Of a stretch of 64,000 nucleotides of DNA, positions 1-64,000 are shown piece after piece (within the stretch, counting starts at the first letter, position 1; each line of letters starts with the position of its first letter). The stretch is taken from assembly GCF_000027125.1 (NCBI RefSeq), contig NC_017626.1, one strand, 5' to 3'. The notes below the pieces were generated by a model, which did not search any database, was not told the origin of the DNA, and saw only the letters and a list, made by a program, of their open reading frames with translations. Made by a program: the position numbers and the translations under genes. The DNA is from Escherichia coli 042 (lineage in GTDB: Bacteria > Pseudomonadota > Gammaproteobacteria > Enterobacterales > Enterobacteriaceae).

Positions 1-404
1 AAGGCACCAAAGGCAAGACCGATCTTATCTCTGTCGCCGTTGAGCCAACCGATTCTCCAGTTATCGCCCAGGCGCTGGCAGGTGAAGAGATTAAACCTGG
101 CCCGCATAAAATTCAGGGTATTGGCGCTGGTTTTATCCCGGCGAACCTCGATCTCAAGCTGGTCGATAAAGTCATTGGCATCACCAATGAAGAAGCCATT
201 TCTACCGCGCGTCGTCTGATGGAAGAAGAAGGTATTCTTGCAGGTATCTCTTCTGGAGCAGCTGTTGCTGCGGCGTTGAAACTACAAGAAGATGAAAGCT
301 TTACCAACAAGAATATTGTGGTTATTCTACCGTCATCGGGTGAGCGTTATTTAAGCACCGCATTGTTTGCCGATCTCTTCACTGAGAAAGAATTGCAACA
401 GTAA
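1..404 (+). CDS. cysK: Cysteine synthase A (O-acetylserine sulfhydrylase A), 3' portion; 5' end lies outside the window
   Basis: Open frame from window edge to stop at 402-404; C-terminal translation and position immediately upstream of ptsH fit CysK (recalled, not searched). Confidence 0.85.
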
Positions 405-431
405 TGCCAGCTTGTTAAAAATGCGTAAAAA

Positions 432-455
432 AGCACCTTTTCAGGTGCTTTTTTG
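432..455 (+). terminator. Rho-independent terminator downstream of cysK
   Basis: GC-containing inverted repeat (agcacct...aggtgct) followed by a T-run about 30 bp after the cysK stop. Confidence 0.6.
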
Positions 456-523
456 TGGCCTGCTTCAAACTTTCGCCCCTCCTGGCATTGATTCAGCCTG
501 TCGGAACTGGTATTTAACCAGAC

Positions 524-550
524 TAATTATTTTGATGCGCGAAATTAATC
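524..550 (+). promoter_or_regulatory. Mlc/NagC-type operator-like AT-rich palindrome in the ptsH upstream region
   Basis: Sequence ttattttgatgcgcgaaattaat about 240 bp upstream of ptsH resembles the Mlc operator reported for ptsH P0 (recalled consensus; placement approximate). Confidence 0.4.
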
Positions 551-787
551 GTTACAGGAAAAGCCAAAGCTGAATCGATTTTATGATTTGGTTCAATTCT
601 TCCTTTAGCGGCATAATGTTTAATGACGTACGAAACGTCAGCGGTCAACACCCGCCAGCAATGGACTGTATTGCGCTCTTCGTGCGTCGCGTCTGTTAAA
701 AACTGGCGCTAACAATACAGGCTAAAGTCGAACCGCCAGGCTAGACTTTAGTTCCACAACACTAAACCTATAAGTTGGGGAAATACA

Positions 788-1045
788 ATGTTCCAGCAAG
801 AAGTTACCATTACCGCTCCGAACGGTCTGCACACCCGCCCTGCTGCCCAGTTTGTAAAAGAAGCTAAGGGCTTCACTTCTGAAATTACTGTGACTTCCAA
901 CGGCAAAAGCGCCAGCGCGAAAAGCCTGTTTAAACTGCAGACTCTGGGCCTGACTCAAGGTACCGTTGTGACTATCTCCGCAGAAGGCGAAGACGAGCAG
1001 AAAGCGGTTGAACATCTGGTTAAACTGATGGCGGAACTCGAGTAA
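788..1045 (+). CDS. ptsH: Phosphocarrier protein HPr of the PTS
   Basis: 85-aa [26 protein letters not shown]... with the active-site His15 context; GGGG-rich RBS upstream; followed by ptsI. Confidence 0.97.
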
Positions 1046-1089
1046 TTTCCCGGGTTCTTTTAAAAATCAGTCACAAGTAAGGTAGGGTT

Positions 1090-2817
1090 ATGATTTCAGG
1101 CATTTTAGCATCCCCGGGTATCGCTTTCGGTAAAGCTCTGCTTCTGAAAGAAGACGAAATTGTCATTGACCGGAAAAAAATTTCTGCCGACCAGGTTGAT
1201 CAGGAAGTTGAACGTTTTCTGAGCGGTCGTGCCAAGGCATCAGCCCAGCTGGAAACGATCAAAACGAAAGCTGGTGAAACGTTCGGTGAAGAAAAAGAAG
1301 CCATCTTTGAAGGGCATATTATGCTGCTCGAAGATGAGGAGCTGGAGCAGGAAATCATAGCCCTGATTAAAGATAAGCACATGACAGCTGACGCAGCTGC
1401 TCATGAAGTTATCGAAGGTCAGGCTTCTGCCCTGGAAGAGCTGGATGATGAATACCTGAAAGAACGTGCGGCTGACGTACGTGATATCGGTAAGCGCCTG
1501 CTGCGCAACATCCTGGGCCTGAAGATTATCGACCTGAGCGCCATTCAGGATGAAGTCATTCTGGTTGCCGCTGACCTGACGCCGTCCGAAACCGCACAGC
1601 TGAACCTGAAGAAGGTGCTGGGTTTCATCACCGACGCGGGTGGCCGTACTTCCCACACCTCTATCATGGCGCGTTCTCTGGAACTGCCTGCTATCGTGGG
1701 TACCGGTAGCGTCACCTCTCAGGTGAAAAATGACGACTATCTGATTCTGGATGCCGTAAATAATCAGGTTTACGTCAATCCAACCAACGAAGTTATTGAT
1801 AAAATGCGCGCTGTTCAGGAGCAAGTGGCTTCTGAAAAAGCAGAGCTTGCTAAACTGAAAGATCTGCCAGCTATTACGCTGGACGGTCACCAGGTAGAAG
1901 TGTGCGCTAACATTGGTACGGTTCGTGACGTTGAAGGTGCAGAGCGTAACGGCGCTGAAGGCGTTGGTCTGTATCGTACTGAGTTCCTGTTCATGGACCG
2001 CGACGCGCTGCCCACTGAAGAAGAACAGTTTGCTGCTTACAAAGCAGTGGCTGAAGCGTGTGGCTCGCAGGCGGTTATCGTTCGTACCATGGACATCGGC
2101 GGCGACAAAGAGCTGCCATACATGAACTTCCCGAAAGAAGAAAACCCGTTCCTCGGCTGGCGCGCTATCCGTATCGCGATGGATCGTAAAGAGATCCTGC
2201 GCGATCAGCTCCGCGCTATCCTGCGTGCCTCGGCTTTCGGTAAATTGCGCATTATGTTCCCGATGATCATCTCTGTTGAAGAAGTGCGTGCACTGCGCAA
2301 AGAGATCGAAATCTACAAACAGGAACTGCGCGACGAAGGTAAAGCGTTTGACGAGTCAATTGAAATCGGCGTAATGGTGGAAACACCGGCTGCCGCAACA
2401 ATTGCACGTCATTTAGCCAAAGAAGTTGATTTCTTTAGTATCGGCACCAATGATTTAACGCAGTACACTCTGGCAGTTGACCGTGGTAATGATATGATTT
2501 CACACCTTTACCAGCCAATGTCACCGTCCGTGCTGAACTTGATCAAGCAAGTTATTGATGCTTCTCATGCTGAAGGCAAATGGACTGGCATGTGTGGTGA
2601 GCTTGCTGGCGATGAACGTGCTACACTTCTGTTGCTGGGGATGGGTCTGGACGAATTCTCTATGAGCGCCATTTCTATCCCGCGCATTAAGAAGATTATC
2701 CGTAACACGAACTTCGAAGATGCGAAGGTGTTAGCAGAGCAGGCTCTTGCTCAACCGACAACGGACGAGTTAATGACGCTGGTTAACAAGTTCATTGAAG
2801 AAAAAACAATCTGCTAA
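1090..2817 (+). CDS. ptsI: PTS enzyme I (phosphoenolpyruvate-protein phosphotransferase)
   Basis: 575-aa ORF with Enzyme I features and length; conserved ptsH-ptsI-crr order. Confidence 0.97.
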
Positions 2818-2857
2818 TCCACGAGATGCGGCCCAATTTACTGCTTAGGAGAAGATC

Positions 2858-3367
2858 ATGGGTTTGTTCGATAAACTGAAATCTCTGGTTTCCGACGACA
2901 AGAAGGATACCGGAACTATTGAGATCATTGCTCCGCTCTCTGGCGAGATCGTCAATATCGAAGACGTGCCGGATGTCGTTTTTGCGGAAAAAATCGTTGG
3001 TGATGGCATTGCTATCAAACCAACTGGAAACAAAATGGTCGCGCCTGTAGACGGCACCATTGGTAAAATCTTTGAAACCAACCACGCGTTCTCTATCGAA
3101 TCTGATAGCGGCGTTGAACTGTTCGTCCACTTCGGTATCGACACCGTTGAACTGAAAGGCGAAGGCTTCAAGCGTATTGCTGAAGAAGGTCAGCGCGTGA
3201 AAGTTGGCGATACTGTCATTGAATTCGATCTGCCGCTGCTGGAAGAGAAAGCCAAGTCTACCCTGACTCCGGTTGTTATCTCCAACATGGACGAAATCAA
3301 AGAACTGATCAAACTGTCCGGTAGCGTAACCGTGGGTGAAACCCCGGTTATCCGCATCAAGAAGTAA
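2858..3367 (+). CDS. crr: PTS glucose-specific EIIA component (EIIA-Glc)
   Basis: 169-aa [19 protein letters not shown]...; length and sequence fit Crr; AGGAG RBS upstream. Confidence 0.97.
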
Positions 3368-3380
3368 TTCTTGCCGCAGT

Positions 3381-3410
3381 GAAAAATGGCGCCCATCGGC
3401 GCCATTTTTT
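3381..3410. terminator. Bidirectional hairpin terminator between convergent crr and pdxK
   Basis: Inverted repeat aatggcgcc-catc-ggcgccatt flanked by A-run upstream and T-run downstream. Confidence 0.6.
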
Positions 3411-4260
3411 ATGCTTCCGCCAGCGGCGGCAAAATCAATTCATCGCTCTCATGCTGCTGGGTGTAGCGCATCACTTCCAGTACGCGCAACCCCGCACGGT
3501 GCACCGCATCGTTTAACGCCTTCCCTTTCAGCAAACCACTGATAAGCTGAGCACAAAACAGGTCGCCAGTCCCTTTCAGGTCGGTTTTTACCCGTGAATG
3601 GGAAATGACATTCACGCTGTCGGCAGTGACCACCACCACCTGCATCTCCTGATTTTCTTCATTACCGGAGGCGCTGGTAATCACCACCCATTTTAATGTG
3701 TCTGAAAGCAGACTTTTTGCGGCAGCAATGGCACTGTCGAGATCGCGGCAATTTTTACCGGTCAGGATTTCCAGCTCAAAAATATTGGGGGTAATTCCCT
3801 GCGCCAGCGGCAGTAAATATTGTCGATACGCCTCGGGAAGGTCAGGTTTGACATAAATTCCGCTATCAATATCGCCAATCACTGGATCGACCATGATCAA
3901 TAGGTCAGGATGATCTTTGCGTAGCGCAGTCAGCCACTCGGCAAGGATTTTGATTTGCGATGCCGTTCCCATATAGCCCGTGGTTACAGCACGAAGTTGG
4001 CGCAACGCATCACGCTCCTGAAGCGCACGCAAATAGCCGCTAAACCATTCGTCCGGAATCGCACCACCGTAGAAAGTGTCATAATGCGGTGTATTGCTCA
4101 GCAATACAGTCGGCACGGCAAAGACATTCAAGCCGTTCTGTTTGATAGCAGGCACGGCAATGCTGTTGCCTACGCTGCCGTACACTACCTGCGACTGCAC
4201 GGCGACGATATCCGCCTGCAATGCCCTGCTCTTATCGTTAAACAACAACAAACTACTCAT
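3409..4260 (-). CDS. pdxK: Pyridoxal/pyridoxine/pyridoxamine kinase
   Basis: 283-aa [35 protein letters not shown]...; ribokinase-family fold signature; position after crr as in E. coli. Confidence 0.93.
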
Positions 4261-4273
4261 TTAATTTTTTCTC

Positions 4274-4339
<66 letters not shown>

Positions 4340-4364
4340 CACAAAACAAGGATAAGGTAATTCA

Positions 4365-4739
4365 ATGAAGAAAATCATTTGTCTGGTCATTACGCTGCTA
4401 ATGACACTCCCCGTTTACGCGAAGTTAACTGCCCATGAAGAAGCCCGTATCAACGCCATGCTGGAGGGATTAGCACAGAAAAAGGATTTGATATTTGTGC
4501 GTAACGGCGATGAACACACCTGTGATGAAGCGGTTTCCCACCTGCGTCTGAAGCTCGGCAACACGCGCAACCGCATTGACACCGCCGAGCAGTTTATTGA
4601 TAAGGTGGCCTCGTCGTCATCGATTACCGGGAAGCCGTATATCGTGAAGATGCCCGGTAAAAGCGATGAGAACGCACAACCTTTTTTACATGCGCTAATT
4701 GCGCAGACGGATAAAACGGTGCCTGCGGAAGGGAATTAA
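4365..4739 (+). CDS. yfeK: Uncharacterised secreted protein YfeK (N-terminal signal peptide)
   Basis: 124-aa ORF with hydrophobic signal-like N-terminus [19 protein letters not shown]; RBS present; position fits yfeK. Confidence 0.8.
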
Positions 4740-4771
4740 TCCGCTCTGGCAAGGTAGTTACAGGAGGTAAC

Positions 4772-5506
4772 ATGAAAAAATGCTTTATTTATAACGATGA
4801 AAAATCGAATAAATTTTGGTGGATAGATTACAAAGAGGATAGTTTAGCGGTCAACTATGGCAAGGTAGGTAGTATTGGTAAATTCCAGACAAAAGAGTTC
4901 GATAATGAAGAACAGTGTCTGAAAGCAGCCAGTAAATTGATTGCCGCAAAAATGAAGAAAGGCTATCAAGAAGATCCAAACGTTAACTTCATGGATCGCT
5001 ACTATTTTGATGATGAAGAAATTGGGTTACATGTTAAAACGTCACACCCAAACTTCCAGTGCCATTTTACTGATCCACTTTATATGTGTTGCTGGGATGA
5101 AGAATCTCCTTTTGGCAGCGATGAAGGTGCTGATGCTCTAAACGTTCTTGAAAATAGCCTCCGTAAAGAGCCGGATCTGGACTGTGCTGATTTCCCTCAA
5201 ATGTTAATTGAAACTGTGTGGGGTATGAAATACATCGCTATGGACAGTATTCTTGAAGAGGATGTTCGTGCGCAATTACTAGTCGATGAAATGAGCACTA
5301 TCCAGAGCAATATGATTACCTACGCGACTGCATTCGGTCAGATTAAAGTCATGGGTAAAATCTCCCATAAACTTAAAAAGATGGGACTCAATGCACTAGC
5401 GCGTCATCAGCTTACCGCAAAAATTCTTCAATGGGGTGACGGTCAGGACTCACCAATACTTCAAAAAATGATTGACGATCTAACCGCTTTTCCACACGAA
5501 AATTAA
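4772..5506 (+). CDS. yfeS: Uncharacterised WGR-domain-like protein YfeS
   Basis: 244-aa ORF MKKCFIYNDEKSNKFWWIDY...; strong RBS (acaggaggtaacATG); AT-rich coding sequence. Confidence 0.8.
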   Translation: MKKCFIYNDEKSNKFWWIDYKEDSLAVNYGKVGSIGKFQTKEFDNEEQCLKAASKLIAAKMKKGYQEDPNVNFMDRYYFDDEEIGLHVKTSHPNFQCHFTDPLYMCCWDEESPFGSDEGADALNVLENSLRKEPDLDCADFPQMLIETVWGMKYIAMDSILEEDVRAQLLVDEMSTIQSNMITYATAFGQIKVMGKISHKLKKMGLNALARHQLTAKILQWGDGQDSPILQKMIDDLTAFPHEN

Positions 5507-5557
5507 ATACTGTATTTGCCGGCAGCAACAACTGTTGACAAAGTGCGCTCTGTTTAT

Positions 5558-5656
5558 GCCGGATGCGGCGCAAACGCCTTATCCGGCCTACAAAATCATG
5601 CTAATTCAATATATTGCAGAAATATCGTAGGCCTGATAAGCGTAGCGCATCAGGCA
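5558..5656. repeat. Two REP elements in opposite orientation (BIME-like) between convergent yfeS and cysM
   Basis: gccggatgcggcgcaaacgccttatccggcctaca and gtaggcctgataagcgtagcgcatcaggc match the REP family also seen at 6630, 26870-27352, 52003 and 56676. Confidence 0.7.
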
Positions 5657-5694
5657 GTTTTGCATTTGTCATCAATCTCAAGTGCTATTAATCC

Positions 5695-6606
5695 TTAAAT
5701 CCCCGCCCCCTGGCTAAAATGCTCTTCCCCAAACACCCCGGTAGAAAGGTAGCGATCGCCGCGATCGCAGATGATCGCGACCACCACCGCGCCGGGGTTA
5801 GCTTTTGCCACGCGCAGTGCTCCGGCAACCGCGCCGCCGGAGCTGACGCCACAGAATATTCCTTCCCGCACTGCCAGTTCGCGCATGGTGTTTTCCGCTT
5901 CTCGCTGATGAATATCCAGCACCTCATCCACCAGAGAAGCGTTGAAAATCCCCGGCAGATATTCCGCAGGCCAGCGGCGAATGCCGGGAATGCTACTGCC
6001 CTCTTCCGGCTGCAGGCCAACAATGGTCACCGGTTTGGATTGTTCGCGCATAAAGCGTGAAACGCCGGTGATAGTGCCGGTTGTTCCCATGCTGGAGACA
6101 AAATGGGTAATGCGCCCGCCAGTTTGCTGCCAGATTTCCGGCCCGGTGGTGGTGTAATGGGCGTAGGGATTATCAGGATTATTGAACTGATCGAGCAGCT
6201 TTCCTTCACCACGATTCGCCATCTCCAGCGCCAGATCGCGCGCACCTTCCATGCCCTGCTCTTTGGTGACAAGAATCAGTTCCGCACCATAAGCACGCAT
6301 CGCCGCACGGCGTTCCTGGCTCATGTTGTCGGGCATCAGCAATTTCATGCGATAGCCTTTAAGCGCGGCAATCATTGCCAGCGCAATGCCGGTGTTACCA
6401 CTGGTGGCTTCGATCAGCACGTCCCCCGGTTTAATTTCCCCGCGCTTTTCCGCCTCGACGATCATCGAAAGTGCCGCACGATCTTTTACCGAACCTGCCG
6501 GGTTATTGCCTTCCAGTTTCAACCAGATTTCACTGCCGTTATTCGGCCCCATTCGCTGCAACTTCACCAGAGGCGTATTGCCAATTGTTTGTTCTAATGT
6601 ACTCAC
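5695..6606 (-). CDS. cysM: Cysteine synthase B (O-acetylserine sulfhydrylase B)
   Basis: Track ORF 5695..6684; the CysM-like sequence begins at VSTLEQTIGNTPLVKLQR (GTG start at 6606), giving 303 aa; PLP-enzyme motifs; last gene of the cysPUWAM cluster. Confidence 0.93.
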   Translation of the reverse strand: MSTLEQTIGNTPLVKLQRMGPNNGSEIWLKLEGNNPAGSVKDRAALSMIVEAEKRGEIKPGDVLIEATSGNTGIALAMIAALKGYRMKLLMPDNMSQERRAAMRAYGAELILVTKEQGMEGARDLALEMANRGEGKLLDQFNNPDNPYAHYTTTGPEIWQQTGGRITHFVSSMGTTGTITGVSRFMREQSKPVTIVGLQPEEGSSIPGIRRWPAEYLPGIFNASLVDEVLDIHQREAENTMRELAVREGIFCGVSSGGAVAGALRVAKANPGAVVVAIICDRGDRYLSTGVFGEEHFSQGAGI

Positions 6607-6629
6607 GATCTCTATCCATACGTGGTGTT

Positions 6630-6668
6630 GCCTGATGCGACGCTTACGCGTCTTATCAGGCTTACAGG
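6630..6668. repeat. REP element in the cysA-cysM intergenic region
   Basis: gcctgatgcgacgcttacgcgtcttatcaggcttaca fits the REP palindrome family. Confidence 0.6.
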
Positions 6669-6685
6669 TTACAAACCTTGCCATT

Positions 6686-6718
6686 AAAAAGCCCGGATCG
6701 CGGGAAGCGCCTCCGGGC
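6686..6718 (-). terminator. Terminator-like GC hairpin with U-run inside the cys operon (between cysA and cysM)
   Basis: On the minus strand gcccggaggcgcttcccgcgatccgggc is followed by ttttt; probably a partial terminator or RNA-stability element. Confidence 0.4.
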
Positions 6719-6739
6719 GTTTAACATTCACTCAACCTA

Positions 6740-7837
6740 TCAGGCGCTTTGTGCGAGAGCAAGTTCCTCATCGCGGGTTTCAATACGCTCGTCGCCGTTA
6801 TACAGCCGCGCATGTTGCAGACCAACGAATAAACGCTCGCCACGTTGCGGGGCGTCGTCGCCGTGCATCACGACCGTCAGCGCTTCGTTGTACCACCCCA
6901 GCGGCTGCACGACTAATTGGGTGTAGTGGCCTTTCGGGCTGGCTTCCAGTACCTGTACCGGCAGCGGCGAATCGAGGCTGGTACGGCGGCTGATATCCAC
7001 TTCCCAAGGGCGCAGGAAGAGATCCACCGGCCCCTGATACGCAGGTGTGTAGCCCAGCGGCCAGCGATGCGCGCCAACATGGAACTGCCCGCCGCGAATG
7101 GTTCCCTGCAGGCGGTTCACTTCGCCCATAAATTCGAGCACAAAGCGGGTCGCTGGTTCGCGCCATACCTGATCCGGCGCATCAGACTGCTCGATATTGC
7201 CCTGGCTCATCACCACTACACGATCGGCTACTTCGGTCGCTTCTTCCTGGTCATGGGTAACGAATACGCTGGTAAATTTCAGTTCTTCATGCAGTTGACG
7301 CAACCAGCGACGCAGCTCTTTACGCACCTGCGCATCCAGCGCGCCAAACGGTTCATCAAGCAGCAGAATTTGCGGTTCCACAGCCAGCGCACGCGCCAGC
7401 GCCACGCGCTGTTTCTGCCCGCCGGAAAGCTGTGCCGGATAACGATCCGCCAGATGCGCAAGCTGCACCATCTCCAGCAATTTTGTCACTTTCGCTTTGA
7501 TGGCTGCGGCATTCGGGCGCTCGCGACGCGGCAGCACCGTCAGGCCAAAAGCGATATTGTCGAATACCGTCATATGACGGAACAGCGCGTAATGCTGGAA
7601 CACGAAACCGACTTTGCGATCGCGCGCGTGCAGACGGCTGACGTCGGTGCCGTGGAAGCGAATATGCCCGCTGGTTTGATGCTCCAGCCCAGCAATAATG
7701 CGCAGCAGCGTGGTTTTCCCGGAACCAGACGGCCCCAGCAATGCGACCATCTGACCAGAAGGAATATCCAGTGAGATATCGTTCAGCACCTGGGTGCGAC
7801 CAAAAGACTTCTTAATATTGGCAATCTCAATGCTCAT
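6740..7837 (-). CDS. cysA: Sulfate/thiosulfate ABC transporter ATP-binding protein
   Basis: 365-aa ORF with Walker [13 protein letters not shown] signature LSGGQKQR and Walker B LLLDEP; start overlaps the cysW stop. Confidence 0.95.
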
Positions 7838-8702
7838 GATGCTCCTCCTGCTGCGCGCGTTTTTCCTGATTCTCCAGACGCCACTGCAACATACTCTTTA
7901 AAAACAGGGTGATAATCGCCATCAGCGTCAACAACGCGGCAGCGGTAAAGGAGCCGACGGTGTTGTAGTCTTGCTCCAGCAATTCAATCTGTAACGGCAG
8001 CGAAAGTGTTTCGCCGCGAATCGAGCCGGAAACCACCGACACCGCACCAAACTCGCCAATCGCGCGGGCGTTGGTCAGCACCACGCCATAAAGCAGCGCC
8101 CAGCGAATGTTCGGCAATGTGACGCGGCGAAACATCTGCCAGCCAGACGCGCCAAGCAAAATCGCCGCTTCGTCTTCCTGGCTGCCCTGGCTTAACATCA
8201 CCGGCACCAGCTCGCGCACCACAAACGGACACGTCACAAAGATGGTGACCAGCACCATTCCCGGCCAGGAGAACATAATTTGCAGATTATGTTCATCCAG
8301 CCAGCCACCGAGCGGGCCGTTAGAGCCGTAAAACAGCAGATACACCAGACCGGCTACCACAGGCGACACGGCAAACGGAATGTCCAGCAGCGTCAGCAGT
8401 AACTGGCGTCCAGGGAAGTTAAAGCGCGTCACCAGCCAGGCCAGCAGAATGCCGAACACCAGGTTTACCGGTACGGCAATCAGCGCGATCATCACCGTCA
8501 GCCAGATGGCGTGCAGCATGTCCGGATCGGCCAGATTCTGTAAAACCGGCATCAGCCCTTTGCTGAACGCCTGTACGAAGATATAAATCATCGGCACCAG
8601 CAGGATGAACGCCGAAACCAGCATCCCGATACCAATCAGAAACCACTTGCCCCAGTTAATCGGGCGCGCGCCATAACGCTTCAATTGGGTAACTTCCGCC
8701 AT
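7827..8702 (-). CDS. cysW: Sulfate/thiosulfate ABC transporter permease
   Basis: 291-aa multi-pass membrane ORF; conserved position between cysU and cysA. Confidence 0.95.
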
Positions 8703-9535
8703 TAATGACCTACCACACGCCGACCAAAGCGACTTTGCAGAGTGTTAATTGAGAACAACAGCAGCAGGGATGCCGCGAGGATCACCGAAGCAATCGCGCT
8801 CGCCGCCGGGTAATCAAACTCCTGCAAGCGCACAAAAATCATCAGCGACGTCACTTCCGTCTTCCAGGCGATGTTCCCGGCGATAAAAATCACCGCGCCA
8901 AACTCACCAAGACTACGAGTAAACGACAGCGCCACGCCCGCCACCAGCGCCGGAGAAAGTTCCGGCAGCACCACTTTGCAGAAACTCTGCCAGCGCGTTG
9001 CACCAAGCGTTTCTGCAGCTTCTTCATATTCCGGGCCTAACTCTTCCAGCACCGGCTGCACGGTACGCACCACAAACGGAATACTGGTAAAAGCCATCGC
9101 CACCGCAATCCCCAGCCAGGTATAGGTAACTTTGATATCAAACTTCGCCAGCCATTCACCGTAAAAACCGTTCACGGAAAAGAGCGAGGCCAGCGTTAAA
9201 CCGGCGACTGCCGTTGGCAGCGCAAAGGGTAAATCCATCAGCGCATCAAGCAGCGTGCGGCCCGGAAAGCGATAACGGGTTAAGATCCACGCCATCAGCA
9301 GGCCGAAAACGCCGTTAAAAATTGATGCCACAAACGCCGACAGCAGCGTCACTTTGTAGGCCGCGACCACCTGCGGGTTGGTGATCACCTCCCAGTACTG
9401 CGCCCAGCTCATCTCAGAGAGCTGCATCACCAGCGCGGAGAGCGGCAGCAGCAAAATCAGGCACACAAACAGCAGACTGGTGCCGAGGCTTAAGGTAAAG
9501 CCCGGCAGCACGCGTCTTGATGAAACTGCAAACAT
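8702..9535 (-). CDS. cysU: Sulfate/thiosulfate ABC transporter permease
   Basis: 277-aa membrane ORF, paralogous to cysW; start/stop coupled to neighbours by 1-bp overlaps. Confidence 0.95.
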   Translation of the reverse strand: MFAVSSRRVLPGFTLSLGTSLLFVCLILLLPLSALVMQLSEMSWAQYWEVITNPQVVAAYKVTLLSAFVASIFNGVFGLLMAWILTRYRFPGRTLLDALMDLPFALPTAVAGLTLASLFSVNGFYGEWLAKFDIKVTYTWLGIAVAMAFTSIPFVVRTVQPVLEELGPEYEEAAETLGATRWQSFCKVVLPELSPALVAGVALSFTRSLGEFGAVIFIAGNIAWKTEVTSLMIFVRLQEFDYPAASAIASVILAASLLLLFSINTLQSRFGRRVVGH

Positions 9536-10551
9536 TAATTACGCCCCGCCGCTAACAGCTTGTCTAACTCGCCGCCGCTGGTGAAGTGGGTTTTCATCAC
9601 TTCCGGCCAGGAGCCAAATTTGTCTTCCACGCGGAACAGTTCGGTCTGCGGGAATTTGTCTTTCAGTTTGTCCATGACTTCCGGGTTATTTACGCGGTAG
9701 TAATAGTCGGTGATGATGGTTTGCGCCTGCGGGCTGTAGAGCCAGTTCAGGTAAGCTTTTGCTGCTTTTTCCGTACCGTTGGCCTGCACATTTTTATCGA
9801 CCCACGCCACCGGGAATTCCGCAAGAATGTTAGTTTTCGGAATAACTACTTCGAAGCCCTGCGCTTCATACTGTTTACGAATGTTGTTCACTTCCGATTC
9901 GAAGCTAATCAGCACATCGCCCAGCCCGCGCTCGGCAAAGGTGGTGGTCGCGCCACGGCCACCGGTATCGAACACTTCAACGTTTTTCAGGAACTGGGTC
10001 ATAAACTGTTCGGTTTTGGCTTTGTCGCCACCGTCAGCTTTATCCGCTGCGCCCCATGCCGCCAGATAGGTGTAACGTGCGTTACCCGACGTTTTCGGGT
10101 TCGGGAAAATCAGCTTCACGTCGGAGCGCACCAGATCGTTCCAGTCGTGGATATTTTTCGGGTTGCCCTTACGCACCAGGAAACCCATGGTGGAGTAGAA
10201 CGGCGAGCTGTTATTCGGCAGGCGCGTTTGCCAGTCGGCCGGGATCAGCTTGCCTTTGTCGTGCAGGATTTGTACGTCAGTCACCTGGTTATAAGTGACA
10301 ACGTCGGCTTTTAAGCCCTGCAAAATCGCCAACGCCTGTTTTGATGACCCGGCATGAGATTGTTTTATCGTCAGTTTGTCGCCGCCGTTATCTTTGGCCC
10401 ATTGTTGCTCAAACGGCGGGTTCAGGGCGGCAAACAGCTCGCGGGAGACGTCATAAGAACTGTTCAGCAGTTCCGTTGCCTGTACATGGCCCGCCAGCAG
10501 CAGAGAAGCGACCAGCGCGAGTGAGTTCTTTTTCAGTAAGTTAACGGCCAT
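9535..10551 (-). CDS. cysP: Thiosulfate-binding periplasmic protein
   Basis: 338-aa ORF with signal peptide [25 protein letters not shown]; first gene of cysPUWAM. Confidence 0.95.
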
Positions 10552-10721
10552 TGCGCACCCTTATAAATTTAATGACTTTCTAATAGCCATCATATTTATA
10601 ACGGACGTGAAAGGAGTAACGGTTTTATATACCGTTTGGTGATTTGGAAGTTGAAAAGGGAATAAGAACCGGGTTCAAGACGAAATCCTCCCCACAAATG
10701 CAGGGAGGAAACAGAGGTGAA

Positions 10722-11513
10722 TCAGATGCCGACGCTAACCGTCTCCGGCAGTGTGCTGCCGCCATCAATCACATTCTGTGTACCGGTTAAATAACTTGAT
10801 TCATCCGATGCGAGGAAGGCTGCCAGTTCGCCGACTTCCAGCGGATCGGCGAGGCGACGCATCGGGATTGCTTTTGCCATTTCAGTCAGCACCGATTCTG
10901 GATCTTCCGGGTTCGACTGGCGGGCAATGCTTTCCGCCATTGGCGTGCGTACGTATCCCGGGCAGATGGCGTTAACGCGAATACCAGACCGCGCGTACTC
11001 CACCGCCAGCGATTTAGTCAGGCCAACAATCGCCGCTTTCGTTAAGGCATACGCCGTTTCACCCGGATCGGCCACCATATCGCCAGTGACTGAAGACATC
11101 ATCACAATGCGACCATCTTTGCGGGCAATCATCTCCGGCAGCACCGCCTTCGTGACGTTCCATACACCTTTAATATTGATATCAATATGGAAATCGCGAT
11201 CTTCATCGCTCATATCGAGGAAACTGCCCAGACGACAAACGCCTGCGTTATTCACCAGGATATCAATGCGCCCTTCTTTTTCCTTCGCGCGCTTGATAGC
11301 TGCGGCGACCGACGCCGGGTCACGCACATCGGCGACAACCGCCGTACAGCGATGACCACGACCACACAGTTCGTCCGCCAGCTTTTCGATCTCAGGGGAG
11401 ATATCCAGCAAGATTAGGTTTGCGCCATGACGCGCAAAAGTTCTGGCAATTCCTTCGCCAATTCCCTGCAATGCGCCCGTAATCAGTGCTGTCTTGCCCG
11501 TGAGTTTACCCAT
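10722..11513 (-). CDS. ucpA: Short-chain dehydrogenase/reductase UcpA
   Basis: Track ORF is N-terminally extended; SDR sequence begins MGKLTGKTALITGALQGIGEGIA (Rossmann TGxxxGxG) and runs 263 aa. Confidence 0.9.
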   Translation of the reverse strand: MGKLTGKTALITGALQGIGEGIARTFARHGANLILLDISPEIEKLADELCGRGHRCTAVVADVRDPASVAAAIKRAKEKEGRIDILVNNAGVCRLGSFLDMSDEDRDFHIDINIKGVWNVTKAVLPEMIARKDGRIVMMSSVTGDMVADPGETAYALTKAAIVGLTKSLAVEYARSGIRVNAICPGYVRTPMAESIARQSNPEDPESVLTEMAKAIPMRRLADPLEVGELAAFLASDESSYLTGTQNVIDGGSTLPETVSVGI

Positions 11514-11641
11514 TTTAATGCTCTCCTTGTTAATACAGAGCGTTACACTCCATTCCCTCTGAAAATACAGGATAAACAAAATATTGCTGCGGATCAGCTC
11601 ACTAATTCAGGAAAATCTCAATTCAGTCGCTGCTTTATGCA

Positions 11642-12499
11642 TCATTTCAGGCGTTGCGTTAGCTCACTGCTGCGCTCAATCATTTTCAATGACTCCACAT
11701 CATTGAGTTGCACAAGGCCAACAAACAGTAAATCGGTAACAGAATTTTGCGCCGTGCGGGTAGACATCGACGAGCTACGCCATTCGGTTTCACCGGAAAC
11801 GGTATCGAGCGTGAAATGCGCCAGCCGCCGCAGCGGAGAATCGGTTAACGAGGTAATGGCAATCACCGTTGCCCCCTGCTTTCGTGCTGCCTCGGCGCAC
11901 AAGACAATCTCTTTTTTACTGCCGCTGTAAGAGATAGCGATTTGTACATCGCCTTTTTTTAGCGCCTGAGAAACGGTGGCTTGTACGTGCGTGTCGGCTT
12001 CACAGGCCACGCGATAGCCAATTTTCATCAGTTTGAACGACAGATCGCGCCCCACCAGCGCCGACCCGCCCAGGCCCGTTATCTGGATAAACGGTGCTTT
12101 ACTGATGGCCTCAATGATTTTTTGCAGCCGCGCGTAGTCGAACAACGCGCAGGTTTGCTCCAGCGCCAGCTCTTTTTCGCGATTCAGTTTGCGGGCAATC
12201 ACTTCCAGCGAATCATCACTGGTAATCGAACTGTGCAGGTGCAGCGCCGTGGCATTCGTTTTCTCCCGGCTGGCACTGTATTCGCCAATTAACGCCATAC
12301 GCAATTCAGTAAATCCTTGCGCGCCGAGCTTCTGGGCAAACTTCACAATACTCGACTGACTGATGCCGAGCTGTTTCGCCATCTTGCGCGAAGAGACAGA
12401 TTTCAGCTCACTCACGTTGGCCCGCAGAAAGTCAGCAATTTTTTGCTCGTTCCCGGTAAATTCACTTTCCGCATTGCGTATTTTCGTCAGGTACAACAT
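11642..12499 (-). CDS. murR: RpiR/MurR-family transcriptional repressor of murQP
   Basis: Track ORF 396 aa is an upstream extension; the 285-aa product starts at [14 protein letters not shown] (HTH) and carries a SIS domain; divergent from murQ. Confidence 0.9.
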
Positions 12500-12662
12500 C
12501 TTCCACTCTCCTGGGCTGGCAGCAAAAATTCCGCTTAAGTTCTTATGACGCTCTTCACACTCTGCGAGTGTAGACTCAATGATTCCTTTAAGTCTGTCAA
12601 TTCGGGATATATGATTCCATACATCTGCAATTATTTGATCGTAAATAGTAAGGTCACCACCG

Positions 12663-13559
12663 ATGCAACTTGAAAAGATGATTACCGAAGGCTCGAACGC
12701 CGCCTCGGCTGAAATTGACCGCGTATCAACGCTGGAAATGTGCCGGATTATCAACGATGAAGATAAAACCGTGCCGCTTGCCGTTGAGCGCGTACTGCCG
12801 GATATCGCCGCGGCGATCGATGTTATCCACACCCAGGTAAGCGGCGGCGGGCGTCTGATTTATCTCGGTGCGGGAACATCCGGTCGTCTGGGGATTCTGG
12901 ATGCCAGCGAATGTCCGCCCACCTACGGCGTGAAACCAGGCCTGGTAGTTGGATTAATTGCTGGCGGCGAATATGCCATTCAGCACGCGGTGGAAGGCGC
13001 GGAAGATAGCCGGGAAGGTGGTGTTAACGATCTGAAAAATCTTAATTTAACGGCACAGGATGTGGTGGTTGGGATTGCGGCCAGCGGACGCACGCCGTAT
13101 GTGATTGCCGGACTGGAATACGCGCGCCAGCTCGGCTGCCGCACAGTGGGAATTTCCTGTAATCCGGGGAGCGCCGTTTCAACCACCGCAGAGTTTGCCA
13201 TTACACCGATTGTAGGTGCCGAAGTAGTCACCGGTTCTTCGCGAATGAAAGCAGGCACGGCGCAGAAACTGGTGCTCAATATGCTTTCCACCGGGCTGAT
13301 GATTAAATCCGGCAAAGTGTTCGGCAACCTGATGGTCGATGTGGTCGCCACCAACGAAAAACTGCATGTGCGCCAGGTCAATATCGTCAAAAACGCTACC
13401 GGATGTAGCGCAGAGCAAGCGGAAGCGGCATTGGTTGCCTGCGAGCGCAACTGTAAAACGGCCATTGTGATGGTGCTGAAAAATCTCGATGCCGCAGAAG
13501 CTAAAAAACGCCTGGATCAACACGGCGGCTTTATTCGTCAGGTTTTAGACAAGGAATAA
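12663..13559 (+). CDS. murQ: N-acetylmuramic acid 6-phosphate etherase
   Basis: 298-aa [29 protein letters not shown]...; SIS-domain etherase; followed by murP. Confidence 0.95.
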
Positions 13560-13562
13560 CCC

Positions 13563-14987
<1,425 letters not shown>

Positions 14988-14991
14988 TAAT

Positions 14992-15109
14992 ATGAAACGG
15001 ACAATGCTCTGTCTTTCTCTGCTGGCTGTCAGCTGTAGCGTCAGCGCCGCAAAATACCCTGTTCTGACAGAAAGTAGTTGATCAAGTGTATGCGGCGTTA
15101 AAGCAGTAA
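14992..15109 (+). pseudogene. yfeW: Probable remnant of yfeW (PBP4B / DD-carboxypeptidase) after an internal deletion
   Basis: ATG at 14992 with RBS 5 bp after murP encodes a signal-peptide-like MKRTMLCLSLLAVSCSVSAAKYPVLTESS then a stop at 15079-15081; a different frame ends ...VYAALKQ* at 15107-15109. K-12 order as I recall it is murP-yfeW-yfeX with yfeW about 430 codons. Confidence 0.45.
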
Positions 15110-15113
15110 TAAA

Positions 15114-15146
15114 AAGGCCAGTCAGTTGTGATACTGGCTGGCCTTT
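15114..15146. terminator. Bidirectional hairpin terminator between the yfeW remnant and convergent yfeX
   Basis: aaaaaggccag-tcagttgtgata-ctggccttt: GC stem flanked by A-run and T-run. Confidence 0.55.
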
Positions 15147-15166
15147 AATCATCGAATCAGAAACGA

Positions 15167-16150
<984 letters not shown>

Positions 16151-16161
16151 TCAGACGCAAA

Positions 16162-16737
16162 TTAACGCCGCCAGATAATTTTACTGACTTTCCAGTTTTT
16201 CAGGGTATCGTCCGAAGGCATTAACCCTTCAGGACCACTCCATTCCCCGCTGAACTGGTAGCTAATATGTTGACTGCCTTCGGCTTTACATTCGACGGCA
16301 CGATTATCATCACCATCAGCTTTTTGGCAATTGCCAAATGCTTTGCTGTAAAGGTCGCTAAACGGTGTACCGATTTTAACACCGGTGTCAGCAGGAATAT
16401 CGCTATCCAGCACATCAATGCGGCTGATCGTACCCTGATCGCCGTTAATCACCATCGCCACGTTGTCGCCTTTCATCACTTCAAAAAAGCGCACCACGTT
16501 GCCGTTCGCGGTTTTCATTCCGCTGCGCAGGCGATAATCGCCATCAAGCGCATCGGCAATGGGTTGTTCTTGCAGTGGTGTGGACGCCGTTAATTCACCA
16601 ACGCCCTGCTCGCTCACTTTGGTGGACGACCCAAACCAGTTCCACGGGTTAGCGGCAGACCAGTTAACTGACGACATCGTGGAACAGCCGGTCAGCATCA
16701 GCGGCATAGCGCATAACATTAAACGCAGCGATTTCAT
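16162..16737 (-). CDS. yfeY: Lipoprotein YfeY
   Basis: 191-aa ORF with lipobox MKSLRLMLCAMPLMLTGCS. Confidence 0.9.
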   Translation of the reverse strand: MKSLRLMLCAMPLMLTGCSTMSSVNWSAANPWNWFGSSTKVSEQGVGELTASTPLQEQPIADALDGDYRLRSGMKTANGNVVRFFEVMKGDNVAMVINGDQGTISRIDVLDSDIPADTGVKIGTPFSDLYSKAFGNCQKADGDDNRAVECKAEGSQHISYQFSGEWSGPEGLMPSDDTLKNWKVSKIIWRR

Positions 16738-16797
16738 GTCACTTCCTTTGGTTATTCAATAACGTTGCTTGGAGTGCAAATTCACCAAAAAGTGCCG

Positions 16798-17247
16798 TTA
16801 TTCTTTTTCTTCATTAAAACAAGCGCGTAAACGTCGATTGGTCAGCAGCCAGATTAACGCCACAATATCCGCCACTACCAGCGCCAGCCCGATACCGCTA
16901 ACGGATTCACCGTTCAGCCACAGCCACGGTTGCCAGCAAAGTAAAACCACTTGCGCCAACAGCAACAGAAAATAGAGCACATGCCAGATACGGGGAAATG
17001 AAGCCCGCCGACCACTCAGCAAAAACGCCAGCACCGCCGGAATGCCGGGAATCAACCCCAGCCAGAAATTATCGTGATCGGGATAAAACAGATTTAGCAG
17101 CGCAGTACCCTGCTCGCGCGACGCACCGGCAATGACAAACAGCACCCAGGTTCGCGCCTGAAGCAATAGCACAAGCCAGAAGAGCAAGGGTAAACGCAGG
17201 CGACCGTGCGCATCATAATGGACAGGATGAAACTCAGTACTCTTCAT
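16798..17247 (-). CDS. yfeZ: Inner membrane protein YfeZ
   Basis: Hydrophobic roughly 149-aa ORF; the choice between the two adjacent in-frame ATGs (17253 or 17247) is uncertain. Confidence 0.85.
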
Positions 17248-17659
17248 CTTCAATCAAACGCTTACCCAGACTTAGCACGTCGGCGTGTTCATATCCCAGG
17301 CGTTCATACATTCCGAGCACCATGTCGTTATCTTCCGGCACGTTGATCTGAATTTTCGGGCAGCCGCGAGCAATCAGCTTTTTCTCCAGCCGATTAAGCA
17401 ACGCATTAGCAATCCCACGCCCACGAAACTCTGGATGCACGCCAAGATAATAAGCAGACCCGCGATGCCCGTCATAACCGCCCATCACCGTTCCGACCAC
17501 TTCACCGTTTACCTCAGCGACCAGAAACAAACTGACGTCATGGTTCATCTTACGCTCGATGTCCATTTCCGGATCGTTCCACGGACGCAGCAAGTCGCAA
17601 CGCTCCCAAAGGGTGATGACCTCTTCGAAATCTTCCTGGCGAAATACGCGTATCTCCAT
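17234..17659 (-). CDS. ypeA: GNAT-family N-acetyltransferase YpeA
   Basis: Track ORF is N-terminally extended; product from [21 protein letters not shown] is 141 aa with the GNAT acetyl-CoA motif ([10 protein letters not shown]). Confidence 0.9.
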
Positions 17660-17872
17660 GGTATTCGTTACCTTTTTGCGGGTTAAAAGGCTGATTATGG
17701 CGTGAACGGTCGAATTAGCCAATATCTGACGAAAATCGGTTGAAAAAGTGGCATAATGAGGAGTTGTCAACTATTGAAATGAAAAGTAAAACAATTCTCA
17801 ACAGCAAACGGTCGTAACGGATTACGCGATACGATATAACATCTGGAACTTTATTATTACAACTCAGGCCGT

Positions 17873-18742
17873 ATGAGCACTTTTAAACCACTAAAAACAC
17901 TCACTTCGCGCCGCCAGGTGCTGAAAGCCGGTTTGGCTGCCCTGACGTTGTCAGGAATGTCGCAAGCCATCGCCAAAGACGAACCTTTAAAAACCAGCAA
18001 CGGACACAGCAAGCCGAAAGCTAAAAAATCTGGCGGCAAACGTGTCGTTGTTCTCGATCCAGGCCACGGCGGGATTGATACCGGAGCGATCGGGCGCAAC
18101 GGTTCGAAAGAAAAACATGTGGTGCTGGCGATTGCTAAAAACGTCCGTTCCATTTTGCGTAATCATGGGATTGATGCGCGTTTAACGCGTTCTGGCGATA
18201 CGTTTATCCCACTTTACGATCGCGTTGAAATCGCCCATAAACATGGCGCAGATCTGTTTATGTCAATTCATGCCGATGGCTTTACCAACCCGAAAGCTGC
18301 CGGTGCTTCGGTATTTGCCCTCTCTAACCGTGGGGCAAGTAGCGCAATGGCGAAATACCTGTCTGAACGCGAAAACCGCGCCGATGAAGTTGCCGGTAAA
18401 AAGGCGACTGACAAGGATCACCTATTGCAGCAAGTGCTGTTTGATCTGGTGCAAACCGATACTATTAAAAACAGCCTGACGCTCGGCTCGCATATTCTGA
18501 AAAAGATTAAGCCGGTGCATAAACTGCACAGCCGCAACACCGAACAAGCCGCGTTTGTGGTGTTGAAATCGCCGTCGGTTCCTTCGGTGCTGGTGGAAAC
18601 CTCGTTTATCACCAACCCGGAAGAAGAGCGGCTGTTAGGCACGGCAGCATTTCGCCAGAAAATCGCCACAGCGATTGCCGAAGGCGTGATCAGTTATTTT
18701 CACTGGTTTGACAACCAGAAAGCACACTCGAGAAAGCGGTAA
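17873..18742 (+). CDS. amiA: N-acetylmuramoyl-L-alanine amidase A (Tat-exported)
   Basis: 289-aa ORF with twin-arginine signal (SRRQVLKAGLAAL) and an amidase_3 domain. Confidence 0.95.
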   Translation: MSTFKPLKTLTSRRQVLKAGLAALTLSGMSQAIAKDEPLKTSNGHSKPKAKKSGGKRVVVLDPGHGGIDTGAIGRNGSKEKHVVLAIAKNVRSILRNHGIDARLTRSGDTFIPLYDRVEIAHKHGADLFMSIHADGFTNPKAAGASVFALSNRGASSAMAKYLSERENRADEVAGKKATDKDHLLQQVLFDLVQTDTIKNSLTLGSHILKKIKPVHKLHSRNTEQAAFVVLKSPSVPSVLVETSFITNPEEERLLGTAAFRQKIATAIAEGVISYFHWFDNQKAHSRKR

Positions 18743-19645
<903 letters not shown>

Positions 19646-19650
19646 CTCCC

Positions 19651-20703
19651 TCACCCCCATTCCCGCATCCGCTGATGCAGCGTCAACGACGGCTTCTCGG
19701 CAAACAGCTGCTGGTAATCCGTGGCAAATTGCCCCAGATGCCAGAATCCCCACTGCATGGCGGCGTCTTTTACCGTTGTGCTTTGCGACCAAGGGCTTAT
19801 CAGTTCGCGGCGTACGGCGTTCAGGCGAATGCGTTTCAGCCACGCATTTGGGCCAATGCCTAAAATAGCGTGAAACGCGTTTTGTAGCGTGCGGCGGCTG
19901 ACATGCAGTTGATTACACAAGTCCAGCACCGTCACCGGTTCGGACATGTTTTCCAGCACATATTCACGGGCGCGGGAAAGCAACCGACGGTAACTCTGAT
20001 GACTGATGCTTTCCGCCGTCACCATTGGCTGCGCTTCTTCCAGCATCGCCCCCATCGCCATGAGCAAATTATCCCCCAGCACTTTACGCACAGCAGGCTG
20101 ATGAAGATTTTCCGGGTTCTCGCAAAATGTCGCCAGCGCCTGTTGGACAAAGCCCCACAGCGCGGCTTTATGCTGTTCTTTCACTTCCAGCGCCGACTGG
20201 CTACGCAGCATATGTAATACCCGATCCGGATTATGCAAAAAGTTAGCCTGACGGGTGATGACATCTTCAGAAAGCACTACGCCCAGGATCGTGTAATCGT
20301 CCGGCGTACTTAATTCAAACTCGGTTCCACCGGGGCGCGTCGCTATTTCTGCGCTTCCCAGACATTGCGAACCGATAAATCCCTGCTCACCGCGCGTCGC
20401 CGGAATGCCAAACCAGAACGAGTTCGGCCAGACCAGGCACGACTGACGCAGCGCCAGACCGGTGTATTCACGAAAAACCTGAATATCATCGAGTAGAATT
20501 TCCGTAAATTCACCATGAAACTTGCCCGGATGCAGCTGATCGTAAATCTGCTGCCAGGCGGTAATCGTTAAAGCATGTTCATAGACATCCGTTGTCTGTC
20601 GTTGATGAACATTATCCACTTCGACCTTCGGCGTGAGCTTCAGGTTTTCGGGTAAGGGTTCATGATAAAGATGGTGCAAATTGGCTGTACGGGTCTTTTT
20701 CAT
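19651..20703 (-). CDS. eutR: AraC-family transcriptional activator of the eut operon
   Basis: 350-aa ORF with a C-terminal AraC-type HTH; sits at the distal end of the eut cluster. Confidence 0.93.
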
Positions 20704-20748
20704 GATGTTAATGCCGGGTGTTGTAGGACACCCGGCACCTCCGACAGG

Positions 20749-21249
20749 TTAATGGGGCTTGAGACGATAACGACTACTGCGTTTACGTAACGTCCCGGCA
20801 GAAAAGAGCTGTTCGAGCGCATTTCTGGCTTTTTCGAGCGGCCAGCCAAAGTGGGCTGCCACTTCTCCTGCCGTCATTCCCTGACGTACTGATGTTAACA
20901 GCGCCAACAACTCGTCAGCAGATTCCGCGACGATAACTGGCGCGTCGGGTTCCTTTACGGGTTGCTTCGGCTGGCGGTTAAAGCCAGTAACCAGCCACTG
21001 GATGTCATCGTCTGGCCGACCGATCTCCTTGCGGCTGATGACACGCCCGGTACGCATCGCGGCAGCACAACCTGCGTCCAGCGCCGCACGACACGCCGCC
21101 AGATCGCCTTCCACCACCAGCGTTAGGCGACCAGGGTCAAGCACTTCGTGACTGAGCAGACGAACGTTAGCTGCTTTGAGCATGGCATCAGCTGCATCTA
21201 TCGCGGCGACCATGCCGTCCACTTCCAGCAATCCCAGTGCATTGATCAT
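20749..21249 (-). CDS. eutK: Ethanolamine microcompartment shell protein EutK
   Basis: BMC-domain N-terminus (MINALGLLEVDGMVAAIDAADAMLKAANV) with a C-terminal extension; start chosen at the MINALG ATG. Confidence 0.9.
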   Translation of the reverse strand: MINALGLLEVDGMVAAIDAADAMLKAANVRLLSHEVLDPGRLTLVVEGDLAACRAALDAGCAAAMRTGRVISRKEIGRPDDDIQWLVTGFNRQPKQPVKEPDAPVIVAESADELLALLTSVRQGMTAGEVAAHFGWPLEKARNALEQLFSAGTLRKRSSRYRLKPH

Positions 21250-21261
21250 CGGCAACCTCCG

Positions 21262-21921
21262 TTACGCACGCTGGATAGGATTACGCGCGATTTCCAGCAC
21301 TGCATCGGTAAAGGCGTTACAGGCTGCTTTACACGCTGCCTGGCTACCGGTTAAAAATGCTGCCGAGTAGTTGGTTTCAGACGGTGGCGGGACATAGGTC
21401 ACCAGCTGTACGTCGGCAGATTTCAGGGCTGCATCAATGCCATAGGTCGCTTCCAGCGGCGGTGCCACCAGATACGCCATCGGATCGCCAAGCGTGATCC
21501 CGGCGGTTGATGAGAGATAAGAACCGGTACGCGAAACTACATGTGCCAGGAAGGCTGTATTTTCTGCGTCATTAGCCCACTGGAAAGCAGCGCCATTTTC
21601 AATATGCGCAACCATCGCATCCAGACCAGCACGCACTTCCGCCGGGTTTGGCCCACCGAGCATAATCAGCACTTCACCGGCAGTCGGTGACGGTCCGTGT
21701 GCAGCGCCCGCATACAGCGAGCGGCCATACACCACTTCGACCATCGCCTGCTTGGTCGCTTCGTCAGCCGCAATGTAGGTGACGTCATCGGAATCAGCAG
21801 AAATCAGCCCGAGGCTACGAATATGCGGCGGCAATTTCAGTTCACGCGCAAATTCGGCGTTAACGGAGGCAATCACCCGCATGGCGGTGACCGACGGTCG
21901 AATCAAATCTAAAGCTGGCAT
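21262..21921 (-). CDS. eutL: Ethanolamine microcompartment shell protein EutL (tandem BMC domains)
   Basis: 219-aa ORF; position between eutC and eutK. Confidence 0.93.
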
Positions 21922-21930
21922 GATGCCTCC

Positions 21931-22818
21931 TTATCGGGTCATGTTGATGCCGGATGCTTTCTGCTCCAGCATACGTTTCGCCAAATCCACAATGACGGCT
22001 GCGGCTTCAACCGGCGGCGTGCCGCCCTGGTGAATGTTAGAAATACAGGTGCGATCGGCCTCAACGGTGGTCGCCATACGCGGCGAGTAAACGGCGTAGC
22101 AGGAGAGGCTTTCTGACTGCCCTAATCCCGGGCGTTCCCCCACCAGCAGGATCACTACTTTCGCGCCGAGGATCTCACCGATCTGATCTTCAATCTTCAC
22201 GCGACCATAACGAACAAAGAATGGCGTACCGACTTTCAGCCCGGCCTGTTTCAGGCCCGCCATCAGCGGCGGCAGGATCTCTTCGTAGTTCACGGTGATC
22301 GCATCAGTTGACAGGCCATCAGAAATAACGACCTGCACGTCCGGATTAGCAACACACTGTGCTTTCAGCGCTTCAACAGCTTCTGCACACAGGCGGCGGC
22401 CCATATCCGGACGAGTCAGGTAGAGATTTTTGTCGCTAATTTCAGAGCGGACTTCCAGCAAGCCCTGCGCTTTCACCCACTCTTCTGGCACTTCTTTCAG
22501 TACGGTATCTTTCGAACGAGAGTGATCGGCCAGGAAACGCAGCAACGCCTGGGTACGCGGACGCGGACCGGCACGACCGGTACAAACGCGGGCCACGGTG
22601 CTGCGACGCAGTTCTGTTAATACGTCTGCGCGATGCGGGTTTTCAACGCCAATCCACGCTTTTGCTTCCGCAGAGCCTAAATCCAGCGCGCAGCTTTCCG
22701 AGGTCACCGGTGCCGCACAGGTGGTGGTGGCGCACTTTGCTTCTGACGGCGCGGGGGCCGCTTGTCCCATTGACGCCATCACGCTGCGTACAATTTCTTC
22801 AATCTGTTTTTGATCCAT
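21931..22818 (-). CDS. eutC: Ethanolamine ammonia-lyase small (light) subunit
   Basis: 295-aa ORF immediately downstream of eutB. Confidence 0.95.
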
Positions 22819-22838
22819 GATGTGTTATCTCCGCGTCA

Positions 22839-24200
22839 TCAGAAGAACAGTGACGGATCGCCCGCCCGTTTGGTCAGGCGACCGTTTGCCATAATGCCCA
22901 TGCTTTCCAGCCAGCGTTCAAACTCCGGTGACGGGCGCAGGTTGAGTAACTGACGCACAGTGGCGGTATCGTGGAAGGCGGTGGTCTGGTAGTTGAGCAT
23001 GATGTCATCACCCAGCGGCATCCCCATGATGTAGTTACAGCCTGCGGTGGCGAGCAGGATCATCAGGTTTTCGTTGAGGTTCTGGTCAGCGTCAGCGTGG
23101 TTGGTGTAGCAGCAGTCACAGCCCATAGAGATGCCGCTCAGCTTACCCATAAAGTGATCTTCTAAGCCCGCACGGATAATCTGGCGGTCGTTGTAGAGAT
23201 ACTCCGGCCCAATAAAGCCGACCACGGTGTTGACGATAAACGGATCGTAATGACGCGCCAGCCCATAGTTACGCGCTTCCATCGTCACCTGGTCAGCGCC
23301 GAAGTTCGCGCCAGCGGACAGCGCAGAACCCTGCCCGGTTTCGAAGTAGAGGCAGTTTTCCCCGGCGATACGGTTGAACTCCGCGCCCACTGCGCGTGCT
23401 TCATCGAGCATCGCCAGCTCCACGCCAAATTCTTTCAGCCCTTTTTCGCTGCCGCAGATACTCTGGAAAATCAGCCCGCCTGGTGCGCCACGACGGATCG
23501 CTTCAATCTGGGTGGTGACGTGCGCCAGCACGCAGCCCTGGGTCGGAATGTTGAATTTGTCGATCACGCCGCAAATGGTGTCCAACACGCGGCTTAAGTT
23601 TTCCACGTCGTCAGTCACCGGGTTAACGCCGATCACCGCATCGCCCACCCCGAAGGAAAGCCCTTCGTAGATTTGCGCGGCGATACTTTGCACGTCGTCA
23701 CGGGTGTCGTTTGGCTGCAAGCGGGCGCTGAAGGTGCCCGGAATACCGATGGTGGTATTGGCCTTTTTGATCACCGGCATTTTCTTCGCGCCGTAGATCA
23801 GGTCCGCGTTGGAGCAAATCTTCGCTACCGCCGCGACCACTTCCGAGGTCAGCCCTTTGCGGGTAAAGGCAATGTCGTCCACGCTGGTTTCATCGCTCAG
23901 CACATACTCACGCAGTTCGCTGATGCTCCAGTTTTTAATCTGGTTGTAGGCCGTTTCGTTAACGTCGTCCTGAATCAGCCGCGTCACGCAGTCATCTTCA
24001 TAGGCAATCACCGGATTATTGCGGATGTCCGCTACGGTCATTTCCGACAACACCTGCTTTGCCGCCACGCGCTCTTGTGAGCTTGCCGCTGCAACGCCCG
24101 CCAGCACATCCCCCGAACGCAGTTCGTTGGCTTTAGCCAGCACCTCTTTTACATCCTTAAACTGATATACATTGCCGAACAATGTGGTCTTTAGTTTCAT
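22839..24200 (-). CDS. eutB: Ethanolamine ammonia-lyase large (heavy) subunit
   Basis: 453-aa ORF MKLKTTLFGNVYQFKDVKEVLAKANELRSGD...; only 11 bp from the eutA stop. Confidence 0.96.
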   Translation of the reverse strand: MKLKTTLFGNVYQFKDVKEVLAKANELRSGDVLAGVAAASSQERVAAKQVLSEMTVADIRNNPVIAYEDDCVTRLIQDDVNETAYNQIKNWSISELREYVLSDETSVDDIAFTRKGLTSEVVAAVAKICSNADLIYGAKKMPVIKKANTTIGIPGTFSARLQPNDTRDDVQSIAAQIYEGLSFGVGDAVIGVNPVTDDVENLSRVLDTICGVIDKFNIPTQGCVLAHVTTQIEAIRRGAPGGLIFQSICGSEKGLKEFGVELAMLDEARAVGAEFNRIAGENCLYFETGQGSALSAGANFGADQVTMEARNYGLARHYDPFIVNTVVGFIGPEYLYNDRQIIRAGLEDHFMGKLSGISMGCDCCYTNHADADQNLNENLMILLATAGCNYIMGMPLGDDIMLNYQTTAFHDTATVRQLLNLRPSPEFERWLESMGIMANGRLTKRAGDPSLFF

Positions 24201-24211
24201 AAGTCGTTCCC

Positions 24212-25615
24212 TCAGGAAGGAAATGCGAGTGATTTCACCGTCACCGGCACAACCGATCCGCCAAAAAGAGGCGTACCAATGTCGATATAGTCCCCCGCGC
24301 GGACAATCACTTCGTCAATGACTGCCAACGGGAGTTGCTGTAGCTGTGGGCGCAACAACATGCCCAGAGCTTTACCAAAGTCCTGCCCGGCCACCACCAG
24401 CAGGGGATGCGGATTCGGAAAACGCGCGACGAAATCGACCAGCGCGTTGATGACCGTCAGTACCGCGGCGTAACGCACAGGCAGCGAGGCGGGAAGCGCC
24501 AGCACGTACGCGTCAGTTTTGGGGCAAAGATCCAGCTGAATCAGCGCCTGTTGCCAGGCACTCACCAGATCCGTTTCATCAATTGGGATCGCCACCGGCA
24601 AATTGCGCAGCGGCAGTTGTACGCCCTCCAGCCAGATTGTGCTGCCAGAGAGCGAAAGGGTATGTGCACCCGCGCCAATCACCGTGGCACGTACGGTTTG
24701 CGCTGGAAACTGCACGTTCATCTCACGCAGGCGCGGATGGTCATGCAGCGCCGTTGCCAGAAGCGGGCCGATATCGGCAAAACAGAACGGATCGGCGGGC
24801 TGGTGGCGATAACATTCGCCCACGCCGCCAGAAAGCGTAATGATTTCGGGCGTAACACCTGCGGGCAGCAAACCGGTTTGCATCAATGCCTGCGCGAGCG
24901 GCGAGAGCGTTCCGTCGATCACTTCGACAATCAGCTCTGCCATCCGGCGGGTAACCTGCACCAGCTGCGCGCCGGTCAGCGAACGGGCGTCAGTGCCAGC
25001 ACCGAAGCACTCATCCACAATCATCTGCCCCGGTTTATGAGCGTAAACCACGCGCCCCTGGCTGTCGGTTTCCAGCAGGCGACCGCCGACGTTGAGGCAG
25101 GCGGTGCCGCTGATTTTTCCGGCATCGAACAGGGCGTAGTTCGCGGTGCCACCGCCGATATCGATATTCAGTACCCGACACAACCGTTGTTCAGAAAGGG
25201 TTTGCGCCCCGGCACCGTGACCGGCGATCACGGATTCGAGATGCGGCCCGGCGCTGGCGACGACAAAATCGCCCAGCGATTGGGAGAGCGTCATCACCGC
25301 CGGGCGAGCATTGCGGGTTTTCGCGCTTTCACCGGTGATGATGATGGCACCAGAATCAACGCTTTCCGGCGCAATGCCCGCAGCCTGGTATTGCTCGAGG
25401 ATTAAGGTTTTCAGTTCCGCTTCTTTTAAACCACCCTGTTTATCGACAGGGGTAAAGAACACCGGGCTTTGCCAGCTAATTTCGCGTTTGATGAATTCGT
25501 AGCGCGGCACCTGCGACACCGCCGCACGGTTAACCAGCTCCAGGTGGGAGAAGATCACCTGGGTGGTGGTGGTGCCGATATCGATACCGACGCTCAGTAG
25601 CTGGCGAGTGTTCAC
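24212..25615 (-). CDS. eutA: Ethanolamine ammonia-lyase reactivating factor
   Basis: 467-aa ORF with ASKHA/actin-like ATPase features; directly upstream of eutB. Confidence 0.95.
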   Translation of the reverse strand: MNTRQLLSVGIDIGTTTTQVIFSHLELVNRAAVSQVPRYEFIKREISWQSPVFFTPVDKQGGLKEAELKTLILEQYQAAGIAPESVDSGAIIITGESAKTRNARPAVMTLSQSLGDFVVASAGPHLESVIAGHGAGAQTLSEQRLCRVLNIDIGGGTANYALFDAGKISGTACLNVGGRLLETDSQGRVVYAHKPGQMIVDECFGAGTDARSLTGAQLVQVTRRMAELIVEVIDGTLSPLAQALMQTGLLPAGVTPEIITLSGGVGECYRHQPADPFCFADIGPLLATALHDHPRLREMNVQFPAQTVRATVIGAGAHTLSLSGSTIWLEGVQLPLRNLPVAIPIDETDLVSAWQQALIQLDLCPKTDAYVLALPASLPVRYAAVLTVINALVDFVARFPNPHPLLVVAGQDFGKALGMLLRPQLQQLPLAVIDEVIVRAGDYIDIGTPLFGGSVVPVTVKSLAFPS

Positions 25616-26838
25616 GATTGTGCCTCCGCTTCGGTTTTAGCCGCGGTCGCGTCTTCTTTTGGCACCAGCATCATCGCCACGCCAATCGCCGTTACGCCGC
25701 CGATCAATTTGCCGACAATCATCGGGAAAATCATGGCGTTCATGTTGGCAGCGGCGAAGCCTAAGTGGTCGCCCAGGGCGAAAGCAGCGGAAACGGCGAA
25801 GGCGCAGTTGATGACTTTGCCGCGGGTATCCATCTGCTTCATCATGCCGAACATCGGGATGTTGTTAGCAAGCGTTGCCACCATGCCAGCTGCCGCGATG
25901 TTGTTCATATTCAGCACTTTACCGACGCTCATCAGCGGTTTTTCAAACCAGCGGGTCAGCAGCAGCACCATCGGGTACGCCCCTAACAGAACGCAGGAGA
26001 TAGAACCGATAACTTCAATGGCGCGCATCACTTCACCGGGTTTGTCGCCAGGGGCCATAAAGATAGGATCCAGACCGGGGATCAGTTCCCAGCCAAGGAG
26101 GAATTTCACTACCGCGGCAGCAAGACCGAGGGTGATCAATGCAACGAGGAATTTGGCGAAGATCTGGAAGCCGTTGATCATTTTTTCCGGGATGAATTTC
26201 AGCCCCAGCGCCACCAGCACCGCAACGATAAGTACCGGGATCATGTTCATCAGGATCAGCGCAAAGGTGAATTCCACCGGCTGACCGTTGATCTGCACAC
26301 CGGAGTACATAGCAACCAGACCACCAGCAATACAGCCAATCGGAATGGTCACAATGCCCGCCAGCACGCCGAGCGCCAGATAACGACGGTCAGAAGGTTC
26401 GATAATGCCGAGCGCCACCGGAATGGAAAACACAATCGTTGGCCCCATCATCGACCCGAGAATTAACCCAGAGTATAGCCACGCTGCTACGTCGCCGCCC
26501 GCCAGCTCTTTGGCGAGGAAGAACCCGCCCATATCGCACGCCAGCAGTGTTCCGGCGAACATCGATGGGTTTGCGCCGAGCATTTCGTAAACCGGGATAA
26601 TCACCGGTCCGAGTACGTGGGCCAGAACAGGTGCCAGCGCGGTCATACCAACCATCGCCAGGCCCAGTGCGCCCATCGCCATAAAGCCTTCTTCAAACTG
26701 CCCGCCGGATCCTTCGATACTTTTACCGAACTTACCGAGGAAACGAGCAGAACCGCCGAACTGCGACAGGATCCTGTCTACGGCAGCTATCAGCATAAAG
26801 AACATCATGATGTACATGATGATTTCGTTAATTCCCAT
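25612..26838 (-). CDS. eutH: Ethanolamine permease/facilitator
   Basis: 408-aa polytopic membrane ORF; 4-bp overlap with the eutA start. Confidence 0.95.
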   Translation of the reverse strand: MGINEIIMYIMMFFMLIAAVDRILSQFGGSARFLGKFGKSIEGSGGQFEEGFMAMGALGLAMVGMTALAPVLAHVLGPVIIPVYEMLGANPSMFAGTLLACDMGGFFLAKELAGGDVAAWLYSGLILGSMMGPTIVFSIPVALGIIEPSDRRYLALGVLAGIVTIPIGCIAGGLVAMYSGVQINGQPVEFTFALILMNMIPVLIVAVLVALGLKFIPEKMINGFQIFAKFLVALITLGLAAAVVKFLLGWELIPGLDPIFMAPGDKPGEVMRAIEVIGSISCVLLGAYPMVLLLTRWFEKPLMSVGKVLNMNNIAAAGMVATLANNIPMFGMMKQMDTRGKVINCAFAVSAAFALGDHLGFAAANMNAMIFPMIVGKLIGGVTAIGVAMMLVPKEDATAAKTEAEAQS

Positions 26839-26868
26839 CGCCTTTACTCCCTGTTAGTTGTTATTTAT

Positions 26869-27352
<484 letters not shown>

Positions 27353-27353
27353 T

Positions 27354-28541
27354 TTATTGTGCCGCTGCGTACAGGCCGACAATCTGCTCCAGGCTGGCGG
27401 TACGCGGGTTGCTGCGCAGACAAATATCTTCCAGCGCGGCCTGCGCCCATGCGCCGTAATGTCCGGTGGTTGCGCCCACGTCTGCCAGCCGCTTGTTGAT
27501 CCCGACTTCCGCAATCAGCTCACTTACCGCGTTAATAGCGTCACGATCGTCGGATTTTTTAGTTCGCAGCGCCCGACCAATCTGACTAAAGCGTTCACGA
27601 CAAACCATCCGGTTAAATTCCATCACCGTTGGCAGCAACATGGCGTTCGCCAGACCGTGCGGAATATGCAGCGCCGCCCCCGTTTGATGCGCCATCGCGT
27701 GGCATATCCCAAGCCCCGCACTGGAAAACGCCATTCCCGCCATGCATGAAGCCAGCAACATACTCTCGCGCGCGGCAAGGTCGTGACCGTAGCCCACCGC
27801 TTTCGGCAGTGATTTACCAATCATCGCGATTGCGCCAATCGCCAGGCTGTCGGTAAACGGTGTAGCGTTCAGCGCGCTGTACGCTTCAATGGCATGGGTT
27901 AACGCATCAATGCCAGTCATCGCCGTGACATGCGACGGCACGCCTTCGGTCAGCGCGGCGTCGAGGATCGCCACATCCGGCATCAACGAGGCATGTGCTA
28001 ACACCTGCTTGCGCCCGCTCACCGCGTCGATAATCACCGTTACGTTGGTGGTTTCAGAACCGGTTCCGGCAGTAGTTGGAATGGCAATCAGCGGCAGGCG
28101 CGGTTGCAGAACGCTGGTTTCTGACATTTCTGCCAGCGTGCTATCCGGGTTCGTCACCAGTAGTGCCACCGCTTTCGCCGCATCCAGCACCGAGCCGCCG
28201 CCAAACGCAATCACCCCATCGCACCCCGATTCACGCAACTGCGCCACGGCTGCACACACGTCGGTGATGCACGGTTCGCCCACCGGACATGACCAGAGCG
28301 TCATGGCGATACCTTTAACGGCCAGGCTACGCGTCAGCCCGGCGGTCATCCCTGCCTGATGCAAAAAGCTGTCTGCCATCACGAACAGATGTTTCAGCCC
28401 ACGCGTTTGCGCTTGCTGTCCGCAACTGCTCACCGCGCCCGGACCGCAAAGCGTCACCGGTGGAACGCTAAATGTTTTTACCCGTTGCAGATTCAGGGTA
28501 TCGAACGCCTGAAAGAGCGCGGTCTGCAATTCATTTTGCAT
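27354..28541 (-). CDS. eutG: Iron-containing alcohol dehydrogenase of the eut pathway
   Basis: 395-aa ORF with Fe-ADH family features. Confidence 0.95.
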   Translation of the reverse strand: MQNELQTALFQAFDTLNLQRVKTFSVPPVTLCGPGAVSSCGQQAQTRGLKHLFVMADSFLHQAGMTAGLTRSLAVKGIAMTLWSCPVGEPCITDVCAAVAQLRESGCDGVIAFGGGSVLDAAKAVALLVTNPDSTLAEMSETSVLQPRLPLIAIPTTAGTGSETTNVTVIIDAVSGRKQVLAHASLMPDVAILDAALTEGVPSHVTAMTGIDALTHAIEAYSALNATPFTDSLAIGAIAMIGKSLPKAVGYGHDLAARESMLLASCMAGMAFSSAGLGICHAMAHQTGAALHIPHGLANAMLLPTVMEFNRMVCRERFSQIGRALRTKKSDDRDAINAVSELIAEVGINKRLADVGATTGHYGAWAQAALEDICLRSNPRTASLEQIVGLYAAAQ

Positions 28542-29367
28542 AGATCCCCTCCGCTTTCTCTCGCCCGCTACTGGCGATCGCCAGCGGGGTCATAAACAAA
28601 CTGTGCTGCGGTAGATGCACCTGTAACGCCGGGAATTGTTTGCAAAACAGTTCCGCTACGCCCGGTTGCATACAGGAGCCGCCCGCCAGCCATAAATCAG
28701 TAATGCCCTGCCCTTCAATATGCCGGGCGACAATGTCCGCCATTTTTTCGTACACCGGTTTCACCGCAGGCCAAATCTCTTCACCGTGACCGCGCTTGTA
28801 CTGCTCCGCCTCTTCCAGCGAAATACGGCGATTTCCGGCGAGAGTCAGAGAGATGTGATGTCCGCCAGTGGCTTCATCCGCCGAGTACGTCACCTTGCCC
28901 TTTTTCACGATGGCAATGCCGGTGGTGCCGCCGCCGATATCCACTACGCCTGCGTTGTCCAGTTGCAGCAGATCCGCGACTGCGGTTGGCTCATCCAGCA
29001 CATGGCTCACTTCCAGTCCAGCAGACTCCAGCACGTTGATGGAAATACGCGGGTCCGTACCTGGAGGAAATGAGGTCGCCGCATGGCTAAAACGGCGACC
29101 GAATTGCTGCTCAAGAGTGTCGAGATGGCGACGAACAATGGTGACCGCACCGAAGAAATCCCAGACGATGCCGTCGCGGACCACATCGGCCCAGTCGAGA
29201 CATACCGCCACCGGCTGACCGTCGCAGTCGACAACCATCGACACCACATCGCAGGTGCCCAGATCCACCCCCAGCCACAGCGGAGATTCCGTTGCGGCAG
29301 GTGTCTGGTTACACAGCGTTGCCGCCGTTTGCAGACGCGGGGTGAGCCATTGTTCGTCGTGCGCCAT
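28531..29367 (-). CDS. eutJ: Ethanolamine utilisation chaperone-like protein (Hsp70/actin fold)
   Basis: 278-aa ORF; overlaps the eutG start by 11 bp. Confidence 0.93.
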   Translation of the reverse strand: MAHDEQWLTPRLQTAATLCNQTPAATESPLWLGVDLGTCDVVSMVVDCDGQPVAVCLDWADVVRDGIVWDFFGAVTIVRRHLDTLEQQFGRRFSHAATSFPPGTDPRISINVLESAGLEVSHVLDEPTAVADLLQLDNAGVVDIGGGTTGIAIVKKGKVTYSADEATGGHHISLTLAGNRRISLEEAEQYKRGHGEEIWPAVKPVYEKMADIVARHIEGQGITDLWLAGGSCMQPGVAELFCKQFPALQVHLPQHSLFMTPLAIASSGREKAEGIYAK

Positions 29368-29377
29368 CGGTTACTCC

Positions 29378-30781
29378 TTAAACAATGCGAAACGCATCAA
29401 CTAATACACAGCGACGCAGACGGACAAACGTACGCGCGCTGGTTACCCCTTCACCGGTTGGCGTGGTGATGGTCATGGTGGTCCAGCCTTCCCCGCCCAG
29501 CCCCAGCCCGGCAATGCACGGTCCGTTCTTAACGAAAATGCTGGTATCAATGGCGTTCGCCATCTGGTTCATGTTCTCGATGTTGCGCGAGTGCATTGCC
29601 GCCGTGTGATGGCAACCGCCTTCCAGTTTCACCGCCAGCGCAATGGCATCCGCCACGTTGGCGACGCGCACGACGGGCAGCACCGGCATCATCAGTTCGG
29701 TCACGGCAAACGGATGTTCTGCAGTGGTTTCCACAAACAGCAAACGCGTTTCTTGCGGCACGTTCAGGCCGATTGCCGCCGCGATTTTCGCCGCATCGCG
29801 ACCTACCCAGTCACGGCTGACGGTGCCTTTTCCGCGCTCGTCGATATTTTTCAGCAACACCGGTTGCAGCTGCTGCGCCTGTTCTGCGGTCAGTTTCACC
29901 GCGTGCTGGCCTTCCATCAGACGCATCAGTTCATCGGCTACGCTATCAACAACAATCAGTACCTTTTCGTCGGCACAAATGATGTTGTTATCGAAAGAAG
30001 CGCCTTTGACGATGGACTGAGCGGCACGGGCGAGGTCGGCGGTTTCATCCACCACTACCGGCGGGTTGCCAGCGCCTGCGGCAATCAGACGTTTATTGGT
30101 GTGTTTACGCGCCGCTTCTACTACCGCTTCGCCGCCCGTCACCACCAAAAGGCCGATGCCCGGAAACTTGAATAAGCGTTGCGCGGTTTCGATATCCGGA
30201 TTTGCCACAGTAACCAGTAAGTTTTCCGGCCCGCCTGCGGCAACAATCGCCTGGTTGAGCAGCGTGATCGCCCGCTGGGAGACTTTTTTCGCCGCCGGAT
30301 GCGGGGCAAAAATGACGCTGTTGCCCGCGGCAATCAGGCTGATGGCGTTGTTAATTACGGTTGCCGCCGGGTTAGTGGAAGGCGTCACCGAAGCCACCAC
30401 GCCCCAGGGCGCGTTTTCAATTAAAGTCAGGCCGTTGTCGCCGGTCAGCACCTGTGGTGAGAGGCACTCAACGCCTGGTGTGCCGCACGCCTGAGCGACG
30501 TTTTTGGCAAATTTATCTTCGACGCGGCCCATGCCGGTTTCACTGACGGCAAGTTCCGCTAAATCTCTGGCGTGTTTTTCGCCTGCCTCACGAATGGCAG
30601 CAATGGCTAACTGGCGCATTGCCACGCTTTTTAACCCTTGCTGGGCAATTTTGGCTGCCGCAACGGCGTCATCCAGGGACGCGAAAACGCCCATCTCATG
30701 AACGGCGGCGGGCGGCGTATCACTGCTTTGCATTTTCAGCAGTACCGCTTTCACCACCTGTTCAATATCCTGTTGATTCAT
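29378..30781 (-). CDS. eutE: CoA-acylating acetaldehyde dehydrogenase
   Basis: 467-aa aldehyde-dehydrogenase-family ORF. Confidence 0.95.
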   Translation of the reverse strand: MNQQDIEQVVKAVLLKMQSSDTPPAAVHEMGVFASLDDAVAAAKIAQQGLKSVAMRQLAIAAIREAGEKHARDLAELAVSETGMGRVEDKFAKNVAQACGTPGVECLSPQVLTGDNGLTLIENAPWGVVASVTPSTNPAATVINNAISLIAAGNSVIFAPHPAAKKVSQRAITLLNQAIVAAGGPENLLVTVANPDIETAQRLFKFPGIGLLVVTGGEAVVEAARKHTNKRLIAAGAGNPPVVVDETADLARAAQSIVKGASFDNNIICADEKVLIVVDSVADELMRLMEGQHAVKLTAEQAQQLQPVLLKNIDERGKGTVSRDWVGRDAAKIAAAIGLNVPQETRLLFVETTAEHPFAVTELMMPVLPVVRVANVADAIALAVKLEGGCHHTAAMHSRNIENMNQMANAIDTSIFVKNGPCIAGLGLGGEGWTTMTITTPTGEGVTSARTFVRLRRCVLVDAFRIV

Positions 30782-30792
30782 GATGTTCTGCC

Positions 30793-31080
30793 TTATTTGT
30801 GGAAAATTACCTGACCGCCAGACACCACCTCATCGACGATGCCAATCACGCACAGATCGACCGGTGACGTTTCGCTTTTATGCGCCTGGCGGGCGGAACT
30901 GCCACTCACCAGCAACACCCACTCCCCGGTTCCCGCGCCAATATTGTCGATTGCGACGGCGCATTGCCCGTCAGGATTACCTTGTGGATCAATCATTTCC
31001 ACCATCAGCAATTTGTCATGCGCCAGTCCGTGATGGCGTACGGTACAAACAATTTGTCCAGTGACGACTGCCAGTTTCAT
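30793..31080 (-). CDS. eutN: Microcompartment vertex (pentamer) protein EutN
   Basis: 95-aa ORF MKLAVVTGQIVCTVRHHGL...; EutN/CcmL family. Confidence 0.93.
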   Translation of the reverse strand: MKLAVVTGQIVCTVRHHGLAHDKLLMVEMIDPQGNPDGQCAVAIDNIGAGTGEWVLLVSGSSARQAHKSETSPVDLCVIGIVDEVVSGGQVIFHK

Positions 31081-31186
31081 ACCCGCCTCCGTGGCGTATT
31101 TCAGGTAAAAGCTCCCCCTACCCTCCGCGGAAGGTAAACTGAAAAATGAGAGAGCGTGACGCCCGAATCGACGTCACACAGGGTGA

Positions 31187-31480
31187 TTACAGGTTGCTGC
31201 TATCGCCTTTCAGGCCGATCGGGAAGACTTCTTCCAGGTCGCCGTGCGGACGCGGGATAACGTGTACAGATACCAGCTCGCCGATACGCTGTGCCGCTGC
31301 AGCACCTGCGTCGGTCGCGGCTTTACAGGCTGCAACATCACCACGAACCATGGCAGTACACAGGCCGCCGCCAATCTGCTTAACACCAACCAGCTTGACG
31401 CGCGCAGCTTTCACCATCGCGTCAGAAGCCTCAATCAGTGCAACCAGGCCCCGGGTTTCGATCATTCCTAATGCTTCCAT
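31187..31480 (-). CDS. eutM: Major microcompartment shell protein EutM (BMC domain)
   Basis: Track ORF carries a 14-codon extension; the BMC sequence [28 protein letters not shown]... is 97 aa with RBS. Confidence 0.93.
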
Positions 31481-31518
31481 TGTGCTTTCCTCTTTATCAG
31501 GGTCCAGAACGGGACCGT

Positions 31519-32535
31519 TCATTCAACCAGTGTTTGTAAACTGCTTTCGCGGTTCACTTCTGTCTGACGCGGCACAGCTGCCACCAGCGCCAGTTCGATA
31601 ATTTCCTGCACGCTACAACCACGAGAGAGATCGTGCATCGGCGCGGCAAGTCCTTGTATCAATGGCCCGACGGCACGATATCCGCCGAGTCGTTGTGCGA
31701 TTTTGTAGCCAATATTTCCGGCTTCCAGCGACGGAAAAACCATCACATTGGCCTTGCCTTGTAGCGGGCTGGCAGGCGCTTTTTGCGCCGCCACTTCCGG
31801 CACGAAGGCGGCGTCAAACTGCAACTCGCCATCGACTACCAACTGCGGCGCGCGCTCACGGACGATTTCTGTCGCCTGCTGGACATTGGCAACGCAGGGG
31901 TGACGGGCGCTGCCGTTACTGGAAAACGACAACATCGCCACGCGCGGCTCTTCTCCGGTGATGGCGCGCCAGGTTTCGGCGCTGGCAAGCGCGATATCCG
32001 CCAACTGCGCCGCCGTCGGCTGTGGCACTACGCTGCAATCGGCAAAGCCCAATGCGGGGCCACTGTACTGTGGCAGCATCAGGAAAATGGAGGAGAGCGT
32101 TTTACAGCCTGGCTGTAAGCCAATAATGCGTAATCCGGCACGCAGCACATTCGCCGTGGAAGAGAGATTGCCCGCGATACAGACATCCGCTGTCCCGGCG
32201 CTGACCATTGCGGCAGCGAACATCAGCGGATCGGTGAGTTTTTCCAGCGCATCCGGCGGCGTTTTTTCGCCCGCACGGGCCAGCCAGCGATGAGCAAATT
32301 CTTCCCGCATTGCGAGGTTGCCATGCGGATCTATCACCTGTAGCCCGTCCATCGCTACGCCATGACTGAGCGCAAACTGACGAAGTTCAAACGGATTGGC
32401 GACCAGAATGGGCGTTGCCAGACCTTGTTGATGTAAATATTGCGCAGCTTTCAGCACACGTTGGTCTAACGCATCCGGAAATACCACTCTGGCGGGCGCT
32501 CGCAACGCCAGTTCACGACAACGTTCAATAATCAT
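31519..32535 (-). CDS. eutD: Phosphotransacetylase of the eut pathway
   Basis: 338-aa PTA-family ORF. Confidence 0.95.
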
Positions 32536-33329
32536 TGCGTTTCTCCCAGTCGTTGTTGGATCTGCTTCACCGTTAGCGGTTGTTTCGCTACGCTCAGGAT
32601 CATCATCACGTAAACCGTGCTGGAAAGGCGATTTAGCGCCTGCAAGATGTCCGGGCGTAATACTTCAAAACTGCGGGTGATAAAGACCTGCGCCGCTACG
32701 GTTTCACGCACTTTGGTGCGTAGCAGATTGAGCAACGCCGCATCGCGTCCGTGGCTGGCTTCCGGCACCAGATGATCGTGACCAAGATAGCGCAGCGGCT
32801 GGTGAGAAAGCCGATGCAGATCTTCGTCAGAAAGCCCGACAATCGCCTGGCAGGCCAGCGGTTCCCCCAGCGCATCAGCGCGCATAATGTTGCCAAGACG
32901 CGAGCGGATGTCCGCAAGCCATGGCTGCCACGGTTCTGCCAGTTCAATTTGCAGCCACACTGCCAGCGCAATGGTGCTGTCGAGAACAGCGCGAAAACCC
33001 AGGCGCGGATCGCTTTTGGCGACCATTTTTTCCGCCGACAGGTGAGTCAGCGTATCCGGCTTTTTTGCTACCGGCTGGCGGCACAGTTCGCAGCACGCCT
33101 GCGGATGTTCATCGCTACTGGTCAGCCCATGAACGGGCTGCGGCTGCTGCTGTTCATCGTCAACAAACAGGCGGCCCTGCTCGTCAATAAACTTGATGCG
33201 CAGATGGCGGCTTTCCAGCAACTCCCGGGCAGAGGGCGTCAGGCGACTGTCCGCAGGGAGATGGATCTCTGCGCCTTCGCTGAGCGTATGGTTCGCTCTT
33301 AGCCATGCTTCGGTGATGAAATCTTTCAT
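32532..33329 (-). CDS. eutT: EutT-type corrinoid (cobalamin) adenosyltransferase
   Basis: 265-aa ORF with a cysteine-rich HPQACCELC motif; 4-bp overlaps with both neighbours. Confidence 0.92.
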
Positions 33330-34027
33330 AGGGATTGCCAGTTAGCCGGCCAGGCGACATACAGGAATTTCACGCTGGATGTCGTACCAAATTCGATGCT
33401 GGAGCCTTTCGGGATAAACATCACGTCGCCTGCTTTGGCGATCATGGTTTCGCCTTCGTGGCGAACATGCAGCTCCCCTTCCAGCACCATGTCGATTTCG
33501 TCGTAGTTCAGGGTCCACGGGAAGAATGCGTTCTCCCACTGCATAAAACCGGCGGCCATGCTGCTGCCGTCGTCTCCGGTCACAAGATCAGTCAAGCCCA
33601 CGCAATGCGGCTCTGCGCCGTCGAAACGACCAAACTTGACGCTGCTGCCATCAATAACTTTGATGCCGCCTTTGCCGGTCACCGATTTGAAACTCGGCTG
33701 CATTGCACCCTGCTCCAGCGACAGTTTTTCCTTCATCACTTTTTCCATCAGCTGCGCGACCAGGCTTTCGGTAAACTGGCCTTCCGGTAGCTGGGCGATG
33801 ATGGTTTCGCGGATGCGCTGACTTTCGGTTTTATCGGCTGGCACGCTGGCGGGAACGGACGTCGTTACCGCAGTCGATTCATCACATTCGGTGATGGTAA
33901 AACCCAGTAGATCTGCCACTTCACGGGCTTCCGGGGTAATAATGCTGGCGCGCAGAACCACGGACATTGCCTGTTCGCCGCGCGCGTGTGCTTCACGAAT
34001 ATCATTCGCTGTGATGAGTTTTTTCAC
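33326..34027 (-). CDS. eutQ: Cupin-fold ethanolamine utilisation protein EutQ
   Basis: 233-aa ORF MKKLITANDIREAHARGEQAMSV.... Confidence 0.92.
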   Translation of the reverse strand: MKKLITANDIREAHARGEQAMSVVLRASIITPEAREVADLLGFTITECDESTAVTTSVPASVPADKTESQRIRETIIAQLPEGQFTESLVAQLMEKVMKEKLSLEQGAMQPSFKSVTGKGGIKVIDGSSVKFGRFDGAEPHCVGLTDLVTGDDGSSMAAGFMQWENAFFPWTLNYDEIDMVLEGELHVRHEGETMIAKAGDVMFIPKGSSIEFGTTSSVKFLYVAWPANWQSL

Positions 34028-34481
34028 CTGCTTCCTCCTGTTTGGTGAGAGATGCCAGATAATCCACCAGTTGCTGCACGCTTTGCGGGTCGTGGCTGTT
34101 TAGCTCGAAAATCGGCTCTTCGAAGCCCGTCTCAAGCAATAACTTTCGCGTTGCGGCGACGTCAGCATCTGGCATGTCCGTTTTACTGATGACGGCGATT
34201 TGCCGTTTGCTGACGCCAATATCCAGCAACCCGGCAGGCAATCGGCTTTCCGGGTCATTCGCGCCGTGGACATAGATCAGCATGTCCACATCCTGTAGCG
34301 TGGTAATTAAGGCGTGATACCAGCGGGGGTGGCTAAAATATTCACCCGGCGTATCAATATCACCCTTATCATTAAATTCTACGGCCTGCGTTTTTCTGGC
34401 GAGGGTATAATCTCCCTGCAACGCATTAAATAACGTTGTTTTTCCTGCCCCGACGGTACCCACAAACGCAATTCGTTTCAT
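34002..34481 (-). CDS. eutP: P-loop NTPase-like protein EutP
   Basis: 159-aa ORF with Walker A GTVGAGKTT; overlaps the eutQ start by 26 bp. Confidence 0.92.
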   Translation of the reverse strand: MKRIAFVGTVGAGKTTLFNALQGDYTLARKTQAVEFNDKGDIDTPGEYFSHPRWYHALITTLQDVDMLIYVHGANDPESRLPAGLLDIGVSKRQIAVISKTDMPDADVAATRKLLLETGFEEPIFELNSHDPQSVQQLVDYLASLTKQEEAGEKTHHSE

Positions 34482-34493
34482 GAATGCCTCGTA

Positions 34494-34829
34494 TTAACTT
34501 TTGGTCATTTCACAAAGCGTATAATTTAATAAACGCCCTAAACCGCTGACGGTTTGTGATAACGCTTCTTCTACTGCGCCCACCGAGCCATAAATCACCA
34601 GCGCGCCGCTAAAACGGTCGAGAAAACCGATATGCACATCGGCGGCTTTTAGTGCTAAATCACCGGCGATCATCGCCGTTTCGCCGGGAGTTAGCGTCAT
34701 AATGCCGATTGCGCCCGCATCAGGAACGCCGATTTTCTTCGCCAGTTCCTCGCCGGGATGCGCGATGAGATGCGCCAGTGTGACCTGTTTACCGGGCACA
34801 AATTCCTGAATGATGCGTTCTTTATCCAT
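34494..34829 (-). CDS. eutS: Microcompartment shell protein EutS (permuted BMC domain)
   Basis: Track ORF is extended; product from [25 protein letters not shown] is 111 aa; first gene of the operon. Confidence 0.9.
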
Positions 34830-35060
34830 GAGTCGCCGCCTGTGAAAAACTTTCGTGTATCGTGACAATTTTTCGTCAGAGTAAATAACAAAATTCGGCA
34901 AGCGCGTTTAAAAGGTGAGGTAGATCACTAAGAATGGAGAGATATTTACTGTTATGAATAAACTTTCATATGCGAGGCATGAATATAAATAAAATAATAT
35001 CGAGATATTTTATATACTGCTTTTTTTATTATTCGCAAACTCAGTAATAAGCTTTGCTAA
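34830..35060 (-). promoter_or_regulatory. AT-rich eut operon promoter/operator region upstream of eutS
   Basis: About 230 bp of strongly AT-rich sequence directly upstream of the first eut gene; the main eut promoter is expected here. No individual site assigned. Confidence 0.4.
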
Positions 35061-35076
35061 TATATTTCAGGAAAAC

Positions 35077-35104
35077 CGCTTACCCTGAATATTCAGGGTA
35101 AGCG
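35077..35104 (-). terminator. Rho-independent terminator downstream of maeB
   Basis: Palindrome cgcttaccctgaatattcagggtaagcg followed on the minus strand by a T-rich run, about 20 bp after the maeB stop. Confidence 0.55.
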
Positions 35105-35121
35105 TGAGAGTTAAGAATGAA

Positions 35122-37401
35122 TTACAGCGGTTGGGTTTGTGCTTCAACCACAGCCAGCGCCACCATGTTGACGATACGACGTACCGATGCGATCGGCGTT
35201 AACACGTGAACCGGTTTCGCCACGCCCATCAGCACCGGACCGACAGTCACACCTTCCGAGCTGGAAACGCGCAGTAAGTTGTAACTAATGCGGGCAGCTT
35301 CCATGTTCGGCATCACCAGAATATTAGCGGAACCTTTCAAAGGGCTGTCCGGCATACGGTCGCTGCGAATCGCTTCCACCAGCGCTGCATCGCCGTGCAT
35401 TTCACCATCAATCATCAGTTCTGGTGCACGTTCCCTGACCAGTTCCAGCGCCTGACGCATTTTGCTCGACGACGGGCAGTCAGAAGAACCAAAGTTGGAG
35501 TGCGACAACAGAGCCACGCGCGGTTCAATACCGAAACGACGAACAGTTTCTGCCGCCATCAAGGTGATCTCCGCCAGCTCTTCTGCGTCTGGTTCGTCAT
35601 TGACGTAGGTATCGGCAATAAAGGTGTTACCACTCGGCAGCAGCAGCGCGTTCATGGCACCTGCGGTGTGAACGCCATCGCGATAACCAAAGACATTTTT
35701 CACCACGCTAAAATGTTCATGATAATCGCCCACCGTACCGCAGATCATTGCATCGGCTTCGCCACGCTGAACCATGATCGCGCCAATCACTGTCGGGTTA
35801 CTGATCAATGCACGCTGCGCCTGTTCCTGAGTGACACCACGACGCTTCATGATCTGGAAGTATTCGGTCCAGTACTCTTTAAAGCGCGGATCGGATTCGT
35901 TATTGACGATCTCAAAATCAACACCCGCTTTGATCTGCAAGCCCAGTTTCTGAATGCGCATTTCGATCACATTCGGACGACCGATAAGGATCGGTTTCGC
36001 CAGCCCCAGTGTTACCAGTTCCTGAGTGGCATGCAGAACGCGCGCCTCTTCCCCTTCCGGCAGAACGACGCGCTTCGGCGCTTTGCGAGCCTGGGAGAAA
36101 ATCGGCTTCATAAACAGGTTGGTTTTGTAAACGAACTCCGTCAGCTTGTCGATGTAGACGTCGAAATCAGCAATCGGACGCGTCGCCACGCCCGACTCCA
36201 TCGCGGCTTTAGCGACCGCAGGAGCGATCTTAACGATCAAGCGCGGATCAAACGGTTTTGGAATGATGTATTCCGGACCAAAGCTCAGATCCTGATCGCC
36301 ATAAGCTGAAGCCACCACTTCACTCTGTTCCGCATGGGCCAATTCTGCAATCGCGCGTACCGCCGCCAGTTTCATCTCTTCGTTGATGGCGGTTGCGCCA
36401 ACGTCCAGCGCGCCACGGAAGATGAACGGGAAGCAAAGGACGTTGTTCACCTGGTTCGGGTAGTCGGAACGGCCGGTACAGATGATGGCATCCGGACGCA
36501 CTTCTTTCGCCAGCGGCGGCAGAATTTCCGGTTCCGGGTTCGCCAGCGCCAGGATCATTGGCGCTCGAGCCATTTTCTTCACCATTTCCTGGGTCAGCAC
36601 TTTCGGGCCGGAACATCCCAGGAAAATATCCGCGCCTTCAATCACATCATCGAGGGTACGTTTGCCGTCATCCACCACCGCATATGCGGCTTTGGTTTCC
36701 GCCATGTTTGGTTCACGGCCCTGATAGATAACGCCTTTTGAATCGCAAACCACGATGTTATGTTTTTGCAGACCCAGCGCTACCAGCAGGTTCATACAGG
36801 CGATTGCTGCGGCACCCGCGCCGGAAACCACCATCCGCACGTCAGAGATGTTTTTCTCCACCACGCGCAAACCGTTGAGGATGGCGGCAGTGCTGATGAT
36901 TGCCGTGCCGTGCTGATCGTCGTGGAATACCGGAATATTCATCCGCTCGCGCAGTTTCTGTTCAATATAGAAACATTCTGGCGCTTTAATGTCTTCGAGG
37001 TTGATGCCGCCGAAGGTCGGTTCAAGCGCAGCGACGACTTCAATAAATTTGTCCGGGTCGAGTTCATCAACTTCAATGTCAAATACATCAATCCCGGCGA
37101 ATTTCTTAAACAGAACGCCCTTGCCTTCCATCACCGGTTTGCCCGCCAGCGCGCCAATGTTGCCTAACCCCAGCACCGCCGTACCGTTAGAGATCACCGC
37201 CACCAGGTTACCGCGCGCGGTATATTTGTAGGCTTTTAACGGGTCTTTTTCGATTTCAAGACAAGGTGCGGCAACGCCTGGTGAGTAGGCCAGCGCCAGA
37301 TCGCGCTGCGTTGCCAGAGGCTTGGTTGGAGAAACCTGGATTTTCCCTGGAACTGGAAATTCATGGAAATCAAGTGCACTTTGTTTTAACTGGTCATCCA
37401 T
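35122..37401 (-). CDS. maeB: NADP-dependent malic enzyme (malic enzyme domain fused to a PTA-like domain)
   Basis: 759-aa [32 protein letters not shown].... Confidence 0.96.
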
Positions 37402-37689
37402 TTGGTTGTTCCTTTCACGTAACGTTCACAAATAAAGTGTGTGGGCAACAGCCCCTGCCCACAACGTGGCGCACATTATTACCTTGCCGGAGTCTACAGA
37501 CTTTGAGCAAGTCCAAACTCTCACCATTAATATAATGTTTTGGTAATAATCCTATAACACTGATGTTACCTGCTTAATCCAGCAATACCATGCCTGTCTG
37601 CTATGCTTTTTTGATGCGTTTAGCGAAATTTCTCAGAAGTGTGAATTAACGCACTCATCTAACACTTTACTTTTCAAGGAGTATTTCCT

Positions 37690-38640
37690 ATGAACGAGTT
37701 AGACGGCATCAAACAGTTCACCACTGTCGTGGCAGACAGCGGCGATATTGAGTCCATTCGCCATTATCATCCCCGGGATGCCACCACCAATCCTTCGCTG
37801 TTACTCAAGGCTGCCGGATTATCACAATATGAGCATTTAATAGACGATGCTATCGCCTGGGGTAGAAAAAATGGCAAAACCCAGGAACAACAGGTGGTCG
37901 CAGCGTGTGACAAACTGGCGGTCAATTTCGGTGCTGAAATTCTCAAAATCGTACCCGGTCGCGTGTCAACAGAAGTTGATGCACGCCTCTCTTTTGATAA
38001 AGAAAAGAGTATTGAGAAAGCGCGCCATCTGGTGGACTTGTATCAGCAACAAGGCGTTGAGAAATCACGCATTCTGATCAAGCTGGCTTCAACCTGGGAA
38101 GGAATTCGCGCGGCAGAAGAGCTGGAAAAAGAAGGTATTAACTGCAACCTGACGCTGCTGTTTTCTTTTGCACAGGCGCGGGCCTGTGCAGAAGCAGGCG
38201 TTTTTCTGATTTCGCCGTTTGTCGGGCGTATTTATGACTGGTATCAGGCACGCAAGCCGATGGACCCGTATGTGGTGGAAGAAGATCCGGGCGTTAAATC
38301 GGTGCGCAATATCTACGACTACTATAAGCAACACCACTATGAAACCATTGTGATGGGCGCGAGCTTCCGTCGCACCGAACAAATCCTCGCCTTAACCGGC
38401 TGCGATCGACTGACTATCGCACCGAATTTGCTGAAGGAGCTGCAGGAAAAAGTTTCGCCAGTGGTACGTAAATTAATCCCACCTTCTCAGACGTTCCCAC
38501 GCCCAGCTCCCATGAGCGAAGCGGAGTTCCGTTGGGAGCACAATCAGGATGCGATGGCGGTAGAAAAACTGTCTGAAGGCATTCGTCTGTTCGCCGTTGA
38601 TCAACGCAAACTGGAAGATCTTCTTGCCGCCAAACTTTAA
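37690..38640 (+). CDS. talA: Transaldolase A
   Basis: 316-aa [26 protein letters not shown]...; followed by tktB. Confidence 0.96.
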
Positions 38641-38659
38641 ACCAGCCACGGAGTGTTAT

Positions 38660-40663
38660 ATGTCCCGAAAAGACCTTGCCAATGCGATTCGCGCACTCAG
38701 TATGGATGCGGTACAAAAAGCCAATTCTGGTCATCCCGGCGCGCCGATGGGCATGGCTGATATTGCCGAAGTGCTGTGGAACGATTTTCTTAAACATAAC
38801 CCTACCGACCCAACCTGGTATGATCGCGACCGCTTTATTCTTTCCAACGGTCACGCGTCGATGCTGCTCTACAGTTTGCTGCATCTGACCGGTTACGACC
38901 TGCCGCTGGAAGAGCTGAAGAACTTCCGTCAGTTGCATTCAAAAACCCCAGGTCACCCGGAGATTGGCTATACGCCAGGTGTTGAAACCACCACCGGTCC
39001 ACTTGGACAAGGTTTGGCGAACGCCGTCGGGCTGGCGATAGCAGAGCGTACACTGGCGGCGCAGTTTAACCAGCCGGATCATGAAATTGTCGATCACTTC
39101 ACCTATGTGTTTATGGGCGACGGCTGCCTGATGGAAGGTATTTCCCACGAAGTCTGTTCGCTGGCGGGCACGCTGGGACTGGGCAAGCTGATTGGTTTTT
39201 ACGATCACAACGGTATTTCCATCGACGGTGAAACCGAAGGCTGGTTTACCGACGATACGGCAAAACGTTTTGAAGCCTATCACTGGCATGTGATCCACGA
39301 GATCGACGGCCACGATCCGCAGGCGGTGAAGGAAGCGATCCTTGAAGCGCAAAGCGTGAAAGATAAGCCGTCGCTGATTATCTGTCGTACGGTGATTGGC
39401 TTTGGATCGCCGAATAAAGCAGGTAAGGAAGAGGCGCACGGCGCACCACTGGGGGAAGAAGAAGTGGCGCTGGCACGGCAAAAACTGGGCTGGCACCATC
39501 CGCCATTTGAGATCCCTAAAGAGATTTATCACGCCTGGGATGCCCGCAAAAAAGGCGAAAAAGCGCAGCAGAGCTGGAATGAGAAGTTTGCCGCCTATAA
39601 AAAGGCTCATCCGCAACTGGCAGAAGAGTTTACCCGTCGGATGAGCGGTGGTTTACCGAAGGACTGGGAGAAAACGACTCAGAAATATATCAATGAATTA
39701 CAGGCGAATCCGGCGAAAATCGCCACCCGTAAGGCTTCGCAAAATACGCTTAACGCTTATGGCCCCTTGCTACCGGAGCTGCTCGGCGGTTCGGCGGATC
39801 TGGCTCCCAGCAACCTCACCATCTGGAAAGGTTCTGTGTCGCTGAAGGAAGATCCTGCGGGCAACTATATTCACTACGGGGTGCGTGAATTTGGTATGAC
39901 CGCTATCGCCAATGGCATCGCGCACCACGGTGGATTTGTACCGTATACCGCGACGTTCCTGATGTTTGTTGAATACGCCCGTAACGCCGCGCGGATGGCG
40001 GCACTGATGAAAGCGCGGCAGATTATGGTTTATACCCACGACTCAATTGGCTTAGGGGAAGATGGTCCGACCCACCAGGCTGTTGAGCAACTGGCCAGTT
40101 TGCGCTTAACGCCAAATTTCAGCACCTGGCGACCGTGCGATCAGGTGGAAGCAGCGGTGGGCTGGAAGCTGGCCGTTGAGCGCCACAACGGACCGACGGC
40201 ACTGATCCTCTCCAGGCAGAATCTGGCCCAGGTGGAACGTACGCCGGATCAGGTTAAAGAGATTGCTCGTGGCGGTTATGTACTGAAAGACAGCGGCGGT
40301 AAGCCAGATATTATTTTGATTGCCACCGGTTCAGAGATGGAAATCACCCTGCAAGCGGCAGAGAAATTAGCGGGAGAAGGTCGCAATGTACGCGTAGTTT
40401 CCCTGCCCTCGACCGATATTTTCGACGCCCAGGATGAGGAATATCGGGAGTCGGTGTTGCCTTCTAACGTTGCGGCTCGCGTGGCGGTGGAAGCAGGTAT
40501 TGCCGATTACTGGTACAAGTATGTTGGTCTGAAAGGGGCAATTGTCGGGATGACGGGTTACGGGGAATCTGCTCCGGCGGATAAGCTGTTCCCGTTCTTT
40601 GGCTTTACCGCCGAGAATATTGTGGCAAAAGCGCATAAGGTGCTGGGAGTGAAAGGTGCCTGA
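38660..40663 (+). CDS. tktB: Transketolase 2
   Basis: Track ORF starts upstream inside talA; product from [27 protein letters not shown] is 667 aa with RBS (acggagtgttatATG). Confidence 0.96.
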
Positions 40664-40688
40664 TGGTGATCGCCGGATGCTGTATGTT

Positions 40689-40726
40689 CCCCTCACCCTA
40701 ACCCTCTCCCCAGAGGGGCGAGGGGA
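40689..40726. repeat. GC-rich palindromic intergenic repeat between convergent tktB and ypfG
   Basis: cccctcaccctaaccctctccccagaggggcgaggggac forms an imperfect hairpin; element family not assigned with confidence. Confidence 0.45.
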
Positions 40727-40765
40727 CGGTCCGTGCGCTTTTTAGGGGCGCATCTGGGATTTTGT

Positions 40766-41809
40766 TTAACGGGTGATCCACAACGTGGGCCAGGCGTCTG
40801 GCCCATGCCAGTTATCACAGGTGGGTTCTGCGGCGTAACGCACCAGGCGAAAACGCTGACCGTCAAAACGCCAGCGCGCCTGAATGCCACAATCGCTTAA
40901 TCCGCGCCCTTTTGCTAAGGTCACCAGTTCACGCGATTTTTCATCGAATGTTGCGTTCATCAGTTCCAGTTCATTCGTCTCCTGACCGCTGTTGAACGGC
41001 AAACGTAACCGAACCGGGCGCGAGGCCAGTGGCTTTTTACGCGACACAATCCAGGCCAAATCAATGGTGTTATAGGCCCCTGCCTCACAGCTAATCATCA
41101 TCAGCGCTTTATCATCGGTCAGCGCAGTGACATTTACCTCTCGACGCAATGGATCAAGCGAGCAGCGCAGACCATTCATCCGCCAGTTTCCATAATCCAG
41201 CAAATCGTTGCGTTCTTCGAGTGAGAGTGGCGTCGGCGTTGGGTTAACCACCGCGACCTCTTTCAGCGCAGGCGCGGGCGGTACGCTGAGCGGCGGTTCG
41301 TCCCCTTTCTTGATCCACGCGGTTTCACTGCCAACGCGCTTTTGCTGAGCATCAATAAACAACAACGCCGCTTTTAAGCCGCTCAGAGAGATGGTCTGAT
41401 TGCCGTCGCGTAAGGTGATTGCCTTCCCTTCCTGAATCAGCTGCAAAAACGCGGTGATGGTTGCCGTATCATCGGTTACTAATAACCATGGTGAAATCCG
41501 CCACTTGTCACCACTTAACGCCAACGGCTCACCATCTAACAGCAGCCGTGGCGCTATCTCCCCTTCAGACGCATCCGGCGACTTCAACCCGCCGCGCTCA
41601 ATACGTAAAACGGCATCGGTATGCGCCCCGGCGCTGCGGCTCAGGGTCATCACCAGTCCGTTATGATCGCCCGTATTGCGCGCCACACAAAAATTTTGAT
41701 TATTACAGGTGACCTGCCAGTCGGAAAACGCCCGTTGCGCTGGTGCCGCCCACACCAAAGACGTCGGCAACAAAGCGAAAAAAAAGAGAAGGAAAATGCG
41801 ATAGCGCAT
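40766..41809 (-). CDS. ypfG: Uncharacterised periplasmic protein YpfG
   Basis: 347-aa ORF with signal peptide MRYRIFLLFFFALLPTSLVWA. Confidence 0.88.
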   Translation of the reverse strand: MRYRIFLLFFFALLPTSLVWAAPAQRAFSDWQVTCNNQNFCVARNTGDHNGLVMTLSRSAGAHTDAVLRIERGGLKSPDASEGEIAPRLLLDGEPLALSGDKWRISPWLLVTDDTATITAFLQLIQEGKAITLRDGNQTISLSGLKAALLFIDAQQKRVGSETAWIKKGDEPPLSVPPAPALKEVAVVNPTPTPLSLEERNDLLDYGNWRMNGLRCSLDPLRREVNVTALTDDKALMMISCEAGAYNTIDLAWIVSRKKPLASRPVRLRLPFNSGQETNELELMNATFDEKSRELVTLAKGRGLSDCGIQARWRFDGQRFRLVRYAAEPTCDNWHGPDAWPTLWITR

Positions 41810-41934
41810 GGACGGTACGACCCCAGAAGTTCAAACAAACAGCACAAGTCGTATCTTCGTTGCGCAGGTAGCGCGGCTCAATCGGATTTGTCGGATTGAG
41901 CCAATAATAAACAACGAAATATTATTGTTATTTT

Positions 41935-42510
41935 TCAGTCCATTAAATGTGACATTTGCAAATAGTTAAGCAATAACACCGTCTTACCGTCACGTATCTC
42001 GCCGGTTTTGATCATCTCCAGCGCCTGGCTGAACGGCAGCTCGAGCACTTCAATATCTTCATCTTCGACACCACCACCGGCGTTAGCGCGCTGGCTGTCA
42101 CTGTATTCGGCGATAAAGAAGTGGATTAGCTCAGTCACACCGCCTGGCGACATATACAGTTCAAATAATTTGCGCACTTCGCCAACTTCATAACCCGTCT
42201 CTTCAATTGCTTCTTTACGTATACACACTTCCGGTTCGTCGTTATCCAGCAGCCCGGCGCAGGTTTCAATCAGCTGCCCGCTTTCATTGCCATTAACCCA
42301 GGTAGCGACGCGGAACTGACGAATCAGAACCACGGTCTTTTTCTTCGCGTTGTACAGGAGGATCGTTGCACCATTACCGCGATCGTAAACTTCACGTTTA
42401 TGGCGGATAACTTCGCCATCTTTGCGCGTGAGATCGTAAGTAATGTTGTGCAGGGTGAAATAGTTATCGGAGAGAATTTTGTCTTTAATGAGGGTGATTT
42501 GTTGCGTCAT
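41935..42510 (-). CDS. nudK: GDP-mannose pyrophosphatase (Nudix hydrolase)
   Basis: Track ORF is extended; product from [15 protein letters not shown] is 191 aa with a Nudix box ([21 protein letters not shown]). Confidence 0.92.
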
Positions 42511-42577
42511 ACCGACTCCACAGCGCGAAATGAACAATTATCTTACGCTGTGAAGCCGGGTTTGTCTGCGCAGGCTA

Positions 42578-44557
42578 TCAGTGAGATTTGACTGATTTTA
42601 CCCCCAGCCAGTCAATAATCCCCTGTGCCGCATGACGTCCTTCTGCCATTGCGGTAACCACCAGATCCGCACCTCGCACGGCGTCACCACCGGCGAAGAT
42701 TTTCGGATTCGTGGTCTGGTAACGGTACTGGCTTTCCACATCCGCGATGATGCGGCCCCATTTGTCTACCGTTACACCGTGCGACTCCAGCCACGGCATC
42801 CCGTGCGGATTGAAGCCAAACGCCATAATCACCGCGTCGGCTGGCATGACAAATTCACTGCCTTCCACCGGTACTGGACGCCGACGCCCCTGGGCATCCG
42901 GCTCGCCAAGACGCGTACGCAGGAAACGAATCCCGCAAACGTGACCTTGTTCATTCAGCTCAAGCGCCACCGGCTGGACGTTAAATTCGAAGTTGGCCCC
43001 CTCTTCGCGGGCGTTCTTCACCTCTTTCTTCGAGCCTGGCATGTTAGCTTCATCACGACGATAAGCGCAGGTGACGTTACTCGCGCCGTGGCGCAGCGCG
43101 GTACGCACACAGTCCATCGCGGTGTCGCCGCCGCCCAGTACCACGACGTTGAGTCCGGCGGTATTGATAAACGGCTCTTCCGGTAGCTCTTCGAGTCCCA
43201 TCACCTGTTTAGTGTTGGCGATGAGGAACGGCAGGGCGTCATAAACGCCCGGCGCATCTTCATTGGGTAAACCCGCTTTCATGGAACGGTAAGTGCCTAC
43301 GCCAACGAAGACCGCGTCGTATTGTTCCAAAAGCGAATCCAAAGAGACATCTTTACCCACTTCACAATTGAGTTCGAAGTGAATCCCCATCGCGCTGAAG
43401 ATTTCCCGACGGCGTGCCAGCAGGGATTTATCCAGTTTGAAAGAAGGAATGCCGAAAGTGAGCAAGCCACCAATTTCTGGATGGCGATCGTACACCGTCA
43501 CCGCCATGCCATTGCGGGTCAGAACATCCGCACAGGCCAGCCCTGCCGGACCTGCACCGATAATCGCCACCCGCTTGTCCACTTTGGTGACATGGCTTAA
43601 GTCAGGACGCCAACCTTTCGCCAACGCCTGATCTGAAATGTAGCGTTCAATGTTGCCGATAGTTACTGCACCGTGCTCATCGCGAATAGTACAGGCTCCT
43701 TCACACAAACGGTCTTGCGGACAAACGCGTCCGGTAATTTCCGGCAGGGTGTTGGTCTGGTGAGAAAGCTCGACGGCGGCGTCGATGTTTCCGGCTTTCA
43801 CCAGTTCAATCCACTGCGGAATATGGTTATGCAGCGGGCAGGTCCATTCACAAACGCTGTGCTCGCCGCATTTAAGGCAGCGCGAGGCTTCCCGTTGTGC
43901 CTGATCGGCACGGAATGGCAGATAAATTTCATCAAAACCGGTTTTGCGCGCTTCAATCGCCAGTTTGTCCGGCTCGCCACGCGCGGGCGTTGCCTGCATT
44001 TGCTCGACTTTACTCATTACCGGCATTTCTTGTGCCGCGGTACTGGCATGCCACGGTTGATGTTCCTGACGTGCGGTGCGCAGGCGGCGGGATTTCGCCA
44101 TGCCGGAGAGTGCGGCATCAGTGACCAGTTGCAGCGCGTCCGCCGGGCAATTCTCGACACAGGCAGGACCGTTTTCGCGCCCTGCACAAAGGTCGCATTT
44201 ATGCGCCGTGGCTTTTACTTTGCCCGCCGCGACGGGTGTCAGGACGATTTGCATCGTACCAAATGGACAGGCCACCACGCAGGATTTACAGCCAATACAC
44301 TTTTGCTGATTGACCTGAATGCTGTCATCAACGTGGCTGATTGCGCCATTAGGGCAGCTACGGGCGCAGGGCGCATCTTCGCAATGGTGACAGGTCACTG
44401 CACTACGTTGCTGCTGATGTTTGATAACCGTAATTCGGGGATGAAAATGGTGTTGGCTCAGGACATGTTGCTCATCATTGTGAGCCATGACACAGGCGAT
44501 TTCACAAGCATGACAACCCAGACATTGCTGACTGTTGGCCATAATAAAACGATTCAT
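42578..44557 (-). CDS. aegA: Fe-S cluster and FAD/NAD-binding oxidoreductase AegA
   Basis: 659-aa ORF with N-terminal ferredoxin-like Cys clusters and a GltD-like C-terminal domain. Confidence 0.93.
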   Translation of the reverse strand: MNRFIMANSQQCLGCHACEIACVMAHNDEQHVLSQHHFHPRITVIKHQQQRSAVTCHHCEDAPCARSCPNGAISHVDDSIQVNQQKCIGCKSCVVACPFGTMQIVLTPVAAGKVKATAHKCDLCAGRENGPACVENCPADALQLVTDAALSGMAKSRRLRTARQEHQPWHASTAAQEMPVMSKVEQMQATPARGEPDKLAIEARKTGFDEIYLPFRADQAQREASRCLKCGEHSVCEWTCPLHNHIPQWIELVKAGNIDAAVELSHQTNTLPEITGRVCPQDRLCEGACTIRDEHGAVTIGNIERYISDQALAKGWRPDLSHVTKVDKRVAIIGAGPAGLACADVLTRNGMAVTVYDRHPEIGGLLTFGIPSFKLDKSLLARRREIFSAMGIHFELNCEVGKDVSLDSLLEQYDAVFVGVGTYRSMKAGLPNEDAPGVYDALPFLIANTKQVMGLEELPEEPFINTAGLNVVVLGGGDTAMDCVRTALRHGASNVTCAYRRDEANMPGSKKEVKNAREEGANFEFNVQPVALELNEQGHVCGIRFLRTRLGEPDAQGRRRPVPVEGSEFVMPADAVIMAFGFNPHGMPWLESHGVTVDKWGRIIADVESQYRYQTTNPKIFAGGDAVRGADLVVTAMAEGRHAAQGIIDWLGVKSVKSH

Positions 44558-44762
44558 AACGACCTTCTTTTTTGGTTGTAAAAACCTTATTCTTTATATG
44601 AGTGTTGTTATTACCCGACTTACAGGGGAATCGGCAATGTTCATGTGCCCAGAATAAGTAACTATTTCGCTATAAACTGTGGCAGATCAAATAATCCCAT
44701 CACTGACTAAATTGCGTTTCAGCGAACTGGAACATTAATGATTTTTTGTGGAGAAGACGCGT

Positions 44763-46463
44763 GTGATTGTTAAACGACCCGTCTCGGCCAGTCTGGCCCG
44801 GGCCTTTTTTTACATTGTGCTGCTGTCGATTCTTTCCACGGGTATCGCTCTGCTAACGCTGGCGAGCAGTTTACGCGACGCTGAGGCTATCAATATTGCC
44901 GGATCGCTGCGTATGCAGAGTTACCGCCTGGGCTACGACTTGCAAAGTGGCAGTCCACAACTCAATGCACATCGCCAGTTATTTCAGCAGGCACTGCATT
45001 CACCGGTATTAACCAATCTCAACGTCTGGTATGTGCCAGAGGCAGTAAAAACCCGCTATGCGCATCTGAATGCCAACTGGCTGGAGATGAATAATCGGCT
45101 CAGCAAGGGCGACTTGCCGTGGTATCAGGCCAATATTAATAATTATGTTAATCAGATAGACCTGTTCGTGCTGGCTTTACAGCACTACGCTGAACGCAAA
45201 ATGCTGCTGGTGGTGGCGATTTCCCTGGCTGGCGGCATCGGTATTTTCACGCTGGTCTTTTTTACTTTGCGCCGCATACGCCATCAGGTGGTTGCCCCGC
45301 TGAATCAGCTGGTTACCGCCAGTCAGCGTATTGAACACGGGCAGTTCGACTCGCCGCCGCTGGATACCAGCCTGCCGAATGAGCTTGGCCTGCTTGCCAA
45401 AACCTTTAACCAGATGTCGAGCGAGCTGCATAAATTGTACCGTTCGCTGGAGGCGTCAGTAGAAGAAAAGACCCGCGATCTCCACGAGGCCAAGCGTCGT
45501 CTGGAGGTGTTGTATCAGTGTTCGCAGGCGCTAAACACCAGCCAGATTGATGTGCATTGTTTCCGCCATATTTTGCAGATTGTTCGCGACAATGAAGCGG
45601 CTGAATATCTGGAGTTAAATGTCGGTGACAACTGGCGGATTAGCGAAGGGCAGCCAAACCCGGAATTGCCGATGCAGATTTTACCGGTGACAATGCAAGA
45701 GACGGTTTACGGCGAACTGCACTGGCAAAATAGTCACGTTTCATCATCAGAACCGCTGCTTAACAGCGTTTCGTCGATGCTGGGACGCGGTTTGTACTTT
45801 AATCAGGCGCAGAAGCATTTTCAGCAGTTATTGTTGATGGAAGAACGTGCGACCATCGCCCGCGAATTGCACGACTCGCTGGCTCAGGTACTTTCTTACT
45901 TACGTATCCAGTTGACGTTACTGAAGCGTTCGATACCGGAAGATAATGCCACCGCACAAAGTATCATGGCCGATTTTTCCCAGGCGTTGAATGATGCTTA
46001 TCGGCAGTTACGCGAGCTGTTAACTACTTTCCGCCTGACGCTGCAGCAGGCGGATCTCCCCTCCGCGTTGAGGGAAATGCTGGATACGTTACAAAATCAA
46101 ACCAGCGCCAAACTGACCCTCGACTGCCGTCTGCCAACCCTGGCGCTGGATGCGCAAATGCAGGTGCATTTGTTGCAAATTATTCGCGAAGCGGTGCTGA
46201 ATGCGATGAAGCACGCCAACGCCAGCGAAATCGCCGTTAGCTGCGTCACCGCGCCGGATGGCAATCACACAGTCTATATTCGAGACAACGGGATTGGCAT
46301 CGGTGAACCGAAAGAACCCGAAGGCCATTATGGTCTGAATATCATGCGCGAACGCGCGGAACGGCTGGGTGGGACGCTGACTTTTTCACAACCTTCCGGC
46401 GGCGGCACGTTAGTGAGTATTAGCTTTCGCTCCGCGGAGGGTGAGGAAAGCCAGCTGATGTAA
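44763..46463 (+). CDS. narQ: Nitrate/nitrite sensor histidine kinase
   Basis: Product from GTG-initiated MIVKRPVSASLARAFFYIVLL is 566 aa; HAMP domain and HisKA_3 H-box (ERATIARELHDSLAQ); track ORF begins 5 codons upstream. Confidence 0.93.
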   Translation: MIVKRPVSASLARAFFYIVLLSILSTGIALLTLASSLRDAEAINIAGSLRMQSYRLGYDLQSGSPQLNAHRQLFQQALHSPVLTNLNVWYVPEAVKTRYAHLNANWLEMNNRLSKGDLPWYQANINNYVNQIDLFVLALQHYAERKMLLVVAISLAGGIGIFTLVFFTLRRIRHQVVAPLNQLVTASQRIEHGQFDSPPLDTSLPNELGLLAKTFNQMSSELHKLYRSLEASVEEKTRDLHEAKRRLEVLYQCSQALNTSQIDVHCFRHILQIVRDNEAAEYLELNVGDNWRISEGQPNPELPMQILPVTMQETVYGELHWQNSHVSSSEPLLNSVSSMLGRGLYFNQAQKHFQQLLLMEERATIARELHDSLAQVLSYLRIQLTLLKRSIPEDNATAQSIMADFSQALNDAYRQLRELLTTFRLTLQQADLPSALREMLDTLQNQTSAKLTLDCRLPTLALDAQMQVHLLQIIREAVLNAMKHANASEIAVSCVTAPDGNHTVYIRDNGIGIGEPKEPEGHYGLNIMRERAERLGGTLTFSQPSGGGTLVSISFRSAEGEESQLM

Positions 46464-46538
46464 TGCCTCCGACTGACCAAAGAATACTGGCACTTTAGGT
46501 TCACTATAAAAGGGCATGATAATTTACATTAACTCCTT

Positions 46539-46556
46539 TTTTTCTCCACGATTGGC
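46539..46556 (+). promoter_or_regulatory. BaeR-box-like site upstream of acrD
   Basis: tttttctccacgattggc matches 17 of 18 positions of the recalled BaeR consensus TTTTTCTCCATDATTGGC, about 70 bp upstream of the acrD start. Confidence 0.5.
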
Positions 46557-46626
46557 TCGTACCTTGCCGCTACAGTGAAGCAAGTCAAGCCTACAACGAT
46601 ACGCAGAAACACGAGGTCCTCTTTTA

Positions 46627-49600
46627 ATGGCGAATTTCTTTATTGATCGCCCCATTTTTGCCTGGGTGCTGGCAATCCTGTTGTGTCTGACAGGGACCCT
46701 GGCGATTTTTTCATTGCCCGTTGAACAATACCCCGATCTCGCGCCACCGAATGTGCGAGTGACCGCTAACTATCCCGGCGCATCGGCCCAGACGCTGGAA
46801 AACACCGTGACCCAGGTTATCGAGCAAAATATGACCGGCCTCGATAATCTGATGTATATGTCATCTCAGAGCAGCGGCACCGGTCAGGCATCTGTCACTT
46901 TAAGTTTTAAAGCAGGCACCGATCCGGACGAAGCCGTGCAGCAAGTACAAAACCAGCTGCAATCAGCCATGCGAAAGTTACCGCAGGCGGTGCAAAATCA
47001 GGGCGTGACGGTGCGTAAAACCGGCGATACCAACATTCTGACCATTGCCTTCGTCTCTACCGATGGTTCGATGGATAAACAGGATATTGCCGATTACGTT
47101 GCCAGTAATATTCAGGATCCGTTAAGCCGCGTGAATGGCGTCGGGGATATCGATGCCTATGGTTCGCAATATTCCATGCGTATCTGGCTGGACCCGGCGA
47201 AACTCAACAGTTTCCAGATGACGGCTAAAGATGTCACTGATGCCATTGAGTCACAGAACGCGCAGATTGCGGTTGGGCAACTTGGTGGTACGCCTTCCGT
47301 CGATAAGCAGGCGCTCAACGCCACCATTAACGCCCAGTCACTGCTGCAAACACCAGAACAGTTCCGCGATATCACCTTGCGGGTGAATCAGGACGGCTCA
47401 GAGGTAAGGCTGGGCGATGTCGCCACCGTCGAAATGGGGGCGGAGAAATACGATTATCTTAGCCGCTTCAATGGTAAGCCAGCCTCCGGGTTGGGGGTAA
47501 AACTGGCCTCCGGCGCGAACGAAATGGCGACAGCGGAGCTGGTGCTCAATCGTCTTGACGAGCTGGCGCAGTATTTCCCGCACGGACTGGAATACAAGGT
47601 GGCGTATGAAACCACCTCGTTTGTTAAAGCCTCCATTGAAGACGTGGTGAAAACGCTGCTGGAAGCTATCGCTCTGGTTTTCCTCGTTATGTATCTGTTC
47701 CTGCAAAACTTCCGTGCCACGCTGATACCCACTATCGCCGTGCCGGTGGTGTTGATGGGAACCTTCTCCATACTTTATGCCTTCGGTTACAGCGTCAACA
47801 CCTTAACCATGTTCGCGATGGTGCTGGCGATCGGTCTGCTGGTGGATGATGCCATCGTGGTGGTGGAAAACGTCGAACGTATTATGAGTGAGGAAGGACT
47901 CACTCCTCGCGAAGCCACACGTAAATCGATGGGGCAGATCCAGGGGGCACTGGTCGGGATTGCGATGGTGCTTTCGGCGGTATTTGTACCAATGGCCTTC
48001 TTCGGCGGCACCACCGGTGCCATCTATCGCCAGTTCTCTATTACCATTGTTGCGGCGATGGTGCTGTCAGTATTGGTAGCGATGATCCTCACTCCGGCTC
48101 TGTGTGCCACGCTACTTAAGCCACTGAAAAAGGGTGAGCATCACGGGCAAAAAGGCTTTTTTGCCTGGTTTAACCAGATGTTTAACCGCAACGCCGAACG
48201 CTACGAAAAAGGGGTGGCGAAAATTCTCCACCGTAGCCTGCGCTGGATTGTGATTTATGTCCTGCTGCTTGGCGGCATGGTGTTCCTGTTCCTGCGTTTG
48301 CCGACGTCGTTCTTGCCACTGGAAGACCGGGGCATGTTTACTACCTCGGTACAATTGCCCAGCGGTTCAACCCAACAACAGACCCTGAAAGTCGTTGAGC
48401 AAATCGAGAAATATTACTTCACCCATGAAAAAGACAACATCATGTCGGTGTTTGCCACTGTTGGTTCTGGCCCTGGGGGTAACGGGCAAAACGTGGCGCG
48501 AATGTTTATCCGCCTGAAAGACTGGAGCGAACGCGACAGTAAGACCGGCACCTCGTTTGCCATTATCGAGCGTGCAACGAAGGCGTTTAACAAGATTAAA
48601 GAAGCTCGCGTTATCGCCAGCAGCCCGCCAGCAATTAGCGGTCTTGGCAGTTCTGCGGGTTTTGATATGGAGTTGCAGGACCACGCTGGAGCAGGTCACG
48701 ATGCGCTGATGGCAGCACGTAACCAGTTGCTGGCGCTGGCGGCGGAAAACCCGGAGCTAACCCGTGTGCGCCATAACGGCCTCGACGACAGTCCGCAGTT
48801 GCAGATTGATATCGACCAGCGTAAAGCTCAGGCGCTGGGCGTTGCTATCGACGATATTAACGACACACTGCAAACCGCCTGGGGTTCGAGCTATGTGAAT
48901 GACTTTATGGATCGCGGTCGCGTGAAGAAAGTCTATGTGCAGGCAGCTGCGCCATATCGCATGCTGCCAGATGACATCAATCTCTGGTATGTCCGAAATA
49001 AAGATGGCGGCATGGTGCCCTTCTCTGCTTTCGCGACCTCACGCTGGGAGACAGGCTCGCCGCGTCTGGAACGCTATAACGGTTATTCTGCGGTAGAGAT
49101 TGTCGGGGAAGCCGCACCGGGGGTCAGTACCGGTACGGCGATGGATATTATGGAATCGTTAGTGAAGCAGCTGCCAAACGGCTTTGGTCTGGAGTGGACG
49201 GCGATGTCGTATCAGGAGCGGCTTTCCGGCGCGCAGGCTCCGGCGCTGTACGCCATTTCCTTGCTGGTGGTATTCCTGTGTCTGGCGGCGCTGTATGAAA
49301 GCTGGTCGGTGCCGTTCTCGGTAATGCTGGTCGTGCCGCTGGGGGTTATCGGCGCGCTGCTGGCAACCTGGATGCGCGGGCTGGAAAACGACGTTTACTT
49401 CCAGGTGGGCCTGTTAACGGTCATTGGTTTATCGGCGAAAAACGCCATCCTGATCGTCTCGTTTGCTAACGAGATGAACCAAAAAGGCCACGACCTGTTT
49501 GAAGCGACGCTCCACGCCTGCCGTCAGCGTTTACGCCCGATTCTGATGACCTCGCTGGCATTTATCTTCGGCGTATTGCCAATGGCAACCAGCACGGGTG

Positions 49601-49740
49601 CCGGTTCCGGTGGTCAGCATGCGGTGGGTACTGGCGTAATGGGCGGGATGATTTCGGCCACTATTCTGGCTATTTACTTCGTGCCGCTGTTCTTTGTGCT
49701 GGTGCGCCGCCGCTTCCCGCTGAAGCCGCGCCCGGAATAA
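46627..49740 (+). CDS. acrD: RND-family multidrug (aminoglycoside) efflux pump
   Basis: 1037-aa [44 protein letters not shown]... with typical AcrB/AcrD architecture. Confidence 0.96.
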
Positions 49741-49751
49741 GCAATAAAAAA

Positions 49752-49779
49752 GGCGACATGCCAATGTGTCGCCCTTTTC
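49752..49779 (+). terminator. Rho-independent terminator downstream of acrD
   Basis: ggcgaca-tgccaa-tgtcgcc hairpin followed by cttttc, within 40 bp of the acrD stop. Confidence 0.6.
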
Positions 49780-49838
49780 AACTTTCCGATTAAGAACCTG
49801 CTCAGCAGGTTCTTGCTGTTTGTACTTTGTCTCAGGAA

Positions 49839-49898
49839 TTACTTACGAAGCATAACTTCGATAAAGTCTTTCCAGTTCCCCAGTTCACGTTCAATCAT
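49839..49898 (-). CDS. ypfM: Small protein YpfM (19 aa)
   Basis: Minus-strand ATG...TAA encodes MIERELGNWKDFIEVMLRK with an RBS (agaggttgttATG); too short to appear in the ORF track. Confidence 0.6.
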   Translation of the reverse strand: MIERELGNWKDFIEVMLRK

Positions 49899-50260
49899 AA
49901 CAACCTCTCTTATAATTATGGGTATTCTACGGAAACAATATACCGTGGTGAAGCTAATTTACTCGATTGCTGCGATGACTACCTCCGGGGGACAAACCTT
50001 ATGTAAATACTATGGTCCTGCGGTGATGATTTGTATGTGATACACAGCAACATTTCGAGATATTCATACGGCATCTAATACTGATTTAATTCTGGTTAAA
50101 ATACAGACAGATAACAAGATGAATATTCTTAATGTTTACGTTAAAAATGTTTAATATTATTTAATAGTTGTTAATTTGAATACTTCGATAATGTTATATT
50201 TCCTGATAATCATTTGCAGGCAAAATGTTTTCACCCTTAAATGAGTATTTATTCTCATAA

Positions 50261-50635
<375 letters not shown>

Positions 50636-50638
50636 TCT

Positions 50639-51766
50639 ATGTCGTGCCCGGTTATTGAGCTGACACAACAGCTTATTCGCCGCCCTTCCCTGAGCCCTGA
50701 TGACGCAGGATGCCAGGCTTTGTTGATTGAACGTTTGCAGGCTATCGGTTTTACCGTTGAACGCATGGATTTTGCCGATACGCAGAATTTTTGGGCATGG
50801 CGTGGGCAAGGTGAAACGTTGGCCTTTGCCGGGCATACCGACGTGGTGCCGCCTGGCGACGCCGATCGTTGGATCAATCCGCCGTTTGAACCGACCATTC
50901 GTGACGGTATGTTATTCGGGCGCGGTGCGGCAGATATGAAAGGCTCGCTGGCGGCGATGGTGGTAGCTGCAGAACGCTTTGTCGCACAACATCCCAACCA
51001 TACGGGACGACTGGCATTTCTGATCACCTCTGATGAAGAAGCCAGTGCCCACAACGGTACGGTAAAAGTCGTCGAAGCGTTAATGGCGCGTAATGAGCGT
51101 CTCGATTACTGCCTGGTCGGCGAACCGTCGAGTATCGAAGTGGTAGGTGATGTGGTGAAAAATGGTCGTCGCGGATCGTTAACCTGCAACCTCACCATTC
51201 ATGGCGTGCAGGGGCATGTTGCCTACCCACATCTGGCTGACAATCCGGTACATCGCGCAGCACCTTTCCTTAATGAATTAGTGGCTATTGAGTGGGATCA
51301 GGGCAATGAATTCTTCCCGGCGACCAGTATGCAGATTGCCAATATTCAGGCGGGAACGGGCAGTAACAACGTTATTCCGGGTGAACTGTTTGTGCAGTTT
51401 AACTTCCGCTTCAGCACCGAACTGACTGATGAGATGATCAAAGCGCAGGTACTTGCCCTGCTTGAAAAACATCAACTGCGCTATACGGTGGATTGGTGGC
51501 TTTCCGGGCAGCCATTTTTGACCGCGCGCGGTAAACTGGTGGATGCGGTCGTTAACGCGGTTGAGCACTATAATGAAATTAAACCGCAGCTACTGACCAC
51601 AGGCGGAACGTCCGACGGGCGCTTTATTGCCCGCATGGGGGCGCAGGTGGTGGAACTCGGGCCGGTCAATGCCACTATTCATAAAATTAATGAATGTGTG
51701 AACGCTGCCGACCTGCAGCTACTTGCCCGTATGTATCAACGTATCATGGAACAGCTCGTCGCCTGA
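50639..51766 (+). CDS. dapE: Succinyl-diaminopimelate desuccinylase
   Basis: 375-aa [29 protein letters not shown]...; M20 metallopeptidase family. Confidence 0.96.
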
Positions 51767-51793
51767 TGAGTGGTTCTGCAAGAGGAAATAAGC

Positions 51794-51994
51794 ATGGACT
51801 GGCTGGCTAAATATTGGTGGATTCTGGTGATTGTCTTTTTGGTAGGCGTCCTGCTGAACGTGATTAAAGATCTCAAGCGCGTCGACCATAAGAAATTTCT
51901 CGCCAACAAGCCGGAGCTTCCCCCGCATCGTGATTTCAACGATAAGTGGGACGATGACGACGACTGGCCGAAAAAGGATCAACCGAAGAAGTAA
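51794..51994 (+). CDS. ypfN: Small membrane protein YpfN (UPF0370)
   Basis: 66 aa from [21 protein letters not shown] with RBS (aggaaataagcATG); the track ORF begins at an upstream in-frame GTG. Confidence 0.85.
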
Positions 51995-52002
51995 GCTGAG
52001 CG

Positions 52003-52066
52003 GCCGGATAAGGCGTTCACGCCACATCCGGCCATGATGCCTGATACAGTCTTATCAGGCCTACCC
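52003..52066. repeat. Pair of REP palindromes between convergent ypfN and ypfH
   Basis: gccggataaggcgttcacgccacatccggc and gcctgatacagtcttatcaggcctac. Confidence 0.65.
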
Positions 52067-52074
52067 GGCTATTA

Positions 52075-52773
52075 TTACATCATTTCAATCACATCATCAT
52101 CGCCAGGCTTACCGCCGCTTAGCGCTTCGTCGAAATAATGTTTCGGAATGGTATAACGCAAGTGATCCAGGGCAAATTGCATACTGCGATTGTCGATCGC
52201 ATGGCCTAAATCCTCCACGATATCCAGCGTCACGTCACCACCGGCACTGATTAACGCTTCCTGCGCCGCAACCGCATGCGCCAGATCGATAACCGGATCT
52301 TCACCGCCATGAATCAAGTGAATTGTCGTGGCTGTAGACGCGGTTTCCGGCAGGCTCGCGTAGCGTCCGTTGAAGGCAATGACGCGCGAAGCAAGGCCCG
52401 GTTCGGCTTTAATGCTCTCCAGCGCCATAATCGCGCCTTGAGAGAAACCGATTAGCGCCGTGGCGTTAGCCCCTACTCCGCTCTGTTTCTGCCAGTAGCG
52501 CACCGTCTCAATAAACGTCGGCATGATGGCATCCACACGCGTCTGGCGATTATCTTCCGTAATACCCTGCACCGAAAACCACTGACGCCCCGCCGGATTA
52601 CCGCTCGGCTCCGCGCCACCGACACTCACCACCAGCGCATCAGGAAACAGCGGTGCAAACCAGCTACCTATTTCCCCCATTGCCACCGGGTTATCCCCGA
52701 CACCGTGGAAAAGCAGTAACAACTGTTGTGCAGGTTTATCCGGGCTTTGAACAACAAAATGGTCATGTTTCAT
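52075..52773 (-). CDS. ypfH: Esterase/carboxylesterase YpfH (alpha/beta hydrolase)
   Basis: Track ORF is extended by 8 codons; product from MKHDHFVVQSPDKPAQQLLLLFHGVGD is 232 aa with the nucleophile elbow GFSQG. Confidence 0.9.
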   Translation of the reverse strand: MKHDHFVVQSPDKPAQQLLLLFHGVGDNPVAMGEIGSWFAPLFPDALVVSVGGAEPSGNPAGRQWFSVQGITEDNRQTRVDAIMPTFIETVRYWQKQSGVGANATALIGFSQGAIMALESIKAEPGLASRVIAFNGRYASLPETASTATTIHLIHGGEDPVIDLAHAVAAQEALISAGGDVTLDIVEDLGHAIDNRSMQFALDHLRYTIPKHYFDEALSGGKPGDDDVIEMM

Positions 52774-52846
52774 GGCGAACTCCTTAACTGATGTCATTAA
52801 TTTTACGCCGCTGACTCACAATGACCATGGGAGAAAATTGAAGGAG

Positions 52847-54862
52847 TCAGTGAAAAAATTGCCATTGCGTTATGCGATCGCGCAAACGCTCAGTGCGAAT
52901 ATCATTAAGTGCGAACAGCGCCTGCGCGGCCTCTTCCCGCTGACGGACCAGTAACAGCTTGCGGCCTGAAAGTTTAAGTGTGGTACATAACTGCGCGTCA
53001 CTGACGTTTTTCTGTAAACGCCCACGCAGCGCCGGTAATGCCAGTTCGCTGGTTTGTAACAGACGCATTAAGCAACCTAACGATGTTAATAGCGGACGAT
53101 GAGCGAAAGCAAAACCGGCCAGTTCAAGCCAGTCGTCGTCAGAAAGGACGGCATCGTTTAGTGGATCAACAGGAAGCGTTTCGCCATTCCACTGCGCGAG
53201 AGCTTGCACATCGCGACGTAAACGGTAATGCTCACGTTCAGCCAGCTGTTTACCCGCATCACTCATCGGTAACAGCGCCATCGCCGTATAGCAACCGCTG
53301 CTGGCTTCACGATGATTACCCATCCGCACCAGCACAAAACCGCAGCGTTGCCAGAAACGCCATAACTCCCCGGTGTAACCAAAACTCACCGAAAGATAGT
53401 CGAGGTCACGCGTATATTGCAAAGCACCAGCAATAAGTTGCTGCCCTGTGCCTTCCCGCTGACGCGCCGGATGAACTGCTATCCGGCTTACCCGCCGTCC
53501 ACGCAATGTCGCTGCCAGTGGATTGCTGCCGTGCGCCGCCAGCGACTGGGCCACCAGATTACCCCGAGGGCGACGAAAACCTGCCCATACCGCCTGACTG
53601 AGTTGTTGAGATAATCCCCCCTCATCCACCAGCCACAGCGCCCCGGCAATCTCGTTGTCGCCAGCCGCCTGTAAAAAATGTTGCCCTGGTGCATCCATCA
53701 TGCGGCGTAAATCCAGCGGCGAGGTCCGGTAGTGCGCACCAGACAATAGCTGATAAACCTTTAACGGCGTTTCTGGCTCGCTTCGCCATAACGTTTGTTC
53801 AAATGCGGAAATGACAATATTGCCTTGTGGTGTATGGGTGAAGTTTTCATCGTCAAAAACCAGTGCCTCACTAACCATTTTTTCCAGCGGGCATCCCTGC
53901 GCCCAGCGGATCGGTTGTTGCAGTTCAAAACGGTGTAAATGTGGAAAGCGAGCGCAAAATTTCAGCAAAAAACCACGTCCGGTGCCTTCATAGCCCTGCA
54001 CCGTAGTGGTTAACAACGTTCGAGGAAAACGCGATACCAGTTGATGCAACAACGGCGCAGGTATGGCTGCGGCTTCATCGACCACCAGCCAGTCGGCTTG
54101 CTCATCGCTGGCTAACAAGGCATCCGGTGCAATAAAGCGAAACTTCTCGCCCGCAAATTGTGCCAGTACATCCGTTGCCGCTTTTGCGGGCGCGGTGACA
54201 ATCGCACTGCCCGCAATACGAGAAATGAGTTGCCCTGCCAACGCCGATTTACCGCGCCCACGCGCAGCCGTTACCGCTGCCACGCCCGGCGGCATGGTCA
54301 GTAACTGCTGTAAGAGTTGCTGTTGTTCTGGTTGTGGTGTGCCGGTCGCGGGGTGCCAGTCAGTACGGGGAGCAAAATGCACCAACGTGAACGGCTGGTT
54401 TTGCCGCCAGAGGATGGCGTCGTTATTCGCCGTAAGTACACGTTTGAGATGCTGGACAAAATGCGGCGTCGCAATAGGGTCAGGGCAATCACTCCAGCGC
54501 AGCGAGTCGGCATCAGGTTGGTTTTCCCACTCTTCCCATACAGGGAGTAACAACACCAGCCAGCTTCCCGCTTTCAACGTTCCGCTAAGTGCTGCAAAGG
54601 CAGCGGCATCAAAGCCGTGGCGGGCGTCGAATACCGCATGCCGGAATTCGCGCCCAAGTAAAGTTTGTAGCGCCGAGGGAAAACAGTGGTTTTCAGCGAC
54701 TGGCTGCGGCGAAATCCACAGCCAGTCGCCAGGTAAGGCATCACGCAACTTAAGCGCATGATCAAAACACCAACCCTCTTCCCCGCTCAACACCAGCAAG
54801 CGGCGGATCCCTTCACGTTTCATTTGCGCTGTTAATGTGTGAAGCGCAGTCAGTTCAGCCAT
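52847..54862 (-). CDS. tmcA: tRNA(Met) cytidine acetyltransferase
   Basis: 671-aa ORF with a helicase-like P-loop (ARGRGKSALAG) and a C-terminal GNAT domain. Confidence 0.93.
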   Translation of the reverse strand: MAELTALHTLTAQMKREGIRRLLVLSGEEGWCFDHALKLRDALPGDWLWISPQPVAENHCFPSALQTLLGREFRHAVFDARHGFDAAAFAALSGTLKAGSWLVLLLPVWEEWENQPDADSLRWSDCPDPIATPHFVQHLKRVLTANNDAILWRQNQPFTLVHFAPRTDWHPATGTPQPEQQQLLQQLLTMPPGVAAVTAARGRGKSALAGQLISRIAGSAIVTAPAKAATDVLAQFAGEKFRFIAPDALLASDEQADWLVVDEAAAIPAPLLHQLVSRFPRTLLTTTVQGYEGTGRGFLLKFCARFPHLHRFELQQPIRWAQGCPLEKMVSEALVFDDENFTHTPQGNIVISAFEQTLWRSEPETPLKVYQLLSGAHYRTSPLDLRRMMDAPGQHFLQAAGDNEIAGALWLVDEGGLSQQLSQAVWAGFRRPRGNLVAQSLAAHGSNPLAATLRGRRVSRIAVHPARQREGTGQQLIAGALQYTRDLDYLSVSFGYTGELWRFWQRCGFVLVRMGNHREASSGCYTAMALLPMSDAGKQLAEREHYRLRRDVQALAQWNGETLPVDPLNDAVLSDDDWLELAGFAFAHRPLLTSLGCLMRLLQTSELALPALRGRLQKNVSDAQLCTTLKLSGRKLLLVRQREEAAQALFALNDIRTERLRDRITQWQFFH

Positions 54863-54876
54863 CCCTGCCCCGGAAG

Positions 54877-55740
54877 TTAAATGCTTTTACCAAAAGTATT
54901 GCATTGTGCCGGATCACCGCTGTCGAAACCACGTTTAAACCAGCTGTAGCGTTGCTGAGAAGTGCCATGAGTGAAACTGTCTGGTACTACTCGCCCCTGA
55001 CTTTGCTGTTGTAAACGGTCATCGCCGATGGCCTGCGCCGCGTTCAGCGCCTCTTCCAGATCGCCGGTTTCCAGAACACCTTGCTGCTGCATACTATGCC
55101 CCCAGACACCGGCAAAACAGTCGGCCTGGAGTTCCATACGCACAGATAAGCGGTTCACTTCCGCCTGCGTCGCGTTTTGTTGCAGTTGACGAACTTTCGG
55201 CTCGATGCCTAACAGTTTCTGCACATGATGACCGACTTCATGGGCGATAACGTACCCCTGGGCAAAATCGCCATCCGCGCCAAGTTTGTCTTTCATGTCA
55301 TCATAGAAGGAGAGATCGATATAAACCGTGCCATCCGCCGGGCAATAGAACGGTCCCATAATGGACTGGCCCGCCCCGCATCCGGTGCGCGTCATTCCAC
55401 GGTACATGACCAGCTTCGGTTGCTGATAGGTCTTACCCATCTTCTCGAACTGCTGTCCCCAGGTGTCTTCCGTGGTTGCCAGAATCACCGAGGTGAATTT
55501 TGCGGCTTCGTCTTCATTTGGGCTAATTGACCGCGTTGATTGCTGTTGAGAAACCGGCTGTCCGGTCATCAACCCGGTTAAATCAACGCCATAGTAGCCT
55601 GCAACCAGCACGACAATCAGTAAAATCAGCCCGCCTTTACCGCTTGGCAGGCGAAAACCGGGACCGCCCATAGACGGACCACCAGAGCTGTTGCGCCTGT
55701 CTTCAACATTGTCACTTTCACGTCGCCCTTGCCAACGCAT
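54877..55740 (-). CDS. ypfJ: Putative membrane-anchored zinc metallopeptidase YpfJ
   Basis: 287-aa ORF with an N-terminal TM segment and an HExxH motif ([10 protein letters not shown]). Confidence 0.9.
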
Positions 55741-55907
55741 AGATACCTCAACAATATATTCATTATAGAAATGATCGTAGGTGGTTCAGAGGAAGATTAC
55801 CACAGGAAAGCGGGATGAAATGGCGGAGGAATGAGCGTTCAATGCACATCTTATGAGAGCGGTTGTCTTGCCGTGCCAGCTGCACGGCAAGATGATGAGC
55901 AGAAAAA

Positions 55908-56621
55908 TCAGTCCAGCTGTACACCCAGGCGGCGGGCGACGGCTTCATAGGCCTCGATCAGGCCACCGAGGCTCTGGCGGAAACGGTCTTTGTCCATTTT
56001 CTCCAGCGTTTCTTTGTCCCACAGGCGGCTGCCGTCCGGGGAGAACTCATCGCCCAGTACCACTTCACCTTTGTACAGGCCAAACTCCAGTTTAAAGTCG
56101 ACCAAAATCAGACCAGCATCATCGAACAGTTTTTTCAGCACGTCGTTCGCTTTGTAGGTCAGCTCTTTCATACGCGCCAGGTTCTCTTTGCTCACCCAGC
56201 CAAAGGTTTCGCAGTAAGATTCGTTGACCATCGGATCGTGCATGGCGTCGTTTTTCAGGAACAAATCGAACAGCGGCGGGTTCAGCTCAATACCTTCTTC
56301 GATTCCAAGACGTTTCACCAGAGAGCCAGCAGCACGGTTACGCACGACACACTCAACCGGCACCATATCCAGCTTTTTCACCAGACATTCGGTATCGGAG
56401 AGCAGACGCTCCATTTGAGTCGGGATACCCGCTTCAGCCAGTTTGCTCATAATGAAGTAGTTGAACTTGTTGTTCACCATACCTTTGCGATCAAACTGCT
56501 CAATGCGCGCGCCATCCCCTGCTGACGTATCATTGCGGAATTCGAGCACCAACAGGTCCGGGTTTTCCGTGCTGTATACGGTTTTCGCTTTACCACGATA
56601 CAACTCAGCTTGCTTTTGCAT
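55908..56621 (-). CDS. purC: Phosphoribosylaminoimidazole-succinocarboxamide (SAICAR) synthase
   Basis: 237 aa from [24 protein letters not shown]; the track ORF has a 3-codon extension. Confidence 0.96.
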
Positions 56622-56675
56622 CTTTATCACTCCTGGGTGTGAATTAACGTTTTAAAATCTTTTGCTGTCTGGTGT

Positions 56676-56728
<53 letters not shown>

Positions 56729-56774
56729 AAACAAATTTTGTGCGAATTACCGCTAAAATCGCATTTTTCTGCCG

Positions 56775-56790
56775 ACGCACACGTTTGCGT
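56775..56790 (-). promoter_or_regulatory. PurR operator (PUR box) upstream of purC
   Basis: The minus strand reads ACGCAAACGTGTGCGT, one mismatch from the recalled PUR-box palindrome ACGCAAACGTTTGCGT; it lies between the bamC terminator and purC. Confidence 0.5.
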
Positions 56791-56800
56791 ATCATATCAG

Positions 56801-56826
56801 AAAAAAGGGCCGGATGATTCCAGCCC
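56801..56826 (-). terminator. Rho-independent terminator downstream of bamC
   Basis: The minus strand reads gggctggaatcatccggccc followed by tttttt, directly after the bamC stop. Confidence 0.5.
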
Positions 56827-56833
56827 TGTATTT

Positions 56834-57868
56834 TTACTTGCTAAACGCAGCCTGGAAGACAGCTACCAGCGCGTCGTTCTGACTCTGAGTCAGAGTATGA
56901 CCTTTCGGATCGATGAACTGTAGGCTGCTGCGGTTATCTAAATCGCCAACCTGCAGTTTATAGTCACCGGATGCCAGGCCTGGATCGCTCGCGCCCAGTT
57001 CCTGCCAGTCGCTGTCAGACAGCGGCTTGTAAGTTACGGCCATGTTACCCTGCGAACGGGTGCTGTCGGTCACTTTCATGCCCACTTTTTCCAGCGCCGC
57101 TGGCAGACGTTGCCAAACCACATTGAACGGCCCGCGTACGACCAGCATCGGTAAACCGGTGTCATCAGCTGCACTTTGTACGTCCATAGTGGTGGAGGCA
57201 CGATTTTGCGCAGCGTTCGCGGCGTCAGTGGCAGATTTATCCAGACCGGCGGAAATAACGTTCATCATCTCCGTGCTGTAACGCTGCATGGAAGCCGCGT
57301 CTGCAACCGGTTTGCCCGCCTGTTCCAGGTTCAGCAGTTTAACCGTAACCGCCTGCTGATAACCCTGCGGCTTAACAGAGATTTGATAACGACCACGATA
57401 CTGCTCGTCTTCATCCAGACGGTTCCATTGTACCCAATCGGTGGTCAGTGTCTGACCAGCATCATCACGTTGGGTGATGGTGTAGTTTTTCGCCTGCAGC
57501 ACGCTAACCACCTGCGGCCACAGAGTATTGCCACGACCATTTTCCACCAGCAATGAAGCGGTATCGCCCGTGAACTGGGTACGCGCGCCAGAAACCAGTG
57601 CCAGCGGCTGGGCTGGTGGACGAATGTCCAGCGCCTTACCGACAGCACCACTACCGTTGGTCACCGGGATTGCATAATCACCGGAGGTCACCGGCAAAAT
57701 CATTCCAGCCGGGGCATGAAGCTCCGCAAGCGGTGCCGCTTCCAGGTAGGCTTCATCACCACTGACCTGACGCTTATAGCGTGAGTCAGAACTACAGGCA
57801 GCGAGTAATAAAACAAGCGAAACACCCGCAACCTTTGCCAGGCGCGACTTTTGAACAGAGTAAGCCAT
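56834..57868 (-). CDS. bamC: Outer membrane protein assembly factor BamC (lipoprotein NlpB)
   Basis: 344 aa from [27 protein letters not shown] (lipobox). Confidence 0.95.
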
Positions 57869-57884
57869 CAAATCTCCCTAAACT

Positions 57885-58763
57885 TTACAGCAAACCGGCA
57901 TGCTTAAGCGCCGCTCTGACCGTCTCACGACCACTGTCGGTGATTGGTGTCATTGGCAGGCGCAGCGTATCGGTCGCCACAAGACCCAGTTCCTTACATG
58001 CCCATTTCACCGGGATTGGATTGGGTTCGACAAATAGTTTGTTGTGTAATGGCATCAGACGCTGATTAATAACGCGTGCCTCGGCAAAATGCCCTTCTGC
58101 TGCCAGTTTGCACATCTGGGCCATATCACGCGCTGCGACGTTAGCCGTAACGGAAATAACCCCATGACCGCCTAATTGCATGAAGTCCAGCGCGCTCGCA
58201 TCATCGCCGCTCAGCAGAACAAAATCATCTGAAACCAGCTCTTTGATCTGGTTTACACGCGTTAAGTTCCCTGTTGCCTCTTTGATTCCGATAATATTTT
58301 TTACTTTCGCCAGACGGCCCACCGTTTCCGGGAGCAGATCGCAGCCAGTACGGGACGGCACATTATACAGAATTTGCGGCAGGTCAGTATGTTCAGCGAT
58401 GGCTTTGAAATGCTGATACAAACCTTCTTGCGACGGACGATTGTAGTAAGGGGTTACCGTCAGGCAGCCGACGATACCACTGTCATTGAAGCGCTGCGTC
58501 AGGCTAATGGCTTCCGCAGTAGCATTAGCGCCGGTCCCGGCAATCACCGGAATGCGCCCGTCAGCCAGCTCCAGCGTCATCATCACCACATCAGCATGTT
58601 CGTCATGATTTAAGGTAGCGGACTCGCCAGTGGTGCCAACAGAAACGATCGCCGAAGTACCGCTGGCGACATGATAATCAATCAGTTTTTTCAAGCTAGC
58701 CCGACAGACATTACCTTTTTCATCCATCGGAGTAACAATCGCGACAATACTTCCCGTGAACAT
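57885..58763 (-). CDS. dapA: 4-hydroxy-tetrahydrodipicolinate synthase
   Basis: 292 aa from [19 protein letters not shown]; the track ORF has a 6-codon extension. Confidence 0.96.
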
Positions 58764-58908
58764 GGGCCATCCTCTGTGCAAACAAGTGTCTCAATGGTAC
58801 GTTTGGTATGGCATTAAAAGCAAGCAGACAGAACCGTTCTGATTGTTGTATGCATGTTTTTTTTATGCTTTCCTTAAGAACAACTCACCCCTTAAAGGAA
58901 TAACCAGT

Positions 58909-59481
58909 TTGACACTGTCATCGCAACATTATCTGGTGATCACTGCGTTGGGTGCCGATCGCCCTGGAATTGTGAACACCATCACCCGTCATGTCAGTAG
59001 TTGCGGCTGTAATATTGAAGACAGTCGCCTGGCGATGCTGGGAGAAGAGTTCACGTTTATTATGCTGCTTTCCGGTTCATGGAATGCCATTACTCTGATT
59101 GAATCAACGTTACCGTTGAAAGGTGCCGAACTGGATCTTTTAATCGTGATGAAGCGCACGACGGCGCGTCCGCGTCCGCCAATGCCAGCATCTGTCTGGG
59201 TTCAGGTCGATGTGGCAGACTCCCCGCATTTAATTGAACGCTTCACAGCACTTTTCGACGCGCATCATATGAACATTGCGGAGCTGGTGTCGCGCACGCA
59301 ACCTGCTGAAAATGAACGGGCTGCGCAGTTGCATATTCAGATAACCGCCCACAGCCCCGCATCTGCGGACGCAGCAAATATTGAGCAAGCATTCAAAGCC
59401 CTATGTACAGAACTCAATGCACAAGGCAGTATTAACGTCGTCAATTATTCCCAACATGATGAACAGGATGGAGTTAAGTAA
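58909..59481 (+). CDS. gcvR: Glycine cleavage system transcriptional repressor
   Basis: 190-aa product beginning (M)TLSSQHYLVITALGADRPGIVNT from a TTG codon preceded by aaggaataacca; the track ORF is extended upstream. Confidence 0.88.
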   Translation: MTLSSQHYLVITALGADRPGIVNTITRHVSSCGCNIEDSRLAMLGEEFTFIMLLSGSWNAITLIESTLPLKGAELDLLIVMKRTTARPRPPMPASVWVQVDVADSPHLIERFTALFDAHHMNIAELVSRTQPAENERAAQLHIQITAHSPASADAANIEQAFKALCTELNAQGSINVVNYSQHDEQDGVK

Positions 59482-59951
59482 TGAATCCACTGAAAGCCGG
59501 TGATATCGCACCGAAATTTAGCTTGCCGGATCAAGACGGAGAACAAGTTAATTTGACCGACTTCCAGGGACAGCGTGTTCTGGTTTATTTCTACCCGAAA
59601 GCCATGACCCCCGGCTGTACCGTACAGGCCTGCGGCTTACGCGATAACATGGATGAGTTGAAAAAAGCGGGCGTTGATGTGCTGGGTATCAGCACCGATA
59701 AACCCGAAAAACTCTCCCGTTTTGCGGAAAAAGAGCTGCTTAACTTTACGCTCCTGTCTGATGAGGACCACCAGGTGTGCGAACAATTCGGCGTCTGGGG
59801 TGAAAAGTCCTTCATGGGCAAAACCTACGATGGTATTCATCGCATCAGCTTCCTGATTGACGCTGATGGCAAAATCGAACATGTCTTTGACGATTTCAAA
59901 ACCAGCAATCACCACGACGTTGTGCTGAACTGGCTGAAAGAACACGCCTGA
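59481..59951 (+). CDS. bcp: Thiol peroxidase Bcp (peroxiredoxin)
   Basis: 156-aa ORF with peroxidatic Cys context (PKAMTPGCTVQAC); start overlaps the gcvR stop. Confidence 0.95.
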   Translation: MNPLKAGDIAPKFSLPDQDGEQVNLTDFQGQRVLVYFYPKAMTPGCTVQACGLRDNMDELKKAGVDVLGISTDKPEKLSRFAEKELLNFTLLSDEDHQVCEQFGVWGEKSFMGKTYDGIHRISFLIDADGKIEHVFDDFKTSNHHDVVLNWLKEHA

Positions 59952-60146
59952 TTACTTTGCTCCATTCCGTGCTGGCTGCGCTTGCGGTCAGCACACCTCA
60001 CTTCTCGTGATCAAGATCACATTCTCGCTTTCCCCTGCGACACAGGTGTCGAATTCATTTTTTGCTGAACGTTAATGACCATCATTTTTGTACCGTTCAG
60101 AATCCAGTTAACACATAACTTATTGAATATATTAAATTAATCAGAC

Positions 60147-60162
60147 TGGCATCCTTTATGCA
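60147..60162 (+). promoter_or_regulatory. Sigma54 (-24/-12) promoter of the hyf operon
   Basis: TGGCAT-N5-ATGCA with GG and GC correctly spaced, about 40 bp upstream of hyfA. Confidence 0.5.
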
Positions 60163-60203
60163 ATATGAAATGCAATGTTTCATATCATTTTCAAGGAGCC
60201 GAC

Positions 60204-60821
60204 ATGAACCGCTTTGTGGTGGCCGAACCACTGTGGTGTACAGGATGTAATACCTGTCTCGCTGCCTGTTCGGACGTGCATAAAACGCAAGGTTTACAGC
60301 AACACCCGCGCCTGGCCCTGGCGAAGACGTCAACACTCACTGCCCCTGTCGTGTGTCATCACTGTGAGGAAGCCCCTTGCCTGCAGGTCTGCCCGGTCAA
60401 TGCCATCTCCCAGAGGGATGATGCGATCCAACTCAACGAAAGCCTCTGTATTGGCTGCAAGCTTTGTGCCGTGGTCTGCCCATTTGGCGCAATCAGCGCT
60501 TCAGGAAGCCGTCCGGTGAATGCCCCTGCGCAATATGTTTTTCAGGCTTTGGGCTCACTCAAAGACGGCGAAGAAAACGTGTCGACCCAACATGCTTTGC
60601 TGCGCTGGGAACCGGGTGTCCAGACCGTCGCGGTGAAATGCGACCTGTGTGATTTCTTGCCAGAAGGTCCGGCCTGCGTTCGCGCTTGTCCGAATCAGGC
60701 GTTACGGCTGATCACCGACGATAGCCTGCAACGTCAGATGAAAGAAAAACAGCGCCTTGCCGCAAGCTGGTTTGCCAATGGCGGGGAGGATCCCCTTTCC
60801 CTCACTCAGGAGCAACGCTAA
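60204..60821 (+). CDS. hyfA: Hydrogenase-4 component A (4Fe-4S ferredoxin-type subunit)
   Basis: 205 aa from MNRFVVAEPLWCTGCNTCLAACSDVH with RBS (aaggagccgacATG) and several CxxCxxCxxxCP motifs. Confidence 0.93.
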   Translation: MNRFVVAEPLWCTGCNTCLAACSDVHKTQGLQQHPRLALAKTSTLTAPVVCHHCEEAPCLQVCPVNAISQRDDAIQLNESLCIGCKLCAVVCPFGAISASGSRPVNAPAQYVFQALGSLKDGEENVSTQHALLRWEPGVQTVAVKCDLCDFLPEGPACVRACPNQALRLITDDSLQRQMKEKQRLAASWFANGGEDPLSLTQEQR

Positions 60822-62839
60822 TGGATGCCCTGCAATTATTAACCTGGTCGCTGATCCTCTATCTGTTTGCCAGTCTGGCTTCGCTGTTTTTACTCGGTCT
60901 GGACAGACTGGCTATTAAGCTTTCCGGCATCACATCGCTGGTGGGTGGCGTGATTGGCATCATCAGCGGAATTACGCAATTACATGCAGGCGTAACTTTA
61001 GTCGCCCGTTTTGCCACGCCTTTTGACTTTGCCGATTTAACCCTGCGAATGGATAGCCTCTCGGCATTTATGGTGCTGGTTATCTCCTTGCTGGTGGTGG
61101 TTTGTTCGCTCTATTCATTGACTTATATGCGCGAATACGAGGGCAAAGGCGCGGCGGCGATGGGCTTCTTTATGAATCTTTTCATCGCATCGATGGTTGC
61201 CCTGCTGGTGATGGACAACGCTTTTTGGTTCATCGTGCTGTTTGAAATGATGTCGCTGTCTTCCTGGTTTCTGGTCATTGCCAGGCAGGATAAAACGTCA
61301 ATCAACGCTGGCATGCTCTACTTTTTTATCGCCCACGCCGGATCGGTGCTGATTATGATCGCCTTCTTGCTGATGTGGCGCGAAAGCGGCAGCCTCGATT
61401 TTGCCAGTTTCCGCACGCTTTCACTTTCTCCGGGGCTGGCGTCGGCGGTGTTCCTGCTGGCCTTCTTCGGTTTTGGCGCGAAAGCCGGGATGATGCCGTT
61501 GCACAGCTGGTTGCCACGCGCTCACCCTGCCGCACCATCGCACGCTTCGGCGTTGATGTCTGGCGTAATGGTCAAAATCGGTATTTTCGGCATCCTGAAA
61601 GTAGCGATGGACCTGCTGGCGCAAACGGGTTTGCCGCTGTGGTGGGGCATTCTGGTGATGGCGATCGGCGCAATCTCCGCGCTCCTGGGCGTGCTGTATG
61701 CGCTGGCGGAACAGGATATCAAACGGCTGCTGGCCTGGAGTACCGTCGAAAACGTCGGCATTATTTTGCTGGCGGTCGGTGTGGCGATGGTCGGTCTGTC
61801 ACTGCACGACCCGCTGCTCACCGTTGTTGGACTGCTCGGCGCGCTGTTTCATCTGCTCAACCATGCGCTGTTCAAAGGGCTGCTGTTTCTCGGCGCGGGT
61901 GCGATTATTTCGCGTTTGCATACCCACGACATGGAAAAAATGGGGGCACTGGCGAAACGGATGCCGTGGACAGCCGCAGCATGCCTGATTGGTTGCCTCG
62001 CGATATCAGCCATTCCTCCGCTGAATGGTTTTATCAGCGAATGGTACACCTGGCAGTCGCTGTTCTCACTAAGTCGTGTGGAAGCCGTAGCGCTACAACT
62101 TGCGGGTCCTATTGCTATGGTAATGCTGGCAGTCACTGGTGGGCTGGCAGTAATGTGCTTCGTAAAAATGTACGGTATTACTTTCTGTGGTGCGCCGCGC
62201 AGTACACACGCTGAAGAGGCACAGGAAGTGCCAAATACGATGATCGTCGCCATGCTACTGCTCGCGGCACTCTGCGTATTCATTGCGCTTAGTGCCAGTT
62301 GGCTGGCACCGAAGATAATGCATATTGCCCATGCGTTTACCAATACCCCTCCCGTCACTGTCGCCAGCGGAATAGCACTTGTACCCGGCACGTTTCATAC
62401 ACGGGTCACTCCCTCATTACTGTTGCTGTTACTACTGGCGATGCCTTTGCTGCCTGGCCTTTACTGGCTGTGGTGTCGTTCGCGCCGCGCAGCGTTTCGT
62501 CGCACAGGAGATGCCTGGGCATGCGGCTACGGCTGGGAAAATGCGATGGCCCCGTCAGGCAATGGCGTGATGCAGCCGCTGCGTGTGGTCTTTTGTGCGC
62601 TATTTCGTCTACGACAACAGCTCGACCCTACGCTGAGGCTAAATAAAGGTCTTGCGCACGTCACAGCCAGGGCTCAGAGCACAGAACCCTTCTGGGATGA
62701 GCGGGTGATCCGCCCCATCGTGAGCGTCACCCAACGGCTGGCCAAAGAAATACAGCATCTGCAAAGCGGCGACTTTCGTCTCTATTGCCTGTATGTGGTT
62801 GCCGCACTGGTTGTGCTGCTAATCGCTATTGCCGTCTAA
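60821..62839 (+). CDS. hyfB: Hydrogenase-4 membrane subunit B (NuoL/MnhA-like antiporter subunit)
   Basis: 672-aa polytopic membrane ORF. Confidence 0.93.
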   Translation: MDALQLLTWSLILYLFASLASLFLLGLDRLAIKLSGITSLVGGVIGIISGITQLHAGVTLVARFATPFDFADLTLRMDSLSAFMVLVISLLVVVCSLYSLTYMREYEGKGAAAMGFFMNLFIASMVALLVMDNAFWFIVLFEMMSLSSWFLVIARQDKTSINAGMLYFFIAHAGSVLIMIAFLLMWRESGSLDFASFRTLSLSPGLASAVFLLAFFGFGAKAGMMPLHSWLPRAHPAAPSHASALMSGVMVKIGIFGILKVAMDLLAQTGLPLWWGILVMAIGAISALLGVLYALAEQDIKRLLAWSTVENVGIILLAVGVAMVGLSLHDPLLTVVGLLGALFHLLNHALFKGLLFLGAGAIISRLHTHDMEKMGALAKRMPWTAAACLIGCLAISAIPPLNGFISEWYTWQSLFSLSRVEAVALQLAGPIAMVMLAVTGGLAVMCFVKMYGITFCGAPRSTHAEEAQEVPNTMIVAMLLLAALCVFIALSASWLAPKIMHIAHAFTNTPPVTVASGIALVPGTFHTRVTPSLLLLLLLAMPLLPGLYWLWCRSRRAAFRRTGDAWACGYGWENAMAPSGNGVMQPLRVVFCALFRLRQQLDPTLRLNKGLAHVTARAQSTEPFWDERVIRPIVSVTQRLAKEIQHLQSGDFRLYCLYVVAALVVLLIAIAV

Positions 62840-62849
62840 GGAAATCACC

Positions 62850-63797
62850 ATGAGACAAACTCTTTGCGACGGATATCTGGTCATTTTTGCGTTAGCACAG
62901 GCCGTGATTCTGCTGATGCTAACCCCGCTTTTTACGGGTATTTCCCGGCAGATACGCGCGCGAATGCACTCCCGCCGCGGACCGGGGATCTGGCAGGATT
63001 ATCGCGATATCCACAAACTGTTTAAACGCCAGGAAGTTGCGCCGACATCTTCAGGTCTGATGTTCCGCCTGATGCCGTGGATATTAATCAGCAGCATGCT
63101 GGTGCTGGCGATGGCCCTACCACTATTTATTACTGTTTCCCCTTTTGCGGGCGGCGGCGATCTGATCACCCTTATCTATCTTCTTGCCCTGTTTCGTTTT
63201 TTCTTTGCTCTTTCAGGGTTGGATACCGGAAGCCCGTTTGCGGGAGTCGGTGCCAGTCGCGAGTTGACGCTCGGCATTCTGGTCGAACCCATGCTCATTC
63301 TCTCACTGCTGGTATTGGCGCTGATAGCGGATTCCACGCATATCGAGATGATCAGCAAGACGCTGGCGACGGGCTGGAACTCGCCGCTAACTACCGTACT
63401 GGCGTTACTGGCCTGTGGTTTTGCCTGCTTCATTGAGATGGGAAAAATTCCCTTTGATGTTGCTGAAGCAGAACAGGAATTACAGGAAGGCCCGCTGACC
63501 GAATATTCCGGTGCCGGGCTGGCGCTGGCGAAATGGGGGCTGGGGCTGAAACAGGTCGTGATGGCAGCACTGTTTGTGGCCCTATTTCTGCCCTTTGGGC
63601 GCGCGCAAGAACTTTCTCTCGCCTGCCTGCTGACTTCACTTGTCGTTACGCTGCTCAAGGTTTTGCTGATTTTTGTACTGGCCTCAATCGCAGAAAACAC
63701 GCTGGCACGCGGGCGATTTTTACTCATTCACCATGTGACCTGGCTTGGCTTCAGCCTTGCTGCGCTTGCCTGGGTCTTCTGGTTAACCGGTCTGTAA
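62850..63797 (+). CDS. hyfC: Hydrogenase-4 membrane subunit C (NuoH-like)
   Basis: 315 aa from MRQTLCDGYLVIFALAQAVILLMLTPLFTG; the track ORF has a 7-codon extension. Confidence 0.92.
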   Translation: MRQTLCDGYLVIFALAQAVILLMLTPLFTGISRQIRARMHSRRGPGIWQDYRDIHKLFKRQEVAPTSSGLMFRLMPWILISSMLVLAMALPLFITVSPFAGGGDLITLIYLLALFRFFFALSGLDTGSPFAGVGASRELTLGILVEPMLILSLLVLALIADSTHIEMISKTLATGWNSPLTTVLALLACGFACFIEMGKIPFDVAEAEQELQEGPLTEYSGAGLALAKWGLGLKQVVMAALFVALFLPFGRAQELSLACLLTSLVVTLLKVLLIFVLASIAENTLARGRFLLIHHVTWLGFSLAALAWVFWLTGL

Positions 63798-63813
63798 GGA
63801 GCACTGACGGAAT

Positions 63814-64000
63814 ATGGAAAATCTTGCTCTGACGACGTTAATGCTGCCTTTTATCGGCGCACTGGTCGTTTCGTTTTCGCCACAACGTCGGGCCGCCGAA
63901 TGGGGGATTTTGTTCGCCGCGCTGACCACGCTGTGCATGTTGTCGCTGATCTCCGCGTTTTATCAGGCCGATAAAGTTGCCGTCACGTTGACGTTGGTCA
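63814..64000 (+). CDS. hyfD: Hydrogenase-4 membrane subunit D, 5' portion; continues beyond the window
   Basis: ATG at 63814 with RBS encodes hydrophobic MENLALTTLMLPFIGALVVSFSPQRRAAEWGILFAAL...; open to the window edge. Confidence 0.85.
   Translation, partial: MENLALTTLMLPFIGALVVSFSPQRRAAEWGILFAALTTLCMLSLISAFYQADKVAVTLTLV

Follow-up and report, generated by a model that had tools for sequence, protein, structure and literature searches.

The genes cysA and cysM lie next to each other on the minus strand of the window, by which we mean the whole 64-kb stretch of DNA that was analysed. The cysA coding sequence occupies positions 6740..7837 (minus strand), as placed by the list of open reading frames and by the RefSeq annotation of identical or near-identical Escherichia coli records. 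It ends with a TGA stop codon at 6742-6740, directly followed by the trinucleotide TAG, and its last seven codons specify LALAQSA and contain the -35 element described below. The cysM coding sequence (5695..6606, minus strand; open reading frame list and annotation) comprises 303 codons and encodes the thiosulfate-using cysteine synthase B. Its GTG start codon is located at 6606-6604, and the spacer between the two genes covers 6607-6739 on the minus strand, that is, 133 nt; these coordinates confirm the distance between the cysA stop and the cysM start given in an earlier note on this DNA. The GTG is conserved as the cysM start in nearly all of the 59 loci compared and is preceded in the window by a weak Shine-Dalgarno region (UGGAUAGAGAUC), a combination that would be expected to keep CysM translation low. 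The locus was found in 5425 of 5426 complete E. coli genomes. The segment 6400-6950 is 100% identical to the corresponding region of strain Ecol_316, and the spacer of K-12 MG1655 differs from that of the window by three bases, all of them within or beside a repetitive extragenic palindrome (REP).

Other reading frames in this region were considered and set aside. An in-frame ATG at 6684, from which CysM would be 26 residues longer and its coding sequence would run through the REP, has no Shine-Dalgarno sequence, abuts a run of U residues, and is unconserved; it was rejected as the cysM start also because the GTG start is kept across genera. Two open reading frames on the plus strand (6386-6724 and 6678-6926) run antisense to cysM and cysA and are mechanical products of the frame search, unsupported by any other feature.

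Read 5' to 3' on the minus strand, the spacer consists of TAGGTTGAGTGAATGTTAAAC, a GC-rich hairpin sequence GCCCGGAGGCGCTTCCCGCGATCCGGGC (6718-6691), the tract TTTTT (6690-6686), AATGGCAAGGTTTGTAACCTGTAA, the REP palindrome GCCTGATAAGACGCGTAAGCGTCGCATCAGGC (6661-6630), and AACACCACGTATGGATAGAGATC, which leads to the GTG. The order of a GC hairpin, UUUUU, and then a REP palindrome on the transcribed strand had been pointed out before, and both the sequence and the folding agree with it. The whole spacer folds with an energy of -53.8 kcal/mol (z -3.4). The hairpin, located at 6691..6718 (minus strand) and delineated by folding, conservation, and compensatory changes in its stem, is composed of a 7-bp lower stem (GCCCGGA/UCCGGGC) and a 3-bp upper stem (GCG/CGC). 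Folding of this region, which the earlier note had proposed as a check, yields a stable stem-loop of -18.9 kcal/mol followed by U5, and equally stable structures were obtained in 3 of 200 shuffled sequences; together with the flanking A/U tracts, the hairpin reaches -19.8 kcal/mol (z -3.2). The U5 tract (6686..6690, minus strand), recognized from the sequence, abuts the 3' side of the hairpin and is the place where the 3' ends of terminated transcripts would be expected. Thus, the structural features of an intrinsic terminator, a GC-rich stem-loop and a U-run with zero spacing between them, are present. A simple terminator scan of the region did not call the hairpin, since its outer stem encloses 14 nt and the scan accepts loops of 3-8 bases only.

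The second palindrome of the spacer is a single Z-type REP (6630..6665, minus strand; sequence, folding, repeat count, and Rfam), which consists of the palindrome at 6661-6630 and the preceding GTAA at 6665-6662. It is located in the 5' UTR of cysM, 23 nt upstream of the GTG, and has the form GCCTGATAAGACGCG-TAAG-CGTCGCATCAGGC (6661-6630). It folds with -22 kcal/mol (z -6.7), and none of 200 shuffled sequences was equally stable. The pattern of the REP arm occurs 23 times in the 64-kb window, with 4.2 matches expected. The Rfam family naRNA4, which is derived from REPs, was matched in part (35.8 bits, below its gathering score of 59.5), and a search of the region against Rfam at a permissive threshold returned only REP-derived families and no riboswitch or leader. 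A conserved feature of the REP class is the tetranucleotide GTAG/CTAC at the foot of the palindrome, the recognition site of the RAYT transposase. In the window, the foot reads GTAA-GCCTG, one base off GTAG; in K-12 it reads GTAG-ACCTG, and in other aligned E. coli strains GTAG is followed by GCCTG or GTCTG. The element does not constitute a BIME, as the E. coli spacer contains only one REP and no inverted pair.

The conservation of these two palindromes was followed in cysM loci taken from 80 species genomes, with spacers used only where cysA directly precedes cysM. A hairpin was counted when it folded with -8 kcal/mol or better and stood next to a T-run, in spacers of up to 400 nt (n=57). 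By this definition, a hairpin with a T-run is present in 53 of the 57 Enterobacterales spacers, compared with 10 expected from dinucleotide shuffles of the same spacers. In most genera, runs of T4-T7 adjoin the hairpin; Pantoea and Erwinia have an interrupted T-run. The stems themselves vary greatly, with about a dozen unrelated stem sequences among the lineages: GCCCGG...CCGGGC in Escherichia, Citrobacter, and Enterobacter; GCGGCC...GGCCGC in Cedecea, Siccibacter, and Shimwellia; GGGCGGG...CCCGCCC in Pantoea; GGCAACCC...GGGTTGCC in Serratia; GCTCATCTC...GAGATGAGC in Photorhabdus; and CAGCCTGG...CCAGGCTG in Tatumella. As the stems are unrelated between lineages, it is the architecture that is conserved and not the sequence. 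Within Enterobacteriaceae, the lower stem carries compensatory changes at pair 4 (C-G/G-C) and pair 7 (A-U/U-A).

At short evolutionary distances, the sequence is also strongly retained. Of 5427 E. coli records, 4650 are identical to the window over the 60-nt module that extends from the cysA stop codon to just past the U-run, and 852 and 725 over the flanking 60-nt coding pieces of cysA and cysM, respectively; the counts describe identity to the allele of the window and not diversity as such. Between the window and Pseudocitrobacter faecalis, the module differs at 1 of 60 nt, and the two flanks at 41 of 247 and 31 of 250 nt. Judged from these comparisons, the terminator-like hairpin between cysA and cysM is clearly under purifying selection.

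The REP presents a different picture. Among the genera compared, E. coli and E. albertii alone have an E. coli-type REP at this site. In Pseudocitrobacter, the same place is taken by an inverted pair of REPs, and several Enterobacter-like genomes contain an inverted pair of a different REP-like palindrome, with the T-run after the second copy. No REP is present at the site in Citrobacter, Lelliottia, Cedecea, Pantoea, Serratia, and others, where the spacers are 66-82 nt long. According to the alignments, REP content turns over between lineages and the hairpin with its T-run is always retained; the REP of E. coli is, on this comparative evidence, an insertion restricted to few lineages that separates the terminator from the cysM ribosome-binding site. 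The earlier note had suggested that the REP could be a functional part of the spacer, a role that is not borne out, since it is missing from most of the genera that keep the hairpin and thus is not a conserved working part.

A transcript start has been mapped inside the spacer. In the operon table of the SMRT-Cappable-seq study of MG1655 (Yan et al. 2018, PMC6131387, supplementary file 4), one row of this one table lists a unit 'b2421', which is cysM alone, with a start at 2539704 in reverse orientation, and flags it as novel. The same table contains the unit 'b2425|b2424|b2423|b2422' (cysPUWA), which starts at 2543558 and is described as 'ShorterEnd' with respect to the cysPUWAM operon of RegulonDB; no unit of cysPUWAM length is among those listed (PMC6131387). 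With an offset of 2532977 between MG1655 and window positions, the NC_000913.3 numbering of the table being confirmed by the start sites of neighbouring genes, the cysM-only transcript begins at the A of position 6727 (minus strand), in the context TAGGTTGAGTGA[A]TGTT. This start lies 9 nt upstream of the hairpin, which therefore spans +10 to +37 of the cysM transcript, or up to +42 when the U5 tract is included.

Directly upstream of the start, we identified an extended -10 element, TGATAGGTT (6734..6742, minus strand), on the basis of conservation and distance to the start site. Its hexamer TAGGTT is located at 6739-6734, and its TG, at -15/-14, is that of the TGA with which cysA stops. A -35-like hexamer, TTGCTC (6757..6762, minus strand; spacing and conservation), lies within the cysA codons CTT GCT CTC, 17 nt from the -10 hexamer. 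The features of an extended -10 promoter are thus found together: TGn, an A at -11, a T at -7, and a start 7 nt downstream of the hexamer. Each of the two hexamers matches the consensus at only 3 of 6 positions, and a consensus promoter scan called nothing in the region, including the REP-bearing gap upstream of cysM; the scan misses the element because both hexamers fall short of its 4-of-6 rule. The misses of the promoter and terminator scans were not treated as evidence of absence. The pattern TTG-N17-TGnTAnnnT occurs once in the 64-kb window, at this site, with 1.7 matches expected by chance; as it is no rarer than chance, the case for the promoter rests on the mapped start and on conservation. 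The literature searched contained no reporter or in vitro data on the promoter fragment. The start site itself is mapped in K-12, and from it we infer promoter activity for cysM.

The promoter-like sequence is retained well beyond E. coli. Among 59 loci, 55 have TGA as the stop of cysA, and in the T-A-n-n-T-T that follows the stop, the four specified bases are kept in 52, 52, 50, and 48 of the 59 loci, with the adjacent positions essentially random. Of 58 species, 43 have the motif TGnTAnnnT on the stop codon and 39 the full TTG-N17-TGnTAnnnT; for the individual T, T, and G of the -35 element, the numbers are 54, 44, and 49. In this TTG, the middle T is a synonymous third codon position with an information content of 0.86 bits, and the other third positions of the last 15 cysA codons have 0.06-0.55 bits, except for the final GCC codon with 1.45 bits. 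In the three loci with a TAA stop, the motif is absent and the spacers are long. The tail of CysA is conserved as a protein too, and the conservation of this tail and of the TGA followed by T could, as far as the alignments indicate, partly reflect a constraint on the protein or on translation termination.

Loci in which cysA is missing are informative in this respect. In Kluyvera and in strain RIT691, an alpha-L-rhamnosidase gene replaces cysA upstream of cysM; its end reads ...GAC TGA TAG(G/C)TT and is followed by a hairpin, a T-run, and the GTG. In Enterobacter sp. ENT03, cysM is divergent from a yfeK-like gene, and a CTGATAAGTTATCGCC relic is retained together with the hairpin and T5. Since the motif persists beside cysM without cysA, it belongs to cysM and not to the stop-codon context of cysA. 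In all the spacers compared, the predicted start site precedes the hairpin. We also considered, and rejected, a promoter in the gap from the terminator to cysM: the T-run begins 17-41 nt upstream of the GTG in 39 of 43 loci, and a gap of this size, found in most genera, leaves no room for one. The lack of promoter room downstream of the hairpin favoured pure read-through at first.

Data on transcript ends and expression levels add to this picture to varying degrees. In the Term-seq data of Adams et al. (2021), no 3' end is listed in the spacer and none anywhere in the cys operon; a list that lacks any 3' end of this operon makes the absence in the spacer a weak and uninformative negative. In the operon set of Dar and Sorek (2018), cysPUWAM survived a filter for internal start sites and terminators, and it was not called differentially decaying. 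In RNA-seq of an lsrR mutant of APEC, cysU, cysW, and cysA increased 3.4, 6.9, and 9.9 fold, respectively, and cysM was unchanged (PMC13393413); in a second data set, cysW and cysA were induced and cysM was not among the induced genes (PMC13393413). The differential expression of the transporter genes and cysM that had been anticipated from the sequence was therefore seen in one RNA-seq study, with cysU, cysW, and cysA 3.4-9.9 fold up and cysM flat. Nevertheless, cysP is likewise missing from both gene lists, which makes this evidence for uncoupled expression weak (PMC13393413). RegulonDB and the literature treat cysPUWAM as a single operon. The searchable literature contained no dedicated study of the spacer, a cysM terminator, the hairpin, or an internal promoter.

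Taken together, these observations lead us to regard the cysA-cysM spacer as, with somewhat better than even confidence, a composite boundary of two transcription units and not merely a pause within an operon; cysM looks like a largely independent transcription unit. The idea that cysM is fed by attenuated read-through from cysPUWA stands in part: the hairpin boundary and the cysPUWA unit that ends before cysM agree with it, but cysM has a start of its own at 6727. In the proposed arrangement, a CysB-dependent promoter at cysP would drive cysPUWA, and most of the polymerases that start there would stop at the hairpin and U5. The position of the hairpin as the 3' boundary of the cysPUWA mRNA is supported by the mapped unit, with intrinsic termination as the presumed mechanism. 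The cysPUWA mRNA would thereby gain a hairpin-protected 3' end, and cysM would be insulated from the transporter genes. A stabilising effect on the upstream transcript, which the earlier note had suggested as one possibility, is plausible. Expression of cysM would be driven by a sigma-70 extended -10 promoter that overlaps the end of cysA, with TTGCTC, a 17-nt spacing, TAGGTT, and the start at A6727. The REP would be a later arrival, acquired by the Escherichia lineage downstream of the terminator and upstream of the cysM ribosome-binding site, and would act at most as an accessory barrier in decay or termination.

In this arrangement, the same hairpin would be the first structure of the cysM transcript, from +10 to +42 with the U5 tract. 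In the predicted fold of the 5' end of this transcript, GUUAAA/UUUAAU pair around the GC stem and only 2 nt are left unpaired. Some cysM transcripts pass the hairpin, as full-length cysM-only molecules were sequenced, and for those that pass, it is probably a stem-loop at the 5' end. Transcripts from the cysM promoter should themselves be halted by a terminator at +10 to +42, and this counts against the model. A more specific version, which we put forward only tentatively and consider rather improbable as a whole, is that of a conserved nested promoter-terminator module, in which the cysA stop codon forms part of the cysM promoter and the hairpin stops cysP-derived polymerases, is passed by those that start 9 nt upstream of it, and provides cysM mRNA with a protective 5' stem-loop. 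Possible reasons for the opposite fates at the hairpin include the early-elongation state of the polymerase and the translation of a leaderless AUG mini-ORF that crosses the stem.

Other explanations of the same observations must be weighed against the two-unit boundary. According to the conventional one, which we find unlikely, cysPUWAM is one operon with a leaky intrinsic terminator, cysM is expressed from read-through only, the REP protects 3' ends, and the mapped start is an artefact or negligible. In favour of this explanation are the conservation of the hairpin and T-run, the position of the T-run in most genera, 17-41 nt from the GTG, where every cysM transcript has to traverse it, the weakness of the promoter hexamers, and the treatment of cysPUWAM as single by RegulonDB and the literature. 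However, a cysM-only primary transcript was sequenced and a unit of cysPUWAM length was not listed, TGnTAnnnT is conserved on the stop codon with a start at the ideal distance from it, the motif stays beside cysM where cysA is gone, and cysM does not track cysA in two RNA-seq data sets. We find it quite unlikely that the hairpin and REP act solely as a barrier to decay, blocking 3'-to-5' exonucleases after endonucleolytic cleavage, as in malE-malF, and leaving a stable cysPUWA and a less stable cysM message. As only 5' ends are selected in SMRT-Cappable-seq, the 'ShorterEnd' may have arisen by processing; a REP between tandem genes generally goes with upstream-biased expression and stabilisation; and the interrupted T-run of Pantoea and Erwinia also speaks for such a barrier. 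On the other hand, a T4-T7 run beside the stem in most genera would be needless for a pure barrier, most genera are without a REP, and the operon is not classed as differentially decaying in the decay survey mentioned above.

Two further explanations concern the hairpin itself. It might be a conditional terminator in a regulated leader, opened by a 21-codon leaderless open reading frame or by another factor, in response to a signal separate from CysB. The transcript indeed begins with AUG (6727-6725) and encodes MLNARRRFPRSGLFNGKVCNL*, which spans the hairpin; the sequence ATGTT(T/A)A(T/A)C precedes the hairpin in Escherichia, Enterobacter, Lelliottia, and most Citrobacter loci, and read-through that depends on the start site has been reported (Yan et al. 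2018, PMC6131387). Nonetheless, the folds show no competing antiterminator helix, no Rfam leader or riboswitch matched, the AUG and the frame are confined to one clade, and a ribosome would need to have loaded and moved through 8 codons by the time the polymerase reached +42. We consider a regulated leader very unlikely, and a +1 AUG mini-ORF acting across the hairpin is speculation. Finally, both palindromes might be neutral relics with no role in expression, the hairpin being a decayed REP-like palindrome and the REP a selfish insertion. The hairpin of Enterobacteriaceae resembles the GCC(C/G)GGTGGCGC...CC(C/G)GGC(CTAC) palindromes that form inverted pairs in Enterobacter/Kluyvera-like spacers, and the REP content at the site differs between lineages. 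Such relics, however, would hardly be conserved far beyond the flanking synonymous sites, rebuilt in the same architecture from unrelated sequences in about a dozen lineages, and maintained by compensatory changes in the stem, and we regard this last explanation as highly improbable. The reading of the spacer as a boundary of two transcription units is thus the one that we prefer.

The components of this boundary are all of known types; what is unusual is the order of the parts and a stop codon that doubles as part of a promoter. A REP within an operon was reportedly described by Newbury et al. in 1987 for malE-malF. The element REP325 in yjdM-yjdN has been described as a dual terminator and stabiliser (bioRxiv 10.64898/2026.03.23.713779). 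The cysA-cysM spacer is similar to both in that a REP lies between co-directional genes, the upstream gene is favoured in expression, and roles as a decay barrier or partial terminator have been proposed. In contrast to these systems, the conserved element here is a separate hairpin with a U-tract and not the REP, which comes after the terminator and belongs to the 5' UTR of the gene that follows, is confined to Escherichia, and is single and not a BIME.

Internal intrinsic terminators are also known to set the ratios of genes within operons, examples being T1 between rpsU and dnaG and the rplL-rpoB attenuator. In these cases, as between cysA and cysM, a hairpin and a U-run stand between co-directional genes annotated as one operon, and the downstream level differs; unlike them, the cysA-cysM junction has a start site 9 nt upstream of the terminator, and its hairpin would serve two transcripts. 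A dependence of read-through on the start site was observed by Yan et al. (2018), where a long transcript read through a terminator more than a short one did, 32% vs 5% (PMC6131387). The likeness lies in one terminator being crossed differently by transcripts from different promoters; the difference is that at this locus read-through is seen for the short, promoter-proximal transcript.

Stem-loops at the 5' terminus are said to stabilise mRNA, for example that of ompA and papA (as attributed to Emory, Bouvet and Belasco in 1992). The cysM transcript is likewise predicted to begin with a stable stem-loop, preceded by 2 unpaired 5' nt. Its stem-loop differs in that it precedes a U-tract and would double as the terminator of the upstream operon, and its stabilising effect is putative. 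With other extended -10 sigma-70 promoters, the element at the end of cysA shares TG at -15/-14, A at -11, T at -7, a start at a distance of 7 nt, and TTG with a 17-bp spacer; it differs from them in being dual-coding, with TG drawn from the upstream stop codon and the -35 element placed in the last codons. Since this promoter lies upstream of the terminator of the preceding gene, one hairpin ends one mRNA and begins the next.

The junction is a compact and mutable test case: the -10 hexamer is outside the coding sequence, and a change of TGA to TAA is silent. It bears on how a terminator behaves with a start just upstream of it and on whether a stop codon can be recruited into a promoter. Whether a REP beside a terminator has any effect may be assessed by comparing Citrobacter, which is without the REP, and Escherichia, which has it. 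At present, databases and the majority of transcriptome analyses handle cysPUWAM as one operon under CysB control. A promoter of its own, together with a terminator that shields it from the transporter genes, would allow cysM to be expressed differently from cysPUWA; this would account for data sets with a ten-fold change of cysA and an unchanged cysM. If the nested module is real, it would offer a natural model for start-site-dependent termination, and 'cysPUWAM' would be two insulated units across Enterobacterales.

At three cysM loci from the Enterobacterales genomes compared with the window, cysA is replaced by an alpha-L-rhamnosidase gene, located upstream of cysM in Kluyvera genomosp. 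1, strain RIT691 and Enterobacter sp. ENT03 (L013 67-2430; L023 1-2433; L019 166-1842 and 1893-2276), the last of which additionally carries a yfeK-like gene upstream of cysM. At these loci cysM still carries the TGATA(G/A)(G/C)TT motif, the hairpin and the T-run. The cysA-cysM spacer of Rahnella bruchi extends over 1378 nt (L034 1123-2500) and contains an inserted ORF-sized segment, with a fresh hairpin followed by T7 directly before the cysM start, the codon of which is TTG.

The last codon of cysA is also conserved. Its final Ala codon (window 6743-6745) is GCC in 52 of the 58 species, and the third, synonymous position reaches 1.45 bits of conservation, far above other third positions. This conservation could come from position -16 of the proposed cysM promoter or from the context of the stop codon.

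The first three bases of the mapped cysM transcript are AUG, from which a leaderless peptide of 21 residues, MLNARRRFPRSGLFNGKVCNL, could be translated; its predicted reading frame occupies window 6662-6727 (minus strand) and extends across the terminator hairpin. The sequence ATGTT(T/A)A(T/A)C is common to the Enterobacter, Lelliottia and most Citrobacter loci; among the cysA-cysM spacers compared across species, it is not kept in other families.

Further REP elements are present elsewhere in the window. Those directly 3' of the cysM stop (5552-5634) were found as Rfam matches, namely ES036/CssrF at 5592-5634 (plus strand; 41.1 bits, above the gathering score) and a partial match to naRNA4 at 5552-5588 (minus strand). 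At 26920-27351, about five REP pairs, with the arms GCCGGATAAGACGC and GCCGGATGCGACGC, follow one another in a row at a spacing of almost exactly 100 nt, an arrangement that resembles a tandem REP/BIME array.

Two regions of Rho-dependent termination were reported by Adams et al. 2021: a very strong one on the minus strand at the cysP start (MG1655 2543521; Rho score 17.2, p 5.6e-46), and another at 2538040, which lies antisense to yfeS beyond the 3' end of cysM. With the offset of 2532977, the former corresponds to approximately window 10544, that is, the first codons of cysP. This suggests that the cys operon is also Rho-gated at its 5' end in rich medium.

Follow-up and report, generated by a model that had tools for sequence, protein, structure and literature searches.

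A widespread deletion allele of yfeW (pbp4B) between murP and yfeX in Escherichia coli 042

What is left of yfeW, the gene for PBP4B, between murP and yfeX in this strain, and how far does its loss extend among E. coli genomes? In K-12 MG1655 the locus is arranged as murQ-murP-yfeW with yfeX convergent, and yfeW is 1305 bp long. The K-12 murQ operon has been described as murQ-murP-yfeW, with a terminator drawn after yfeW (PMC5061867, citing Jaeger & Mayer 2008). In the stretch of DNA analyzed here, which is 64 kb long and is referred to as the window, the murP and yfeX stops are separated by a spacer of 179 bp (14988-15166, from the window sequence and the ORF table), very near the 180 bp given in the original prediction. 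This short spacer is not shared by K-12, which holds the full 1305-bp yfeW at this place. The features of the region are as follows.

12250-18600, no strand assigned: putative recombinant tract of ~6 kb, ~2% divergent from the KK19-02 lineage, from the 5' end of murR to the 5' end of amiA
13563-14987, plus strand: murP, intact, 474 aa, second gene of the murQ operon, stop TGA at 14985-14987 (ORF list)
14992-15074, plus strand: yfeW/pbp4B 5' remnant, equivalent to K-12 yfeW nt 1-83 (signal peptide and a few mature residues)
14992-15081, plus strand: residual ORF of 29 codons, which arises where the frameshift meets the TGA at 15079-15081
15074-15075, plus strand: deletion junction, with G15074 assignable to either side; K-12 yfeW nt 84-1267 are absent
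15075-15109, plus strand: yfeW 3' remnant, equivalent to K-12 nt 1268-1305 less one Lys codon, reading (V)VDQVYAALKQ and a stop in a frame that differs from that of the 5' remnant
15113-15146, no strand assigned: hairpin found by folding, putative bidirectional terminator of the murQ operon (plus strand) and yfeX (minus strand), unaffected by the deletion
15167-16066, minus strand: yfeX (porphyrinogen peroxidase), intact, convergent with the yfeW remnant, stop at 15167-15169

Both ends of yfeW can be recognized in the spacer. The 5' remnant was identical to K-12 (L001:4103-4185) at 80 of 83 nucleotides by blastn. The residual ORF, which begins with the ATG at 14992 and is translated as MKRTMLCLSLLAVSCSVSAAKYPVLTESS before its stop, matched residues 1-29 of K-12 YfeW at 28 of 29 positions by tblastn (96.6%, E=6e-11); a signal-peptide-like N-terminus of 29 codons that ends in a premature stop had been predicted from the sequence, and similarity to the YfeW N-terminus is indeed found. 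The C-terminus-like end that had been noticed in another frame is present as well: the frame from 15074 reads VVDQVYAALKQ up to the stop at 15107-15109, and in a tblastn search of the whole 64-kb window it matched YfeW residues 423-433 at 100%. Taken together, the two remnants span 14992-15109, exactly the 118 bp that had been proposed for a two-ended remnant. The predicted start codon and ribosome-binding site held up only in part, in that the ATG is there and the RBS is weak (GGA only, 8 nt 5' of the ATG). Because this ATG lies only 4 nt past the murP stop, translational coupling from murP to the residual ORF is plausible.

Alignment of window positions 14900-15250 to K-12 by blastn placed the end of the left block at L001:4185 (yfeW nt 83) and the restart of the right block at L001:5369/5370 (nt 1267/1268), with one G shared between them. 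The deleted piece is yfeW nt 84-1267, or 1184 bp encoding residues 29-422, which gives an exact size to the internal deletion of roughly 1.2 kb, with both gene ends and the terminator kept, that the original prediction had described. Since 1184 bp is not a multiple of 3, the frame changes and a premature TGA follows. The beta-lactamase-fold domain of YfeW (PF00144, residues 44-412 by Pfam) lies wholly within the deleted part, as does SNTK at residues 102-105, the likely active-site motif, so that the remnant lacks the PF00144 domain with its active-site SxxK. Against the NCBIfam PBP4B equivalog model NF002968, the residual ORF scored 24.3 bits over model positions 1-28 only, whereas K-12 YfeW scored 890 bits over positions 1-432; the curated cut-off is 385 bits over about 432 positions. 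A tblastn search with K-12 YfeW found no second yfeW copy in the 64-kb window, where only residues 1-29 and 423-433 were matched.

The sequence lies in the orthologous position, directly 3' of murP and convergent with yfeX, and begins with an N-terminal signal peptide. Compared with K-12 yfeW (b2430), the window shares the locus, the start codon, the signal peptide (28 of 29 residues), the last 11 codons and the 3' hairpin, whereas K-12 keeps the missing 1184 bp and one extra Lys codon. Intact PBP4B has the same fold as AmpH and the class C beta-lactamase-fold PBPs (PF00144, with weaker NCBIfam matches); the remnant keeps none of it. By synteny and the 28/29 N-terminal identity we identify the sequence as the pbp4B locus, though not as a working gene: its ends are homologous to an intact orthologue, its interior is missing and its frame is broken, as in a pseudogene formed by internal deletion. 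As judged from the sequence, PBP4B cannot be made from the remnant, because the entire beta-lactamase-fold domain is gone. The anticipated loss of a low-molecular-weight PBP is thereby upheld, with the whole PF00144 domain inside the deleted stretch and no further copy in the window.

The hairpin that follows the remnant is intact, as predicted, and folds strongly. On the plus strand it has a folding energy of -24.5 kcal/mol (z=-5.5) and is followed only by UUU; on the minus strand the energy is about -20 kcal/mol and the hairpin is followed by UUUUUAUUA, which includes a U5 tract. It thus resembles a terminator for both directions, with the better fit to yfeX. A simple consensus terminator scan reported no site at the hairpin, because its T-tract rule is too strict here. 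The hairpin is identical to the one after the intact pbp4b of MSB1_7C, a gene that likewise ends in ALKQ and a stop. K-12 differs in that the yfeW/yfeX terminator hairpin is present twice, with a ~184-bp REP/BIME-like insert separating the copies (L001 5408-5646); both MSB1_7C, with its intact yfeW, and the window are without this insert and without the extra Lys codon. In the window, the murQP transcript would cross 118 bp of dead sequence before reaching this same putative terminator.

The original prediction had hoped that the junction could show how the deletion happened. We mapped the endpoints and the microhomology by alignment to K-12, as it had proposed, and the result (nt 84-1267; 1-2 bp) carries little mechanistic information. 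With a K-12-like parent the microhomology is 1 bp (G), and it is 2 bp (GT) if the parent had a T after GAAAG, as in MSB1_7C. Direct and inverted matches up to 40 bp from each endpoint reached 7 nt at most, the longest lying away from the breakpoints; matches of this length are about what chance gives, the mean longest match in shuffled sequence being 5.9 nt. No inserted bases, IS ends or IS scar were found at the junction. Deletion mediated by repeats or by an IS was rejected on these grounds (no above-chance repeats within 40 bp, no extra junction bases), and repeat slippage, a site-specific event and transposon excision are likewise not indicated by the junction signature. The junction looks like the product of a one-off illegitimate recombination.

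We then considered the distribution of the allele. A 91-mer spanning the junction was found once each in 1272 of the 5426 RefSeq-complete E. coli genomes, at 94-100% identity, and a 1-kb query across the junction was collinear in 1274 of 5426. K-12 yfeW was at least 80% covered in 4148 genomes, and elsewhere only nt 1-81/83 were matched; the deleted and full-gene states together account for nearly every genome. As carrier genomes match yfeW nt 1-83 only, the gene has not been relocated in them. Carriers, laboratory and major reference strains among them, include Nissle 1917, 83972, ATCC 25922, O25b:H4-ST131, ST1193, APEC O1:K1:H7, SE15 and E2348/69, along with E. coli B/BL21, PCN033 and porcine O139:H1 ETEC, while yfeW is kept in O157:H7, O55:H7, O145, O111 and K-12. 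We take Nissle 1917, 83972, ATCC 25922, ST131, ST1193, APEC O1, SE15 and E2348/69 to belong to phylogroup B2, and E. coli B/BL21 presumably belongs to phylogroup A. The deletion allele seems to be the rule in phylogroup B2, with scattered occurrences outside it such as that in E. coli B/BL21. A degenerate junction pattern had no exact match in 100,044 GTDB species representatives, so that at this sampling nothing points to the allele beyond E. coli.

In carriers, the 87-bp ORF is already annotated by PGAP as a pseudogene, "hypothetical protein; incomplete; missing C-terminus" (E2348C_RS29185 in E2348/69 and SR36_RS25560 in BL21, and also in Nissle, ST131 and others). Over the 5' remnant E2348/69 does not differ from the window; it has the same junction, and 1 base is different in the terminator loop; between these PGAP-annotated carriers and the window, the flanking murP allele differs. 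What had been presented as a strain-level cell-wall difference is therefore a widespread, ancient and already annotated pseudogene allele, with an identical junction in 1272 of 5426 complete genomes; it is an ordinary lineage marker, not a strain-specific novelty. Our literature search found no description of a natural yfeW deletion. Two carriers showed further peculiarities at this locus. In E2348/69, murR is also missing, and ucpA is followed by murQ after a 280-bp gap (L002 784-1064), which suggests that murQP may be expressed without regulation in that strain. In H69 (NZ_CP080235.1, O139:H1 W13-16), the annotation has an IS200C element within the matched murP-yfeX region, and the alignment there falls into two segments ~0.7 kb apart.

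How did one junction come to lie in so many genomes? Very probably, yfeW was deleted once, long ago, and the pseudogene remnant has persisted as a presence/absence polymorphism, spread and re-flanked by recombination. A single illegitimate-recombination event would have removed yfeW nt 84-1267 and fused codon 28, in the wrong frame, to the final 11 codons; at the 5' end the start and signal-peptide codons would have survived, and at the 3' end the gene's own stop and the putative bidirectional terminator. From there the allele would have been distributed by the sorting of lineages and by homologous recombination, which moved it or gave it new flanks, as appears to have happened in the window itself.

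The window was compared with KK19-02, its nearest relative among complete genomes (99.4% identity), and 129 differences were found over 20 kb; in the mismatch profile, 125 of the 129 lie between about 12250 and 18600, and the genome is otherwise near-identical to the KK19-02/Ecol_316/THO-008 lineage. The deletion is present in both the window and KK19-02, on different haplotypes. We interpret 12250-18600 as a homologous-recombination import that carries the deletion allele. The right half of the tract, from yfeX to amiA, is identical to AST215 (0 mismatches over yfeX and about 2 kb beyond). The left half (murQ-murP) reaches no more than 97.5% identity with any RefSeq-complete E. coli, and the last 431 bp of murP, at most 96.8% identical to any of them, form a rare allele; relative to K-12 and others, murP has 47-58 nucleotide differences but only 2-6 amino acid differences. 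Nine private, mostly synonymous changes cluster at 14793-14882 in the 3' end of murP. None of 5424 complete E. coli genomes has this patch, and searching GTDB species representatives and metagenome contigs for a 27-mer taken from it gave 0 exact matches. An exact-protein look-up placed the same MurP protein in many public assemblies; in the four NCBI contigs examined the spacer was identical to that of the window, one contig differing at 1 of 7425 positions, and the patch is present in GCA_047844345.1, GCA_000242055.1, GCA_014968245.1 and LR134238.1. An import of the patch from another species was rejected, there being no exact match in representatives or metagenomes and the haplotype being found in NCBI E. 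coli assemblies. Because it occurs in several such assemblies, the murQP haplotype is that of a real E. coli lineage that merely lies outside the RefSeq-complete set. Two gene models in the compared sequences are interrupted, and each may reflect an assembly error: amiA is annotated as frameshifted in KK19-02 (L004 12874-13742), and ypeA is split into short ORFs in LR134238.1 (L011 6672-7034).

In 14 of 14 deletion alleles sampled across diverse genomes the breakpoint was nucleotide-identical, and alignments in 1272 genomes extend over the junction. That the same deletion arose repeatedly at a mutational hotspot in separate E. coli lineages could be argued from the differing flanking haplotypes on which the allele sits and from the unrelated strains, B2 strains and BL21, that carry it. 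The flanks do vary: BL21, G5, CX04 and Z1323CEC0015 have K-12-type terminator variants, and in Nissle, ST131 and APEC O1 (L017, L013 and L014) the spacer between murP and the remnant is 2 bp shorter (TGA-TT-ATG versus TGA-TAAT-ATG). However, such variation is explained by recombination in E. coli, which is directly visible in the window, and identical breakpoints with only 1-2 bp of microhomology, at endpoints whose direct and inverted repeats are not above chance, make independent recurrence very unlikely. The point most favorable to recurrence is Z1323CEC0015 (L012 359-540), which has intact-like variants just right of the junction. An A at window position 15085 is found in 13 of 14 deletion alleles, and both intact genes examined have G; Z1323CEC0015 has the same breakpoint with G at 15085, a private T beside the junction and the K-12-like extra Lys codon. 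The simple picture of one haplotype fails on this allele, which hints at a gene conversion patch, a back-mutation or early branching. We accordingly rejected A15085 as a marker of single origin, and since it is not universal, the argument for a single origin rests on the identical breakpoint. In BL21 the interval between yfeY and yfeZ is also longer, by about 146 bp, than in GF43 and the window (L005 4746-4953), and an ungapped alignment to the window fails from there. An artifact of assembly or sequencing, or an ancestral short form into which the long gene was inserted, can be considered effectively refuted. Independent complete assemblies that carry the junction number 1272, and further NCBI assemblies have it with an identical spacer; the long form is a full-length curated PBP4B equivalog (positions 1-432) with an intact PF00144 domain, and only a deletion accounts for two gene ends in different frames.

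Selection might also have acted on what the deletion left behind. The residual ORF starts 2-4 nt past the murP stop and is open, at 29 codons, in 14 of 14 sampled alleles, as might be expected if it were kept as a functional small peptide (a signal peptide and some 10 further residues) or if, as a translated spacer, it coupled murP to the terminator. Its variation argues otherwise: among 12 deletion alleles there were 3 synonymous and 6 nonsynonymous variants, against 64:5 in 117 codons each of the adjacent murP and yfeX (Fisher p=1.3e-4). This fits relaxed constraint, in a small sample and for a signal peptide, which is loosely constrained even in intact genes. With a length of 87 nt and about 2-4% divergence, moreover, neutral decay would not yet have closed the ORF; its Shine-Dalgarno motif is weak, and the one family that it matches is PBP4B, at the N-terminus and far under the cut-off. 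We regard a retained function of this kind as highly improbable. Somewhat less improbable, but still very unlikely, is a deletion polymorphism kept by selection, for example if PBP4B loss or altered murQP expression were favored in B2 and other extraintestinal lineages and repeatedly imported, or, relatedly, if the 29-codon ORF served as a secreted peptide or a translated leader. An Rfam scan of the spacer found no RNA family. Elsewhere in the window, three tandemly spaced copies of the naRNA4 repeat (RF02564) lie on the minus strand at 26919-27299, and there is one ES036 match (RF02751) at 5592-5634.

The single old deletion that we favor would have cost the cell little. PBP4B, a minor, low-abundance DD-carboxypeptidase, belongs to a redundant set of eight class C PBPs; it is synthesized at about 20-30 molecules per generation, and its contribution to pentapeptide trimming is small or null (PMC4916385). 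It is called nonessential in the title of Vega & Ayala 2006, as cited in PMC4916385. Because PBP4B is nonessential and present at only about 20-30 molecules per generation, its loss is probably close to neutral. With murR, murQ and murP intact in the window, MurNAc uptake and catabolism should be unaffected. An RNA-seq study listed yfeW (PBP4b) among the PBP genes with a strain-varying response in BL21(DE3) and HMS174(DE3) (PMC10768439); BL21 holds only the yfeW remnant.

The deletion matters mainly for bookkeeping and opens no new biological question. The "hypothetical protein" label that PGAP gives the pseudogene could become that of a pbp4b remnant, and the nucleotide-exact junction is a convenient marker of lineage and recombination. 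About 23% of complete E. coli genomes are naturally without PBP4B, and the missing gene should be allowed for when PBP redundancy, profiles of beta-lactam binding or "yfeW" transcript counts are studied in carrier strains.

Follow-up and report, generated by a model that had tools for sequence, protein, structure and literature searches.

The closest described relatives of the locus studied here are the EUT1 operons of Escherichia coli and Salmonella enterica, with E. coli Nissle 1917, cured BW25113 and W3110 eut+ as representatives. Intact operons support both ethanolamine use and microcompartment formation, whereas the prophage CPZ-55 blocks both (PMC11334477, PMC7617246). When the prophage was removed scarlessly from BW25113, use of ethanolamine as nitrogen source was restored (PMC11334477), and the intact operon of Nissle 1917 gives rise to microcompartments (PMC7617246). 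In W3110, green fluorescent protein (GFP) was targeted to Eut BMCs by residues 1-20 of EutC (PMC11334477). CPZ-55 is present in 8% of E. coli, and an 8-bp duplication has been reported at its site (PMC6379469). For intergenic repeats of the kind described below, the nearest counterpart is REP325, which comprises six repeats (PMC4550694) and is a partly Rho-dependent terminator (bioRxiv 10.64898/2026.03.23.713779).

Here, we analyzed the eut locus of E. coli 042 within a stretch of 64,000 nucleotides (the window). Its eut operon is an already known system and unremarkable except for two minor peculiarities of the strain: the eutG-eutH spacer is 515 bp long and filled with repeats, and eutT has lost two codons. 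Very probably, the locus is a canonical enterobacterial EUT1 operon at the usual maeB/hemF site, with a prophage-free eutA/eutB hot spot and these two strain-level features.

The eut operon is complete and collinear with that of K-12

The genes eutSPQTDMNEJGHABCLKR lie on the minus strand between maeB and hemF, in the same order as in K-12 (Table 1). The interval 19651-34829 given by the first-pass annotation proved exact, as the eutR stop codon ends at 19651 and the eutS start codon begins at 34829. All seventeen genes that it had listed were recovered, and every product exceeded its NCBIfam cut-off, 13 of the 17 via a Eut-specific equivalog model. From cysK to hyfD, the window is collinear with an E. 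coli chromosome, and among 5,426 complete genomes of this species, 5,425 matched the eut locus. End-to-end alignment to K-12 MG1655, which had been proposed as a check, revealed DNA identities of 94.7-99.3% for all 17 genes and protein identities of 97.5-100%, with no internal stop or frameshift in any gene. The genes had also been described as full length and tightly packed. The former holds for 16 of the 17 products, which have kept their K-12 length, but not for EutT (265 versus 267 amino acids [aa]). The latter applies to 14 of the 16 junctions, which span -26 to +45 bp, but not to the eutM-eutN spacer (106 bp, the same in K-12) or the eutG-eutH spacer (515 bp, 26839-27353).

Table 1 Features of the eut locus and its surroundings in the window
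Feature	Description	Position	Strand	Basis
eutR	AraC-family activator, operon's last gene, 350 aa	19651..20703	-	NF007522, 790 bits (cut-off 319); K-12 identity 348/351
eutK	BMC-H shell protein, C-terminal helix-turn-helix-like domain, 166 aa	20749..21249	-	NF012010, 359 bits (cut-off 218)
eutL	BMC-T pseudohexameric shell trimer, 219 aa	21262..21921	-	NF011934, 402 bits (cut-off 198)
eutC	Ethanolamine ammonia-lyase small subunit, 295 aa	21931..22818	-	NF003971, 339.6 bits (cut-off 230); K-12 identity 295/296
eutB	Ethanolamine ammonia-lyase large subunit, 453 aa	22839..24200	-	NF011649, 664 bits (cut-off 554); K-12 identity 453/454
CPZ-55 insertion site	Unoccupied	24212..24219	+	Single TCAGGAAG, includes eutA stop codon
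eutA	Ethanolamine ammonia-lyase reactivase, 467 aa, GTG start	24212..25615	-	NF007991, 1074 bits (cut-off 799)
eutH	Ethanolamine permease/facilitator, 408 aa	25612..26838	-	NF011665, 873 bits (cut-off 574)
BIME/REP tandem array	eutG-eutH spacer	26869..27352	-	Five 100-bp units
eutG	Iron-type alcohol dehydrogenase, 395 aa	27354..28541	-	NF011998, 878.6 bits (cut-off 556)
eutJ	Chaperone-like, actin/Hsp70 fold, 278 aa	28531..29367	-	NF011660, 399.6 bits (cut-off 182)
eutE	CoA-acylating acetaldehyde dehydrogenase, 467 aa	29378..30781	-	NF011927, 736 bits (cut-off 403); K-12 identity 463/468
eutN	BMC-P vertex protein, 95 aa	30793..31080	-	Identical to K-12; NF011992, 210 bits (cut-off 118)
eutM stem-loop	10 pairs, then T-rich tail	31154..31179	-	Terminator-like scan
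eutM	Major BMC-H shell hexamer, 97 aa	31187..31480	-	Identical to K-12; NF012018, 212.9 bits (cut-off 133)
eutD	Phosphotransacetylase, 338 aa	31519..32535	-	NF007233, 409.7 bits (cut-off 310); TIGR00651, 330.9 (cut-off 311.2)
eutT	ATP:cob(I)alamin adenosyltransferase, 265 aa	32532..33329	-	NF011595, 558 bits (cut-off 226)
eutQ	Cupin-type acetate kinase, 233 aa, GTG start	33326..34027	-	NF012001, 495.6 bits (cut-off 193)
eutP	Acetate kinase / GTPase-like, 159 aa	34002..34481	-	NF012011 equivalog, 350 bits (cut-off 258); K-12 identity 156/160
eutS	Bent-hexamer BMC shell protein, 111 aa	34494..34829	-	Identical to K-12 EutS; NF012012, 247 bits (cut-off 123)
Regulatory region	AT-rich, 5' of eutS	34830..35076	-	Position
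maeB terminator (predicted)	Intrinsic, 12-pair stem plus T run	35077..35104	-	Terminator scan

The complement of products is that of an EUT1 system. The signature enzyme EutB plus EutC is present, with products 99.7-99.8% identical to those of K-12, and EutC carries the sequence of the N-terminal 19-residue encapsulation peptide. The N terminus of EutE (MNQQDIEQVVKAVLLKM) resembles an encapsulation peptide as well. The shell set consists of BMC-H (EutM, EutK and the permuted EutS), BMC-T (EutL) and BMC-P (EutN) proteins, all above the cut-offs of four equivalog models and, for EutS, a subfamily model. That this is a described system rather than a new one, as the annotation had stated, is borne out by the Eut NCBIfam models and by matches to solved E. 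coli Eut shell structures: EutS to PDB 3I96 (full length, E=1e-68), EutL to 3GFH/3I82 (full length, E=7e-138), EutM to 3I6P/3MPW (over its full length), EutN to 2HD3/2Z9H and residues 108-166 of EutK to 3I71. The cofactor-recycling core is represented by EutE, EutG and EutD, all exceeding their NCBIfam cut-offs, and regulation is of the enterobacterial type, with the AraC-type EutR encoded last and no EutVW. The operon is probably functional, as the annotation had presumed.

The CPZ-55 insertion site is empty

The eutA-eutB spacer comprises only 11 bp (24201-24211), in agreement with the first-pass annotation. Its statement that CPZ-55 sits between the two genes in K-12 was likewise correct for MG1655, where they are not directly adjacent and where 6,801 bp, annotated as cryptic prophage CPZ-55, occupy this position. 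In MG1655 the prophage is flanked by a duplicated 8-bp TCAGGAAG, whereas the window has one copy; the interrupted K-12-type state, with a ~6.8-kb prophage after the eutA stop codon and the duplicated TCAGGAAG, does not occur here. Among complete E. coli genomes, 4,961 of 5,426 (91%) show an uninterrupted junction, and prophage-bearing junctions are a minority of about 8.5%. The label "non-K-12-like" is thus apt in that, unlike MG1655, the locus has no prophage, but it names no distinguishing feature, because the uninterrupted state is that of the E. coli majority.

Regulatory signals

From its position and the legend of Fig. 1 in PMC7617246, we infer that the AT-rich region 5' of eutS is the main, EutR-dependent promoter region. 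A scan of the region upstream of eutS found no match to the sigma-70 consensus, as would be expected of an activator-dependent promoter. The predicted maeB terminator adjoining this region insulates eut from the upstream gene. Within the operon, the eutM stem-loop begins 8 nt past the eutM stop codon, inside the eutM-eutN spacer. An Rfam search of the eut locus revealed neither a cobalamin riboswitch nor any other family of regulatory RNA.

A two-codon deletion in eutT

EutT of the window has 265 instead of 267 aa because Glu-Thr has been lost in mid-helix through an in-frame 6-bp slippage deletion near position 32706 (GAAACCGAAACC to GAAACC). The 265-aa protein matches CBG35491.1 of E. coli O44:H18 042 exactly and is found in about 130 public assemblies (counted as 130 indexed blocks of the assembly collection).

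Over its C-terminal ~170 residues, EutT has the PduO-type helical-bundle fold, and its R-x3-R-x2-E motif was aligned to the active-site helix of Lactobacillus reuteri PduO by a profile match that is weak on its own (domain score, ~10 bits). A solved structure of EutT was not found. In 46 diverse EutT homologues, N201, R204, R208 and E211 are invariant and no gap occurs at the position of the deletion. The deletion lies between R208 and E211 and brings R and E two residues closer together than in the 46 homologues and K-12, and the fixed-spacing helix motif N-x2-R-x3-R-x2-E is absent from the window's EutT. AlphaFold2 predicted residues 191-218 of K-12 EutT as one helix (pLDDT, 93) and a break at 207-209 in the deletion allele, although AlphaFold2 is unreliable for effects of deletions. 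In the N-terminal part, H67, C79, C80 and C83 are present and the motif H-x11-C-C-x2-C is intact; this is reportedly the metal motif of EutT.

By analogy, loss of Glu-Thr may impair EutT, an accessory enzyme. Cobalamin adenosylation is then probably left to the housekeeping BtuR/CobA in the deletion lineage, and performance at low B12 could be lowered. A more severe reading is that the operon looks intact but is compromised: the deletion would abolish re-adenosylation inside the compartment, leaving ethanolamine use poor or dependent on both high B12 and BtuR, as a sign of early decay. The invariant residues on either side of the deletion, the lack of length variation in this helix and its predicted break are consistent with such a loss, as is the absence of the allele from the 5,408 complete genomes searched. 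However, the remaining 16 genes are intact and near-identical to functional alleles, and because the allele has been kept in many independent assemblies, selection against it is not strong. Moreover, Salmonella eutT mutants are said to still use ethanolamine if CobA is present and B12 is ample. We therefore regard a compromised operon as unlikely and favor an operon that is probably functional with a possibly weakened EutT.

A five-unit BIME/REP array between eutG and eutH

The eutG-eutH spacer, which measures 216 bp with two units in K-12, is filled in the window by an array that begins 2 nt past the eutG stop codon and stops ~30 nt short of the eutH ATG. Tandem Repeats Finder (TRF) reported a period of 100, 4.8 copies and 97% matches. 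Each unit contains one forward and one inverted palindromic unit, giving ten REPs in total; the array thus consists of extragenic tandem units of paired, opposed palindromic units, as is characteristic of BIME/REP elements. The Rfam family naRNA4 (RF02564) matched three times, with scores of 71.6-77.5 bits (gathering score, 59.5). In a sample of 59 genomes, the number of units ranged from 1 to 5 and the 5-unit form accounted for ~8%; this form is common to twelve complete genomes.

By analogy with REP325, the 5-unit array probably makes the eutS-eutG transcript upstream of it more stable and causes partial attenuation of read-through into eutHABCLKR, and the 515-bp spacer could be more polar on these downstream genes than the 1-2-unit spacers of the strains studied. 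If the array were instead a strong terminator, it would divide the operon into two segments, eutS-G and eutH-R, the second of which would be poorly expressed. Its ten REP hairpins (predicted fold, -284.6 kcal/mol; z=-10.9), the closeness of the first REP to the eutG stop codon and the partial Rho-dependent termination by the similar REP325 would fit this, but no T-run terminator was found 3' of the array, and K-12 has a shorter array of the same kind with which the prophage-free operon works. The frequency of the 5-unit form among the sampled genomes also speaks against it, and a strong block would be self-defeating, because eutR lies downstream and is required for autoinduction. Such an interruption is thus highly improbable, and partial attenuation is the preferred reading. 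That the eutT deletion or the count of five units is an assembly or sequencing artefact is hardly credible: both are located in tandem repeats, whose copies are easily miscounted, but both recur in an independent assembly (GCA_013354125.1, locus L005) that is 99.995% identical over 20.8 kb, database entries for E. coli 042 and numerous further isolates contain the exact 265-aa EutT, and the 5-unit array recurs among complete genomes.

Proposed working of the compartment

The following steps are drawn from established knowledge of the Eut family. EutR, together with ethanolamine and adenosylcobalamin, would activate the promoter upstream of eutS, and induction would be self-reinforcing, since eutR itself closes the operon. 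A polyhedral shell would be assembled from EutS, M, N, L and K. Ethanolamine would be admitted by EutH and split inside the shell into ammonia and acetaldehyde by EutBC, brought in by the N-terminal peptide of EutC. Acetaldehyde would be converted to acetyl-CoA by EutE and to ethanol by EutG, the latter regenerating NAD+; EutD would recycle CoA via acetyl-phosphate, from which point EutP/EutQ would yield ATP and acetate. EutA would reactivate EutBC, and EutT would re-adenosylate cobalamin. Specific to the window, the 10-REP array would stabilize the eutS-eutG message and damp read-through to eutHABCLKR, and with a weakened EutT, adenosylation would shift to BtuR/CobA.

By analogy, BIME copy number and the E. 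coli 042-type EutT deletion might both represent physiologically meaningful natural variation, an idea that we consider conceivable but on balance doubtful. If it were true, BIME copy number (1-5 units across E. coli) would adjust how much of the upstream products (shell, EutE, EutG) is made relative to the downstream ones (EutH, A, B, C, L, K and the autoregulator EutR) and thereby set the threshold of microcompartment induction, and the E. coli 042-type lineage would have a crippled EutT and a compartment dependent on cytosolic BtuR for adenosylcobalamin.

Comparison with known systems

The EUT1 operons of E. coli and S. enterica share with the window the same 17 genes, their order and the maeB/hemF flanks, and their intergenic distances equal those of the window at 14 of the 16 junctions. 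In contrast to these operons, the window has 5 BIME units rather than 2 and an EutT without Glu-Thr. K-12 MG1655 and BW25113 have eut genes all orthologous to those of the window, but carry 6,790 bp of CPZ-55 directly 3' of the eutA stop codon where the window has an empty site. PduO-type ATP:corrinoid adenosyltransferases (L. reuteri PduO, human MMAB) share the helical bundle and R-x3-R-x2-E with EutT, whereas EutT has an additional N-terminal domain with the Cys-rich metal motif. The REP325/naRNA4 array likewise consists of ~100-bp tandem units with two palindromic units each, between co-directional genes of the same operon, but it resides at the yjdM-yjdN locus, whereas the array of the window lies at eutG-eutH and has five units.

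Integrity and family membership of the eut locus

An ORF listing, together with a megablast search of 5,426 complete E. coli genomes, showed a minus-strand eut operon lying exactly within the boundaries proposed by the first-pass annotation. The order eutS-P-Q-T-D-M-N-E-J-G-H-A-B-C-L-K-R is that annotated in the best match (NZ_CM128588.1) and in K-12 MG1655, and, from cysK through hyfD, the whole 64-kb window ran collinear with the chromosome of an ordinary E. coli, with gaps only in eutT. maeB is the upstream neighbor of the operon, and hemF is convergent with eutR; the two stop codons are 5 bp apart, and a scan detected no terminator-like hairpin between these two genes. In gene-by-gene blastn and global protein alignments, all 17 genes matched K-12 end to end at 94.7 to 99.3% DNA identity and with the same start codons (GTG for eutA and eutQ). 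No internal stop or frameshift appeared in any of the 17 genes when DNA and proteins were aligned with those of K-12 and of a near-identical RefSeq genome. The two compensating 1-nt gaps in eutE alter one residue only and are common to other strains. The earlier claim that all genes are present and full length was therefore borne out except for EutT, the only product differing from K-12 in length (265 versus 267 amino acids).

All 17 products exceeded NCBIfam cutoffs: 13 matched Eut-specific equivalog models, and EutS and EutB matched subfamily models that are likewise Eut specific, while the models for EutD and EutE were the generic phosphotransacetylase and aldehyde dehydrogenase ones, respectively. 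Together with the K-12 order and synteny, this agrees with the view that the locus is a described system rather than a new one. The five shell proteins matched solved E. coli Eut structures (3I96, 3I6P/3MPW, 2HD3/2Z9H, 3GFH/3I82, and 3I71) over their full length, except for EutK, which was matched in its C-terminal domain. N-terminal amphipathic peptides were present, as expected, on EutC and EutE; in W3110, residues 1 to 20 of EutC sent GFP to Eut compartments (PMC11334477). According to established knowledge of the family, summarized in PMC5821096 and PMC7617246, EutR together with ethanolamine and adenosylcobalamin would activate a promoter upstream of eutS, and shell proteins would enclose EutBC, EutE, EutG, and EutD, thereby confining acetaldehyde and private NAD/CoA pools, while EutA and EutT would maintain the B12 cofactor. 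The sequence analysis establishes that the genes are intact, belong to the Eut families, and are syntenic; the locus is presumably expressed and would be expected to assemble microcompartments and support growth on ethanolamine.

An Rfam search of the eut locus yielded only naRNA4/REP matches and no B12 riboswitch, EutX-like RNAs, or similar families, in line with the enterobacterial type of locus, which is under EutR control. The region upstream of eutS, which follows the maeB terminator, is AT-rich and contained no match to the sigma-70 consensus. The eutM-eutN spacer is 106 bp long, as in K-12, and its hairpin may stabilize or attenuate the message downstream of the major shell gene. Outside the locus, the window also held a small RNA match and an isolated REP palindromic unit, and a near-identical RefSeq genome has a short pseudogene fragment annotated at the position equivalent to the yfeX-murP interval.

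Features located in and around the eut locus and elsewhere in the window
Feature	Position	Strand	Remarks
eut operon	19651-34829	-	17 genes
hemF-eutR interval	19646-19650		convergent genes
8-mer TCAGGAAG	24212-24219		single copy
eutG-eutH spacer	26839-27353		BIME array
eutM-eutN hairpin	31154-31179	-	GC-rich, 10 pairs, T-rich tail; 8 nt past eutM stop codon
eutT deletion	~32700-32712		6 bp
maeB terminator	35077-35104
ES036 (CssrF) sRNA	5592-5634	+	cysM-yfeS intergenic; Rfam, 41.1 bits (gathering score, 37.6)
REP palindromic unit, Z2-like	6630-6665	+	between cysA and cysM; 1 mismatch to search pattern
Pseudogene fragment	~14992-15078		yfeX-murP interval; annotated in near-identical RefSeq genome as "incomplete; partial in the middle of a contig"

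The uninterrupted eutA-eutB junction

As the first-pass annotation had stated, eutA and eutB are 11 bp apart (eutB start at 24200, eutA end at 24212), and CPZ-55 does lie between them in K-12: the MG1655 junction measures 6,801 bp and includes this annotated cryptic prophage, whose genes, intZ through yffS, lie on the other strand. The 8-mer TCAGGAAG is found at both CPZ-55 flanks in K-12, versus one copy in the window, where it overlaps the eutA stop codon, consistent with PMC6379469. Using a 300-bp probe across eutA-eutB, we found the junction unbroken in 4,961 of the 5,426 genomes (91%) and split in ∼460, including the K-12 derivatives NCM3722 and J53. CPZ-55 has been reported in 8% of 638 strains (PMC6379469), and the site has been termed a prophage insertion hot spot (PMC6652756). 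Thus, "non-K-12-like" correctly sets the locus apart from MG1655 but describes the species norm, the interruption being a peculiarity of a laboratory lineage. Since the W3110 stock of Jallet et al. is eut+, while BW25113 has the prophage (PMC11334477), CPZ-55 is true of MG1655 and BW25113 and not of every K-12 derivative.

The eut locus belongs to a well-described textbook system and has the genomic form that is most common, and its value is mainly that of a sanity check, in that a textbook metabolic organelle locus was correctly recognized. Any specialist interest would be confined to two small variants, the EutT deletion and the BIME copy number, neither of which affects the class of the locus. 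Ethanolamine use affects the fitness of E. coli in the gut and urinary tract, and there is a modest residual possibility that the two variants have physiological consequences.

A two-residue deletion in EutT

The tandem hexamer GAAACCGAAACC of K-12 eutT, also present in the nearest complete genomes, is reduced to GAAACC in the window by a slippage deletion, with loss of Glu-Thr. An 80-bp probe over this site matched 5,408 of the 5,426 genomes, all of which carry the 6 bp; the deletion was seen in none of these 5,408 because strain 042 itself (NC_017626.1) lay outside the searched RefSeq set. The exact 265-residue EutT is on deposit for E. coli O44:H18 strain 042 (CBG35491.1) and was indexed in 130 blocks of an assembly collection; besides strain 042, numerous draft assemblies have the deletion. 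One such locus (L005, GCA_013354125.1), which shares 99.995% identity with the window across 20.8 kb, has both the deletion and a five-unit BIME array. An assembly artifact was rejected, since independent assemblies have the deletion.

The C-terminal domain of EutT has a PduO-type adenosyltransferase fold. The deletion falls between invariant R208 and E211 of the motif N201-x2-R204-x3-R208-x2-E211, and none of 46 other, diverse homologues (27 to 62% identity) showed a gap at this site in an alignment. In a profile search, in a match that is weak alone, the motif aligned to the Lactobacillus reuteri PduO helix ...R-T-I-T-R-R-A-E..., for which a structure of the active-site variant R132K exists. 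No solved EutT structure exists; in an AlphaFold2 model of K-12 EutT (pLDDT 93), residues 191 to 218 form one continuous helix, and a model of the deletion allele, suggestive only, predicted a break at residues 207 to 209. The EutT of the window is probably impaired. Salmonella eutT mutants still use ethanolamine because adenosylcobalamin can be provided by CobA, which corresponds to BtuR in E. coli. The operon as a whole is therefore still likely functional.

A five-unit BIME array between eutG and eutH

Of the 16 junctions, 14 measure -26 to +45 bp, and eutM-eutN has its K-12 length; the description of the locus as tightly packed does not apply at eutG-eutH, where the spacer is 515 bp, versus 216 bp in K-12. 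A mobile element in this spacer was rejected, as REP units occur throughout. The spacer consists of five tandem units of ∼100 bp (Tandem Repeats Finder: period 100, 4.8 copies, 97% matches), each with a forward and then an inverted REP, 12 nt of linker between the two and 17 nt of linker after the second, giving ten palindromic units in total. The array begins 2 nt past the eutG stop codon and ends ∼30 nt ahead of the eutH ATG. The predicted RNA fold of the spacer has an energy of -284.6 kcal/mol (z = -10.9 versus shuffled sequences), and three of the units scored above the Rfam gathering score for naRNA4 (RF02564).

A recent proposal is that REP arrays regulate the polarity of operons in a tunable way. 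In a systematic sample of 59 chromosomes, the spacer had five units in 5 genomes, four in 1, three in 4, two (the K-12 type) in 23, and one in 19, and was divergent in 7. Copy-number polymorphism of this kind is known, and the window, with five units, lies at the top of the range of one to five seen across the sampled genomes. Divergent spacers were seen in O157:H7 strains and a few others (52 to 67% of a 1-kb probe covered, spans of 582 to 655 bp), which suggests either that their REP composition differs or that a small rearrangement has occurred.

We found no literature tying REPs to eutG or eutH. The array shares its design with REP325, the six-repeat array from which the naRNA4 family derives (PMC4550694). 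By analogy with REP325, which acts as a partly Rho-dependent attenuator and as a stabilizer of upstream mRNA (2026 preprint, bioRxiv 10.64898/2026.03.23.713779), the eutG-eutH array may bias expression to eutS-eutG over eutH-eutR.

Follow-up and report, generated by a model that had tools for sequence, protein, structure and literature searches.

Described eut operons and coupled gene pairs

The eut operons closest to the one analysed here are those of Escherichia coli K-12 and Salmonella LT2, which have the same gene order and gene lengths, and K-12 also has the same five gene overlaps. The K-12 junctions concerned (-26, -4, -4, -11 and -4 nt) are already contained in the supplementary file of PMC10666635. 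A 23-nt version of the eutP/eutQ overlap was noted in a 2025 study of Salmonella, in which eutQ codons 1-9 overlap eutP and the deletions were designed round that arrangement (PMC12487888). The overlaps of this operon are, in other words, already known and already annotated architecture.

According to the same study, Salmonella can dispense with EutP, a cytosolic protein, but requires EutQ, which is encapsulated and links the shell to its cargo. The shell is bound through EutQ residues 9-41 (helices H1/H2), on which shell-cargo association depends, and their removal abolishes shell binding in vivo (PMC12487888). Quantification by iBAQ in E. coli K-12 on ethanolamine and B12 identified EutQ as the most abundant Eut protein; when it is set to 100, EutP amounts to 7±1, EutD to 10±3 and EutG to 7±1 (PMC11334477), ratios that also reflect protein stability and that come from K-12 W3110, a strain other than 042.

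A further point of reference is provided by the E. coli gene pairs that are translationally coupled, such as trpB-trpA, hyfH-hyfI and menD-menH. Stop/start overlaps of -4 nt promote termination-reinitiation and are enriched among genes for subunits of heteromeric complexes (PMC10666635).

Layout of the eut operon

The window, i.e. the whole 64,000-nt stretch of DNA that was analysed, comes from E. coli 042 (contig NC_017626.1). The operon eutSPQTDMNEJGHABCLKR lies on its minus strand, at approximately 19.6-34.8 kb, and its flanks carry maeB, talA and tktB. The eut genes are transcribed as one mRNA, with the main promoter upstream of eutS. Positions 33200-34600 are 100% identical to strain Ecol_316 and 95-99% identical to nearly all of the 5,426 complete E. 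coli genomes, the eutPQ allele found here being a minority one (at least 99% identity over 1.4 kb in 25 of 5413 records). The start codon, stop codon and reading frame of each of the 17 eut genes were checked and placed in window coordinates, and the resulting distances between consecutive genes are as follows (+, spacer; -, overlap):

eutS/eutP, +12 nt
eutP/eutQ, -26 nt
eutQ/eutT, -4 nt
eutT/eutD, -4 nt
eutD/eutM, +38 nt
eutM/eutN, +106 nt
eutN/eutE, +11 nt
eutE/eutJ, +10 nt
eutJ/eutG, -11 nt
eutG/eutH, +515 nt
eutH/eutA, -4 nt
eutA/eutB, +11 nt
eutB/eutC, +20 nt
eutC/eutL, +9 nt
eutL/eutK, +12 nt
eutK/eutR, +45 nt

All five overlaps reported by the first-pass annotation were found at the sizes claimed, both in the sequence and in the PGAP annotation of the strain that is 100% identical over 33200-34600. 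The overlaps other than eutP/eutQ, together with the eutT gene bounded by two of them, are:

32532..33329, minus strand, eutT coding sequence, 265 aa (267 aa in the reference strain)
33326..33329, minus strand, eutQ/eutT ATGA junction, the eutT start lying on the eutQ stop; the region upstream of eutT has no Shine-Dalgarno (SD) sequence, -1.7 kcal/mol
32532..32535, minus strand, eutT/eutD ATGA junction, the eutD start lying on the eutT stop; eutD SD GGGAGA, -7.3 kcal/mol
28531..28541, minus strand, eutJ/eutG overlap of 11 nt, ATGCAAAATGA; eutG SD GGAGG, -10.0 kcal/mol
25612..25615, minus strand, eutH/eutA GTGA junction, the eutA GTG start lying on the eutH stop; eutA SD GGAGG, -9.5 kcal/mol

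The 4-bp junctions had all been described as ATGA, which holds for eutQ/eutT and eutT/eutD and fails for eutH/eutA, where the junction is GTGA because eutA begins with GTG. The same source called the overlaps extensive, and this is overstated: they occur at 5 of the 16 junctions, and three of the five are overlaps of -4 nt, the commonest single distance between same-direction gene pairs of K-12, of which 24% are separated by -8 to +6 nt (PMC10666635). Within the latter range fall 3 of the 16 eut junctions, all of them at -4. The number of overlaps is close to the E. coli norm, therefore the operon shows no excess of them. What stands out is a spacing of +9 to +12 nt, found at 6 of the 16 eut junctions versus 7% genome-wide, a baseline that includes non-operon pairs.

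In some details the operon differs from those described. Its eutT is two codons shorter than that of the reference strain, and the eutG-eutH spacer is 515 bp long, compared with 216 bp in K-12. The CPZ-55 prophage, which in K-12 presumably sits between eutA and eutB, is absent here and the two genes are 11 nt apart, whereas in K-12 CPZ-55 genes adjoin eutA.

The start codon of eutQ

The features that bear on the eutP/eutQ junction are:

34002..34481, minus strand, eutP coding sequence, 159 aa, EutP/PduV-family small GTPase-like protein, annotated as an acetate kinase
33326..34027, minus strand, eutQ coding sequence, 233 aa, with a GTG start at 34027-34025; N-terminal shell/cargo-binding region and C-terminal cupin domain
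34002..34027, minus strand, eutP/eutQ overlap of 26 nt, made of eutQ codons 1-8 and two bases of codon 9 (VKKLITAN-D)
34034..34039, minus strand, eutQ SD sequence AGGAGG, 6 nt before the GTG (-12 to -7), inside eutP
34019..34024, minus strand, A6 run in eutQ codons 2-3 (Lys-Lys), directly after the start
33965..33967, minus strand, in-frame ATG (Met21), the first start candidate past the eutP stop, rejected as a start

EutP matches the equivalog model NF012011 over residues 1-159 (350 bits versus a cut-off of 258), TIGR02528 over residues 2-144 (195 bits versus a cut-off of 138) and Pfam PF10662 over residues 1-143 (E 1.1e-29). EutQ aligns over residues 1-233 of 233 to the NCBIfam equivalog NF012001 (495.6 bits versus a cut-off of 193), and its residues 85-232 match Pfam PF06249 (E 1.6e-69). 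On the eutP side the overlap comprises the last eight codons and the stop (..EKTHHSE*), and relative to eutP the reading frame of eutQ is +1. Among complete E. coli genomes, 5324 of 5403 matching records carry the 53-nt eutP/eutQ junction without any change.

Three in-frame start candidates are available for eutQ: GTG 34027 (codon 1), ATG 33967 (codon 21) and GTG 33961 (codon 23). Upstream of GTG 34027 the frame remains open for 24 codons, none of which is ATG, GTG or TTG, therefore a longer form of EutQ is impossible. A shorter form would begin at Met21 or Val23, past the eutP stop, in which case the overlap would be an artefact of annotation. Such a start might be favoured by GTG being a weaker start codon than ATG, by the presence of an in-frame ATG 20 codons downstream, and by the absence of the N-terminus from the solved structures, which span only residues 97-232. 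We nevertheless regard it as scarcely credible, on account of the signals preceding the two sites and of the conservation of the protein.

The AGGAGG inside eutP pairs with the anti-SD sequence at -10.3 kcal/mol, which is among the strongest values in the operon; upstream of the Met21 ATG no SD sequence could be read. AGGAGG or AGGAGA precedes eutQ in 28 of 28 GTG-start enterobacterial loci analysed, and the other intact loci contain shorter SD-like motifs of the GAGG/AGGA type, with the single exception of Xenophilus L052, where only GGAG is present. When eutQ loci were scanned in one genome per species, which provided 53 usable loci from Escherichia to Pseudomonas and Xenophilus, the EutQ tblastn match began at residue 1 in every one of them (53/53). 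The sequence MKKLITAND has been kept at the N-terminus in 53 genomes and also in EutQ relatives with as little as 24% identity. In a set of 32 diverse representatives extending to the same level of identity, M1, K2 and L4 each reach a conservation of at least 90% (consensus MKKLITA), and no part of the N-terminal region is better conserved than residues 1-20. On the other hand, Met21 is not conserved, and most of the 32 homologues have I, L or V at position 21. In lineages with other junction types codon 1 of eutQ is ATG, and the homologous N-terminal module of EutT likewise begins at residue 1 of that protein. In EutQ, residues 1-99 are targeted to Eut microcompartments.

A start at Met21 would also cost EutQ half of the shell-binding region 9-41, the deletion of which leads to loss of shell binding in Salmonella in vivo (PMC12487888). 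A EutQ N-terminal peptide was sought in the supplementary text of PMC11334477, and none was found in the part of that text accessible to us.

The SD sequence, the conserved N-terminus and the unconserved Met21 together indicate, on comparative grounds, that the annotated GTG at 34027 is the right start of eutQ and, within the EutQ family, would be the ancestral first codon. On the same evidence, the first-pass annotation was correct in placing this start 26 nt inside eutP.

Origin of the eutP/eutQ overlap

The arrangement of the eutP/eutQ junction differs between lineages, and so does the length of EutP, with 148 aa in the shortest and 161 aa in the longest of the intact loci:

Morganella, Pluralibacter and Serratia: eutP/eutQ +12, +11 or +4 nt; eutQ start ATG; EutP 148-151 aa
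Buttiauxella, Pseudomonas and Xenophilus: eutP/eutQ -4 nt (ATGA); eutQ start ATG; EutP 153 aa (161 aa in Xenophilus)
Yokenella and Entomohabitans: eutP/eutQ -26 nt; eutQ start ATG; EutP 157-160 aa
Salmonella, Citrobacter, Klebsiella and Pseudocitrobacter: eutP/eutQ -23 nt; eutQ start GTG; EutP 159 aa
Escherichia and C. sedlakii: eutP/eutQ -26 nt; eutQ start GTG; EutP 159-160 aa

The overlap of 26 nt exists because the eutP stop codon shifts between lineages against a fixed eutQ N-terminus. Whether the overlap measures 23 or 26 nt depends on a synonymous change in eutQ codon 7: with GCT the eutP frame acquires a TAA, with GCG it does not. In the Escherichia lineage eutP would thus be read through the ribosome binding site and start of eutQ as far as an out-of-frame stop. 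As eutP reads past the eutQ start region, the last ~15 residues of EutP would be a by-product of the sequence from which eutQ is initiated. Residues 145-159 form a tail beyond the EutP family models, which end at residues 143-144, hence these last 15 residues correspond to the SD sequence, spacer, start and first codons of eutQ in another frame. Read in the eutP frame, the SD sequence encodes part of Q-E-E, and the 'QEE' or 'KEE' of the EutP tail is translated AGGAGG.

In 26 distinct enterobacterial sequences the mean column entropy of the overlap at eutQ codon positions 1, 2 and 3 was 0.00, 0.03 and 0.65, compared with 0.13, 0.13 and 0.74 in eutQ downstream of it; this comparison covers the columns from +3 onward only, as a 3-nt indel upstream distinguishes Escherichia from other genera. 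The variation within the overlap is almost entirely confined to the third positions of eutQ codons, where it is similar to that at synonymous sites deeper in the gene. These third positions are first positions in eutP, at which the residues of the EutP tail change freely (H/Y/N, K/E, S/R), and the length of the tail varies too. Purifying selection was therefore detected in the eutQ frame only, with none of eutP's own.

The eutP/eutQ junction resembles the long 3'-extension overlaps that form after the loss or shift of a stop codon, in that the eutP stop has likewise moved against the fixed start of eutQ, and in that the residues gained by EutP are determined by the eutQ frame and are without constraint of their own. 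Unlike in dual-frame overlaps, there are not two constrained frames, and the overprinted EutP tail shows no sign of function. Judged from these patterns of substitution, the overlap appears to be a passive 3' extension of eutP rather than a dual-coding device.

Initiation at eutQ and the amounts of Eut proteins

The published iBAQ values correspond to EutQ:EutP and EutQ:EutD ratios of ~14:1 and ~10:1, respectively (PMC11334477). Reinitiating ribosomes could not exceed the number of those that finish eutP. We infer that eutQ would be translated mainly by ribosomes binding de novo at the strong AGGAGG inside eutP, and independent initiation of this kind would let EutQ exceed EutP more than tenfold. 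Some backward reinitiation at eutQ by ribosomes leaving eutP may take place. Reinitiation in E. coli is local and drops steeply with distance, a dependence established for starts downstream of a stop codon and not for one lying 23 nt upstream of it (PMC10666635).

An initiation score composed of SD pairing, the start codon and the cost of opening positions -18 to +12 was -2.8 for eutQ and +1.1 for eutP. For the 12 quantified Eut proteins this score, which is a crude one, correlated with iBAQ abundance (Spearman -0.71, p 0.01, n 12), which suggests that their amounts are determined chiefly by independent initiation. It seems that the ratios of Eut proteins are set mostly by the initiation region of each gene and not by the overlaps. 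Two further possibilities were considered and rejected. One was an internal promoter responsible for the excess of EutQ over EutP; no promoter-like site was found in 33200-35200. The other was RNA structure hiding the eutQ start; the 120-nt fold round it has a z-score of 0.04, which does not set it apart from shuffled sequences.

The long overlap might alternatively be seen as regulatory in itself, with eutP ribosomes occluding or unmasking the eutQ start, or with a +1 frameshift producing an EutP-EutQ fusion. The SD sequence and start of eutQ lie wholly within eutP, the eutQ frame is open over the 24 codons mentioned above, and EutP-EutQ fusion ORFs of 381-396 aa are present in public protein sets, all of which would suit such a role. 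The openness of the eutQ frame is, however, not conserved, extending over 4 to 34 codons among enterics, and no stable structure is available for unmasking. The public fusion ORFs stem from frameshifts at differing positions of eutP, which fits mutation or sequencing error. A variant of the A6 run shorter by one base (A5), which would fuse eutP to eutQ, was found in 0 of 5426 complete genomes. A programmed frameshift or fusion at the A6 run was rejected on these two grounds. As the same genes are, in addition, kept in lineages with spacers or -4 junctions, we consider a regulatory overlap highly improbable.

Another idea is that the embedded eutQ ribosome binding site acts as a translational valve, helping to set the EutP:EutQ ratio of ~1:14 in the Escherichia/Salmonella/Klebsiella lineage. 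AGGAGG and the A-rich start would slow or displace ribosomes finishing eutP, and eutP ribosomes would in turn briefly block initiation at eutQ. We hold this to be very doubtful. A valve is not required, because lineages with spacers or -4 junctions keep both eutP and eutQ.

The 4-nt junctions and the question of stoichiometry

The -4 junctions of eutQ/eutT, eutT/eutD and eutH/eutA lie within the range of -8 to approximately +6 nt between stop and start that is used as a criterion of coupling, while eutP/eutQ (-26) and eutJ/eutG (-11) lie outside it. The three former pairs share their -4 junction with trpB-trpA, hyfH-hyfI and menD-menH (PMC10666635). In addition, eutT has no SD sequence of its own, which fits dependence on upstream ribosomes. 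With an initiation score of +5.4 and no SD sequence, eutT has no autonomous initiation site by that score, and because of the missing SD sequence eutQ to eutT is the best candidate for coupling in the operon. In contrast to the described pairs, the eut products are not known to belong together in one complex, EutQ differs tenfold from EutD in abundance, and coupling in eut is a prediction.

Escherichia, Salmonella and Klebsiella share the -4 overlap of eutQ and eutT, and spacers of +4 to +12 nt separate the two genes in the Citrobacter freundii group, Buttiauxella, Morganella and Pseudomonas, with 156 nt in one Citrobacter locus. The eutT/eutD junction in other genera is -4, -11 or -1. It is plausible that termination-reinitiation occurs only at the 4-nt junctions and above all from eutQ to eutT.

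The first-pass annotation had gone further and proposed that the overlaps, eutP/eutQ included, couple the translation of neighbouring genes so that the microcompartment components are made in fixed proportions. The coupling part of this proposal is reasonable for the -4 junctions, most of all for eutQ to eutT; fixed stoichiometry is not supported, and we judge the proposal as a whole unlikely. In its favour are the general behaviour of -4 overlaps referred to above (PMC10666635), the position of eutT on an ATGA junction without an SD sequence, and the near invariance of the eutP/eutQ junction within E. coli. However, none of the shell genes eutS, M, N, L and K overlaps a neighbour, their spacers being 9-106 nt long, and none of the five overlapping pairs (eutP/Q, eutQ/T, eutT/D, eutJ/G, eutH/A) is known to encode partners in one complex. 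EutP and EutQ, in particular, with their different locations in Salmonella and the dispensability of EutP (PMC12487888), are not partners in a fixed-ratio complex. Junction types differ among genera although the proteins are conserved, and overlaps are no more numerous here than is normal for the genome. The published values of EutQ 100, EutP 7 and EutD 10 do not present the combination of similar or fixed amounts with joint assembly that fixing of stoichiometry would entail. With overlapping neighbours differing more than tenfold, the overlaps do not equalise amounts.

We suggest, with a probability of about 0.85, that all these observations have one joint explanation, namely that this is an ordinary annotated operon in which the start of eutQ is ancestral, the stop of eutP has shifted, eutQ is initiated mainly independently, and coupling is likely only at the -4 junctions.

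Implications

The overlaps of the eut operon matter little beyond housekeeping, yet some practical consequences follow. As the start of eutQ is right, constructs, deletions and models of the Eut microcompartment based on a EutQ of 233 aa (229 aa in Salmonella) are sound. Deletions of eutP must spare its last ~40 nt, as otherwise the ribosome binding site of eutQ is lost. Caution is also advised in reading gene overlap alone as a guide to stoichiometry, since overlapping eut neighbours differ more than tenfold in abundance. The eut gene likeliest to depend on coupling is eutT and not a shell component, and a coupled eutT would suit an enzyme that is needed in small amounts.

Junction spacing and Shine-Dalgarno sites

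Spacers of 9-12 nt occur at 6 of the 16 junctions of the whole eut operon (window 20703-34829), a length reported for only 7% of same-direction gene pairs in K-12, a baseline that includes non-operon pairs (PMC10666635). In the genes that follow these spacers, the Shine-Dalgarno (SD) sequence lies at the stop codon of the preceding gene or spans it, as in the TAAGGAG preceding eutJ and eutL. Among the eut genes, a recognisable SD sequence is absent only from eutR and eutT.

Variation of the eutS-eutP-eutQ-eutT region

The eutS-eutP-eutQ-eutT allele of E. coli 042 is a minority type, since only 25 of the 5413 matching records share at least 99% identity with window 33200-34600, most records being about 97.6% identical. 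EutQ is 229 aa long in many E. coli, compared with 233 aa, and from near-full-length alignments we infer that this difference would fall in the linker joining the N-terminal region to the cupin domain.

Fusion ORFs that join EutP (34002-34481 in the window) to EutQ and are 381-396 aa long also occur in public protein collections (e.g. the proteins P0004, P0005, P0013, P0112 and P0121), with one cluster comprising 180 members. They arise from frameshifts at differing sites in the 3' part of eutP, which enter the eutQ frame, and are probably mutations or assembly errors.

A further difference concerns eutT:
about 32700-32710, minus strand, two-codon gap in eutT (after codon 208)

Two codons (Glu-Thr) are missing here relative to the 267-position NCBIfam model and to Ecol_316, an E. 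coli strain identical to the window over 33200-34600. EutT is thus 265 aa long in E. coli 042 and 267 aa in Ecol_316, the two proteins being otherwise identical.

Repeats and RNA matches

26839-27353, eutG-eutH spacer (515 bp) with REP/BIME-type tandem repeats
26869-27352, REP/BIME-type tandem array within this spacer
5592-5634, plus strand, ES036 (CssrF) sRNA match (Rfam)

The array consists of 4.8 tandem copies (97% identity) of a 100-bp palindromic REP/BIME-type unit, three of which exceed the Rfam gathering score for naRNA4. The spacer is 515 bp long in E. coli 042, whereas it measures 315 bp in Ecol_316 (two units fewer) and 216 bp in K-12, and the repeat copy number is therefore variable in the middle of the operon. 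Outside the operon, the ES036 match scored 41.1 bits, just over the gathering score of 37.6.

Homologous N-termini of EutT and EutQ

33180-33329, minus strand, EutT residues 1-50
33878-34027, minus strand, EutQ residues 1-50

These two segments are homologous (BLASTP: 33% identity, E 7e-5; profile-profile comparison: probability 95%, E 3.4e-8) and share the pattern MKxxIT...(I/L)TPxAR(E/D). No Pfam model covers this 50-residue region, and no mention of the similarity was found in the eut literature surveyed. EutQ residues 6-91 also gave a match (E 5e-9) to the N-terminal part of a EutA variant model from NCBIfam. Helices H1 and H2 of EutQ, located within its N-terminal 50 residues, have been reported to bind the shell (PMC12487888). 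The N-terminal homology suggests that recruitment of EutT to the shell may follow the mechanism used by EutQ.

Follow-up and report, generated by a model that had tools for sequence, protein, structure and literature searches.

The 292 bp upstream of the eut operon in Escherichia coli 042 form a composite region, in which a conserved core lies next to eutS and a distal AT-rich spacer separates this core from the 3′-end of maeB. The AT-richness of the region is accordingly uneven, and the spacer that carries most of it is specific to Escherichia among the loci retrieved and evolves fast. On balance we lean towards a reading in which a hairpin behind maeB is followed by a spacer that would load H-NS and insulate the promoter, and then by a core that would hold the control by CRP and EutR.

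RESULTS

The maeB-eutS interval and EutR control of the eut promoter

Coordinates refer to the window, i.e. the whole stretch of 64,000 nt that was analysed. Strain Ecol_316 matches positions 34400-35400 with 100% identity, and eutP, eutS and maeB are annotated beneath the match. The interval 34830-35121 is the exact 292-bp gap from the eutS start codon to the maeB stop codon, and as both genes lie on the minus strand, maeB is upstream of eutS. The eut genes follow each other from eutS to eutR on the minus strand (34829 to 19651), which places the interval directly upstream of eutS, at the location of the main eut promoter P1. It is thus a control region already known from E. coli, located between maeB and eut. 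The genes concerned are as follows:

35122..37401, minus strand: maeB, NADP-dependent malic enzyme (open reading frame list, RefSeq annotation of the identical stretch and mapping); stop codon TAA at 35124-35122
34494..34829, minus strand: eutS, the eut operon's first gene (open reading frame list, RefSeq annotation and mapping); start codon at 34829-34827
19651..20703, minus strand: eutR, AraC-family activator, last gene of the operon (mapping; Pfam HTH_18 2e-19, HTH_AraC 9.6e-17)

For orthologues, it is established that EutR controls this promoter. In EHEC and Salmonella the eutS promoter counts as an established target of EutR (PMC4643982; PMC5821096); its binding by EutR is reported for EHEC, and Salmonella ChIP used it as a positive control (PMC4643982). 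Without EutR, a Salmonella eutS'-'lacZ fusion can hardly be detected (PMC10433801), and the expression of a promoter-gfp fusion of the long locus of Klebsiella pneumoniae is lost in an eutR mutant; the same paper names a putative EutR site (PMC11101070). Two papers that refer to Roof and Roth (1992) and Luzader et al. (2013) describe the main promoter P1 of the Salmonella and E. coli eut operons as activated by EutR with ethanolamine plus adenosylcobalamin (PMC5821096; PMC4643982). A preliminary description of the interval had already taken it for the upstream control region of eut with EutR as its dedicated regulator, and this agrees with the presence of eutR in the operon, with its AraC-type helix-turn-helix domains, as well as with the published EutR dependence of the orthologues.

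Within the operon, the eutB and eutA genes are adjacent at their junction (24200-24212), so the operon is uninterrupted at the position where K-12 carries the CPZ-55 prophage (a K-12 data table carries the label 'eutB/intZ'). The eutH-eutG spacer, also inside the operon (26839-27353, 515 bp, GC 0.60), contains five tandem units of ~100 bp starting at 26870, 26970, 27069, 27169 and 27269, each with REP-like sequences (GGCGGATGCGGCGT, GGCGGATAAGGCGT and GCYGGATGCRACGC). Strain Ecol_316 is near-identical otherwise but has only 315 bp at this place, so close strains differ in the copy number of this BIME-like array.

Uneven base composition of the interval

The GC content of 34830-35121 is 0.336; the window as a whole has 0.534 and its coding sequence 0.542, and a value as low as that of the interval occurs in only 0.5% of all 292-bp windows. 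Among the 32 intergenic regions that are 40 bp or longer (mean 0.453, sd 0.076) the interval has the second lowest GC, which bears out the earlier statement that it is strongly AT-rich. The long A/T run quoted in the preliminary description, tatatactgctttttttattattcg, was likewise found, at 35011-35036, and 34982-35067 contains unbroken A/T runs of 19, 12, 13 and 10 nt. The lowest GC of all intergenic regions in the window belongs to the ypfM-yffB spacer (49899-50278, 380 bp, GC 0.313), which reaches a minimum of 0.267 in the 292-bp window at 50029.

Division of the interval gave two parts of different composition. The 105 bp next to eutS (34830-34934) have a GC of 0.41, which is ordinary for intergenic DNA in the window, and the remainder up to the maeB hairpin is the following feature:

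34935..35076, no strand assigned: distal AT-rich spacer of 142 bp, GC 0.254, TpA 0.148 per bp (composition, divergence and absence elsewhere)

The two parts also differ in their divergence from K-12, in which the interval corresponds to NC_000913.3:2575806-2576097 and the spacer to 2575911-2576052. In the core, 0 of the 105 positions differ, in the spacer 9.8% of the aligned positions do, and the corresponding values are 4.2% for the eutS coding sequence and 3.3% for the 3′-end of maeB. The A/T runs, which the preliminary description regarded as a property of the promoter, all lie inside the 142-bp segment found only in Escherichia, and this part of its claim was not supported in that form. 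Because the AT-rich segment is absent from related genera and shows 9.8% divergence against 0% for the core, it is not the conserved EutR/CRP promoter. An AT content well above average over at least 100 bp, as seen at H-NS-silenced promoters, is present both for the whole interval and for the spacer taken separately.

A CRP site and a candidate EutR operator in the core

The ~105 bp upstream of the eutS ATG form a nearly invariant core across Enterobacteriaceae, in which we distinguished the following elements:

34914..34929, minus strand: CRP site AGTGATCTACCTCACC (in vitro Footprint-seq from the literature, and conservation), within the 21-mer ttAGTGAtctaccTCACCttt at 34931-34911
34885..34901, minus strand: box TTGCCGAATTTTGTTAT, candidate EutR operator overlapping the -35 position (conservation)
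34882..34890, minus strand: TGtTATTTA, alternative extended -10-like element, for a 5′-end at 34876; its hexamer lacks the T at position 6 and is not kept in distant genera
34859..34867, minus strand: TGtCACGAT, extended -10-like element of a putative promoter dependent on EutR (fixed spacing to the box), with the hexamer at 34864-34859 and a predicted start near 34852
34830..34876, minus strand: eutS leader, with a Shine-Dalgarno-like AGGCGG at 34841-34836; identical to K-12

The CRP site had been missed in the preliminary description. The sequence AGTGAtctaccTCACC has two mismatches to the CRP consensus TGTGA-N6-TCACA. A motif scan returned 18 matches where 24.9 were expected, i.e. a sequence match alone is not above chance, and we discarded the motif as uninformative when it is taken without conservation and the literature. 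The evidence comes from these two sources. The same 21-mer appears in Table 1 of a genome-wide in vitro footprinting study (PMC12871828) as a newly described CRP site located upstream of eutS, for which a Kd of ~9 nM was derived, and the site is conserved as far as Buttiauxella and Morganella, always at an offset of 28 bp from the downstream box. A consensus-like sequence, a published in vitro affinity for CRP and conservation across genera coincide here. Its centre, 34921.5, corresponds to -69.5 if transcription starts at the predicted position 34852 and to -45.5 if it starts at 34876. Productive CRP sites are centred at -41.5, -61.5, -71.5 and so on. Catabolite control has been reported for eut, and the conserved CRP site fits with it.

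The box consists of the halves TTGCCG and TTTGTTAT, has its start 28 bp downstream of that of the CRP site and does not vary within Enterobacteriaceae. When up to five substitutions were allowed, it was found upstream of eutS in 50 loci, those of Morganella, Iodobacter, a Telmatospirillum MAG and Pseudomonas nicosulfuronedens among them. Of the 14 distinct versions, 12 are followed after 20-21 nt by a hexamer nAnnAT, which has A in its second and T in its sixth position (for example CACGAT, CAGCAT, TAGCAT, TAGGAT or TAGTAT). Relative to the predicted start near 34852 the box extends from about -49 to -33, and AraC-family activators sit at such positions. From the fixed spacing of the -10-like hexamer in distant genera, and from a geometry that suits AraC-family activators, of which EutR is one, we infer that TTGCCGAATTTTGTTAT is the EutR operator over the -35 position, with CRP just upstream of it at about -69.5.

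A second possible start is suggested by Salmonella, in which the eutS RNA used for CsrA binding starts at -47 (PMC10433801). This position corresponds to 34876 of the window and fits the alternative -10 element TGtTATTTA, and it would place the box at -25 to -9, which is odd for an activator. Both starts, 34852 and 34876, may be in use, one basal and one induced. The orthologous Salmonella leader binds CsrA (PMC10433801). On the minus strand, the leader and promoter also contain a direct repeat, ACGAAAAATTGTCAC (34876-34862) and ACGAAAGTTTTTCAC (34856-34842), whose copies are 20 bp apart and 80% alike; it is probably due to chance, because the second copy is poorly conserved in Salmonella.

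No promoter was found in the region by a simple scan with the sigma-70 consensus, which is consistent with activator dependence, and the absence of a peak for the maeB-eutS spacer in the RpoD-holoenzyme SELEX catalogue is likewise as expected of an activator-dependent promoter. For the RpoS holoenzyme, a SELEX peak is recorded in the eutS-maeB spacer (PMC5493296).

The hairpin at the maeB 3′-end

That the interval abuts a terminator hairpin of maeB had been stated before, and the hairpin proved to be real:

35077..35104, minus strand: maeB 3′ hairpin CGCTTACCCTGAATATTCAGGGTAAGCG (terminator scan, inverted repeat and RNA fold); terminator-like, with a weak U tract
35070..35076, minus strand: tail after the hairpin, GTTTTCC in the window

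The hairpin begins 17 nt past the maeB stop codon and has 14-nt arms that are 100% complementary, which gives a stem of 12-14 bp. Its predicted RNA fold has a free energy of -22.1 kcal/mol (z = -6.5 against shuffled sequences), and the stem-loop is of the kind found in intrinsic terminators. After the stem, the window has GUUUUCC, and K-12, O145 and UPEC 26-1 have UUU only; the tails elsewhere in E. coli read AGTTTAG, GGTTTGG or GGTTTAG, so that the run comprises 3-4 U in E. coli. The terminator scan was passed only marginally by this hairpin, and shuffled sequences give as many sites. In Escherichia the hairpin is retained with G-U changes, and in other genera maeB is followed by a different, GC-rich hairpin with T5-6.

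Compared with intrinsic terminators in general, the maeB hairpin has in common that it is stable, contains GC pairs, follows soon after the stop codon and is succeeded by U residues. It differs in the short U tract of E. coli, and the orthologous terminator elsewhere is another hairpin with 5-6 T.

The spacer in other genomes

For comparison, we retrieved 63 eutS loci of other species, located the maeB 3′-end in each of them and aligned the sequences. In most loci of Citrobacter, the Klebsiella oxytoca group, Pseudocitrobacter and Yokenella the gap between maeB and eutS is 153-160 bp with a GC of 0.38-0.44; in these genera the GC-rich hairpin and its T tract lie directly beside the core and its CRP site, and the spacer is absent. 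Of the four other Escherichia loci, three (E. whittamii among them) resemble the window in having a gap of about 284-292 bp with a GC of ~0.34, and the fourth, a deletion variant, has 236 bp. Escherichia thus has its own hairpin followed by ~140 bp of AT-rich DNA that is unrelated to other genera. Within the spacer, the sub-block TTATTCATGCGYTGCATATGAAAGTTTAT (about 34985-34955) is common to E. coli, E. whittamii and Escherichia sp. E1V33.

We also searched 5,426 complete E. coli genomes with a 176-bp query containing spacer and hairpin (34935-35110). It was found in 5,402 of them, at a median of one place per genome, and at a coverage of at least 80% in 5294; in 4,315 genomes the sequence is only 90-95% identical to the version in the window. 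The spacer had no phage match, and the plasmid matches were mislabelled chromosomes only. An origin from a mobile or repeated element (REP, MITE or IS remnant) was rejected in view of these results, the sequence being single copy. Short direct and inverted repeats in the region are imperfect and not conserved and were treated as chance.

Several individual loci show rearrangements. E. coli SCPM-O-B-8794 (L008) has a 56-bp deletion in the spacer (window ~34950-35005), which takes out the sole sub-block conserved in Escherichia and leaves the promoter core intact. In E. coli GDSC2239PM (L068, NZ_CP136018.1; 448-1246) an IS1A lies in the spacer right behind the maeB hairpin, and this strain lacks eutS through the 5′ part of eutE. 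Therefore the spacer can act as an IS1 target and as an endpoint of a deletion that inactivates eut. Unrelated insertions between the maeB terminator and the CRP site are present in Citrobacter amalonaticus S646 (L018), Citrobacter sp. MGH106 (L028) and K. pneumoniae (L031), with gaps of 370, 284 and 218 bp, respectively, instead of the usual ~160 bp, and this spot appears to be a recurrent insertion hotspot. In Salmonella enterica subsp. arizonae/diarizonae (L009/L010) no maeB lies within 1.5 kb upstream of eutS; the start of a divergent radical-SAM/SPASM gene (3-1187 of L009) is found there at ~310 bp from eutS on its upstream side, with the core of the eut promoter intact.

The same promoter operates in Citrobacter and Klebsiella without the spacer, which is therefore presumably dispensable for activation by EutR.

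H-NS binding and the silencing idea

The preliminary description had proposed that the promoter is silenced by H-NS and activated by EutR, and published H-NS data lend partial support to the first part as far as occupancy is concerned. In the part of S2 Table of Higashi et al. (2016) that covers this neighbourhood, ypfE (= eutS) and eutP count as bound by H-NS in the ChAP-seq of one or more of the strains K-12, SE11 and SE15. The entries there are coding regions, and the maeB-eutS intergenic region is not one of them. The genes eutQ, eutT, talA, ypfG and narQ are scored as unbound, and yffB is the only other bound gene in the neighbourhood. This gene adjoins the ypfM-yffB spacer, the most AT-rich of the window, which fits the general rule that H-NS follows AT-rich DNA. 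In the papers searched, nothing was reported on a de-repression of eut in hns mutants or on EutR acting by counter-silencing, and the supplements of an FNR paper contained nothing on eutS.

In the spacer itself, TpA is enriched ~4-fold (0.148 against 0.037 per bp), and 15 TAnnnT hexamers were counted on both strands. Neither phased A-tracts nor a 10-11 bp periodicity of AA/TT was found in it (945 of 1000 shuffled sequences do as well). The H-NS 10-mer TCGATAAATT gives matches everywhere, and the two matches with two mismatches in the region are not above background. The spacer is the likely loading region for H-NS.

DISCUSSION

The reading that we find somewhat more convincing than not combines the three parts of the interval in the order in which they follow maeB. 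The hairpin 17 nt past the stop codon would end or stabilize the maeB transcript, with a weak U tract. H-NS would then load on the ~140-bp spacer and spread across the promoter into eutS and eutP, thereby keeping low the basal transcription, the read-through from maeB and spurious starts at the many -10-like hexamers of the spacer. The control logic would reside in the 105-bp core, i.e. the CRP site, the putative EutR box TTGCCGAATTTTGTTAT 28 bp further on, the weak extended -10 element TGtCACGAT and a short leader. When ethanolamine and adenosylcobalamin are present, EutR, aided by cAMP-CRP, would recruit RNA polymerase at the core, and the operon including eutR would be transcribed. In this scheme the contact of EutR with the box, the site at which transcription starts and whatever functional effect H-NS or the spacer may have are inferred.

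A simpler explanation, which we consider a serious but less probable one, is that the spacer has no function: in an ancestral replacement, a different hairpin and extra DNA would have taken the place of the GC-rich maeB terminator, and this neutral filler would have drifted to high AT through mutation bias and weak constraint, with H-NS binding incidental to the AT-richness and all regulation in the 105-bp core. Its divergence from K-12 (9.8%, more than twice that of the eutS and maeB coding sequences, with 0% in the core) is what such filler would show, as is the identity of just 90-95% over 34935-35110 in 4315 E. coli genomes. One lineage tolerates the 56-bp deletion, the operon functions in other genera that lack the spacer, the corresponding place carries other insertions in K. 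pneumoniae, Citrobacter sp. MGH106 and C. amalonaticus S646, and the spacer has neither a curvature signal nor a specific motif. However, the sub-block TTATTCATGCGYTGCATATGAAAGTTTAT is kept across E. coli, E. whittamii and Escherichia sp. E1V33, and the spacer is retained in the great majority of E. coli genomes (5294/5426 at a coverage of at least 80%), which speaks against pure drift. Moreover, H-NS-bound upstream regions are argued to diverge faster because they are silenced (PMC4720273), so the fast divergence of the spacer does not exclude a function. Taken together, the high divergence, the 56-bp deletion and the IS1 event fit weak constraint as well as a silencing platform.

The reading of the preliminary description, in which the whole 292 bp are the EutR promoter and the AT-richness is intrinsic to it (through H-NS silencing relieved by EutR, distal EutR sites, an UP-element or bending), appears unlikely to us. 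Promoters that are AT-rich, H-NS-bound and activator-dependent are a well-known class, eutS and eutP are flagged as H-NS-bound, the RpoS-holoenzyme peak lies in the eutS-maeB spacer, and published EutR-dependent reporters used long upstream fragments. Yet the AT-rich part is not conserved outside Escherichia, where EutR, the box and the CRP site are, and the conserved core is only moderately AT-rich. The distance from the terminator to the CRP site is only ~12-15 bp in Citrobacter and Klebsiella oxytoca; therefore no distal element is required there. The literature search, too, yielded nothing on counter-silencing by EutR. That the spacer instead hides an unannotated gene, an sRNA (e.g. from the maeB 3′-end) or a small protein, is less probable still. 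Open reading frames of 25-28 codons exist on both strands, the hairpin could be the 3′-end of an sRNA, and the sub-block is conserved within Escherichia; but these small frames were rejected as candidates, being unconserved and broken between strains (the 25-codon frame on the plus strand is shifted between the window and K-12 through an A7/A8 run), Rfam gave no match in the region on either strand at E <= 1, the simple scan found no promoter consensus, and the segment is highly variable and partly deletable.

Among known systems, the locus is orthologous to the described eut P1, directly upstream of eutS and with eutR last, and its core is almost identical to that of Salmonella. It differs in the stretch between maeB and the core, which in E. 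coli consists of a hairpin of its own and the 140-bp AT-rich spacer; S. arizonae has the divergent radical-SAM/SPASM gene upstream instead, and Citrobacter and Klebsiella have only a terminator. With the AraC-family promoters of class II type that have CRP upstream (araBAD, rhaBAD and melAB) it shares an AraC-family activator, EutR, with a CRP site just upstream, and a conserved 17-bp box that ends 20 nt before a weak -10 element and so overlaps the -35 position; however, eut has one evident box rather than two direct repeats, and a start at 34876 would not fit this geometry. The resemblance to H-NS-bound AT-rich control regions is looser. With the H-NS-silenced promoters that have a dedicated activator (LEE1/Ler, hilA/HilD, cadBA/CadC, bgl and proU) eut has in common the AT- and TpA-rich upstream tract, the published H-NS occupancy of its first genes and a dedicated activator. 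In contrast to this class, eut is not obviously foreign and its coding GC is normal, and the AT-rich tract lies upstream of the candidate activator site instead of coinciding with it.

A bolder proposal, which we hold only tentatively and which joins two statements, is that Escherichia gained a TpA-rich, H-NS-recruiting module in place of the ancestral maeB terminator, and that the 17-bp box TTGCCGAWWTTTGWTAT with a -10 element at 20-21 nt is the EutR operator from Enterobacterales to Neisseriales and Pseudomonadales. If the module is indeed of this kind, the off-state of eut in E. coli would be tighter or differently tuned than in Citrobacter and Klebsiella, and eut would be shielded from read-through of maeB.

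The AT-richness of the interval is thus a real observation but largely already known. What is added here is the split into the core and the Escherichia-only spacer, a candidate EutR operator and confirmation of the CRP site, and the established picture of eut regulation is unchanged. Ethanolamine use gives a growth advantage to gut E. coli and to enteric pathogens, and EutR also feeds virulence regulation; knowing which 100 bp hold the control logic helps in the design of reporters and in the comparison of strains. For both uses it also helps to know that the tract of conspicuous AT-richness varies, is an addition confined to Escherichia and is probably occupied by H-NS, and the box provides a candidate for the EutR operator that can be tested. 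Finally, results on the silencing of basal eut expression in E. coli may not carry over to Salmonella, Citrobacter and Klebsiella.

What the first reader, a model, noticed from the sequence alone, without database searches (positions are those of the whole stretch)
40664..40765. GC-rich palindromic repeat at the tktB/ypfG convergence point
The spacer is dominated by ccctcaccctaaccctctcccc-aga-ggggcgagggg, an imperfect GC hairpin. It probably acts as a bidirectional terminator or insulator, but its repeat family is unclear to me.
Basis: seen in the sequence. Interest (0 to 1): 0.25.

Follow-up and report, generated by a model that had tools for sequence, protein, structure and literature searches.

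The report
BoxC repeat downstream of tktB
The GC-rich palindrome between tktB and ypfG is one copy of BoxC, a long-known dispersed E. coli repeat (also called PIT or TMECO) that here takes the place of the REP element found in most strains, and nothing shows it works as a two-way terminator.

Summary
The 102-bp spacer between tktB (ends 40663, +) and ypfG (40766-41809, -) holds a three-block GC-rich element, CCCCTCACCC-TAA-CCCTCTCCCC-AGA-GGGGCGAGGGG.

Its family can be named. On the minus strand (40690-40724) it fits the published BoxC/PIT/TMECO consensus exactly. Its 36-nt core is identical to four copies listed for E. coli K-12. E. coli genomes carry a median of 19 places similar to it, all intergenic in the rows shown.

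At this locus it is a strain-variable allele. About 830 of 5,426 complete E. coli genomes have it. All seven other alleles I read, K-12 included, have a REP element in the same spot. BoxC alternates with REP/BIME at two further loci.

The "bidirectional terminator" reading is not supported:
- The ypfG-direction RNA has no U-run after the hairpin.
- A consensus terminator scan finds nothing.
- The family was reported to lack terminator activity.
- K-12 Term-seq shows adk transcripts passing through a BoxC copy to a canonical terminator beyond it.

In the tktB direction the long hairpin is followed directly by UUUUU. This T-run is shared by 5 of 13 copies, so weak one-way termination or 3'-end protection remains possible but untested.

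Verdict: a known element of low interest.

The parts
40690..40724 (-). BoxC / PIT / TMECO core, type A with one mismatch: CCCTCGCCC-CTCTG-GGGAGAGGG-TTA-GGGTGAGGG (plus G at 40689)
   Evidence: Exact match to the published consensus CCCTCNCCC N3-6 GGGNGAGGG N3 GGGNGAGGG; 0/100 shuffles. The 36-nt core is identical to MG1655 TMECO nos. 9, 16, 19 and 22 in Table 1 of PMC4666352.
40689..40698 (+). Pyrimidine block CCCCTCACCC (complement of the third purine block)
   Evidence: Invariant in 13 of 13 E. coli copies aligned; coordinates.
40702..40711 (+). Pyrimidine block CCCTCTCCCC (complement of the second purine block), separated from the first by an invariant TAA
   Evidence: Invariant in 13 of 13 copies; coordinates.
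40715..40725 (+). Purine block GGGGCGAGGGG. It pairs with either pyrimidine block. The loop AGA (40712-40714) is the only variable part of the core.
   Evidence: Loop variants across copies: AGA, GGA, GAA, AAA, GAG, AAG, AAAC.
40677..40688 (+). Left outer arm of the element (ATGCTGTATGTT), a diverged form of the family arm GTGCTGGyCTGTT. It overlaps GCCGGATGCTG (40672-40682), which the REP alleles also carry, so this is the likely left junction.
   Evidence: Alignments A2, A3 and A7; the alx/sstT copy reads CCGATGCTGGCCTGTT.
40726..40738 (+). Right outer arm ACGGTCCGTGCGC (family consensus ACnGTCCGtGCaC)
40739..40743 (+). T-run (TTTTT) directly after the extended hairpin in the tktB direction. 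The only terminator-like feature in the spacer.
   Evidence: The MFE fold of 40678-40745 (+) puts the last paired base immediately before UUUUUAG, -26.3 kcal/mol, z -1.98. A run of at least 4 T at this position occurs in 5 of 13 copies.
40744..40758 (+). Allele-specific right flank AGGGGCGCATCTGGG, resembling a REP right arm. GCATCTGG (40750-40757) is complementary to CCGGATGC (40673-40680).
   Evidence: The variant allele in strain AR_0077 reads GGGCCGCATCTGCG. The segment occurs once per genome and only in the 831 genomes with this allele.
38597..40663 (+). tktB (transketolase 2) coding region; the stop codon TGA ends at 40663
40766..41809 (-). ypfG (DUF1176 protein) coding region, convergent with tktB
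40784..40807 (+). Perfect 10-bp hairpin inside the 3' end of ypfG (antisense to it). The K-12 Term-seq plus-strand 3' end at 2,581,778 corresponds to window 40810.
   Evidence: (-19.4 kcal/mol, z -3.87, 0/200 shuffles).

Best explanation
The element is one copy of BoxC, a dispersed E. coli repeat also published as the 'potential intrastrand triplex' (PIT) element and as TMECO type A. It is about 70 bp long. The core has three blocks, two C-rich and one G-rich. Weakly palindromic outer arms flank the core, and a short T-run follows it. In this strain it fills the convergent tktB/ypfG spacer in place of the REP element that occupies the same position in all seven other alleles I read, K-12 included. 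That makes it one allele of an indel-polymorphic intergenic site, not a locus-specific regulatory device. Shown: family identity, copy number, allele distribution, anatomy. Inferred: it is transcribed as part of the tktB 3' UTR and folds into a stable hairpin there. That hairpin may weakly terminate transcription at the adjacent U5 run or shield the mRNA 3' end, as REP hairpins do. It does not terminate ypfG transcription. Inferred: in DNA it is a sequence able to leave the B form, and it marks a spot prone to rearrangement.
For: Exact fit to the TMECO consensus, with a core identical to four MG1655 copies. The literature equates BoxC, PIT and TMECO and lists BoxC as a known E. coli family of roughly 22-32 copies. 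Median of 19 similar places per genome in 5,426 E. coli genomes, with no annotated feature under any of the hits listed. Other copies lie at fimH/gntP, bacA/cca, recA/recX, adk/hemH, trmJ/iscR, zntA/tusA, tauD/hemB, fabI/ycjD, pstA/pstB, yjdP/phnP, alx/sstT and gcvP/ygfF, all with a 37-nt invariant core. The allele is in 830-831 of 5,426 genomes, once per genome. All seven other alleles read (MG1655 and six others) carry REP variants. BoxC also alternates with REP/BIME at iscR/trmJ and bacA/cca. No terminator-like site by scan, and no U-run on the minus strand. Read-through of a BoxC copy by adk transcripts in K-12 Term-seq. The family is reported to lack promoter and terminator activity.
Against: Nothing contradicts the family assignment. 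Against 'no dedicated function': the three blocks are 100% identical in 13 copies while flanks and the first loop vary, which points to constraint, gene conversion or very recent spread. The same three-block core is multicopy in distant bacteria such as Mitsuaria, a Methylomirabilota MAG and Contendobacter. The T-run after the element is shared by 5 of 13 copies, and in 4 of those 5 an upstream gene reads toward it. The published negative terminator assay is known to me only through a one-sentence summary. I do not know whether the outer arms and T-run were included in the tested constructs.
Confidence: 0.85

Rival explanations
1. Bidirectional intrinsic terminator or insulator for the convergent tktB and ypfG transcripts.
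For: A stable GC-rich hairpin forms on both strands. It sits exactly between two convergent genes. A T-run lies on the plus-strand side.
Against: No U-run follows the hairpin on the minus strand. The scan gives 0 terminator-like sites. The family is reported to lack terminator activity. adk transcripts read through a copy in the orientation that faces ypfG here. The family shows no consistent orientation or position relative to genes: copies sit inside operons (pstA/pstB, recA/recX) as well as between convergent genes.
Confidence: 0.05
2. One-way module. In the C-rich orientation the full BoxC (outer arms plus T-run) acts as a weak factor-independent terminator or 3'-exonuclease barrier for the upstream gene, here tktB. 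It would be functionally interchangeable with the REP it replaced.
For: The extended hairpin ends directly before UUUUUAG. A T-run at the same position is present in 5 of 13 copies and is the alignment consensus. In 4 of those 5 copies (tktB, fimH, pstA, alx) an upstream gene reads toward it. The alternative allele is a REP, another 3' hairpin element.
Against: The lower stem is weak and G-U rich with internal loops, and only 5 U follow. The scan did not call it. The family-level assay was negative. No Term-seq 3' ends are listed at the K-12 copies with a T-run, though those genes may simply be poorly expressed. In K-12 the only listed plus-strand 3' end near the tktB stop lies beyond the spacer, inside ypfG.
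Confidence: 0.3
3. A non-B DNA (intrastrand triplex / H-DNA-like) element whose main effect is local genome instability, as proposed by Holder et al. 2015.
For: Per that paper, oligonucleotides of this type form very stable triplexes in vitro, and TMECO loci are more variable between strains than control sites. This locus is polymorphic, with at least five alleles. Other BoxC loci are polymorphic too.
Against: [quoted passage not shown] The variability seen here is equally explained by the REP elements, which vary on their own through a 14-nt tandem expansion and a 19-nt duplication. The BoxC allele itself is well conserved across 831 genomes, 675 of them at 99% identity or more over the right junction.
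Confidence: 0.25
4. It is a REP/BIME element.
For: K-12 has a REP at exactly this place. REP-like half-sites CCGGATGC and GCATCTGG flank the element.
Against: The core shares no similarity with the REP consensus, and it aligns perfectly with BoxC copies.
Confidence: 0.01

Closest known systems
BoxC repeat of E. coli = PIT (potential intrastrand triplex) element (Hoyne et al. 2000; Hoyne & Maher 2002) = TMECO type A 'mm' (Holder et al. 2015, NAR 43:10126, PMC4666352)
   Same: Exact fit to the consensus. The 36-nt core is identical to four K-12 copies. It is intergenic and belongs to a multicopy family. It shares the outer arms and has the TTA second loop that defines type A.
   Different: Nothing essential. 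The left arm is diverged (TATGTT for GyCTGTT). This copy is absent from K-12 and occupies a site that is a REP in all seven other alleles read.
REP / PU / BIME elements
   Same: A short GC-rich palindromic intergenic repeat found after stop codons and between convergent genes. It occupies the same sites in different strains (tktB/ypfG, iscR/trmJ, bacA/cca). As RNA it would form a 3' hairpin.
   Different: Unrelated sequence. Three-block purine/pyrimidine mirror architecture rather than a simple stem-loop. About 20 copies rather than several hundred. No known dedicated transposase (RAYT) or binding protein.
Rho-independent (intrinsic) terminators
   Same: A GC-rich hairpin followed by UUUUU in the tktB direction.
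   Different: The hairpin is long, with internal loops and a weak base. The U-run is only 5 long. Nothing comparable exists on the other strand. The family tested negative for termination, and one copy is read through in vivo.

Membership tests
BoxC / PIT / TMECO | Three-block pattern CCCTCNCCC N3-6 GGGNGAGGG N3 GGGNGAGGG | tested here: met
   One exact match at 40690-40724 (-); 0 matches in 100 shuffles. The consensus is quoted from PMC4666352.
BoxC / PIT / TMECO | Type A: TTA in the second loop; 'mm' subtype: one mismatch (CCCTCGCCC against GGGAGAGGG) | tested here: met
   The core CCCTCGCCCCTCTGGGGAGAGGGTTAGGGTGAGGGG equals Table 1 entries 9, 16, 19 and 22.
BoxC / PIT / TMECO | Dispersed multicopy family in E. 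coli (about 20-30 copies in most strains, 1-2 in some strains such as CFT073 and UTI89) | tested here: met
   Median of 19 places per genome, range 3-34. Published per-strain counts.
BoxC / PIT / TMECO | Always intergenic | tested here: met
   It lies in the 102-bp tktB/ypfG spacer. All other copies examined are intergenic.
BoxC / PIT / TMECO | Shared flanking arms beyond the core (the ~56-bp BoxC unit) | tested here: met
   The right arm ACGGTCCGTGCGC matches the consensus. The left arm matches in 10 of 13 positions with one gap.
BoxC / PIT / TMECO | The single strand folds into an intrastrand triplex in vitro | not testable with these tools
   Shown by CD and NMR for type A mm oligonucleotides in PMC4666352; not measured for this copy.
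Intrinsic terminator | GC-rich stem-loop immediately followed by a U-rich tract on the transcribed strand | tested here: inconclusive
   Plus strand: the extended hairpin is followed directly by U5, but the stem base is weak and the consensus scan does not call it.
Intrinsic terminator | The same on the opposite strand (needed for 'bidirectional') | tested here: not met
   The minus-strand hairpin is followed by AACAUACAGCAUCC; 0 scan hits.
Intrinsic terminator | RNA 3' ends map at the U-tract in vivo | not testable with these tools
   I found no data for this allele. In K-12 (REP allele) the plus-strand 3' end maps 44 nt into ypfG. At adk a BoxC copy is read through.
REP / BIME | REP consensus arms GCCKGATGCGRCG ... 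CGYCTTATCMGGCCTAC (recalled from my own knowledge) | tested here: not met
   The core does not align with the K-12 REP at the same site. Only short flanking half-sites resemble REP arms.
Any Rfam RNA family | Score at or above the family's gathering threshold | tested here: not met
   The best hit scores 22.3 bits against a threshold of 40 (Antizyme_FSE), an evident chance match.

The most novel reading that the evidence does not exclude
BoxC may be a cassette that preferentially lands in or swaps with REP/BIME sites. At tktB/ypfG it is bracketed by REP-like half-arms (CCGGATGC ... GCATCTGG; GCCGCATCTGC in a variant allele). At iscR/trmJ and bacA/cca the alternative allele is a BIME. At fimH/gntP and pstA/pstB it abuts a REP. 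If so, a REP-directed insertion or microhomology-driven replacement mechanism exchanges two unrelated 3'-hairpin elements. The full element, with arms and T-run, would then be an orientation-specific 3'-end module for the upstream gene.
Probability: 0.15. Interest if true: 0.45.

Novelty: already known. Interest (0 to 1): 0.15.

Why it matters
It matters little as a discovery. The element belongs to a family described in the 1990s and studied again in 2000-2002 and 2015, and its function is still unknown. The practical value is in annotation. This spacer should be labelled as a BoxC copy and a REP/BoxC polymorphic site, not as a bidirectional terminator. The side observation that BoxC and REP/BIME alternate at the same intergenic sites could guide work on how these repeats spread. 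It could also help test whether they are functionally interchangeable at mRNA 3' ends.

Tried and rejected
- **Rfam scan** of 40300-41100 at a permissive E-value: only sub-threshold chance hits.
- **Promoter and terminator consensus scan:** 0 sites.
- **Whole-spacer folding:** not more stable than shuffles, z -1.1 and -0.9. Only the core is modestly better than shuffles.
- **Covariation test on 13 copies:** uninformative, because the core is invariant and the outer arms are not in the consensus fold.
- **Genome-contig scan with the TMECO pattern:** It never reached Enterobacteria, so it gave no outgroup for this locus.
- **Wrong coordinate shift:** I assumed Table 1 of Holder et al. used NC_000913.2 coordinates and shifted them. 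Six fetched K-12 regions therefore missed their targets. The table is in NC_000913.3 coordinates, and I refetched.
- **Bachellier et al. papers on BoxC/BIME:** the literature searches did not find them. My recollection that the 1997 Genetics abstract mentions boxC insertions in BIME regions stays unverified.
- **Term-seq look-ups at eight K-12 BoxC sites** (fimH/gntP, pstA/pstB, alx/sstT, zntA/tusA, yjdP/phnP, fabI/ycjD, gcvP/ygfF, tldD/yhdP): no 3' ends listed.
- **Supplement of PMC9023263:** not held.
- **Donor locus for the allele-specific right flank:** none found; the segment is unique to this allele.
- **Rejected readings:** REP identity, and a chance palindrome.

Full report
**What is there.** The window is E. 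coli DNA. tktB ends with TGA at 40663 on the plus strand, and ypfG runs from 41809 down to 40766 on the minus strand. The gene names come from RefSeq annotation of records identical over 401 bp and from MG1655. The 102-bp spacer reads TGGTGATCGCCGGATGCTGTATGTT-CCCCTCACCC-TAA-CCCTCTCCCC-AGA-GGGGCGAGGGG-ACGGTCCGTGCGC-TTTTT-AGGGGCGCATCTGGGATTTTGT. The arms 40688-40698 and 40716-40726 are 91% complementary. It is not a plain hairpin. There are two pyrimidine blocks in mirror symmetry and one purine block that can pair with either, and the folding programs switch between the two registers.

**More than chance.** The 23-nt motif and the published 24-specified-base pattern each occur once in the 64-kb window and never in 100 dinucleotide-preserving shuffles. 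A 56-nt query centred on the motif finds a median of 19 places per genome in 5,426 complete E. coli genomes, range 3-34. No annotated feature lies under any listed hit.

**Which family.**
- Read on the minus strand, 40690-40724 is CCCTCGCCC-CTCTG-GGGAGAGGG-TTA-GGGTGAGGG.
- This fits exactly the consensus CCCTCNCCC N3-6 GGGNGAGGG N3 GGGNGAGGG that Holder et al. (NAR 2015, PMC4666352) call TMECO.
- That paper states the motif is the BoxC repeat of the 1990s and the PIT element of Hoyne, Maher and colleagues.
- An independent survey lists BoxC among the known E. coli stem-loop families: 22 copies found, about 32 reported.
- The 36-nt core here is letter-for-letter identical to MG1655 TMECO entries 9, 16, 19 and 22, subtype "A mm".
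- I aligned this copy with twelve others: fimH/gntP, bacA/cca, recA/recX, adk/hemH, trmJ/iscR, tauD/hemB, fabI/ycjD, zntA/tusA, pstA/pstB, yjdP/phnP, alx/sstT and gcvP/ygfF.
- The alignment shows a 37-nt invariant core, variation confined to the first loop, a shared right arm ACnGTCCGtGCaC and a shared left arm GTGCnGGyCTGTT. In 5 of 13 copies a run of at least four T follows the right arm.
- Several copies are composites: a type B core, a ~27-nt linker, then an inverted type A core.
- Rfam has no family for it.

**This locus is polymorphic.**
- MG1655 has no BoxC here. Its 94-bp spacer holds a REP with a duplicated right arm, and none of the 23 published K-12 TMECOs is at this position.
- A 161-nt query spanning the spacer is covered at 80% or more in 830 of 5,426 genomes.
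- The allele-specific right junction occurs in 831 genomes, once each and nowhere else. The allele therefore probably arose once, and no donor copy survives in E. coli.
- Carriers include strains with few BoxC-like places (Nissle 1917) and strains with many. One carrier is 'clone D i2', which has only two TMECOs in total.
- The six other alleles I sampled all carry REP variants: a single REP, the K-12-type 19-nt duplication, or one to four tandem copies of GCCGGATGCTGATT in front of the REP.
- The two allele classes share sequence up to GCCGGATGCTG on the left and from ATTTTGTTTAA on the right.
- The left junction coincides with a stretch (ATGCTG) that resembles the BoxC left arm. The allele-specific right flank (GGGGCGCATCTGGG; GGGCCGCATCTGCG in strain AR_0077) resembles a REP right arm and is complementary to CCGGATGC on the left.
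- From this I infer, with modest confidence, that BoxC replaced the inner part of a REP/BIME, possibly through microhomology.

**The same alternation elsewhere.**
- At trmJ/iscR, O157 strain EC4115 has BoxC where K-12 has a multi-REP BIME.
- At bacA/cca, BL21 has a BoxC pair where K-12 has REPs.
- At recA/recX, strain CV839-06 has about 175 extra bp including BoxC, against a short K-12 spacer.
- The K-12 BoxC copies at fimH/gntP and pstA/pstB directly adjoin REPs.
- From memory, and not verifiable here, the abstract of Bachellier et al. 1997 (Genetics 145:551) already mentions boxC insertions in BIME-containing spacers.

**How it most likely works.** The bidirectional-terminator idea fails on anatomy and on the available experiments.
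- In the ypfG direction the hairpin is followed by AACAUACAGCAUCC, with no U-run.
- The consensus scan reports no terminator-like site on either strand.
- Holder et al. summarise Hoyne & Maher 2002 as finding no promoter or terminator activity and no effect on RNA polymerase.
- In the Term-seq tables of Adams et al. 2021 (PMC7815308), the adk 3' end in K-12 is at 497,939/497,940. That is the end of a canonical hairpin-plus-U terminator 61 nt downstream of BoxC copy no. 6. This copy lies in the G-rich orientation relative to adk, the orientation ypfG would read here, so it is transcribed through.
- In K-12, which has the REP allele, the only listed plus-strand 3' end near tktB is at 2,581,778, 44 nt inside ypfG. 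That is three bases past a perfect 10-bp hairpin conserved in this window at 40784-40807. In K-12 tktB transcripts therefore cross the spacer.

**What stays open.** In the tktB direction, the minimum-energy fold of 40678-40745 closes the whole element into one long, interrupted hairpin (-26.3 kcal/mol, z -1.98). Its last pair sits directly before UUUUUAG. The T-run is the alignment consensus. In four of the five copies that have it, an upstream gene reads toward it: tktB, fimH, pstA and alx. A weak one-way terminator or a 3'-exonuclease barrier is therefore possible, at roughly 0.3. It would make BoxC and the REP it replaced functionally similar. No 3' ends are listed at those K-12 copies, but the genes concerned may be poorly expressed under the conditions used.

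**DNA-level effects.** I cannot test the triplex or instability proposal of Holder et al. They report stable triplexes for single strands in vitro and no footprint in vivo. The polymorphism seen here is at least as attributable to the REP alleles, which vary among themselves. The BoxC allele, by contrast, is 99% identical or better over its right junction in 675 of 831 genomes.

**Comparison and novelty.** The element meets every sequence-level criterion for the BoxC/PIT/TMECO family. It is not a REP, and it does not meet the definition of a bidirectional intrinsic terminator. 'clone D i2', one of the B2 strains Holder et al. count with two TMECOs, carries this allele, so this copy is probably among the 63 loci they catalogued; CFT073 itself was not checked. 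The finding is a known element, correctly seen but functionally over-interpreted.

**Wider distribution.** Even so, it showed the same three-block core at about 140 copies in the betaproteobacterium Mitsuaria chitosanitabida. The core is also present in a Methylomirabilota MAG and a Contendobacter MAG, each with its own lineage-specific flanks. This agrees with the wide distribution Holder et al. report. Why this exact core recurs so widely remains unexplained.

Noticed in passing
window 40784-40807 (+), 3' end equivalent at 40810: A perfect 10-bp hairpin (CGTGGGCCAG-GCGT-CTGGCCCATG; -19.4 kcal/mol, z -3.9) lies inside the 3' end of ypfG, antisense to it. It coincides with the only Term-seq plus-strand 3' end listed near tktB in K-12 (2,581,778). 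It has no U-run, so it is probably a processed or Rho-dependent 3' end of the talA-tktB transcript that overlaps ypfG.
   Followed up: partly
L009:101-296, L001:3640-3735, L008:101-235 (tktB/ypfG spacer in other E. coli strains): The REP alleles of this spacer vary among themselves. The 14-nt unit GCCGGATGCTGATT is present one to four times in tandem, and K-12 has a 19-nt duplication of the REP right arm.
   Followed up: partly
L006:130-510 vs L135:1095-1625; L003:270-520 vs L136:1090-1350; L004:200-520 vs L134:1100-1250: BoxC and REP/BIME are alternative occupants of the same spacer at trmJ/iscR and bacA/cca. At recA/recX a ~175-bp BoxC-containing segment is present or absent. Degenerate type B cores sit about 27 nt from the type A core in these insertions, which suggests the full element is a B-linker-A composite.
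   Followed up: partly
L022-L128 (Mitsuaria chitosanitabida), L014-L021 (Methylomirabilota MAG), L029-L031 (Contendobacter MAG), L129-L133: The same three-block core (CCCTCkCCC ... GGGAGAGGG nnn GGGTGAGGG) is present at about 140 copies in a betaproteobacterium, and also in unrelated phyla, often as inverted pairs 80-150 bp apart. The flanks are lineage-specific (tcttcgggctc in Mitsuaria).
   Followed up: partly
alignment A7 (13 E. coli BoxC copies, including window 40668-40750): All 37 core positions are identical in 13 copies from different loci and strains, while the 3-4 nt first loop takes seven different forms and the flanks diverge. This unusually sharp conservation boundary points to constraint or gene conversion acting on the three blocks.
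   Followed up: no
L005 (adk/hemH spacer); K-12 497,843-497,940: The adk 3' UTR contains a BoxC copy 24 nt after the stop codon, followed 61 nt later by the canonical terminator at which the Term-seq 3' end maps. It is a ready-made natural test case for what BoxC does to an abundant mRNA.
   Followed up: no
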